This document shows, one piece after another, positions 1 through 38,475 of a stretch of DNA of 38,475 nt; positions within the stretch are counted from its first letter, which is position 1; the number at the start of each line of letters is the position of its first letter. The translations under genes were made by a program, and so were the position numbers. The notes beneath the pieces were generated by a model that was not told where the DNA came from, did no database searches, and saw nothing but the letters and a program-made list of their open reading frames with translations. This stretch comes from an uncultured bacterium (GTDB lineage Bacteria; Actinomycetota; Thermoleophilia; Gaiellales; F1-60-MAGs149). The stretch is taken from assembly GCA_963923625.1 (NCBI GenBank), contig CAWUMZ010000002.1, forward strand, positions 1 through 38,475. Direction: 5' to 3'.

Positions 1-664
1 CGGAGACGTCCATCATCGCGTGCACATGCGGAGCGAGCAGCGCGCCGTCGACGAGCCGCGGGTGCGGGCGGCGGTGGCGCTCGATGCACTCGTCGGCACC
101 CGGCAGATCCTGCAGCGACGGATCGAGCAGCGCGGCGAGACCCGCCGCCGACTCGCCGAGCGTGCCGGTCACCGCGATCACGTCGCCGGGCCGCGCCCCA
201 TCACGGCCTGGCGGATCGATCGGCGCTCGGCCCAGCACGCTGATCGACAGCGCGAGGCCCGAGCCGCGAGCCACATCGCCGCCGACGATCGGGCAGTCGT
301 AGAGGCGCGAGCACACCTCGAGTCCGGTGTAGATCGGCTCGAGCGATGCCGCGTCGCCATCGCCGATCACGATCGAGACCAACGCTGCGATCGGCATGGC
401 GCCCATCGCGGCGATGTCCGAGAGGTTGACGGCCAGCGCCTTCCAGCCGACATCGGCCGGGCTCGAGAGGTCGCGGCGGAAGTGCACGCCGTCGACCTGG
501 GCATCGACCGTCCAGACGAGATCGGGCGCGAGCACCGCGGCGTCATCGCCCATGCCGCGCGGGATGCCGGGCGTCTCGCGGCCGACGATCGCGGCGAGCC
601 CGGCCATCAGCGCGTCCTCATCGACGTGCGCCGTGCCCTCGCCCCATCCCGGCTGATCCGCCAC
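1..664 (-). CDS. thiL: thiamine-monophosphate kinase ThiL, N-terminal part (runs off the left edge)
   Basis: Absent from the ORF track because it has no stop in the window. Manual reverse translation from GTG 664 (alternative ATG 607) gives GMGDDAAVLAPDLVWTVDAQVDGVHFRRDLSSPADVGWKALAVNLSDIAAMGAMP...GGDVARG...RPGDVIAVTGTLGESAAGL...RHRRPHPR, which matches the ThiL/AIR-synthase-like signature. The opposite + ORF 20..823 is R/D/H-rich antisense noise. Confidence 0.8.
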   Translation of the reverse strand, partial: MADQPGWGEGTAHVDEDALMAGLAAIVGRETPGIPRGMGDDAAVLAPDLVWTVDAQVDGVHFRRDLSSPADVGWKALAVNLSDIAAMGAMPIAALVSIVIGDGDAASLEPIYTGLEVCSRLYDCPIVGGDVARGSGLALSISVLGRAPIDPPGRDGARPGDVIAVTGTLGESAAGLAALLDPSLQDLPGADECIERHRRPHPRLVDGALLAPHVHAMMDVS

Positions 665-722
665 CTGCTCCTCGGTCCTCTCGTCGGCCTGACCGGGATC
701 GTACCCCGGCCGCGGCGCCGGG

Positions 723-1310
723 TCAGTCTGCGCGGTCGGGCTGCCACGATGCGCGCCACGCATCGTCGTCCGTGCGGAACACGCAGTCGGCGCGCTCCCG
801 CGTGCCCTCCCGTGCGAAGGTGACGCGCTCCTGCGCGGCCCAGCGATCCCAGTGGTCGACATACAGCTCGCCGTCGCGCGCGATGGCGCGCGCATACCGC
901 TCGTCGGCATCGGCTTCGAGCCACAGCAGGAGGCTGGTGAACTCCGCCGCCGCCATCGAGCCCGTCCCGACGCCCTCGACGATCGTCAGAGGCATGACAG
1001 CGATCGACTCCCGGTCGAGCTCGCGCATCGCGTACCAGTCCCAGCGCCGCACGGTCGGCTGCTCACCGCGCGCCAGCGGTGCGAGCACGTCGGCGACGAG
1101 CCGCGCGGCTCCCTCATCGAGGCCGTCCCACCCCGGATAGAGATCCTCCAGCCGCAGCAGGCCCGCGCCGCTGGCCGCCGCGAGACGCGTGGCGAACGTC
1201 GACTTGCCGCTGCCGGACGGGCCGTCGATCGCGACGATCGTCGTCGCCCCGGCGCGCGGCTCCAGCGCTTGGATCTCCTGCGCGAGCGCTGCGAGCTGCG
1301 TGGCGTCCAT
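723..1310 (-). CDS. P-loop nucleoside/nucleotide kinase family protein (uridine-kinase/PRK-like), substrate unknown
   Basis: 195 aa starting MDATQLAAL, the real C-terminal part of track ORF 723..2531. Walker A is IVAIDGPSGSGKSTF. Its ATG overlaps the stop of the upstream binding-protein gene (TGATG at 1308-1312). It lies between the ThiY-like gene and thiL. Confidence 0.7.
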   Translation of the reverse strand: MDATQLAALAQEIQALEPRAGATTIVAIDGPSGSGKSTFATRLAAASGAGLLRLEDLYPGWDGLDEGAARLVADVLAPLARGEQPTVRRWDWYAMRELDRESIAVMPLTIVEGVGTGSMAAAEFTSLLLWLEADADERYARAIARDGELYVDHWDRWAAQERVTFAREGTRERADCVFRTDDDAWRASWQPDRAD

Positions 1311-2389
1311 CAGCCCTTCGGCAGATAGTCGTTCGTCCAGGCCTGCGACCAGTCCGGCTTGGTCGTCAGCGCCTTGCCGTCGGCATCGGTCAGCAGCTTG
1401 TTGTCGTACAGGTAGTCGTAGAACGTCGCGACCCGCGCGCCGTCGATCGCGCCGAAGGCATCGGCCTCGTCGCTGTAGTACCCATCCTTCGCCAGCAGCT
1501 CGGCGCTGCGCTTGACGATCTCCGGGTTCTTCAGCGTCTGCGGATTGGCCTTGACGAGCAGCGCCGCCGCCTCGTCCGGGTGCTTCGCCGCGTACGCGTA
1601 ACCCCGCTGCGTCGCGGCCAGGAAGCGCCGCGCGACATCGGGGTTCGCCGTCAGCCACGCGTTGCTCGAGATGATCGTCGTCGAGTAGTTGCTCGGATAG
1701 CCGTAGTCGGCGGGATCGAAGTACTTCATCGGCTTGCCGAGCACCTCGGCCTCCACGCCCTCCCAGCTCGACGCCGAGATCGTGAAGTCGGCCCGGCCGC
1801 CGTAGACGGCCTGGTACGCGGCCGAGTCGAGGACCACCTTCTTGAAGTCGCCCGTGCCGCCGTCGGCCTTGATCACGGATGCCACCTCGGACTCCTCGCT
1901 CGGCGTGCCGAATCCGGCGTACGTCTTGCCGTCGAGGTCCTTCGGGCGCGTGATGCTCGGGTCGTCGGCGCGGTACGCGAGCAGGTACTGCTGCTTGCCG
2001 ATGCCGGCGAAGACCTGCACCACGTCGAGCCCGGCTGCGCGGGCGAAGGCGATGCCGTTCGAGTACGAGAACCCGAAGTCGGCGTCGCCGTTGGCGACGA
2101 GCGTCTCCGGCGCGGTCGTCGCGTACGGCAGGAGCTTCACCGTCAGCCCCTCGTCCGCGTAGTAGCCGAGCTCCTGCGCCACGTACACGCCGATGTGGTT
2201 CGTGTTCGGCGTCCAGTCGAGCGCGACCGAGACCTCGGCCGGCGCGACGGCGTCCGTCGACGCGGCCCCGGTCGCGGACTGCGAACTCGAGGCAGCACCT
2301 CCACCGCAGGCGGCGGCTACCAGCGCGACGACGCCGACGATCGCACCCAGGGCGAGAGGTCGGAGGCGAGCGGCGGGCGAGGTGGTCAT
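1310..2389 (-). CDS. ABC transporter substrate-binding lipoprotein, NMT1/THI5-like (ThiY-like, candidate HMP/thiamine-precursor binding)
   Basis: ORF 1310..2458 trimmed to ATG 2389 (MTTSPAARLRPLALGAIVGVVALVAAACGG, signal peptide plus lipobox). The body has NMT1/THI5-like character (VALDWTPNTNHIGVYVAQELGYYADEGL). AAGGA lies 9 nt upstream of the start. Confidence 0.75.
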   Translation of the reverse strand: MTTSPAARLRPLALGAIVGVVALVAAACGGGAASSSQSATGAASTDAVAPAEVSVALDWTPNTNHIGVYVAQELGYYADEGLTVKLLPYATTAPETLVANGDADFGFSYSNGIAFARAAGLDVVQVFAGIGKQQYLLAYRADDPSITRPKDLDGKTYAGFGTPSEESEVASVIKADGGTGDFKKVVLDSAAYQAVYGGRADFTISASSWEGVEAEVLGKPMKYFDPADYGYPSNYSTTIISSNAWLTANPDVARRFLAATQRGYAYAAKHPDEAAALLVKANPQTLKNPEIVKRSAELLAKDGYYSDEADAFGAIDGARVATFYDYLYDNKLLTDADGKALTTKPDWSQAWTNDYLPKG

Positions 2390-2447
2390 CAGGCGGGTCC
2401 TTGTGCGCGAAGGTCGGATACCAGCGGAGGGACGATACCGTTCCTCC

Positions 2448-3218
2448 ATGCGCCGCACCGCCCGCCTCGTGGTCCCACCGCTCGTCGTCGTGGTGCTCCT
2501 CGGCCTGATCTGGCAGCTCTACGCCGTGCACGGCTCGCTCGGCAACGACGTGCTGCCGTCCCCCTCGCGCGTGCTCAGCGCCGGCTGGGACGATCGCGCC
2601 TCGCTATGGGACAACACGCTGCCCACGCTGCGCGAGGTGGTGATCGGCTTCGCGATCTCGATCGTCTTCGCGTTCGCGCTCTCGATCCTGCTCGACGCAT
2701 CGGGCATCGCGCGGCGCTCGGTCATGCCCGTGCTGATCGGCAGCCAGACGATCCCGCTCGTCGTGCTCGCGCCGCTCGTCGTCATCTGGTTCGGCTTCGG
2801 CCTGACGCCGAAGATCCTGCTGGTCGCGCTGGTGACGTTCTTCCCGATCGTCGTCGGCCTCCTCGACGGCTACGCCTCGAGCGAACGCGACGCGGTGACG
2901 CTGCTGCGCACGATGGGCGCGAGCTGGCTCACGGTGTTCCGCGTCGTGCGCCTGCCCTCCGCGCTGCCGGGCTTCTTCACCGGCCTGCGCATCGCGATCA
3001 CCTACGCCGTCGTCGCCGCGATCTTCGCCGAGTACGCGGGCGCCGAGGCGGGCCTCGGCGTCTACATCCAGGGGGCGGGCAACTCGTTCCGCACCGATCT
3101 CGTACTCGCCGCCGTGCTCGTATCGGCGGTGCTCACGCTCGTGCTCTACGCGGCGACGTTCGTCGTGCAGCGTCTGGCGATCCCCTGGTACGCCGAGGCG
3201 CGGAGGGTCGAGCGATGA
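2448..3218 (+). CDS. ABC transporter permease (NitT/TauT family, ThiX-like)
   Basis: Real part of ORF 2193..3218 from MRRTARLVVPPLVVVVLLGLIW. Multi-TM protein with the EAA-like loop DGYASSERDAVTLLRTMGAS. The start is uncertain (GTG 2403 is an in-frame alternative). It is divergent from the binding-protein gene. Confidence 0.8.
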   Translation: MRRTARLVVPPLVVVVLLGLIWQLYAVHGSLGNDVLPSPSRVLSAGWDDRASLWDNTLPTLREVVIGFAISIVFAFALSILLDASGIARRSVMPVLIGSQTIPLVVLAPLVVIWFGFGLTPKILLVALVTFFPIVVGLLDGYASSERDAVTLLRTMGASWLTVFRVVRLPSALPGFFTGLRIAITYAVVAAIFAEYAGAEAGLGVYIQGAGNSFRTDLVLAAVLVSAVLTLVLYAATFVVQRLAIPWYAEARRVER

Positions 3219-3976
3219 GCGCGCCGGCGATCGAGCTGCGCGGCCTGTCGAAGGCCTTCGGCGACCTGCCGGTTCTCGAGAACCTGTCGCTGCACGTCGA
3301 GCGCGGCGAGTTCGTCTCGATCCTCGGGCCGAGCGGCTGCGGCAAGTCGACGATCCTGTCCGTCCTCAACGGCACCGAGCCCGCGGATGGCGGCGAGGTG
3401 CTGCTCGACGGCCGGCCGCTCGAGCGCAACGCGAATCCGTTCGCGTGGATGCCGCAGAGCGACGTGCTGCTGCCCTGGCGCACCGTCGAGCAGAACGTCG
3501 CCCTCGGCGGCGAGGTGGCCGGCGGTCTCGATCGGCGCGAGGCCCGCGCGGCGGCGCGCACCCTGCTGCCGACCTTCGGTCTCGATGGCTTCGGCGACCA
3601 CCGCCCGTACCAGCTGTCGGGTGGCATGCGCCAGCGCGCGGCGCTCGCCCGCACCGTCGCGCAGGGGCGCGACATCCTGCTGCTCGACGAGCCGTTCGGT
3701 GCGCTCGACGCGCTCACCCGCACCGAGCTGCAGCTGTGGCTCGAGGGCATCTGGGAGCGCGACCGCTGGACCGTGGTGCTGATCACCCACGACGTGCGCG
3801 AGGCGGTGCTGCTGTCGGATCGCATCTACGTGCTCGGACCGCGCGCCACCGGCATCGCGCTCGAGCTCGACGTGCCGCTGCCTCGCCCGCGCACCGTGGA
3901 CGTGATCGGCGACCCCGCCGCCGCGGCGCTGGAGCGCGAGCTGCTCCACGCGCTGCACGCCGGCCGCACGGCCTGA
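3215..3976 (+). CDS. ABC transporter ATP-binding protein (ThiZ-like)
   Basis: 253 aa at the tail of artefact ORF 1079..3976. Walker A GPSGCGKST, signature LSGGMRQR, Walker B LLLDEPFGALD. ATGA overlap with the permease stop. Confidence 0.9.
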   Translation: MSAPAIELRGLSKAFGDLPVLENLSLHVERGEFVSILGPSGCGKSTILSVLNGTEPADGGEVLLDGRPLERNANPFAWMPQSDVLLPWRTVEQNVALGGEVAGGLDRREARAAARTLLPTFGLDGFGDHRPYQLSGGMRQRAALARTVAQGRDILLLDEPFGALDALTRTELQLWLEGIWERDRWTVVLITHDVREAVLLSDRIYVLGPRATGIALELDVPLPRPRTVDVIGDPAAAALERELLHALHAGRTA

Positions 3977-4020
3977 CCCCGCCTGCTTGGTACCCTGCTG
4001 CGACCCGCAGGGACCCCGTG

Positions 4021-4866
4021 ATGAGCAGCCTCCAGCCCACCTCCGTCGTCTATCCCGGCTCGGCCGGCTCGTACACGTCCGAGGCCGCGGATCGGCTCTA
4101 TCCAGCCATCGAGGCGACGTCAGCGGGCTCGTTCGCCGACGTCTACGCCGCCGTGGGCGACGGCACCGCGGAGATCGGCGTCCTGCCGATCGAGAACACC
4201 CTCGCCGGCATCGTGGCCGACACCTGCGACCTGATCGCCGACGGCTCGCTGCCGATCGTGGACGAGACGATCATCCACATCCCGCACTGCCTCGCCGGCG
4301 TGCCGGGCGCGACGACGGCCGGCATCACCACGATCCACTCGCATCCCGTTGCCCTCGCCCAGTGCCGCACGTTTCTCGACGACCGCTTCGAGCAGCGCGC
4401 CGCCGGCACGACCGCCGACGCCGCGCGGATCGTCGCCGAGCTCGGCGATCCGACGTGCGCGGCGATCGCCTCGCCCGCGGCCGCGCATCGCTACGGCCTC
4501 GAGGTGCTCGAGCTCGACATCTCGGACCACCCGGAGAACATGACGCGCTTCATCGCCATCGCGCGCGAGCCGCTGCCGTTCGCCGAGGGCGTGTCGTGGA
4601 AGACCGCGCTGCGGGTCGTCACCGGCCACCAGCCCGGCGCACTGCATGACGCGATCGAGCCGCTGCGGTACCACGGCGTCAACATGCTGAGCCTGCACTC
4701 GCGCCCGATTCCGGGCGAGCCGTGGCGCTACCAGTTCCTGATTGACATCGAGGGTCACCGCGACGATCCGCGCATCGAGCGCGCGCTCGCCGACGTCGCC
4801 AGCCGCTCGGCGCTGCTCGTCGTGCTCGGCTCGTTCCCCGCCGCTTCGCATCCCGACGCGCCATGA
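4021..4866 (+). CDS. pheA: prephenate dehydratase
   Basis: 281 aa from MSSLQPTSVVYPGSAGSYT. PDT domain with TRF (NMTRFIAI) followed by an ACT domain with the SRP...W.Y.F.ID.EGH motif (LHSRPIPGEPWRYQFLIDIEGH). Confidence 0.9.
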   Translation: MSSLQPTSVVYPGSAGSYTSEAADRLYPAIEATSAGSFADVYAAVGDGTAEIGVLPIENTLAGIVADTCDLIADGSLPIVDETIIHIPHCLAGVPGATTAGITTIHSHPVALAQCRTFLDDRFEQRAAGTTADAARIVAELGDPTCAAIASPAAAHRYGLEVLELDISDHPENMTRFIAIAREPLPFAEGVSWKTALRVVTGHQPGALHDAIEPLRYHGVNMLSLHSRPIPGEPWRYQFLIDIEGHRDDPRIERALADVASRSALLVVLGSFPAASHPDAP

Positions 4867-7118
4867 GCCCGCGGGCGTCGTGGGATGCGGCGCTCGAACT
4901 CGGCGCGCCGCCCGATGACCGCCTCGTCTTCCGCGGCGAGCAGCCCGCCTCGGCCGGCACCTCGGCACCGCTGCCCGCGGACCTGCCGCCGCAGCTGACG
5001 GCCGCGCTCGAGCGCAGCGGCCTCACGTCGCTCTGGGCGCACCAGGCCGAGGCGATCGCCCTCGCCCGCCGCGGCGACCACGTAGGCATCACATCCGGCA
5101 CGGCCAGCGGCAAGACGCTCGCCTACACCGTGCCGGTGCTCGAAACGCTGCTGACGGAGTCGCACGCCCGCGCGCTGTATCTCTCCCCGACCAAGGCGCT
5201 CGCACAGGACCAGGCGCGCCGCCTGCACGCGCTCGGCCTCGGGCGCGACCTGCGCGTCTCGCTCGTCGACGGCGACGGGGACACCGCCGGTCGCCGCCGC
5301 GCGCGCGTCGAGTCGAATCTCGTGCTGAGCAACCCCGACATGGTCCACGTCGGCATCTGCCCGCACCATCACCGCTGGGACGAGTGGCTGTCGGGCCTGA
5401 GCGCGATCATCATCGACGAGGCGCACGTCTACCGCGGGGTGTTCGGCAGCCATGTCGCGCACGTGATCCGCCGGCTGCGCCGCTGCGCCGCGCTGTACGG
5501 CGCCTCGCCGCAGCTGCTGCTCGCCTCGGCCACCGTCGGCAATCCCCAGCAGGCGTTCAGCGCGCTCACGGGCGTCGACGTGACGGTCGTCGACGACGAC
5601 GGCGCACCGAGCCCCGGTCGCGACGTCGCCCTGTGGAACCCGACCCTTCTGGACGAGGCGACGGGCCAGCGCGCGTCGCGCATCCACGAGACCGTCAACC
5701 TCGTCGCCCAGCTGGTCTGCGACGACCAGCGCGTCATCTGCTTCGCACCCGGCCGCCAGCTCGTCGAGCTGATCCTGCGCGGCGTGCGCGAGGAGCTGAC
5801 GCGCCGCAAGCCCGCATTCGCAGAGCGCGTCGAGCCGTACCGCGCGGGCTATCCGCCCGAGGTGCGGCGCCAGATCGAGCAGCGCCTCGCCGGCGGCGAG
5901 CTGCGCGCCGTGATCGCCACGAACGCGCTCGAGCTCGGCATCGACATCGGCGACCTCGACTGCGCCGTCGTCGTCGGGTTCCCCGGCTCGGTCGCGGCCC
6001 TGCGCCAGGAGTGGGGTCGCGCCGGCCGTCGCCAGCGCGGGCTCGGCGTGCTGGTCCTCGGCGACGACGCGCTCGACCAGTGGTTCGCCCGACATCCGCA
6101 GGCGCTGCTCGATCGCCCGGTCGAGGCGATCGCGCTCGATCCGAACAACCCCGAGATCCGTATCGCCCACCTCGCCTGCGCCGCGGCCGAGGCGGCCGTC
6201 TCACCACGCGACGAGAGCATCCTCGGCGTGCACATCACCGAGGACGCCGAGGCGATGGTGCAGCTGAACCCCGATGACTTCGCGATGACGCCGGCCGGAC
6301 TGATCTGGACCGGTCTCGACGATCCCGCGACGCGCGTGTCCTTGCGCAGTTCCGGCACGGAGGCCGTGACGATCGTCGACACGGAGACCGGCAACGTCCT
6401 CGGCGACGTCGAGCAGGATCGAGCACCGCGCAGCCTGCATCCCGGCGCCGTGCACCTCAACCTCGGCGAGCGCTACCTCGTCACGTCGCTCGATCTCAAG
6501 GAGGGCACCGCGCTTGTCGAGCCGTTCCGCGGCGACTGGTTCACCGTGCCGCGTGCCGAGTCGACCGTCGCCCTCGACGAGCCGGAAGCCGAGGAGTGGC
6601 TCGGCAACTGGCGCTGCCACCTCGGCGAGGCCGAGATCGCGACGCGCGTGACGGGCTATCAGCGCCGCCGCACCGACGACCTGTCCGTGATCGACAGCCG
6701 CACGCTCGACCTGCCCGAGCGCCGCTACCGCAGCGCCGCGCTGTGGCTCACGCGCCCGCCGACGAACGACGAGCCGACGCTCGGCGGCCTCCACGCGATC
6801 GAGCACCTGCTCGCCGCGGCCCTGCCGCTCGCCGTCCCGAGCGACGCCGGCGACATCAGCGGCCTGTCGACCGTCCTCCACCCCGACACGATGTCACCGA
6901 CGATCATCCTCCACGAGACGCGCCCGGGCGGCGCGGGCATCGTCCGCACCGCCTTCCCCGCCCTCATGCGCATCGTCGAGGCGGCCCGTTCGATCGTCGC
7001 CGACTGCCCGTGCGCGACGGGCTGCCCCGCCTGCATCCAGTCGTTCTCCTGCCCGTCGCTGAACGAGCCGCTCGACAAGGCGATGGCGCTCGTGCTGCTC
7101 GCCGAGATCGTCGCTTGA
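4863..7118 (+). CDS. DEAD/DEAH-box helicase with C-terminal DUF1998 zinc module (MrfA/YprA-like)
   Basis: 751 aa. Motif I TSGTASGKT, motif II IIDEAH, SAT, motif VI QEWGRAGRR. C-terminal Cys cluster CPCATGCPACIQSFSC is typical of DUF1998. ATGA overlap with the pheA stop. Confidence 0.85.
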   Translation: MSPRASWDAALELGAPPDDRLVFRGEQPASAGTSAPLPADLPPQLTAALERSGLTSLWAHQAEAIALARRGDHVGITSGTASGKTLAYTVPVLETLLTESHARALYLSPTKALAQDQARRLHALGLGRDLRVSLVDGDGDTAGRRRARVESNLVLSNPDMVHVGICPHHHRWDEWLSGLSAIIIDEAHVYRGVFGSHVAHVIRRLRRCAALYGASPQLLLASATVGNPQQAFSALTGVDVTVVDDDGAPSPGRDVALWNPTLLDEATGQRASRIHETVNLVAQLVCDDQRVICFAPGRQLVELILRGVREELTRRKPAFAERVEPYRAGYPPEVRRQIEQRLAGGELRAVIATNALELGIDIGDLDCAVVVGFPGSVAALRQEWGRAGRRQRGLGVLVLGDDALDQWFARHPQALLDRPVEAIALDPNNPEIRIAHLACAAAEAAVSPRDESILGVHITEDAEAMVQLNPDDFAMTPAGLIWTGLDDPATRVSLRSSGTEAVTIVDTETGNVLGDVEQDRAPRSLHPGAVHLNLGERYLVTSLDLKEGTALVEPFRGDWFTVPRAESTVALDEPEAEEWLGNWRCHLGEAEIATRVTGYQRRRTDDLSVIDSRTLDLPERRYRSAALWLTRPPTNDEPTLGGLHAIEHLLAAALPLAVPSDAGDISGLSTVLHPDTMSPTIILHETRPGGAGIVRTAFPALMRIVEAARSIVADCPCATGCPACIQSFSCPSLNEPLDKAMALVLLAEIVA

Positions 7119-7149
7119 TGAAACAAAGGGTTCTGGCCCCTCTGTTTCA
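7119..7149 (+). terminator. AT-rich hairpin directly after the helicase stop (left half of an inverted hairpin pair)
   Basis: TGAAACAAAGGG-ttctggc-CCCTCTGTTTCA, 11 of 12 stem positions pair. Starts 1 nt after TGA 7116-7118. Low GC compared with its surroundings. Confidence 0.5.
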
Positions 7150-7158
7150 ACCTAGGTG

Positions 7159-7189
7159 TGAAGCAACGGGGCCAGACCCCTTTGCTTCA
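7159..7189 (-). terminator. AT-rich hairpin overlapping the ggt-family stop codon (right half of an inverted hairpin pair)
   Basis: TGAAGCAACGGGG-ccaga-CCCCTTTGCTTCA, 12 of 13 stem positions pair. It is 26/31 identical to the reverse complement of 7119..7149. The two are separated by ACCTAGGTG. Confidence 0.5.
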
Positions 7190-8695
7190 CCAGGCGCCGG
7201 CCCACGATTCGCGCCGCGGGTCGGCCCAGGCCGAGACGAGGCCGCTCGTGCGGTTGAACTCCGCGGCGACGACGCTGCCGAACAGGCCGCCGCCCGACTC
7301 GGACAGGACGATCTCGTGGCCCAGGTCGCGCAGCGCGTCGGCGAGAGCCGAATCCAGATCCTCCTCGATGTGCAGCTCGCCATCGGTGATGCGCCAGCGA
7401 GGGCGCTCGATCGCGAGGCCCATGTCCTCGCCCTCGTCGAGATGCGCGAGCAGCACCTGCAGAAGCGCCTGCACCTGGCCATCGGCGCTCGGCGTGGAGA
7501 TGCCGACCACGCGCTCGCCGTCGATCACCATCGCGGGCGACAGCGTGTGGACCGGGCGCTTGCCGCCCGCGGGCGCGTTCGGCGACTCGGGGTCGCGCGA
7601 GAACGAGAGCAGGCGGTCGTTGAGGAAGAAGCCGCCTTCAGGCACCCACGTGGCGCTGCCGAAGCTGTCGAAGACGCTGATCAGCATCGACACGACCGTG
7701 CCGTCTCGGTCGGCGACGGTGACCGACGTCGTGTGGTTGTAGCCCTGCGCGTGGTCGGCGCGGCTCGCGCGGTCGGCGATCGCGATCGAGTCGGCGAGCG
7801 CCATCAGCTCGTCGTCGGCACCAGGCTGGGTGATGCGATCGCGGAACGCGAAGGCGCCGGCCATCGCCTCGATCGCGCGATGGTGCGCGACCGGCGACGC
7901 GTCGGAGGCGGGCTCCGCCGTGAGGCGTCGCAGCGCCATCGTCAGCAGCATCGCCTGCGAGGAGGGCGGCTGGGCGAGCACCGTCACGCCGCGGTAGTCG
8001 GTCGCCACTGGCGCCCGCACGACGCTCGTATGCGCGGCGAGATCCTCGAGCGACATCGCACCGCCCTCGCGGGCGATGGCGCGCACGATCGCCTCGGCGA
8101 TCGGCCCGTTGTAGAACGCGGTGGGCCCGCCCTCGATGACTGCGCGCAGCGTCGCCGCGGTCTCGGGCAGCCGGACGATCGTGCCGACGCCCTGCGGACG
8201 CGCCTGCACCCACGGCGAAATATCCGCCCCACCGCGCGTGAGGCGCGGCGCCATCTCCTCGAGGGCGTCCTGCGTGTCACGGGTGATCGCCACGCCGTGC
8301 TCAGCCAGCTCGAGCGCGGGCGCGAGCACCTCGGCGCGCGACAGCACGCCGGCCTGCTCGATCAGATCGCACACGCCCGCCACGAAGCCCGGCACGGCCA
8401 CGACCTGCGCACCGTCGAGCGGCAGCGGCGCCTCGAGCGCCGCCGGAGCCGCGCCGACGCCGTTGATCGCGAACGTCGAGCCGTCGGGGCGGCGCACGAT
8501 GCAGAGCAGGTCGCCGCCGAGGCCGCAGGCGTCGGGCAGGATCACCGTCAGCGCCGCAGCTGCGGCAGCCGCGGCATCGGCAGCGTTGCCGCCGGCAGCG
8601 CCGACGCGCAGCGCGGCCTGGACGGCGAGAGGATGGCCGCACGCGACGGCCAGATGCTGGCCTTCGATGCGAGGGCGGGGCAGGCGCTTGGACAT
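7187..8695 (-). CDS. ggt: gamma-glutamyltransferase family protein (Ntn hydrolase), no obvious signal peptide
   Basis: ORF 7187..8815 trimmed to ATG 8695 (MSKRLPRPRIEGQHLAVACGHPLAV). GGT-like blocks LGGDLLCIV, the autoprocessing Thr region GYNHTTSVTV, and KRPVHTLSPAMV. Confidence 0.8.
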   Translation of the reverse strand: MSKRLPRPRIEGQHLAVACGHPLAVQAALRVGAAGGNAADAAAAAAAALTVILPDACGLGGDLLCIVRRPDGSTFAINGVGAAPAALEAPLPLDGAQVVAVPGFVAGVCDLIEQAGVLSRAEVLAPALELAEHGVAITRDTQDALEEMAPRLTRGGADISPWVQARPQGVGTIVRLPETAATLRAVIEGGPTAFYNGPIAEAIVRAIAREGGAMSLEDLAAHTSVVRAPVATDYRGVTVLAQPPSSQAMLLTMALRRLTAEPASDASPVAHHRAIEAMAGAFAFRDRITQPGADDELMALADSIAIADRASRADHAQGYNHTTSVTVADRDGTVVSMLISVFDSFGSATWVPEGGFFLNDRLLSFSRDPESPNAPAGGKRPVHTLSPAMVIDGERVVGISTPSADGQVQALLQVLLAHLDEGEDMGLAIERPRWRITDGELHIEEDLDSALADALRDLGHEIVLSESGGGLFGSVVAAEFNRTSGLVSAWADPRRESWAGAW

Positions 8696-8711
8696 GGCGC
8701 GAGCATGGCAC

Positions 8712-8921
8712 ATCGCGTCTGCTACCGTCGTCTGCGGAGAACGGGGAAGTCCGGTGCGAATCCGGCACGGTCCCGCCGCTGTGAGGAACGTCCGCTCGTC
8801 GCGGTGCAGCAGCACCGGTCACTGGGTCCCCGGACCTGGGAAGGCAAGACGATCGGCCTCGGCAACGAGGAAGCGCGTTCCGAGTCAGAACACCCGCCTC
8901 CGACCGGGCGATCCCGCCCGG
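8712..8921 (+). promoter_or_regulatory. cobalamin (B12) riboswitch with a downstream GC hairpin
   Basis: Core elements read in order: GGGAAGTCCGGTGCGAATCCGGCACGGTCCCGCCGCTGTGA (8743-8783), GTCACTGGG...CTGGGAAGGC (8818-8844), and the B12 box GAGTCAGAACACCCGCC (8882-8898). A hairpin CCGGGCG-atcc-CGCCCGG follows at 8904-8921. It lies 30 nt upstream of the first ORF, which has an AGAAGGA Shine-Dalgarno sequence. Confidence 0.85.
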
Positions 8922-8950
8922 ACAATCCTCGAGAGAAGGACGTACCCCCC

Positions 8951-9610
8951 ATGCGAACGAGGCAGATCCTCGTGGCCGCCGCCGTCGGCGTTGTCGCCCT
9001 CATCCCCGCCACCGCTGCGAGCGCGGCGACCCTCCGCGTCGTCTCGGACGCGAAGAACGTCTTCGGCGAGACCGCCACGACCGTCACCAGCGCGACGTCG
9101 TACATCGACTCGAAGGGCAAGACCCACAAGCTGGCCGCCAACACCGCGATGGGCCAGATCGTCGAGACCGGCCTCCCCTATACCGCCGTCTACGACGCCA
9201 GCTACAACGCCGCATACCTGACGCGCATTGTCGGCGCCAAGGCGCCCGCGACGGGCTACTGGGCGTTCTACGTGAACGACGCGCCGTCGACGCTCGGCGC
9301 GACCGACGCGAAGCTGAAGACCACGGACGAGGTCGTCTGGATCGTCGACAACGACTACTCCAACGCCAACGGCCCGTTCGCCTATGACCTGAACACGAAG
9401 GTCAATGGCGACGGCACCGTCACCTTCACGGCGATGCGCTTCGGCGCGAACAAGGCGATCGCCGCCGGCGGCGCGCCCCTGCTCGTCAACGGCGTGAAGG
9501 CGGCGAACTTCGACGCGAAGGGCAGGCTGACGCTGCCCCTCTCGACCGGGTGGACGGCGCAGATCCCCGCCAAGGGGAAGATCGCGCCGTCCGAGATCGT
9601 CGCCGGCTAG
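8951..9610 (+). CDS. secreted DUF4430-like protein (transcobalamin beta-domain-like) with an extra C-terminal domain
   Basis: 219 aa at the tail of artefact ORF 6596..9610. Sec signal MRTRQILVAAAVGVVALIPATAASA. DUF4430-type block TAMGQIVETGLPYTAVYDASYNAAYLTRIVG...GYWAFYVNDAPSTLGATDAKLKTTDEVVWIV. First gene after the B12 riboswitch. Confidence 0.7.
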   Translation: MRTRQILVAAAVGVVALIPATAASAATLRVVSDAKNVFGETATTVTSATSYIDSKGKTHKLAANTAMGQIVETGLPYTAVYDASYNAAYLTRIVGAKAPATGYWAFYVNDAPSTLGATDAKLKTTDEVVWIVDNDYSNANGPFAYDLNTKVNGDGTVTFTAMRFGANKAIAAGGAPLLVNGVKAANFDAKGRLTLPLSTGWTAQIPAKGKIAPSEIVAG

Positions 9611-9612
9611 CG

Positions 9613-10500
9613 ATGCGGCGGGTCGTGCCCGCACTCCTCATCGCCGCGCTCGTCGCGGCGTGCGGCACATCGAAGACGCAGCCCCCGGCGCCGACCGCGC
9701 CGGGGGTTCGCGTCAGCGCGACCGCTGACTGGGGAACGACCCGCATCGCCGCCGGCCGCGGCAATCCCGGCACGGTGATCGACGCGACGCGCTCCATCGC
9801 CAAGGTGACGACGTCCTACGGTGGCCGCTACGTCGCGGGCATCGCCGGCCAGGCCGGAGATGGATCCCGCGATTGGATCTTCTGGATCAACGGCATCGAG
9901 GCGCCGGCGGGTGCGGCCGATACCCGGATCGCCGCAGGCGATCGCGTCTGGTGGGACCTCCACCGCTGGGCCGGTCGCGTCCACGTTCCGGCCGTCATCG
10001 CCGACTGGCCGATGCCACTGACGCGTGGCGTCGCAGGAGCGACCTCGAACGTCTCGGCGGACCCACCCCTCGCCGCCGCATTGCAGGCTGTCGGCGTGCG
10101 GGTCGTCCAGCCCGCGGCCACGCACGGCGCCAGGGCGATCGTCGGCGGCAGCGCCGAGCTGAGCCGTCGCGACCCACTGTGGCGTCGCGCCCTCGGCGAT
10201 CCCGCGGCCGCCGGGCTGACCGCCTGGATCGACAAGGCCGGGCACGTGCGGGTGTGGAACGCCGCGTCGGGTCGGGCCGACGCCGTCCCCGGCGCGGTCG
10301 CCGTGATCGTCGCGACGACCGATGGCTACGCCGCGACCGACCCTCCGGTCGTCATCGTCGCCGGCGTCACCCAGGCCGCCGCAGACGCCGCCGCGCAGTC
10401 GCTCGCACAGCATCCCGCGATCGTCCGGAACGCCACGGCCATCTGCCTCGACGCGGCCGGCAGCGTCGTCTGCCGCGGCGGTACGGGTCGCATCTCGTGA
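9613..10500 (+). CDS. DUF4430-like lipoprotein
   Basis: 295 aa from MRRVVPALLIAALVAACGTSK (lipobox VAAC). DUF4430-type block GRYVAGIAGQAGDGSRDWIFWINGIEAPAGAADTRIAAGDRVWWDL, followed by an unassigned A-rich C-terminal region. Confidence 0.65.
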   Translation: MRRVVPALLIAALVAACGTSKTQPPAPTAPGVRVSATADWGTTRIAAGRGNPGTVIDATRSIAKVTTSYGGRYVAGIAGQAGDGSRDWIFWINGIEAPAGAADTRIAAGDRVWWDLHRWAGRVHVPAVIADWPMPLTRGVAGATSNVSADPPLAAALQAVGVRVVQPAATHGARAIVGGSAELSRRDPLWRRALGDPAAAGLTAWIDKAGHVRVWNAASGRADAVPGAVAVIVATTDGYAATDPPVVIVAGVTQAAADAAAQSLAQHPAIVRNATAICLDAAGSVVCRGGTGRIS

Positions 10501-11336
10501 GGGCGCCACTGCCGCCCCTGCTCGTCGCGATCTCGTTGATCGTCGTCGCGCTCGCCACATCGCAGCCGCTGATCGTCGGCGCGGCGTTCGTCGGTGCGCT
10601 GCTGCTGCACCACGCAGCGCCGCCCCCGCACCGACTCATGCTGCGCGTCGCACTCGTGTCCGGGCTCTTCATCTTCCTGCTCAATCCGTTCGTGGCGGTC
10701 GAGGGCGATCACGTGCTGCTCAGCGGCCCGCACTTCCTCCTCTTCGACTTCGAGGTGACGAGCGAGGAGCTGCTCTACGGACTGGTGGCAGGCCTGCGGC
10801 TCGCCACGGCGATCCTCGCGACCTCGGCGTTCCTGCGCCTCGCCGACCCCGACCGCACGCAGGCGCTTGCAAGCCGCATCGTGCCGCGATCCGCTCTCAC
10901 CGTCGCGCTGGCAGCTCGGCTCGCACCCACGCTGCGACGCGACGCGACCGCCTTGCACGAGACGCTTCGCCTGCGAGGTTCAGGTCGCGCGCAAGGACGG
11001 CGAGCGGCGATCCGGCAGGGCGCCGTGCTGATAGAGCCGCTCGTGGCCTCCAGCCTCGAGCGCGGCGTCGACATCTCCGAGGCGATGGTCGCGCGTGGGT
11101 ACGGGGCGGGAACCATGACCCGCCTGCCCGAGCCGCCCGCAACGCGGGACGAGCGCATCGGGCTGGTGCTCGGCGCCGTCGGCTGCGTACTCGGCGTCGC
11201 CTTGATCCTCGGGCTCGCCCCCTACGCGATCTACCCGGTGGCCGACACGATCATCACCCCCATCGGCGTGATCATCGCGATCATCGTCCTCGTGCTCTCG
11301 GCGCTCGCCGCCGGCGCACTGCGGAGCCGCCCATGA
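10497..11336 (+). CDS. ecfT: ECF transporter transmembrane (T) component, CbiQ/EcfT family
   Basis: 279 aa from GTG 10497 (GTGA overlap with the upstream stop): VRAPLPPLLVAISLIVVALA. Multi-TM protein with the coupling motif region ERGVDISEAMVARGYG. Confidence 0.75.
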   Translation: MRAPLPPLLVAISLIVVALATSQPLIVGAAFVGALLLHHAAPPPHRLMLRVALVSGLFIFLLNPFVAVEGDHVLLSGPHFLLFDFEVTSEELLYGLVAGLRLATAILATSAFLRLADPDRTQALASRIVPRSALTVALAARLAPTLRRDATALHETLRLRGSGRAQGRRAAIRQGAVLIEPLVASSLERGVDISEAMVARGYGAGTMTRLPEPPATRDERIGLVLGAVGCVLGVALILGLAPYAIYPVADTIITPIGVIIAIIVLVLSALAAGALRSRP

Positions 11337-12700
11337 GCGCCATCGCGACCCACGACCTGCGCTATCGCTACGCGCCCGATTCGCCGTGGGCGCTGGACGG
11401 TGTGACGCTGGACGTGGCGCCGGGCGAGATCGTCCTGCTGCAGGGGGAGTCCGGCAGCGGCAAGTCGACGCTGCTGCGCGTGCTCGCCGGTCTGGCGCCC
11501 GCCTTCCACGGCGGAGAGGCTGGCGGCCGCGGCACCGTCGGCGGTCTGGAGCTCCGCTCTGCGGAGCCGGCGCAGCTCGCCCAGCGCGTGGGCTTCCTGT
11601 TCCAGGACCCCGAGACGCAGGCCGTGATGGCGGAGCCGGTGCGCGACGTGGCCTTCAGCCTCCAGTGCCACGGCCAGCCCGCCGAGACGATCCTGCCCGC
11701 CGCTCGCGCCGCACTGACGCGCATCCGGTCGGAGAACCTCGCCGGCCGGCGCATCGATCAGCTGTCGAGCGGCGAGCGCCAGCGCGTCGCGCTCGCCGCC
11801 GTCCTGGCCCCGGAGCCGTCCGTCCTGCTGCTCGACGAGCCCACCGCGCAGCTCGACGACGACACCGCCTGCGAGCTCGTCGGCGAACTGCGTCGCCTCG
11901 CCGATGCCGGCCTCGCCATCGTGATCGCCGAGCACCGCCACGATCGCGTGGGGCACCTGACCGATCGCGTCGTCGGCATGCACGCGGGCCGCCTTCGGGC
12001 TGCCACGGCGCATGCGCCGCTCTCCGCGCTGACGACCTCGGCAGGCGGAGCACCACTGCTTGCCGTCGACGGACTCGTCGTCCCCCGTGGAGAGCGCACG
12101 GTGCTGCGCGGCGCAACCGCCGTGCTTCCGGCGGGCGGCGTCGCCGCACTGATCGGCCCCAACGGCGGCGGCAAGAGCACCTTGCTGCGCACGCTCGCCG
12201 GGCTGGAGCTGCCGACCGCGGGCACGACCGCGCTTGCGGGCGACGACATCACCTCCACACCCGTCGAGGCGCGCGTGCCGCGCATCGCGTTCGTGCCCCA
12301 GGATCCGGGCCGACGCCTGCTGTGCGAGACCGTGCACGACGAGGTGCTGCTGGGTCCGCGCACCACCGGCCTCGACGCTCGGCCGGCGGAGCGGGCGATC
12401 GCCGAGCTGGATCTCTCGCACCTGCTCGGCCGCCATCCCCGCGACTGCTCGGTCGGCGAGCGGGAACGCGTCGCGATCGCGGCGGCGCTCGCCCTCGATC
12501 CGCAGGTGCTGCTGCTCGATGAGCCCACGCGCGGCATGGATCCCGGACACCGCGCCGCGCTCGTGACGACCGTGCGCGAACACGCGGCCCGCGGCGGCTG
12601 CGCCATCGTCGCCACGCACGACCTCGAGCTGGCCCGCGCCTGCGCCGATCGGCGCTGGGAGCTGGTCGACGGACGCATCGACGAGACGGTGATCGCGTGA
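11333..12700 (+). CDS. fused ECF/ABC ATPase with two nucleotide-binding domains (EcfA1-EcfA2/CbiO-like)
   Basis: 455 aa from MSAIATHDLRYRY. NBD1 has GESGSGKST, LSSGERQR, LLLDEPTAQLD. NBD2 has GPNGGGKST, CSVGERER, LLLDEPTRGMD. ATGA overlap upstream and GTGA overlap downstream. Confidence 0.9.
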   Translation: MSAIATHDLRYRYAPDSPWALDGVTLDVAPGEIVLLQGESGSGKSTLLRVLAGLAPAFHGGEAGGRGTVGGLELRSAEPAQLAQRVGFLFQDPETQAVMAEPVRDVAFSLQCHGQPAETILPAARAALTRIRSENLAGRRIDQLSSGERQRVALAAVLAPEPSVLLLDEPTAQLDDDTACELVGELRRLADAGLAIVIAEHRHDRVGHLTDRVVGMHAGRLRAATAHAPLSALTTSAGGAPLLAVDGLVVPRGERTVLRGATAVLPAGGVAALIGPNGGGKSTLLRTLAGLELPTAGTTALAGDDITSTPVEARVPRIAFVPQDPGRRLLCETVHDEVLLGPRTTGLDARPAERAIAELDLSHLLGRHPRDCSVGERERVAIAAALALDPQVLLLDEPTRGMDPGHRAALVTTVREHAARGGCAIVATHDLELARACADRRWELVDGRIDETVIA

Positions 12701-13317
12701 GTCCGGCAGCCATCGTCGCCCTCGGCGGTCTCGTCGCCCTGGCGATCGGGCTCGTGCTCTACGAGCGCACGCGTGGCGGGGCGCGCGAGCTCGGCCTCGT
12801 CGCGGTACTCGCTGCTGCCGCGACGGCCGGACGCATCGCGTTCGCCGCCATTCCCAGCGCGCAGCCGGTCACCGCGATCGCGATCGTCACGGGCGTGGCG
12901 CTCGGCCCACGCGCCGGCGCAGCCGTCGGCGCCGGCGCCGCATTGCTGTCGAACACCTTCCTCGGCCAGGGGCCGTGGACGCCGTGGCAGATGCTCCTGT
13001 GGGGGCTGGCCGGCGCCAGCGGCGGGTGGCTCGCGCCGCTGCTGCGGCGCAGCCGCGTCGCCCTGATGGCGTTCGGCGGCGCCTGGGGACTCGTCTTCGG
13101 CGCCGGCATGGACGTGTGGCAGTTGGCCGCGTTCGGACCGGCGCTCACACTGCCTGCGTTCATCGCCGTGCACGCACGGGCCGTACCCTTCGACCTCGTG
13201 CACGCGCTCACGAATGTCATCCTGCTCGGCCTCGCCGGCATGCCGCTGATCGCCCTGCTCGATCGCAGCGCCCGCCGCATGCGCGGCCGCTGGCTGCCCG
13301 TGGAGGAGACCGAGTGA
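12697..13317 (+). CDS. ECF transporter substrate-capture (S) component, candidate cobalamin-specific (CbrT-like role)
   Basis: 206 aa, about 6 TM segments, G/A-rich helices (IAFAAIPSAQPVTAIAIVTGVALGPRAG...GQGPWTPWQMLLWGLAG). No CbiM-type N-terminus. Embedded in the ECF operon behind the B12 riboswitch. Confidence 0.6.
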   Translation: MSPAAIVALGGLVALAIGLVLYERTRGGARELGLVAVLAAAATAGRIAFAAIPSAQPVTAIAIVTGVALGPRAGAAVGAGAALLSNTFLGQGPWTPWQMLLWGLAGASGGWLAPLLRRSRVALMAFGGAWGLVFGAGMDVWQLAAFGPALTLPAFIAVHARAVPFDLVHALTNVILLGLAGMPLIALLDRSARRMRGRWLPVEETE

Positions 13318-14162
13318 TCCGCGCGCTCGCTATCGGCATCGCGCTGCTCGCACTCTCCGCACCGGCCCAGGCCGCGAACCTGTCGTCGGCAGGCGCGTAC
13401 CTCGCCGGCAGCCTCGACCGCAACGGCTGCGCGCACGAGCCCGGCAGCACCCCGACGGCGAACCTCAGCGCCTGGGTCGCCTTCGGTCTCGTTGCCAGTG
13501 GGCGCAGCGCCAGCGGCCCGGCCGCGTGCATCGAGAAGCACGCGAGCTCGCTGAAGGCGCTCACCGACGTGGAGGTCGCGTCGCTCGCGCTGTCCGCTGC
13601 CGGTCGTGATCCCCGGCGGGCGGGCGGGCGCGACTTCGTGCAGGTGATCCAGTCGTCCCTTCGCGGCGGCCGCCTTGGCACGCTGGTCGCGACGAACCAG
13701 TTCGGCATCCTCGCGCTGAAGGCGGCCGGCGCACCGATTCCCGCGGCCGCCAAACGCACCCTGATCGCCGACCAGAACCCGGATGGCTCGTGGCCCGTCG
13801 CCGTCGGCGGCGATGGCGACTCGAATCTGACCGCCACGGGCATCCAGGCTGCGATCGCGGCCGGCATCGCGCCGACGGATCCGATCATCGCGCGCGCGGT
13901 CAAAGCGCTCGGGCGATTCCGCAGCCGGGGCGGCTACACCCTCAGCGCCGGCTCGCCACCCGACGCGCAATCAACGGCGTGGGTGCTCTCCGGCCTGGCG
14001 TCGGTGCATCGCGGCGACACGACGGCAATCGCGTACCTCGGCGGTCTGCAGGCGAGCAGCGGGGCCTTCGCCTACCAGCGTGGCCTCTCGATCACGCCAG
14101 TGTGGGTGACGGCGCAGTCCGCCATGGGCATCGCCGGCCGCAGCTTCCCGCTGCGCCCGTGA
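13314..14162 (+). CDS. secreted alpha/alpha-toroid repeat protein (prenyltransferase/squalene-cyclase-like repeats)
   Basis: 282 aa from GTG 13314 (GTGA overlap): VIRALAIGIALLALSAPAQA signal. Repeats of the QxxDGSW type (ADQNPDGSWPV, RSRGGYTLS, LQASSGAFAYQ), each followed by an aromatic or small-residue helix (STAWVLSGL, VWVTAQSAMGI). Confidence 0.6.
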   Translation: MIRALAIGIALLALSAPAQAANLSSAGAYLAGSLDRNGCAHEPGSTPTANLSAWVAFGLVASGRSASGPAACIEKHASSLKALTDVEVASLALSAAGRDPRRAGGRDFVQVIQSSLRGGRLGTLVATNQFGILALKAAGAPIPAAAKRTLIADQNPDGSWPVAVGGDGDSNLTATGIQAAIAAGIAPTDPIIARAVKALGRFRSRGGYTLSAGSPPDAQSTAWVLSGLASVHRGDTTAIAYLGGLQASSGAFAYQRGLSITPVWVTAQSAMGIAGRSFPLRP

Positions 14163-14163
14163 G

Positions 14164-15048
14164 CTAGAAGTCCTGGTTGGTCGGCTCGTCGACCACGCCC
14201 CAGACGCCCATCTGGCGGAACTTGGCACGGCGGGCCCGGCGGCGTTCGGCCGCGGGGATCATCTCGGCCTGCTGGAGCGACTGGCGGATCGCGTCATCGA
14301 GCAGCTTGGCCGCGGCGTCGACGTCCTCGTGGGCGCCGCCCTTCGGCTCGGCGACGATGCGGTCGATGACGCCGAGGTCGAGGCACGCGTTGGCGGTCGG
14401 GCGGAACGCGTACGCGGCCTTGCGCGCCTGACCGGAGTCCTTCCAGAGGATTGCGGCACAGCCCTCGGGCGAGATAACGGAGTAGATCGAGTTCTGCTGC
14501 ATCAGCACGCGATCGCCGACGGCGATCGCGAGCGCGCCGCCGGATCCGCCCTCGCCGATGATGGTCGATACGATCGGCACGCTGGCCTGGCAGAAGGCGA
14601 GGATCGAGCGGGCGATCATGCCCGCCTGGCCGCGCTCCTCGGCGTTGACGCCCGGATACGCGCCCGGCGTGTCGACGAACGTGATGATCGGATAGCCGAA
14701 GCGGTCGGCGAGCTCGACCGCGCGGATCGCCTTGCGGTACCCCTCCGGATGCGGCATGCCGAACATGCGGCGCGTGCGCTCGGAGAGATCGCGGCCCTTC
14801 TGATGCCCGATCGCCACGACCGTCTGGCCGTGATACCGGGCGAGCAGCGTGATCAGCGCCTCGTCGTCGGAGAACGCGCGGTCTCCACGCAACTCGAAGG
14901 CGTCGGTGAAGAGGCGCTCGGCGTAGTCGAGCGTGTACGGGCGGTCCGGGTTGCGCGCGAGCTGCACGGCCTCCCAGATGTGGGACTCCTCCGCGCGCGC
15001 CTCGAAGCGCTTCCGCAGGCGGCGGACCTCGTCGCTGACCCTAACCAC
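14164..15048 (-). CDS. accA: acetyl-CoA carboxylase carboxyltransferase subunit alpha
   Basis: 294 aa, GTG start. FGMPHPEGYRKAIRAVELADRFGYPIITFVDTPGAYPGVNAEERGQA. 8-nt overlap with the accD stop. Confidence 0.93.
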   Translation of the reverse strand: MVRVSDEVRRLRKRFEARAEESHIWEAVQLARNPDRPYTLDYAERLFTDAFELRGDRAFSDDEALITLLARYHGQTVVAIGHQKGRDLSERTRRMFGMPHPEGYRKAIRAVELADRFGYPIITFVDTPGAYPGVNAEERGQAGMIARSILAFCQASVPIVSTIIGEGGSGGALAIAVGDRVLMQQNSIYSVISPEGCAAILWKDSGQARKAAYAFRPTANACLDLGVIDRIVAEPKGGAHEDVDAAAKLLDDAIRQSLQQAEMIPAAERRRARRAKFRQMGVWGVVDEPTNQDF

Positions 15049-15982
15049 GACGGCGCCCCAGTCCCAGGCGTCCGAGGACGCGGTCGATCGGATTCGCGTC
15101 GCCCTCGACGATCGTCATCAGCGGCTCGTCGCCCGTCGGCTCGTCCTCGGCCGGCGAGAACAGCATCAGCAGCTTCGCGAGCTCACCGCGCAGCTCGCGG
15201 CGCGGCACGACGGCGTCGAGCTGGCCGAGGCGCAGGTTCGACTCGGCGCGACCGAAGTCGGCGGCGACCTTCTCGCCCGTCGTCTGCTCGACGACGCGCG
15301 GCCCGGCGAACGAGAGCAGCGCACCCGGTTCCGCGATGACGATGTCGCCGAGCGAGGCGAACGAGGCGATCACGCCGCCGGTCGTCGGGTGCGCGAGCAC
15401 GGAGATGTACGGCAGACCCGCCTCGCGGAGGGCGTCGACGGCGCCGACGGTCTTGGCCATCTGCATGAGGGCGAGGATGTTCTCCTGCATGCGCGCGCCG
15501 CCCGAGCCGGTGACGCTGATCAGCGGCACGCCGTAGTCGACGGCGTGATCCGCGGCGAGGCAGAAGCGCTCGCCCATGACGCTGCCCATCGAGCCGCCCA
15601 TGAACGAGAAGTCCATCACGGCCAGCGCGGTATCGCGGCCGACGATGCGACCGTGGCCGGCGACGAGCGAGTCGCCGAGGCCCGTCTGGAGCTCCGCGTC
15701 GGAGAGGCGGTCGACGTACGGCTTGAGGTCGACGAAGGCCAGCGGGTCGGCCGCGCGGAGGTCGCCGCCGATCTCGACGAAGGTGCCGGGGTCGACCAGC
15801 TGCTCGATGCGCTCCATGGCGCCGACCACGAAGTGGTGCCCGCACTGCGCGCACACGCGCTGGGCGTGGCGCAGCTCGTCGTCGCGATAGTGCGAGCGGC
15901 ACTCGGGGCAGGTATTCGGATGGCGGCGTCCGCCACCCTCCTCTCCGCCCGTCCGCTCGACGTTGACCTCGACGGGCGTCAC
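15041..15982 (-). CDS. accD: acetyl-CoA carboxylase carboxyltransferase subunit beta
   Basis: 313 aa from GTG 15982 (GTGA overlap with the fabF stop). N-terminal zinc ribbon CPECRSHY...CAQCGHH, then MDFSFMGGSMGSVMGERF. The longer track ORF to 16747 is upstream read-through in the antisense of fabF. Confidence 0.88.
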   Translation of the reverse strand: MTPVEVNVERTGGEEGGGRRHPNTCPECRSHYRDDELRHAQRVCAQCGHHFVVGAMERIEQLVDPGTFVEIGGDLRAADPLAFVDLKPYVDRLSDAELQTGLGDSLVAGHGRIVGRDTALAVMDFSFMGGSMGSVMGERFCLAADHAVDYGVPLISVTGSGGARMQENILALMQMAKTVGAVDALREAGLPYISVLAHPTTGGVIASFASLGDIVIAEPGALLSFAGPRVVEQTTGEKVAADFGRAESNLRLGQLDAVVPRRELRGELAKLLMLFSPAEDEPTGDEPLMTIVEGDANPIDRVLGRLGLGRRRG

Positions 15983-17226
15983 AGGTCGCGCTGCTCCTTG
16001 AACCGCTCGATCACGAGCGATGCGTTGTGGCCGCCGAAGCCGAAGCCGTTGGAGAGGGCGACGTCGATGGCCTGCTCGCGCATCACATTCGGAACGTAGT
16101 CCAGATCGCACTCGGGATCCGGATGGTGCAGGTTGATCGTCGGCGGCAGGTACCCACCCTGGATCGCGAGCACGCAGATCGCGGCCTCGGTCGCGCCCGT
16201 CGCGCCGAGCAGATGGCCCGTCATCGACTTGGTCGAGGAGACCGGCAGCTGCTTGGCGCGGTCGCCGAAGACCTTCTTGAGCACGCGCGTCTCGGAGGCG
16301 TCGCCGATCGGGGTCGACGTGCCGTGGGCGTTGACGTACTGGATGTCCTCCGGGGTGCGCCCGGCATCGGCAATCGCGTTGCGCAGCGCGCGGGCCGGAT
16401 TCTCGCCCGTCGGGTCGGGCTCGGTGACGTTGTGCGCGTCGGACGACAGGCCGTAGCCCGTCACCTCGGCGAGGATGTTGGCGCCGCGGTTCATCGCATG
16501 CTCGAGCTCCTCGAGCACGAGGACGGTGCCCGCCTCGCCCAGCACGATGCCGTCGCGCGTCGCGTCGAACGGGCGGCTGGCGCCGGCCGGATCGTCGTTG
16601 CGCGTGGAGCAGGCGCGGATGCCGTGGAAGCCGCCGATGCCGACGGGCGTGACGCCGCACTCGGAGCCGCCGGCGAGCATCGCGTCGGCAAGCCCACCGC
16701 GGATGTACATCACGGCGTCGCCGATCGCCATCGACGAGGCCGCGCACGCGGTGCTCGAGGCGGCCAGCGGACCACGCGTGCCGAACTCCATCGACACGTA
16801 GCCGGCGCCCATGTTGGGGATGATCCCCGGCGTCCAGAACGGCGAGAAGCGCTCGATGCCGCGCTCGAAGTAGTGCTCGTGCGCGGCTCGCTGCATGTCC
16901 ATGCCGCCGATGCCGCTGGCGATCGAGGCGCCGATCCGATCGCCCTCGGCCGGGATGTCGAGGCCGGAGGACTCGACGGCCTCGCGCGCTGCGCCGACGG
17001 CGAGATGGATGTACCGGCTCGTCCGCCGCGCGGCCTTGCGGTCCATGATCGTCTCGGGGTCGAAGCCCTTCACCTCGCAGCCGATCTTGACCGGGCTCTC
17101 CGAGACGTCGAAGCTCGTGATCAGCGCGCCGCCGGGCTTGCCCTCGCGGAGCGCGACGTCGAACTCGGGGATGCTGTTCGCGATGGGGTTCACCGTCCCC
17201 ATGCCCGTGATCACGACGCGGCGCAT
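15979..17226 (-). CDS. fabF: 3-oxoacyl-ACP synthase II (KAS II)
   Basis: 415 aa. Active-site Cys region SSTACAASSMAIG, HGTSTP, and GHLLGATG. Confidence 0.95.
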   Translation of the reverse strand: MRRVVITGMGTVNPIANSIPEFDVALREGKPGGALITSFDVSESPVKIGCEVKGFDPETIMDRKAARRTSRYIHLAVGAAREAVESSGLDIPAEGDRIGASIASGIGGMDMQRAAHEHYFERGIERFSPFWTPGIIPNMGAGYVSMEFGTRGPLAASSTACAASSMAIGDAVMYIRGGLADAMLAGGSECGVTPVGIGGFHGIRACSTRNDDPAGASRPFDATRDGIVLGEAGTVLVLEELEHAMNRGANILAEVTGYGLSSDAHNVTEPDPTGENPARALRNAIADAGRTPEDIQYVNAHGTSTPIGDASETRVLKKVFGDRAKQLPVSSTKSMTGHLLGATGATEAAICVLAIQGGYLPPTINLHHPDPECDLDYVPNVMREQAIDVALSNGFGFGGHNASLVIERFKEQRDL

Positions 17227-17228
17227 GG

Positions 17229-17984
17229 CTACATCCCCAGGCCGCCGTCGACCGACAGCACCGCGCCGGTGATGAACGAGGCGTCGTCGGAGAGGAGGAA
17301 GCGCACGGTGCGCGCGATGTCCTCGGGCTCGCCGAGGCGGCCGAGCGGCGTCTGTCCGAGCAGGACGTCGCGGATCTCCTCGCTGAGGACGTCGGTGAGC
17401 TCGGTGGAGATGTAGCCCGGGGCGACGCAGTTGACGCGGATGCCGCGCGAGCCGACCTCCTTGGCCAGCGCCTTCGTCAGCGCGATCACGCCGCCCTTCG
17501 ACGCCGCGTAGTTGGTCTGCCCGAAGTTGCCGTGCAGGCCGACGACGCTCGACATCGTGACGATGCTGCCGCGCTTCTTGCGGAGCAGCTTGCGCGAGGC
17601 GGCCTTGCAGACGTGGAAGGTGCCGCCGAGGTTGACCTCGATGACGCGGTCCCAGTCCTCGACGGTGATGCGCGAGATGAGGTTGTCGCGGGTGATGCCG
17701 GCGTTCGCGACGACGTTCCAGAGGTCGTCGCCGAGCAGCTCCTCGGTCTGGTCGATCATCGCGGCGGCGGACTCGGGATCGCTGACGTCTCCGGCGATCG
17801 CCACGGCGGTGCCGCCGGCGGCGGTGATCGCTGCGACGACGGCGTCGGCCGCATCCTTGTTGGCGGTGTAGTTGACGCCGACCTTGGCGCCGGCCGCGGC
17901 CAGCTCCTGCGAGATCGCGGCGCCGATGCCGCGCGAGCCGCCGGTGACGAGCGTCACGCGACCCTCGAGAGGACGATCAGCCAT
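17229..17984 (-). CDS. fabG: 3-oxoacyl-ACP reductase
   Basis: 251 aa SDR. TGGSRGIGAA, NAG, and YAASKGG motifs. Lies between fabD and fabF. Confidence 0.93.
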   Translation of the reverse strand: MADRPLEGRVTLVTGGSRGIGAAISQELAAAGAKVGVNYTANKDAADAVVAAITAAGGTAVAIAGDVSDPESAAAMIDQTEELLGDDLWNVVANAGITRDNLISRITVEDWDRVIEVNLGGTFHVCKAASRKLLRKKRGSIVTMSSVVGLHGNFGQTNYAASKGGVIALTKALAKEVGSRGIRVNCVAPGYISTELTDVLSEEIRDVLLGQTPLGRLGEPEDIARTVRFLLSDDASFITGAVLSVDGGLGM

Positions 17985-18900
17985 TGCCCAGCACCTCCTG
18001 TGCCTTCGCGAGGCTCTCGGGATCGCTGATCGCGAGAGCGGTGAGATTCCGATCGATGCGGCGCATCAGGCCGGCGAGAACGCCGCCCGGTCCGACCTCG
18101 ATGCAGGTCGTGACGCCCTTCGCCGCGAGCGCCTGGATCGCCTGGGTGAAGCGCACGGGCGCGCCGAGCTGGTCCTCGAGGATCTGGACGAGGTTCGCCT
18201 CGTCCTCCAGCTGGCAGGTGACGGTCGAGAAGAACGCGCTGGTGGGCGCGCTGAAGGTCGCGGCAAGCAGCGCCGGGCGCAGGTCGTCGGCCGCCGCCGC
18301 CGTCAGCGGCGAGTGGAAGGCGCCCGACACGGCGAGGGTGAGGGCGCGCCGCGCGCCCGCCTCCTTGGCCGCCTCGTTCAGCTGCTCGACGGCTGCGCTC
18401 TCGCCGGACACGACGATCTGGCCGGGGCAGTTGTAGTTGGCGACCCACACGCCCTCGATGCCATCGCAGAGCTCCTCGACCTGCGCGTCCTCGAGGCCGA
18501 TGATCGCGGACATCGCGCCCGGCGTGCGGGCGGCAGCCGCGGCGGTGGCCTCGCCGCGTGCGCGCGTGAGCCGCACCGCGTCGCCGACCGTGAGGATCCC
18601 GGCCGCCACGAGCGCCGCGTACTCGCCGGCCGAGTGGCCGATCGCGACATCGGCCTGGATGCCGGCCTCGCGCACCGCGGCGAGGCACGCCACCGACGCG
18701 GTCGTCAGCGCCGGCTGCGTGATCTCGGTCTGGTCGAGGCGCTCCTGCGGGCCGGAGCGGCAGAGCTCGAGCAGGTCGGAGCCGAAGGCCTCGGAGGCCT
18801 CCGCGAAGACCGCGGCGGCGGCGGGCGATGCGTCGGCGAAGGCGACGCCCATGCCAACGGCCTGCGAGCCCTGACCGGGAAAGCAGAAGGCGGTCTTCAT
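17977..18900 (-). CDS. fabD: malonyl CoA-ACP transacylase
   Basis: 307 aa from ATG 18900 (MKTAFCFPGQGSQAVGMG). Active-site GHSAGEY. ATGA overlap with the fabH stop. The track ORF to 20058 is an upstream artefact. Confidence 0.93.
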   Translation of the reverse strand: MKTAFCFPGQGSQAVGMGVAFADASPAAAAVFAEASEAFGSDLLELCRSGPQERLDQTEITQPALTTASVACLAAVREAGIQADVAIGHSAGEYAALVAAGILTVGDAVRLTRARGEATAAAAARTPGAMSAIIGLEDAQVEELCDGIEGVWVANYNCPGQIVVSGESAAVEQLNEAAKEAGARRALTLAVSGAFHSPLTAAAADDLRPALLAATFSAPTSAFFSTVTCQLEDEANLVQILEDQLGAPVRFTQAIQALAAKGVTTCIEVGPGGVLAGLMRRIDRNLTALAISDPESLAKAQEVLGNG

Positions 18901-19889
18901 GCGGGTGCTCCCATCCATCGGATCATGACGGTGCCCCATGCGAGACCGCCGCCCAGCCCCATCATCATCAGCCTCTGCCCGGGCTGCAAGCGCCCGGTGC
19001 GCCAGGCGTAGTCGAGGCACAGCGGAATCGATGCGGACGACGTGTTGCCGTACTTGTCGAGCGTGACGACGACGCGGTCGCTGGGAAAGCCGAGCCGTTC
19101 GACGCCGCTCTCGATGATGCGCAGGTTCGCCTGATGCGGCACGAAGAGATCGATGTCGTCCTGCGTGTAGCCGCCCGCATCCAGCACGCGCTTGGCGGAC
19201 TCGACGATCACCTGCGTGGCGAAGCGGTAGACGGCGTTGCCGTTCATGCGGATGCAGCGATCGAGCGGCTCGCCGTTGCGTGCGGTCAGGTCGCCGTACA
19301 GGTCGAAGCCCTTGGAGCCGTCGACGCCGAGTTCGACGACAACCTTCTCCGAGGTCGGGGCGGCGCCCTTGCGCACGATGATCGCCCCGGCGCCGTCGCC
19401 GAAGAGGATGCACGTCCCGCGATCGTCCCAGTCGGTGATGCGCGAGAGCACCTCGGCGCCGATCACCATCACCGTGGTCGCCATGCCCGCGTTGATCTGG
19501 GCAATGGCGTGGCCGAGCGCGTAGGCGAACCCGGCGCAGGCGGCCAGCATGTCGATGGCGCCGGCGCTGTGCGCGCCGATGTCGTCGGCGACCAGCGCCG
19601 AGATCGACGGGAACGAGCGCTCGGGCGATGCCGTGGCGGTGAGGATCAGGTCGATCTCCGCGGGCGCGATGTCGGCGCGCTCGACGGCCTGCCGCGCGGC
19701 GATGATCGCGAGGTCGGTGACCGTCTGGTCGTCGGCCGCGATGCGGCGCTCGGCGATGCCCGTGCGCTCGCGGATCCACGCGTCGTCGGTCTCGACGCGC
19801 TGCGAGATCTCGTCGTTCGTGAGGATCCGCTCGGGAATCGCGGCGCCGACGCCGATGATCGCGACGTCGCTGTCGGTCGCTCCGATCAC
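18897..19889 (-). CDS. fabH: 3-oxoacyl-ACP synthase III (KAS III)
   Basis: 330 aa, GTG start. AACAGF active-site Cys, and PHQANLRI and GNTSSASIP motifs. Confidence 0.93.
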   Translation of the reverse strand: MIGATDSDVAIIGVGAAIPERILTNDEISQRVETDDAWIRERTGIAERRIAADDQTVTDLAIIAARQAVERADIAPAEIDLILTATASPERSFPSISALVADDIGAHSAGAIDMLAACAGFAYALGHAIAQINAGMATTVMVIGAEVLSRITDWDDRGTCILFGDGAGAIIVRKGAAPTSEKVVVELGVDGSKGFDLYGDLTARNGEPLDRCIRMNGNAVYRFATQVIVESAKRVLDAGGYTQDDIDLFVPHQANLRIIESGVERLGFPSDRVVVTLDKYGNTSSASIPLCLDYAWRTGRLQPGQRLMMMGLGGGLAWGTVMIRWMGAPA

Positions 19890-20329
19890 GCGGGCGGCTC
19901 CTCGAGCAGCCCGAACGTGAGCGTGCCCTCGACGGCCGGCTCGCCGCCGACGGTCGTCTCGCCGTTGACGCGCCCGATGCGACCACGCAGGCGATCGACG
20001 GTGATGACCATGTCGAGGACGTCACCCGGTCGCACGATGCGGCGGAACTTGACGCCATCGATGCCGGCGAAGACGCCGAACTTGCCCTTGTGATCCTCGT
20101 GCGTGAGCGCGCAGATGGCCGCGGTCTGCGCCATCGCCTCGACCATCACGACGCCCGGCACGATCGGATTGCCGGGGAAGTGCCCCTGCAGGAACCACTC
20201 GTCGCCGGTGATCGTCCAGCGGCCGTGGACGCGGACGCCCGGCTCGAGGTCGACGATCTCATCGACGAAGAGGAAGGGGTCGCGGTGCGGGATGATCGCC
20301 TGGATGGCGTCGCGGTCCATTGCGGTCAT
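19886..20329 (-). CDS. fabZ: 3-hydroxyacyl-ACP dehydratase
   Basis: 147 aa from ATG 20329 (MTAMDRDAIQAIIPHRDPFLFVDEI...GHFPGNPIVPGV). GGAGGA lies 6 nt upstream. GTGA overlap with the fabH start. Confidence 0.92.
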   Translation of the reverse strand: MTAMDRDAIQAIIPHRDPFLFVDEIVDLEPGVRVHGRWTITGDEWFLQGHFPGNPIVPGVVMVEAMAQTAAICALTHEDHKGKFGVFAGIDGVKFRRIVRPGDVLDMVITVDRLRGRIGRVNGETTVGGEPAVEGTLTFGLLEEPPA

Positions 20330-20387
20330 CGGGTCCTCCAGGGGGTCGTCGTGCCGAGGGGCGCAGCCACGCAGGTATCGTAGCCGC

Positions 20388-21146
20388 GTGGACGACGCCG
20401 CTCCGCACCGAACCGGCCCGCGCAACATCATCACGCGCGCGAGTTGCCCCTCGACCCAGGACATCGTCCGCGAGGAGGCGCTGGCGGGCGCACCCGCGGG
20501 CACGGTCTGCGTGACGGACCACCAGACGGCGGGCCGAGGACGCCGCGGCCGAACCTGGTCGGATCCTCCCGGCAAGGCGCTGATGTTCTCCTACCTCGCG
20601 CGCGTCACCCGAGCGCCGGAGGAGCTCTCGACGCTGTCCCTGCTCGTCGGCATCGTCGTCGCCGAGACCCTGCCGCTCGGGCCGCGCCTGCGCTGGCCTA
20701 ATGACCTCGTGCTCAACGGCGGCAAGGTCGCCGGCATCCTCGTCGAGCTCGTCACGCCTCCGGACCAGCCGCTGTTCGCGATCATCGGCATCGGCATCAA
20801 CGCGAACCTGACCGCCGATGAGCTTCCACCGACCGATCGCCTACCGGCTACCTCCCTGCTGGTCGAGGGCGGCCACGAGGTCGACCGGATCGCACTGCTC
20901 GAGGCACTCGGGGCGGGCCTCGATGCCGCACTCGAGCTCTTCGACCGCGAGGGCTTCGCCCCGTTCGTCGCGCGCTACGCCGCGCTCGATGGCCTGGTCG
21001 GCCACGCCATCACGCTCAACCTCCCGCACGAGTCGATTGCCGGCAATGCCGTCGGCATCGACACCGAGGGGCGACTGCTCCTGCGCCTCGACGACGGCTC
21101 CGAGCAGGCGTTCTCGGCCGGCGAGGTCGAGCGCGTGCTGGACTAG
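20388..21146 (+). CDS. birA: biotin-[acetyl-CoA-carboxylase] ligase, class I (no N-terminal HTH)
   Basis: About 252 aa from GTG 20388 (start uncertain). CPSTQDIVRE, TDHQTAGRGRRGRTW, RWPNDLVLNGGKVAGILVE. Divergent from the fab/acc operon. Confidence 0.85.
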   Translation: MDDAAPHRTGPRNIITRASCPSTQDIVREEALAGAPAGTVCVTDHQTAGRGRRGRTWSDPPGKALMFSYLARVTRAPEELSTLSLLVGIVVAETLPLGPRLRWPNDLVLNGGKVAGILVELVTPPDQPLFAIIGIGINANLTADELPPTDRLPATSLLVEGGHEVDRIALLEALGAGLDAALELFDREGFAPFVARYAALDGLVGHAITLNLPHESIAGNAVGIDTEGRLLLRLDDGSEQAFSAGEVERVLD

Positions 21147-21649
21147 CTGGCGTTGACGGTGAAGGTGACCGTGCGGTCGGGCGTCTTGCCCTGACCGGGC
21201 GGCATCAGGTCGAAGGTGATCGAGCCCGTCCCCGGCGTGTCGGCGCTGAACACCCACTGCTCGGCCGTGCCCTGCCCGACGATGTTGCCCTGGTCCTCGG
21301 GCTGCAGAACCGTGTCGGAGACCTGCACGTAGCCCATCGGGATGTTCGGCACCCACGTGTACCCGGTGCTCGGGTTGATCGGCAGCTGGATGGTGAAGGA
21401 GTCGCCGGTGGCGACGTTCACCTCGGTGTTGTCCTCGGTGTACACCTTGCCTCCGTTCGACGACTGCGTCTGCTGCTCCGTCTGCGTCTGCTCCTGCGTC
21501 TGCGAATCCTGTTGGGTCTGCTGCTGCGTCTGGGTCTCGGTGACGGTCTGCGTGGCGGTCGTCGTGCTCGAGCCGCCACCGCAGGCGGTCACGGCGAGGG
21601 CGATGAGCGCGCAGGCCGCGGCGAACGTGATCAGGCGGAGGCGGTGCAT
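21143..21649 (-). CDS. lipoprotein with chagasin-family (MEROPS I42) cysteine-peptidase inhibitor domain and a T/Q-rich linker
   Basis: 168 aa. Signal plus lipobox LAVTACGG, linker TQTVTETQTQQQTQQDSQTQEQTQTEQQTQ, then an Ig-like domain with the chagasin signature NPSTGYTW. Confidence 0.7.
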   Translation of the reverse strand: MHRLRLITFAAACALIALAVTACGGGSSTTTATQTVTETQTQQQTQQDSQTQEQTQTEQQTQSSNGGKVYTEDNTEVNVATGDSFTIQLPINPSTGYTWVPNIPMGYVQVSDTVLQPEDQGNIVGQGTAEQWVFSADTPGTGSITFDLMPPGQGKTPDRTVTFTVNAS

Positions 21650-21696
21650 GCCTTCACTCTATACCCGGCCAGGCGGCCGCAGCGCGACCGCCCGGG

Positions 21697-27289
<5,593 letters not shown>

Positions 27290-27293
<4 letters not shown>

Positions 27294-28351
27294 ACGTGCA
27301 CCTCGAGCGCGTGGACCGTGTCCGCGAGATCATCGACGCCGTCGGCGCCGGTCGCCGTCAGCAGCACCTGGCCGTGCCGACGGCCCAGCTCGATCAGCCG
27401 CGTGCGACGGTCGCGGTCGAGCTCCGAGAGGACGTCGTCGAGCAGCAGGAGCGGCGGCTCACCCCGCGTCTCCGCGATCAGCGCGGCCTGCGCGAGCAGG
27501 AACGCGAGCACCAGCGTTCGCTGCTCGCCCTGCGACGCGCTGCGACGTGCGTCACGCCCGCCCAGCTCGACGACGAGATCGTCGAGGTGCGGGCCGACGC
27601 CGGTGGTCTGCCGCTCGATGTCCTCACGGCGGCGCTGCCGCAGTGCGGCGAGGAGCGCCTGACCGTCGCCCGGCTCGGAGGCCTCGTAGCGAAGCCCGCC
27701 CGGATGCGGTGAGCCGAGCAGTTCGACGCGCTCCGCGAAGAACGGCGCCAGGCGCTCGATCAGGCGCTCGCGCGCCTCGGTGATCAGCGCTCCGTGATCG
27801 GCGAGCTGCGCGTCCCAGGGATCGAGCTCATCCTCGGTCCCCTCGCGGCGGCGCACTCGGCGCAGCACGGCGTTGCGCTGCTCCATCGTCTGCCGGTAGG
27901 CCCGCTCGTGCTCCTCGAAGCGCGGCCAGGCACCCTCGATCGCGCGATCCATCGCAACGCGCCGGACACTCGGCCCTCGCTTGACCAGGTCGAGCACGTC
28001 GGGGATGAAGACCACCGACGCCCAGCGCTCCCGCAGCGTGCGGCCGTCCACCTGCACACCATCGAGCTCCAACGTGCGCGAACCCTTGGTGAGACGGACC
28101 CGCGTCGTCGAGGCCGCACTGCCGGCCTCGCCTTCGACCCGCACGCCGAGCTCGTCGACGCCGTCGCGGATCATCCGGCTGTCGGCCGTCGGCCGCAGGC
28201 CCGTCCCACCCGTGCCGAGGTGCACCGCCTCGAGCAGCGACGTCTTGCCCGAGCCATTCGGCCCGACGATCGCGGTGACGCCCTCGACCGGTCGCAGCTC
28301 AGCCGCCGCATGGCAGCGCAGGTCGGCGACCCGGAGCAGGTCGACGCGCAT
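27290..28351 (-). CDS. recF: DNA replication and repair protein RecF
   Basis: 353 aa. Walker A GPNGSGKTS, signature SQGEQRTL, Walker B LLLLDDVLSELD. Confidence 0.95.
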
Positions 28352-28355
28352 CGAC

Positions 28356-29456
28356 TCAGATGCGGATCGGCATGATCACGTACCAGAACGCGCCGTCGAC
28401 GCTCTCGAGCAGCGCGGGCCGCAGCGACGAGATCAGGCTCAGCTTCACCTCGTCGCCCGGGACGCTCTCGATGCCGTCGCGGAGGAATTCGTGGTTGAAG
28501 CCGATCTCGATCGTCTCCGTCCCGGTGGCGGCGACCGGGATCGACTCGGCGCCCTCGGCGACGTCGGCCGTGCGGGCCTGGAGGCTCAGCTGCCCCGGTC
28601 CGAGCTCGACGCGAACCGGCGTGTTCTGCCGGACGACGATGCCCACGCGACGGACGATCTCGAGCAGCTCGTCCTTCGCGATCGTCGCCGACTGCTCGAC
28701 GCCGTCGGGCTTGAGCGCGGTGAAGTTCGGGAACTGCCCTTCGATGCGGCGGACGCTCAGCCAGATGCCGTCGATGCCGAAGGTGACCAGCCCCTCGCCG
28801 ATCGCGACGCTGAGCGTCCCGGCACCGCCGCCGATGCGGACGGCCTCCTCGAGCGCCTTGATCGGGATGATCGCCTCGAGCGCCTCCGGCGGCGCCTTGG
28901 TCAGCGGCGCCTCGGCGACGGCCAGGCGGTACGAGTCGGTGGCCGCCATGGTGATGCGGTCGGACTCGAAGCGCACCAGGGCGCCGGTCAGGACCGGGCG
29001 GCTCTCGTCGCGCGATGCCGCGCGCTTGACGCGACCGACGACGTCGGCGAAGACGGCGCTGTCGGTCTCGAAGACCTGCTCGTGATCGATCTCGGGCAGC
29101 TGGGGAAACTCATCGACCGGCAGGCCGTACAGCGTGTAGGACGACGAGCCTGCGGAGACCAGGACGCGGCCGTCGGCCTCGGCCGCGAGCTCGATCGTCT
29201 CACCGCTCAGCGCGCGGATCAGCTCGGGCGCGATCTTCGCCGGCAGCAGCACCGAGCCCGGCTGCTCGACATCGGCGTCGAGCGGGACGCGCAGCGTCAT
29301 CTCGAGATCGGTGGCCGCGAGCTCGACGGGCGTCTCCGAGCTCTCGGCGGTGAGGCGCACGTGCGCGGCGCTCTGGAGGTTGGCGCGCGTCGACGCGGCA
29401 CGCGCAGCCTGCGCGAGGCGATCTGCGAGGTGCTCTCGATTGCAGCGGATCTTCAT
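28356..29456 (-). CDS. dnaN: DNA polymerase III subunit beta (sliding clamp)
   Basis: 366 aa (MKIRCNREHLADRLAQAARAAS...). Three-domain clamp length and the canonical position downstream of dnaA. Confidence 0.93.
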   Translation of the reverse strand: MKIRCNREHLADRLAQAARAASTRANLQSAAHVRLTAESSETPVELAATDLEMTLRVPLDADVEQPGSVLLPAKIAPELIRALSGETIELAAEADGRVLVSAGSSSYTLYGLPVDEFPQLPEIDHEQVFETDSAVFADVVGRVKRAASRDESRPVLTGALVRFESDRITMAATDSYRLAVAEAPLTKAPPEALEAIIPIKALEEAVRIGGGAGTLSVAIGEGLVTFGIDGIWLSVRRIEGQFPNFTALKPDGVEQSATIAKDELLEIVRRVGIVVRQNTPVRVELGPGQLSLQARTADVAEGAESIPVAATGTETIEIGFNHEFLRDGIESVPGDEVKLSLISSLRPALLESVDGAFWYVIMPIRI

Positions 29457-29470
29457 GCAGCGGCCATCCC

Positions 29471-29520
29471 GATGATGGAGGTTGTTGTAAGAGAAGTTCT
29501 CAGGTAGTTATCACCATAGG
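29471..29520. other. AT-rich patch, candidate DNA-unwinding element of oriC
   Basis: GATGATGGAGGTTGTTGTAAGAGAAGTTCTCAGGTAGTTATCACCATAGG is the most AT-rich stretch I see in the window. It lies in the dnaA-dnaN spacer and is immediately followed by DnaA-box-like 9-mers. Confidence 0.45.
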
Positions 29521-29720
29521 GGCTGGGGATGACGGGGAGAAGTCGCGTCAAGGCCGGTGCAGCCTGAGGAAACGGCAGGTCGCGGCTGGGGACGGCGTGG
29601 GTGGCATACGGCGCTGCGTCCCCAACGATCGGAATCGTCCGGAACGGAGGGTCGACAACCGGGGACAACGTCCGCGCCGATCCCATGCGGATACCCCGCT
29701 GCTCCCCTGCGCCATCCCCA
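29508..29720. promoter_or_regulatory. cluster of DnaA-box-like 9-mers in the dnaA-dnaN spacer (candidate oriC)
   Basis: TTATCACCA 29508-16 (+), TCATCCCCA 29524-32 (-), CCGTCCCCA 29587-95 (-), GCGTCCCCA 29616-24 (+), TTGTCCCCG 29660-68 (-), CCATCCCCA 29712-20 (+). Confidence 0.55.
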
Positions 29721-29730
29721 GCGGCGCAGC

Positions 29731-31128
29731 TCATCCGAGCCGCCGAATCGTCGCGGTGAGTTCCTGGATCATGTTGTAAAGCGAACGATCTTCCTTCATG
29801 CGCTTGGCGATCTTGTCATGTCCCCAGTGCACGGTCTTGTGATCGCGACCGCCGAACAGCTGCCCGATCCGCGGCAGCGACATGTCGGTGAGCTCGCGGC
29901 TCAGGTACATCGCGACCTGCCGGGGGAAGACGACGGTCTGCGTGCGGCGCTCCGAGCAGAGGTCCTCGATCGTCAGCGAGAAGTACTCGGCGACGACGCG
30001 CTGCACGCTCTCGACGGTGACGGGGCGCGAGTCCTCGGGGTACTGGGCGCTGAGCACGTCGCGCACGAGTTCGACGGTCAGCGGCTCGCCGTTGAGCGTG
30101 GCGAACGCGACGCCGCGGGTGAGCGCGCCCTCGAGCTCGCGGATGTTCGTCTGCACGCGCATGGCGATCGCGGCGAGGACCTCGGGGTCCTCGATCTCGA
30201 TCCGATCGCGGGCGGCCTTCTTGCGGAGGATCGCGATGCGGGTCTCGAGGTCCGGCGGCTGGACGTCCGTCATCAGGCCCCACTCGAAGCGGGAGCGGAG
30301 GCGGTCCTCGAGGCGCGTGATCTCGCGCGGCGGCCGGTCCGAGGCGAGCACGATCTGCCCGCCGGCCTCGTGCAGCGTGTTGAAGGTGTGGAAGAACTCC
30401 TCCTGGATGCCCTCGCGTCCGGAGAGGAACTGGATGTCGTCCACGAGCAGCACGTCATAGGTGCGATAGCGCGCCTTGAACTGCTCGATGCGCTTCTCGC
30501 GCAGCGCCTCGATGAACTCGTTCGTGAAGGCCTCGCACGTGACGTAGCACGCGGTCAGCTCCGTCGCCGTCTGCACGTAGTGGGCGATCGACTGCAGGAG
30601 GTGCGTCTTGCCGAGACCGGTCGCGCCGTGGATGAAGAGCGGGTTGTAGGCCTGGCTGGGCGACTCCGCGACGGCGAGCGCGGCGGCGTGGGCGAAGCGA
30701 TTCGACGGGCCGATCACGAAGGTGTCGAAGGTCGCGTTGCGGTTGAGGTTGAGGGATCGCGCCTCGCGCTCGGCGGGTAGCGATGTGACCGGCGCCGGCT
30801 CGGGCGGCGCGGAAGCGATCGGGGCCGCCGTCGGTTCCGCCGCTGGCTCGACCGGTGCATCCGCCGCGGCATCGATGACGAGCGAGACGGCCAGCGGCGC
30901 GCCGTGCGCGGTCGTTGCCGCAGCCGTGACGAGGTCCATGAAGTGCCCGGTGATCCAGCCGCGCACGAACTCGTTCGGCACCTCGACCTCGAGCTCGTCC
31001 GACGACAGCGCCCGGCCGCTGGCCCGGCCGAACCACGCGCTGTAGGTCGGCGGTGCCAGCGTCTGCTGGAGCTCATCGGAGATGGCGCTCCACAGCGCGG
31101 TGGCGGAGGTGTCGGAGTTCGCGGTCAT
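29731..31128 (-). CDS. dnaA: chromosomal replication initiator protein DnaA
   Basis: 465 aa. AAA+ Walker A GATGLGKTHLL, a sensor region, and C-terminal DNA-binding FGGRDHKTVHWGHDKI. Domain II is A/P-rich. Confidence 0.97.
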   Translation of the reverse strand: MTANSDTSATALWSAISDELQQTLAPPTYSAWFGRASGRALSSDELEVEVPNEFVRGWITGHFMDLVTAAATTAHGAPLAVSLVIDAAADAPVEPAAEPTAAPIASAPPEPAPVTSLPAEREARSLNLNRNATFDTFVIGPSNRFAHAAALAVAESPSQAYNPLFIHGATGLGKTHLLQSIAHYVQTATELTACYVTCEAFTNEFIEALREKRIEQFKARYRTYDVLLVDDIQFLSGREGIQEEFFHTFNTLHEAGGQIVLASDRPPREITRLEDRLRSRFEWGLMTDVQPPDLETRIAILRKKAARDRIEIEDPEVLAAIAMRVQTNIRELEGALTRGVAFATLNGEPLTVELVRDVLSAQYPEDSRPVTVESVQRVVAEYFSLTIEDLCSERRTQTVVFPRQVAMYLSRELTDMSLPRIGQLFGGRDHKTVHWGHDKIAKRMKEDRSLYNMIQELTATIRRLG

Positions 31129-31227
31129 GCTCGAAGGCGCGACGGTAGCAGGGCGGCGGGTGCCGGGTGAACCACACCCCGACCGCCGATTTCCGCTGTT
31201 TGCGGGAAAAACAAACCGCTCCCAGCG

Positions 31228-31260
31228 TTATCCCCAAGGTCATCCCCAGCAGGGGACAAC
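31228..31260. promoter_or_regulatory. array of three DnaA boxes between dnaA and rpmH
   Basis: TTATCCCCA (31228-36, +), agg, TCATCCCCA (31240-48, +), gc, AGGGGACAA (31251-59, which is TTGTCCCCT on the minus strand). The first two are phased 12 bp apart. A weaker TGAACCACA lies at 31168-76. Confidence 0.6.
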
Positions 31261-31287
31261 CCGGCGCACGGGCGTGACGGTTCCCGT

Positions 31288-31317
31288 TTGCCGCAGTCCG
31301 CATGCGACCGGTATGCT
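31288..31317 (+). promoter_or_regulatory. candidate housekeeping-sigma promoter for rpmH
   Basis: TTGCCG (31288-93), an 18-nt spacer, then TATGCT (31312-17), 28 nt upstream of the rpmH ATG. Motif match only. Confidence 0.3.
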
Positions 31318-31344
31318 TCGCGCTCCCCGGAGACCGGAACCAGC

Positions 31345-31479
31345 ATGAAGCGCACCTACCAGCCCAACGTCCGCAAGCGAGCCAAGACCCACGGCTTCCG
31401 CAAGCGCATGTCGAATCGCGCCGGCCAGGCGGTTGTCCGCCGCCGCCGCGCCCGCGGCCGCAAGCGCCTCTCGGCCTAG
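31345..31479 (+). CDS. rpmH: 50S ribosomal protein L34
   Basis: 44 aa [44 protein letters not shown]. The track ORF from 31288 carries a spurious N-terminal extension. Confidence 0.97.
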
Positions 31480-31485
31480 GCCCGC

Positions 31486-31839
31486 ATGGCGACCGGCTCG
31501 CAGGGACGCGGCCGGCTGACGCGGTCGGCCGAGTTCGATGCCGTCTACCGGCGCGGCCGCTCCGCCGCCAGCCGGCACCTGGTCGCCTATGCGTTTCCGT
31601 CCGAGCTCGACGAGGTGCGCCTCGGCGTCGCCGTGTCGCGCAAGGTCGGCAACGCCGTGGTCCGCAACCGCCTCAAGCGCCAGCTGCGCGAGGCGTTCGA
31701 CGCCCTCACCCCCCAGCCCGAGCGTCTCGACGTCGTCCTCGTCGCGCGCCCCGGTCTCGATGAGGCGGTCGAGTCGCAGGGCTTCGCCTGGCTGCAGGGC
31801 GAGATCGGCGAGCTGGTCGCCAAGGCGGCGGCGGCATGA
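31486..31839 (+). CDS. rnpA: ribonuclease P protein component
   Basis: 117 aa. Basic RNR-type motif [22 protein letters not shown]. Directly follows rpmH. Confidence 0.92.
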
Positions 31840-32075
31840 TCGGCGACCTCGCCCACGGCCTGTACGCGCACGTGCTGCGCCCGCTCTGGCCCGGCGGTGC
31901 GCCCGCCACGCGCAACTGCCGGTTCGAGCCGACGTGCTCGCGCTACGCGATCGACGCGGTCCGCTATCGCGGCCCCCTCGTCGGTCCGGTGCTCGCGGTA
32001 TGGCGCGTCCTCCGGTGCAACCCATGGAATGATGGCGGGTACGACCCGGTGCGCCGGAGTCGCGATCTCACGTGA
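31836..32075 (+). CDS. yidD: membrane protein insertion efficiency factor YidD
   Basis: 79 aa. [15 protein letters not shown]...RCNPW motif. ATGA overlap with rnpA. Confidence 0.92.
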
Positions 32076-33052
32076 ACGCCGTCTACTCCCTCCTCAGCCC
32101 GCTCGTCCGGCCGCTCACGTGGCTGCTCGAGACGCTGCACTTCAGCCTCGGCATCCCGTGGGGCTGGTCGATCGTCGTCCTCACGGTGATCGTGCGCGTC
32201 GCGATGATCCCGCTGACGGTCAAGCAGCAGCAGTCGTTCCGCGCGATGCAGGCGCTGCAGCCGGAGATCAAGAAGCTCCAGGCCAAGTACAAGAACGATC
32301 GCCAGAAGCTCAACGAGGAGATGATGGCGTTCTACAAGGAGAACAAGGTCAACCCGTTCGGGTCGTGCCTGCCGCTCCTGATCCAGCTGCCGATCTTCTT
32401 CGCGCTGTACGCCACGCTCCGTGACATCGGCAAGGAGGTCACCGCCGGCGAGGATCTCTCGATGCTCGGCGGCTGGATCCCCGACATCACGGCGTCGCTC
32501 AACTCGCTGCCGGCCACCACGCTCTACCCGCTGATGATCATCTACGTGCTGTCGCAGATGGGCTCGACGCTGCTGATGCCGACGTCGGTCGACCCCAAGC
32601 AGAAGTACATCTTCCTGTTCCTGCCGATCGTCTTCGCGTTCTTCATCGTGCATCCGCCGATCGGCGCCTCGAGCTTCCCGGTCGGCCTGCTCGTCTACTG
32701 GATCACCACGAACCTGTGGACCGTCGGCCAGGCGTTCGTGATCCGCACGTGGTTCCCGCCGCCGCTGCCCCCATCCGCAAAGGCGCAGCCCGCCAAGTCC
32801 GGCGGCGGGCTCTCCGGCCTGCTCAGCCGCGGTCAGTCCGGCAACCAGATGCCGAAGGCGAAGAAGCCGAAGGCCGCCAAGCCGGCAAAGGTCGAGACGA
32901 CCATGGCGGATGAGGACGCCGAGTCGGCCGTCGACACCGCTGACGGGAACGCCGCACCCACCGGTGACGCTCCGCAGCAGGCGCCGAAGAACAAGGCCCA
33001 GCGCCAAAAGCGGCCCGCGAAGCCGCCGCGGGAGAAGCCGAAGGACGCCTGA
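32072..33052 (+). CDS. yidC: membrane protein insertase YidC (short Gram-positive type, basic C-terminal tail)
   Basis: 326 aa, GTG start (GTGA overlap). [22 protein letters not shown]...[45 protein letters not shown]-rich tail. Confidence 0.93.
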
Positions 33053-33831
33053 TGGCGACCGACGATACATCCGTCGAGGGCACGGGCGAGACCATCGGCG
33101 AGGCACGCTGGGCCGCCACGCGCGAGCTCGAGCGCCGCTTCCCCGGCCTCGACAAGGAGGCGATCGACTTCCAGACGCTGTCGGAGGGCGAGCGCGGGCT
33201 GATGGGCGTCGGCCGTGAGCCTGCGCGCGTGCTGGCGCGTCTGCTCGAGGTGCCATCGGCCGAGACGAGCGAGGCCGCGCGCGCGGCCCGTCCTGCCACG
33301 CCACGCGAGGATCGCCGCCCCTCGCGGCAGGCGCCCAAGCAGCGCAGCGCCGCCCCCACGCTTCCGCGAGCGGAGGGCCCGACCGCCGAGCGCGTCGAGG
33401 AGCTGCTGCAGTCGATCTGCGGCGGCATCGGCCTGACCACAACGGTGCACGTCGGTCAGGGCGCCGACGGCCTCGTCGCCACGGTCGAGGGCGACGACCT
33501 CGGCCTGCTGATCGGCAAGCACGGGCATACGATCGACGCCGTCCAGTACCTCGTCAATGCGATCGTGCTGCGGGGTGAGGAGAACGCCACGCCGATCGTC
33601 GTCGACGCGCAGGACTACCGCCGCCGCCGCGAGGCCGTGTTGCGCGACACCGCCGAGCGCGCCGCCCAGGACGCGATCGCCACGGGACGCCCCGTGTCGC
33701 TCGAGCCGATGTCCAGCGCCGAGCGCAAGATCGTGCACCTGGTGCTGCAGGACCATCCGCAGGTGGTGACCGAATCGGGTGGCCGCGAGCCGAATCGCTG
33801 CGTCGTGGTCCGCCGCCGCGACGACGCGTAG
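33052..33831 (+). CDS. jag: Jag/KhpB RNA-binding protein (Jag_N, KH and R3H domains)
   Basis: 259 aa. KH-like LIGKHGHTIDAVQYLVN and R3H-like MSSAERKIVHLVLQDHPQVVTES. TGATG overlap with yidC. Confidence 0.88.
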   Translation: MATDDTSVEGTGETIGEARWAATRELERRFPGLDKEAIDFQTLSEGERGLMGVGREPARVLARLLEVPSAETSEAARAARPATPREDRRPSRQAPKQRSAAPTLPRAEGPTAERVEELLQSICGGIGLTTTVHVGQGADGLVATVEGDDLGLLIGKHGHTIDAVQYLVNAIVLRGEENATPIVVDAQDYRRRREAVLRDTAERAAQDAIATGRPVSLEPMSSAERKIVHLVLQDHPQVVTESGGREPNRCVVVRRRDDA

Positions 33832-33862
33832 TCGGCGTGCGCTCCGCGCATGACGTGACCAC

Positions 33863-33882
33863 GGCGTTTCACGTGAAACGCC
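33863..33882. promoter_or_regulatory. parS centromere site 1 (20-bp perfect palindrome)
   Basis: GGCGTTTCACGTGAAACGCC. The core GTTTCACGTGAAAC matches the 14 central positions of the consensus tGTTTCACGTGAAACa. Confidence 0.85.
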
Positions 33883-33899
33883 GTTTGCCACCCCGCCGG

Positions 33900-33915
33900 A
33901 GTTTCACGTGAAACA
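33900..33915. promoter_or_regulatory. parS centromere site 2 (overlaps the rsmG start codon)
   Basis: AGTTTCACGTGAAACA is a 15/16 match to TGTTTCACGTGAAACA. The GTG inside the palindrome (33908) is the predicted rsmG start. Confidence 0.85.
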
Positions 33916-34549
33916 GGATCCCGTCGACACCTTCCTCGAGCTGATCGCCACGGCGCAGCAGCGCCTCGTCGCCTCGACGGACCCCGCCGATCTGGCCGCG
34001 CACGTCGAGGATGCACGCGGCACGCTCCCGCTGATCGCAGCGGAAACCGGGCCACTGGTGGACGTCGGCACCGGCGCCGGCTTTCCCGGCGTGCCGCTGC
34101 TCCTGGATCGCGGAGACCTCGAGGGAACGCTGCTCGACAGCCGGGCCAAGCGCTGCCAGCACCTCCAGCGGGTCGTCGAGGAGACCGGGCTCGCAGATCG
34201 CGTTCGGGTGCTGAACCTGCGCGCCGAGGAGCACGCCGCGGCAGACGGGCGCGAGCACTACGGGATCGCGGTGGCGCGTGCCCTGGCGCCGCCGCCGGTC
34301 GCGGTCGAGCTGTGCCTGCCGCTGCTGCGCGTCGGCGGCGTCTGCATCCTCCACGCGGGCGCGGTTGCGCCGCGCGACGTCGAGCGCGCCGCGGCGGAGC
34401 TCGGCGGCGTGCTCGAGCTGATCGACCCGGTGCCGGGCTTCGACGCCCGCAACCGCGTCGTCGTGCGCAAGACGGCCCCCACTCCAGCGCGCTTCCCGCG
34501 CCGTATCGGGTTGGCCGCGAAGGAGCCGCTCGTCCGAAGCCAGGACTAG
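33908..34549 (+). CDS. rsmG: 16S rRNA (guanine527-N7)-methyltransferase RsmG/GidB
   Basis: 213 aa, GTG start. SAM motif LVDVGTGAGFPGVPL. Canonical position before parAB. Confidence 0.9.
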   Translation: MKQDPVDTFLELIATAQQRLVASTDPADLAAHVEDARGTLPLIAAETGPLVDVGTGAGFPGVPLLLDRGDLEGTLLDSRAKRCQHLQRVVEETGLADRVRVLNLRAEEHAAADGREHYGIAVARALAPPPVAVELCLPLLRVGGVCILHAGAVAPRDVERAAAELGGVLELIDPVPGFDARNRVVVRKTAPTPARFPRRIGLAAKEPLVRSQD

Positions 34550-34559
34550 CGTTACGGGC

Positions 34560-35301
<742 letters not shown>

Positions 35302-35315
<14 letters not shown>

Positions 35316-36195
35316 ACCCACTGGACTCGGACGCGGGCTCAACGCCCTGCTCGACCCCGCCGGCGGCGAACCGACCCTCGTCACCCTGCCGATCGAGCAG
35401 GTGCAGCCCAACCCGCGCCAGCCGCGCCGGGCCTTCGATCAGGACGCGCTCGACGATCTCGCTCGGTCGATCAAGCAGGACGGCATCATGCAGCCGATCA
35501 TCGTGCGCTCGGCGCCTGACGGCCGCTACGAGATCATCGCCGGCGAGCGCCGCTGGCGCGCGGCCAACCAGGCCGGCCTCAAGACGGTGCCCGCGATCGT
35601 GCGCCGGGCCGACGAGCGGCAGACGCTCACGTTGGCGCTGGTCGAGAACGTCGTGCGCGAGGATCTCAACGCGATCGAGGCGGCGCGCGGCTACGCGGCG
35701 CTGATCGACGAGCTCGACCTGACGCCGACCGAGGTCGCCGAGAAGGTGGGGAAGAGCCGCCCGACGATCGCGAACGCCCTGCGCCTGCTCGACCTGCCCG
35801 ACGAGGTGCTCGACGCGATCATCGCCGGCGAGCTGAGCGAGGGCCATGGCCGCGCGATCCTGCAGCTCGACGACCACGATGCCCGCCGGGCGCTGGCCAA
35901 GCGCGCGATCGCCGACGGTCTGTCGGTGCGCGAGGTCGAGGCTCTGGCTCGCTCCGGCCCGAAGCAGAAGCGCGCCCCGCGTGTCGCCAAGAACGGCGCG
36001 GCCTGGTTCGATCACGACCTCGCGGCCGCCGCGACCGACGCGTGCTTCCGCGCGCTCGGCATGGTGGGGAAGGTGTCGCCGACGCCCGATGGCGCGCGCC
36101 TCGAGATCCGCATCCGCTCGCAGGAGCAGCTCGAGGATCTCGTCGCTCGGCTCGAGCAGATGGACGGCGTGGCGCTCCACAAGCGCGCTGCGTAG
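35302..36195 (+). CDS. parB: chromosome partitioning protein ParB/Spo0J (CTPase-type)
   Basis: 297 aa from TTG 35302 (GTG 35308 is an alternative). LGRGLNALL, GERRWRAA box, and the HTH region TPTEVAEKVGKSRPTIANALRLL. Confidence 0.93.
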
Positions 36196-36203
36196 CATCA
36201 CGA

Positions 36204-36231
36204 CCACTTCGTGACAAATGCCACGAAGTGG
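36204..36231 (+). terminator. hairpin after parB
   Basis: CCACTTCGTG-acaaatgc-CACGAAGTGG, a 10-bp perfect stem 9 nt after the parB stop. No U tract. Confidence 0.45.
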
Positions 36232-36265
36232 GGGAATCGGCTGCGGCCGCGATAGGCTGCCCGCG

Positions 36266-36880
36266 ATGACGCGCGGAGGGCAGACGATCGACGGGAGCGT
36301 GCGACGACGATCCGCCTGGCTCGTCGCCCTGCCGCTGCTCGCCGCGGGATCGCTGCTCGCGCATCAGCTGTCGTATCTGATCGTCGCCGGCGATCAGGCC
36401 GGTGCCCTGCTGGCGGAGACGGGGCACGGGTATCTCGCCCAGCTGCCCGCAGGCGCATTGCTTGCGGCCATCTGTGTGGTCCTGGGCCTCGGCCTCGCGG
36501 CCCTCGATCGCCTCCGCGATCGCACGGGACGCGCGGTGCCGGCCTGGGTCATCGCCGTGGTGCCCATCCTCGGGTTCGCGCTGCAGGAGCACCTCGAGCG
36601 CCTCGCCGAGAGCGGGCACGTGCCGTGGACGGCCGCGCTCGACCCGACCTTCCTCGTCGGCGTGGCCCTGCAATTGCCGTTCTGCGCACTCGCGTTCCTC
36701 GCCGCGCGCTGGCTGCTGCGCGGAGTCACCGCGCTCGTCACCGCGCTCCGCGCACGGCGACCGCAGCCGCGACGCGGCATCGCCTCGGGGCGCCAGCCCC
36801 TCGTCGTCCCGCGCATGCCGCGCGTCGGACTCGCCTTCGCCTGCGCGCCGCGCGGGCCGCCGCGCCTCCCGATCGGCTGA
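36266..36880 (+). CDS. hypothetical integral membrane protein (about 4 TM, conserved-looking His residues)
   Basis: 204 aa from ATG 36266 within ORF 36218..36880. Strong GC3 codon bias supports coding. TM helices flank AHQLSY, ETGHGY and LQEHLERLAESGHVPW. I recognise no family. Confidence 0.55.
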   Translation: MTRGGQTIDGSVRRRSAWLVALPLLAAGSLLAHQLSYLIVAGDQAGALLAETGHGYLAQLPAGALLAAICVVLGLGLAALDRLRDRTGRAVPAWVIAVVPILGFALQEHLERLAESGHVPWTAALDPTFLVGVALQLPFCALAFLAARWLLRGVTALVTALRARRPQPRRGIASGRQPLVVPRMPRVGLAFACAPRGPPRLPIG

Positions 36881-36884
36881 TTCC

Positions 36885-36906
36885 CGTCGTGCCGATCGGC
36901 ACGACG
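36885..36906. repeat. 22-bp perfect palindrome between the membrane-protein gene and ycnI (terminator hairpin or operator)
   Basis: CGTCGTGCCGATCGGCACGACG. It lies 4 nt after the upstream stop and 22 nt before the ycnI ATG, just upstream of the AAGGAGGG Shine-Dalgarno sequence. Confidence 0.5.
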
Positions 36907-36928
36907 AACAACGATCAAGGAGGGTCGA

Positions 36929-37438
36929 ATGACCACCATCTCGACGCGCGCTCGCGCGCTCATCCTCGCGTGCCTGACCGGCGCGCTCATCCTCGGCACG
37001 GCGGTGCCCGCATTCGGGCACGCCACCGTCCAGAAGTACGGGAGCACGCCGACGGCTGATGGGTACGGCGCGTTCTGGATCCGCATCGGGCATGGCTGCG
37101 AGGCCAAGAACGGCGACATGACCGACACGAATCGCGTCGTCGTCATCCTGCCGGGCGCGTTCCAGTCGGCGAAGCCGCAGCAGCTCGCGGGCTGGCATGC
37201 CTCGACCACCACGCTGAAGGGCGGTGCCGGCTACCGCATCACGTGGACGGCGCTTGGCGATCCGCTGTCGACTGACGCCTTCCAGGACTTCGGCATCAGC
37301 GCGCACTACCCGGCGACGGCGGGAACGTTCAACGTGCCGACCGTCCAGCACTGCGGGATGCTCTCGACCGCATGGGTTGAGCAGGCCGTCGGCGGGGTGG
37401 AGCCCGACTTCCCGGTCCCGACGATCAAGGTCTCGTAG
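36929..37438 (+). CDS. ycnI: YcnI-family (DUF1775) extracytoplasmic copper-binding protein
   Basis: 169 aa. Signal ...AVPAFG followed by HATVQ, then RIGHGCE, VVVILPGAF...AGW, the YcnI pattern. Confidence 0.8.
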   Translation: MTTISTRARALILACLTGALILGTAVPAFGHATVQKYGSTPTADGYGAFWIRIGHGCEAKNGDMTDTNRVVVILPGAFQSAKPQQLAGWHASTTTLKGGAGYRITWTALGDPLSTDAFQDFGISAHYPATAGTFNVPTVQHCGMLSTAWVEQAVGGVEPDFPVPTIKVS

Positions 37439-37452
37439 GGCCGGAAGGGAAC

Positions 37453-37480
37453 GCGGGGGGCGGCCTCAGCCGCCCCCCGC
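37453..37480 (+). terminator. all-GC 12-bp hairpin between ycnI and copC (terminator or attenuator-like)
   Basis: GCGGGGGGCGGC-ctca-GCCGCCCCCCGC, 15 nt after the ycnI stop and 8 nt before the copC ATG. Confidence 0.4.
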
Positions 37481-37488
37481 ACACGGCC

Positions 37489-38124
37489 ATGCGCACGCTT
37501 CTCCTCTTCACCATCGCGCTGATCCTCGCCCTCGCGCCAGAGGGCGCATCGGCGCATGCCCTGCTGCTCAAGCGGAGTCCGCCGGCAAACGCCGTTCTGA
37601 CGCGCCTGCCTGCCGAAGTTCGCACGACATGGTCCGAGCCGGTTACCGGGTCCGCGGATGCGCTGATCGGGATATGCGACGACGGCGGACCGCTGCTCGG
37701 TCCGACGGTCATCCAAGGCGCGGTCGTGCACGCGTCCGTCATCGCGGCGCCGCATGCCGGCCGGTGCGCCTATGCGGCACGAATCACCAGCGCGGACGGG
37801 CACCACGTCGCCGTGGCGAGCGCATTCGCGGTCGCCGTGGGCACACCGCGGGCCGCGAGCACCGTGCTGGAGCTGTCGGGGCATCGTCTGCCGCTCTCCG
37901 GCGCGCGCGTGGGAGAGCGCACGCTTCGACTCTGGGGTGGACTCCAGGAGGGCACGGTGCGCTGGACCAGCGCGCTCCTGCCCGCGCCGTTCATCTGGAC
38001 GTTCCGACGGGGCGTGGCGCGCGGGCTGCTGCCGTTCCCGGGCACGTACGACGTCGAGGTGCGCGCCCGCGTCGGCGCCTTCCGCGAACGCATCGCTACC
38101 GGCACAATCGAGATCGCACCATGA
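37489..38124 (+). CDS. copC: CopC-domain copper-binding protein with an unassigned C-terminal extension
   Basis: 211 aa. Signal ...EGASA followed by HALLLKRSPPANAVLTRLPAEVRTTWSEPV...ITSADGHHVAVASAFAV (CopC fold signature). About 100 further residues have no motif I recognise. Confidence 0.75.
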   Translation: MRTLLLFTIALILALAPEGASAHALLLKRSPPANAVLTRLPAEVRTTWSEPVTGSADALIGICDDGGPLLGPTVIQGAVVHASVIAAPHAGRCAYAARITSADGHHVAVASAFAVAVGTPRAASTVLELSGHRLPLSGARVGERTLRLWGGLQEGTVRWTSALLPAPFIWTFRRGVARGLLPFPGTYDVEVRARVGAFRERIATGTIEIAP

Positions 38125-38165
38125 CCGACGCGCAACCGCACCGACGACTACCGTCAGTCACAGCC

Positions 38166-38475
38166 ATGAAGGGACACCCCATGCTCCATCGCACAGCGCT
38201 CATCTGCACCGCACTGCTCGGAATACTCGTCCTCGCCGCCACGGCCGCGGCGCACGCGGACATCGCCGACTCGAGCTCGGCGCACGGTGCCAAGGCCCGT
38301 CTGACCGTCACCATCGAGCATGGCTGCACCGCGGAAGGGGCGTCCGTCAACGCGGTCGATCGCGTTGCGATCGCGTTGCCCGCGGCATTCGGCAAGCCCG
38401 TGCCGCAGACGCCGAACGGGTGGCGCGCGGCGGTCTCGCGGGACGGTGGCGCGTACCGGGTGGTGTGGAGCCACA
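38166..38475 (+). CDS. second YcnI-family (DUF1775) protein, N-terminal part (runs off the right edge)
   Basis: Absent from the ORF track because it has no stop. Manual translation gives MKGHPMLHRTALICTALLGILVLAATAAAHADIADSSSAHGAKARLTVTIEHGCTAEG...VAIALPAAFGKPVPQTPNGWRAAV (ATG 38181 is an alternative start). Confidence 0.7.
   Translation, partial: MKGHPMLHRTALICTALLGILVLAATAAAHADIADSSSAHGAKARLTVTIEHGCTAEGASVNAVDRVAIALPAAFGKPVPQTPNGWRAAVSRDGGAYRVVWSH

Follow-up and report, generated by a model that had tools for sequence, protein, structure and literature searches.

A window of 38,475 nucleotides was analysed, and a locus on its + strand is, on balance, probably a dedicated ECF corrinoid importer equipped with an exported capture and delivery stage. 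A cobalamin riboswitch was followed by six tightly coupled open reading frames, o1 to o6, encoding two DUF4430 proteins, an ECF T component, a fused double ATPase, an S component and an alpha/alpha toroid. A 2-nt gap (9610 to 9613) separated o1 from o2, and start-stop overlaps of GTGA, ATGA, GTGA and GTGA were present at o2/o3, o3/o4, o4/o5 and o5/o6, respectively; all six genes are predicted to be translationally coupled. The products of o1, o2 and o6 were judged to be exported from the signal peptide or lipobox in their sequences. The original prediction had described a B12-riboswitch-controlled ECF importer with exported accessory proteins. The sequence observations were confirmed throughout, including the six reading frames, the gap and the overlaps, and the importer is supported. 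The claim of novelty did not hold, the S component could be assigned to a known family, and the likeness of the toroid to transcobalamin was confined to the general fold.

The riboswitch aptamer (RF00174, 8717-8897, + strand) scored 66.3 bits (E 2.2e-14) in cmscan against a gathering score of 31.5 bits, in agreement with the B12 riboswitch predicted ahead of the operon, and its B12 box, GAGTCAGAACACCCGCC, was located at 8882-8898. The leader, or expression platform (8898-8950, + strand), contained a GC-rich hairpin, CCGGGCG-ATCC-CGCCCGG, and a Shine-Dalgarno-like stretch, GAGAGAAGGA; its fold z-score was only -1.3 and no terminator-like site was found in it. The riboswitch is predicted to act on translation initiation. 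A homologous riboswitch was found 5' of the operon in 9/9 loci by Rfam and, by nhmmer, in 63/63 Thermoleophilia loci with enough upstream sequence. The gene order and the riboswitch were kept across Thermoleophilia, the same order was observed in every related locus with enough flanking sequence, and the arrangement DUF4430 (one or two copies)-T-AA-S-toroid persisted down to 34% identity of o6. The conserved order and riboswitch far exceed chance expectation.

The core of the transporter was encoded by o3, o4 and o5. The product of o3 (10497..11336, + strand, 279 residues), a T component of the CbiQ family, matched Pfam CbiQ with an E value of 1.8e-15 and TIGR02454 with an E value of 2.8e-12, under the cut-off of the latter model. 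The product of o4 (11333..12700, + strand, 455 residues) was a fused double ECF ATPase (A-A') with two ABC_tran domains (Pfam, E 2.3e-54) and a TIGR01166 cbiO score of 244 bits, compared to a cut-off of 211.8; both components had been correctly predicted. The product of o5 (12697..13317, + strand, 206 residues) gave weak matches, under the cut-offs, to the Pfam ECF S-component families and no Pfam match to CbiM. Its top PDB sequence match was 6FNP_A (E 1.3e-10, residues 28-194, 31% identity), which is CbrT in the ECF-CbrT complex of Lactobacillus delbrueckii and has cobalamin and cobinamide as substrates (PMC5997447). The o5/CbrT alignment of 13 sequences had 13 invariant columns. By alignment, o5 is a homologue of CbrT, a proven B12 S component. 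The assignment as an ECF S component without the CbiM N-terminus stood, but the protein is not an unknown. It is strongly supported that o5, o3 and o4 make up a core pump identical in kind to the characterised ECF-CbrT.

Both proteins predicted to be exported DUF4430 proteins exceeded the curated Pfam cut-off of 23.8 bits, o1 (8951..9610, + strand, 219 residues) with 35.5 bits (E 1.4e-8) and o2 (9613..10500, + strand, 295 residues) with 38.5 bits (E 1.7e-9). In o1, a signal peptide with an ASA/A site, read from the sequence, was accompanied by a transcobalamin-beta-like SLBB domain, the DUF4430 domain, and a beta-rich extension at the C-terminus. The lipoprotein o2 had a VAAC lipobox, with C17-G18 invariant among 32 homologues; its N-terminal domain was transcobalamin-beta-like, and a conserved alpha/beta domain without an assigned function followed at the C-terminus. 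In the AlphaFold model of o2 (pLDDT 89.6), the DUF4430 domain resembled the beta domains of transcobalamin, haptocorrin and intrinsic factor, as the proposed kinship of DUF4430 with these domains had anticipated. The Foldseek matches of the modelled domain were 3u7z, 5no0, 5np4, 2bb5, 4kki and 2pmv, with probabilities of 0.98-1.0; 5no0 and 5np4 are the transcobalamin beta domain, and the entry title of 5np4 is that of the human domain bound to cyanocobalamin. Two DUF4430 proteins were also present in distant loci (Pfam), in which secreted DUF4430 proteins occupied the position equivalent to o1. Some accessory proteins of this kind were accompanied by Ig-like and CarboxypepD_reg domains.

The product of o6 (13314..14162, + strand, 282 residues) had a signal peptide with an AQA/A site, and its AlphaFold model (pLDDT 94, pTM 0.89) showed 12 helices beyond the signal peptide, in keeping with the secreted alpha/alpha toroid originally proposed. 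The match to Pfam SQHop_cyclase_N was weak and under the cut-off, the profile of the o6 family matched squalene-hopene cyclase (SHC) with an E value of 1.9e-23, and Foldseek returned class II terpene cyclases and prenyltransferase beta subunits with TM scores of 0.6-0.7; the hydrolase MmpH was also among the best sequence and structure matches. Thus, o6 is a member of the squalene-cyclase (terpene-cyclase)/prenyltransferase repeat superfamily. The 38 members of the toroid family had no conserved DxDD motif, DVDD occurring in only one, and no conserved Cys or His, and o6 is predicted to be non-catalytic. The locus had been likened to a split transcobalamin. This likeness held for the beta domain as modelled in o2, but that of the toroid to the transcobalamin alpha domain extends no further than the general fold. 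Pfam Cobalamin_bind (PF01122) matched 0/38 family members even at E<=10, and transcobalamin, intrinsic factor and haptocorrin were absent both from the search of PDB sequences with the o6 family profile and from the best 50 Foldseek matches of o6.

Gene fusions connected the toroid to its putative partners. Among the best 150 representative clusters of the toroid family, 41 had the toroid joined to a CbrT-like S component and 4 had it joined to DUF4430. The S-toroid fusions found in many relatives were joined via one additional transmembrane helix, and in one such protein, P0104, a continuous open reading frame on its contig, the sequence was collinear with o5 and o6, the signal peptide of o6 aligning to the linker helix. 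Together, the two types of fusion favour the view that the parts are functionally linked.

In the interpretation favoured here, the locus would encode an ECF system of the dedicated type (group I) that takes up cobalamin or other corrinoids, and the B12 riboswitch would turn the operon off once the coenzyme suffices. Outside the membrane, o1, o2 and o6 would act as the capture and delivery stage. The corrinoid would be bound by the two transcobalamin-beta-like DUF4430 proteins, o1 free and o2 lipid-anchored, and the non-catalytic toroid would adjoin the S component. The toroid is probably a docking partner: as in transcobalamin, the corrinoid would lie between it and a DUF4430 domain, and finally the ligand would be handed from the toroid and DUF4430 domain to the CbrT-type S component. 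Capture of corrinoids by such an extracellular device is plausible, and an earlier comparative genomics study made the same functional prediction for operons of this class (PMC1796856).

Alternatively, the accessory proteins may bind no substrate: the S component would be stabilised, positioned or regulated by the toroid, attachment to the cell wall or to an envelope polysaccharide would fall to the DUF4430 proteins, and B12 would be captured by CbrT alone. The characterised ECF-CbrT complex has four subunits, and its description names no accessory protein (PMC5997447), so that extra proteins are not required for transport as such. The lack of a conserved His or Cys in the toroid for ligation of the cobalt also counts against capture, as do the lack of a detectable sequence relation to the transcobalamin alpha domain and the absence of transcobalamin from the best 50 structural matches. 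According to PMC1796856, SLBB domains of other families bind polysaccharides, as ComEA and the polysaccharide export proteins are thought to do. Moreover, the frequent S-toroid fusions indicate proximity, not ligand binding, and the Ig-like and CarboxypepD_reg domains alongside some accessory proteins are compatible with tethering. However, the DUF4430 domain falls in the transcobalamin-like clade, not the polysaccharide clade, and the best structural matches of its model were B12-binding beta domains. The DUF4430-toroid fusions, also reported in PMC1796856, recreate the transcobalamin architecture, and the three accessory genes are under the B12 riboswitch and appear translationally coupled to the transporter genes. 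Such a role without substrate binding is considered unlikely.

The locus might instead import heme or another non-corrin tetrapyrrole, as was proposed for Lsa1836-1840 of L. sakei, an ECF system whose exported 'alpha and beta transcobalamin-like subunits' are separate proteins (Verplaetse et al. 2019, bioRxiv 10.1101/864751). The lsa1836-1840 operon, composed of the same five kinds of parts, was tested genetically for heme uptake; deletion cut heme accumulation and complementation restored it. As the sole experimentally studied operon with these parts, its connection to heme, not B12, counts against corrinoid capture. Nevertheless, a cobalamin riboswitch was present at every informative locus of the family, the S component was closest to CbrT, a cobalamin/cobinamide transporter, and no heme-related gene was found in the window, which makes heme import quite improbable.

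It is very doubtful that the toroid works outside the cell as a terpene-cyclase-, prenyltransferase- or glycoside-hydrolase-type enzyme, with a lipid, the cell wall or a corrinoid derivative as its substrate. While its top matches were such enzymes, neither the DxDD motif nor a Cys/His zinc site was conserved, export takes the protein away from prenyl diphosphate substrates, and it is fused to ECF S components in many lineages. Cobalt import for B12 synthesis, as by riboswitch-controlled CbiMNQO systems, is highly unlikely: cobalt transporters are commonly under B12 riboswitches and the T and A components matched cobalt-named models (CbiQ, cbiO), but CbiQ and CbiO are names used generically for the T and A families of ECF transporters, the S component is a CbrT homologue without a CbiM match, and the accessory proteins are akin to B12 binders, not to CbiN or NikK/L.

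As a putative corrinoid importer, the locus resembles ECF-CbrT (6FNP; Santos et al. 2018, PMC5997447). The S components are homologous over nearly their full length, both systems, ABC importers of the ECF type, have a T component and a pair of ATPase domains, and the substrate class, cobalamin/cobinamide, is counted as shared, although predicted here. In L. delbrueckii, CbrT is encoded in an nrdJ-cbrS-cbrT-pduO cluster and the ECF module, common to other S components, is encoded elsewhere, whereas the present locus has a dedicated module with fused ATPases, is controlled by a riboswitch and encodes three exported proteins alongside. The L. sakei system has the same parts (S, fused A-A', T, exported DUF4430/beta-like, exported toroid/alpha-like), matched by description, not sequence, and its toroid likewise matches a geranylgeranyltransferase (bioRxiv 10.1101/864751). 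However, its gene order is S-AA-T-beta-alpha rather than beta-beta-T-AA-S-alpha, it has one beta-like protein instead of two, one of which is here a lipoprotein with an extra domain, its experimental phenotype is heme uptake, and the paper makes no mention of a riboswitch, in contrast to the RF00174 element found here.

Animal transcobalamin, intrinsic factor and haptocorrin share the two-module idea of an alpha/alpha toroid and a beta-grasp DUF4430-type domain, and their beta domains are matched by the model of the o2 domain. In the animal carriers, which belong to the Cobalamin_bind family and use a receptor-mediated endocytosis pathway, both modules lie in one polypeptide, whereas the toroid here is separate, membrane-proximal, ECF-associated and not detectably a member of that family. 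CbiN and NikK/NikL are extra extracytoplasmic or membrane components of group I metal ECF operons that help load the S component; they are unrelated to the present accessory proteins in sequence and fold and serve metal ions rather than corrinoids.

The arrangement, originally thought not to have been functionally described, was preceded by Verplaetse et al. and by Burroughs, Balaji, Iyer and Aravind (2007, PMC1796856). The latter paper describes bacterial transcobalamin-like SLBB domains, their toroid partners and CbiO/CbiQ operons, for which B12 scavenging was predicted, and, as here, a second paralogous SLBB protein beside the CbiO-like and CbiQ-like genes. It stresses SLBB-toroid fusions from low-GC Gram-positives and archaea, and the portion consulted does not mention a riboswitch, a CbrT-type S component or S-toroid fusions, whereas the hosts here are Thermoleophilia and the toroid is a separate protein or, in relatives, fused to the S component. 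The locus is thus not a new invention but a clear new example of a known, poorly characterised kind of system, predicted in 2007 and studied in L. sakei.

A single regulatory RNA, a cobalamin riboswitch, was found in the whole window by Rfam. The element (RF00174, 8717-8897, + strand) scored 66.3 bits (gathering threshold 31.5; E = 2.2e-14), and a B12 box was located at 8882-8898. Six ORFs, designated o1 to o6, follow on the same strand: o1 (8951-9610), a DUF4430 protein with a signal peptide; o2 (9613-10500), a DUF4430 lipoprotein; o3 (10497-11336), a CbiQ-type T component; o4 (11333-12700), a fused double ABC ATPase; o5 (12697-13317), a CbrT-homologous S component; and o6 (13314-14162), an exported alpha/alpha toroid. 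The junctions from o1 to o6 are a 2-nt gap and then the overlaps GTGA, ATGA, GTGA and GTGA, exactly as described in the original prediction of a B12 riboswitch ahead of six coupled ORFs. Because the neighbours on either side, a gamma-glutamyltranspeptidase gene upstream and accA/accD downstream, are encoded on the other strand, the six-gene unit is a self-contained operon. It is a well-supported prediction that B12 represses this operon and that the operon encodes a dedicated corrinoid importer of the ECF-CbrT type; the control is read from the position of the riboswitch.

The longest gamma-glutamyltranspeptidase ORF (7187-8815, - strand) would overlap the riboswitch aptamer (site 8692-8818). 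The Pfam match starts only at residue 74 of the stop-to-stop translation, so the true start is probably further downstream, which would leave the riboswitch intergenic. No terminator-like site was found for the expression platform, and the fold of the leader was not significant.

The importer core is encoded by o3, o4 and o5. The T component, o3, matched Pfam CbiQ with an E value of 1.8e-15, while o4 contained two ABC_tran stretches (Pfam) and scored 244 bits, over the cut-off, with TIGR01166 (cbiO). A T component and two ATPase domains are thus encoded within the operon of the S component, as in group I (dedicated) ECF transporters. The top match of o5 among all PDB sequences was 6FNP_A (E = 1.3e-10; o5 residues 28-194, close to its full length, and chain residues 8-175), from the ECF-CbrT vitamin B12 transporter of Lactobacillus delbrueckii, the S component of which is CbrT (PMC5997447). 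Aligned together with 11 S components encoded by related loci, CbrT and o5 are 31% identical and 13 columns are invariant; the generic Pfam ECF S-component models matched o5 weakly, under their cut-offs. The PDB match and the alignment place o5 as a CbrT homologue rather than a member of an uncharacterised family, so that, judged from its sequence, it belongs to the CbrT family of S components and is predicted to transport cobalamin or cobinamide. A search for homologues with an S-component profile gave close relatives only among the matches listed and did not reach the Firmicutes. In L. delbrueckii, cbrT sits in an nrdJ-cbrS-cbrT-pduO cluster in which cbrS was left unexplained (PMC5997447); cbrS might encode an accessory protein akin to those in this operon.

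Both of the first two proteins matched DUF4430 (PF14478) above the Pfam gathering threshold (35.5 bits for o1 and 38.5 bits for o2 vs 23.8), and their DUF4430 cores are 30% identical across 47 residues. With the signal peptide of o1 and the lipobox of o2, in which Cys17-Gly18 is invariant in 32 homologues, the earlier assignment of one secreted protein and one lipoprotein, each with a DUF4430 domain, was borne out. SEED has a role named 'additional lipoprotein component of predicted cobalamin ECF transporter'. Searches of PDB sequences with o1 and o2, as single sequences and as a profile, gave nothing useful, and the link from o2 to transcobalamin came from structure comparison only. The o2 model had a pLDDT of 89.6. 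The best Foldseek PDB matches of its N-terminal domain (approximately residues 30-125), at probabilities of 0.98-1.0, were 3u7z, a bacterial DUF4430 structure, 5no0 and 5np4, the isolated human transcobalamin beta domain in the apo and cyanocobalamin-bound forms, and 2bb5, 4kki and 2pmv, the entries for full-length transcobalamin, haptocorrin and intrinsic factor. The TM score was 0.56-0.68 when normalised to the isolated beta domains. The comparison with transcobalamin and intrinsic factor that had been proposed as a check therefore led to their beta domains, and the modelled N-terminal domain of o2, the one member of the pair that was modelled, is transcobalamin-beta-like with a beta-grasp fold.

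The C-terminal half of o2 (10030-10500, approximately residues 140-295) was confidently modelled as an alpha/beta domain with a pLDDT above 90. It had no convincing PDB match, the only ones being weak matches to BcsB and GH115 domains. A conserved motif, VPAV..WP.PL, follows the DUF4430 domain and recurs in distant loci, and two cysteines, C278 and C287, are near-invariant.

In the last protein, o6, 12 helices come after a signal peptide, and its AlphaFold model (pLDDT 94, pTM 0.89) is an alpha6/alpha6 toroid that matched other alpha/alpha toroids in Foldseek. The best matches were single-domain class II terpene cyclases, drimenyl diphosphate synthase, MstE, prenyltransferase beta subunits and the hydrolase MmpH, with TM scores of 0.6-0.7 and identities of 12-18%; no transcobalamin, intrinsic factor or haptocorrin chain was among the 50 Foldseek matches listed. 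A profile of the toroid family (38 members) matched squalene-hopene cyclase (SHC) among the PDB sequences with an E value of 1.9e-23, and no cobalamin-binding protein chain at E<=10. At this same threshold PF13249 was matched by 34 of the 38 members, PF13243 by 31, and PF01122 (Cobalamin_bind) by none, while o6 itself fell slightly under the Pfam cut-off (23.3 vs 26.2). The prediction that o6 is a secreted alpha/alpha toroid was consequently upheld. It had also been likened to the alpha domain of transcobalamin, and there the alpha6/alpha6 fold stood while a relationship to the cobalamin-binding family did not; the likeness reaches the general fold only.

A conserved catalytic site, the outcome that would have spoken for an enzyme, was sought in the toroid family. 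The DxDD acid motif is not conserved (DVDD occurs in one of the 38 members), no column has Cys or His at >=70% conservation, and no prenyltransferase-type Asp/Cys/His zinc site was found. Together with the SHC and Foldseek matches, these absences make an exported, non-catalytic protein of the cyclase/prenyltransferase repeat superfamily the best description of o6. The single DVDD, at residue 181 of the toroid P0119 (locus L082), stands in place of a near-invariant D-S-N-x(-T-A) and resembles the class II cyclase DxDD(TA); it may be due to chance or be a relic of an enzymatic ancestor. The D-S-N-x-T-A itself was considered as a degenerate DxDD(TA) motif and set aside, because D-x-x-x-T-A occurs in several repeats and the best SHC alignment covers another repeat.

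A search of the full library with the toroid-profile HMM gave 16,356 cluster representatives at E<=1e-3, of which 968 remained at E<=1e-30. When the best 150 representatives were scanned with local HMMs, 84 were solo toroids, 21 had two to five toroid copies, and four carried DUF4430 N-terminal to the toroid. In another 41, about a quarter, the toroid was covalently fused to a CbrT-like S component, N-terminal to it and in many cases full-length. Pfam scans of a subset bore this out, with matches to ECF S-component families, DUF6580 and DUF4430. The fused protein P0104 (494 aa) is collinear with o5 (42% identity, residues 13-204) and o6 (34% identity, residues 213-494), and the helix linking the two parts aligns with the signal peptide of o6; it is one continuous ORF behind CbiQ and a double ATPase on its contig. 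The S-toroid fusions indicate that the toroid works at the external side of the membrane, in contact with the S component, and the DUF4430-toroid fusions that toroid and DUF4430 can act within one chain, as in transcobalamin. Giant relatives (870-1786 aa), with three to five toroid domains in tandem, were also observed (P0303, P0304, P0309, P0315 and others).

Relatives of o6 are encoded in at least 580 loci in a scan of one genome per species. The best 80 of these were all in Thermoleophilia-type actinobacterial MAGs but two. The two exceptions, L030 and L043, have the full Thermoleophilia-type operon in MAGs labelled 'Bifidobacterium breve' (lake sample) and 'Pseudomonadota bacterium'; the proteins of L030 are 53-82% identical to those of the window, and both contigs are probably mis-binned. 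When the six proteins of the window were used as tblastn queries, every locus with enough flank kept the order DUF4430 (one or two copies), T component, double ATPase, S component and toroid, down to 34% o6 identity. Two DUF4430 proteins were confirmed by Pfam in three distant loci (L012, L042 and L061), where the first is secreted and the second, a lipoprotein, carries the same conserved motif behind its DUF4430 domain. RF00174 was found by Rfam upstream of the operon in all nine loci tested, and an nhmmer profile made from those riboswitches was positive in 63 of 83 loci; the other 20 are on contigs ending upstream of the operon, so that the informative set is 63/63. The gene order behind B12 riboswitches, which had been suggested for survey, is thus conserved, with one or two DUF4430 genes. 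A tblastn search of plasmids with o6 gave no match. The first gene or genes behind the riboswitch are larger or more numerous in loci of the Solirubrobacterales/Thermoleophilaceae. L061 encodes a secreted protein of about 600 aa with DUF4430 and a CarboxypepD_reg-like domain (1985-3796), and L024 encodes two secreted proteins ahead of the lipoprotein (2380-3797), so the number of candidate capture proteins varies by lineage.

The window has a G+C content of 71% and is most closely related to MAGs of Thermoleophilia and Gaiellales from fresh water and soil. The segment 21697-36195 is a chromosomal replication-origin neighbourhood, with gyrA, gyrB, recF, dnaN and dnaA on the - strand (21.7-31.2 kb) and yidC, a Jag/KhpB-like gene, gidB/rsmG, parA and parB on the + strand (32.0-36.2 kb); dnaA is approximately 15 kb from the B12 operon. 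A DEAD/DEAH helicase with a C-terminal MrfA zinc-binding domain (MrfA/Hrq1-like; 4746-7118, + strand) is unrelated to the operon.

The assignment of the transporter and its substrate class is considered highly probable. In the mechanism that we propose, the DUF4430 proteins would bind corrinoid outside the cell, one of them diffusible or wall-associated and the other membrane-anchored, the CbrT-docked toroid would serve as the second half of a binding sandwich or as a landing platform, and the corrinoid would then be handed to CbrT, energised by the T component and the double ATPase. Whether the accessory proteins have this capture role is evenly balanced, and the picture as a whole, a riboswitch-controlled corrinoid importer with an extracellular capture stage, is somewhat favoured. 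The original interpretation is partly supported, with the ECF importer and the beta-like o2 upheld and the likeness of o6 to transcobalamin alpha confined to the general fold.

The main alternative is that the accessory proteins are structural or tethering components; the toroid fused to the S component could be read in this way as well, and the beta-domain fold of o2 fits capture, so that this explanation is rather unlikely. Heme import is a good deal less probable. Deletion of lsa1836-1840, an L. sakei operon with the same kinds of parts, impaired heme uptake and complementation restored it (bioRxiv 10.1101/864751); the riboswitch is a regulatory argument that such operons handle corrinoids, and it bears on the heme assignment of this sole experimentally studied member. 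An enzymatic toroid, to which the cyclase and prenyltransferase matches might point, is very improbable given the missing catalytic residues. Cobalt import, with CbiQ- and CbiO-type components set beside a CbrT homologue, is equally improbable.

To our knowledge, the general description of ECF transporters is that they function with no extracytoplasmic substrate-binding protein. An exception to this rule, in which a non-catalytic, terpene-cyclase-like toroid on CbrT together with free and lipid-anchored beta-like proteins makes up a multi-chain 'transcobalamin' for capturing scarce corrinoids and loading them into the S component, is put forward tentatively, as a possibility slightly short of an even chance. 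If it is true, the 'heme' system of L. sakei would have to be re-examined along with many operons like it, and the S-component toppling model would need room for a large tethered ectodomain. In fresh water and soil B12 is in short supply, and many bacteria rely on scavenging; we are aware of hardly any study of B12 capture before transport in Gram-positive-type cells. From the family comes a clean set of candidate extracellular corrinoid binders, validated by the riboswitch, beside a known B12 pump, and the natural S-component-toroid fusions are single proteins that could be expressed for structural work. Studies of extracytoplasmic substrate capture in ECF transport could use the locus as a test case.

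Systems of this type have been described before. Burroughs, Balaji, Iyer and Aravind in 2007 defined a transcobalamin-like clade of the SLBB beta-grasp superfamily. The bacterial proteins of this clade were reported to be secreted or exposed on the surface and commonly to carry a fused alpha/alpha toroid on either side; their operons often also encode another SLBB paralogue together with a CbiO-like ATPase and a CbiQ-like membrane protein, B12 synthesis is usually missing from the host genomes, and the proposed role is scavenging of B12 or its precursors (PMC1796856). The L. sakei lsa1836-1840 operon (Verplaetse et al. 2019) encodes the S and T components and a fused AA' ATPase, along with two exported proteins presented as beta and alpha subunits of a binder of the transcobalamin kind; the alpha-like one was also similar to a geranylgeranyltransferase, and the automatic annotation was cobalamin transporter (bioRxiv 10.1101/864751). 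Compared by published description, the same ECF parts list, S, fused AA', T, exported beta-like protein and exported toroid, is present here. The arrangement had been taken to be functionally undescribed; the two publications anticipate it, a split transcobalamin feeding an ECF transporter matches a published model, and, because the idea was already published in 2007 and 2019, the value of the locus is that of a good test case, not the discovery of a principle. The literature search found no paper connecting CbrT with transcobalamin-like accessory proteins. Relative to what these papers describe, as far as the 2007 text was available, the locus adds 1) conserved B12 riboswitch control, 2) an S component recognised as a CbrT homologue, 3) widespread S-toroid fusions, 4) the extra conserved domain of the lipoprotein o2 and 5) Thermoleophilia as a host lineage. 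It is a new, well-resolved example of a known, biochemically uncharacterised system type.
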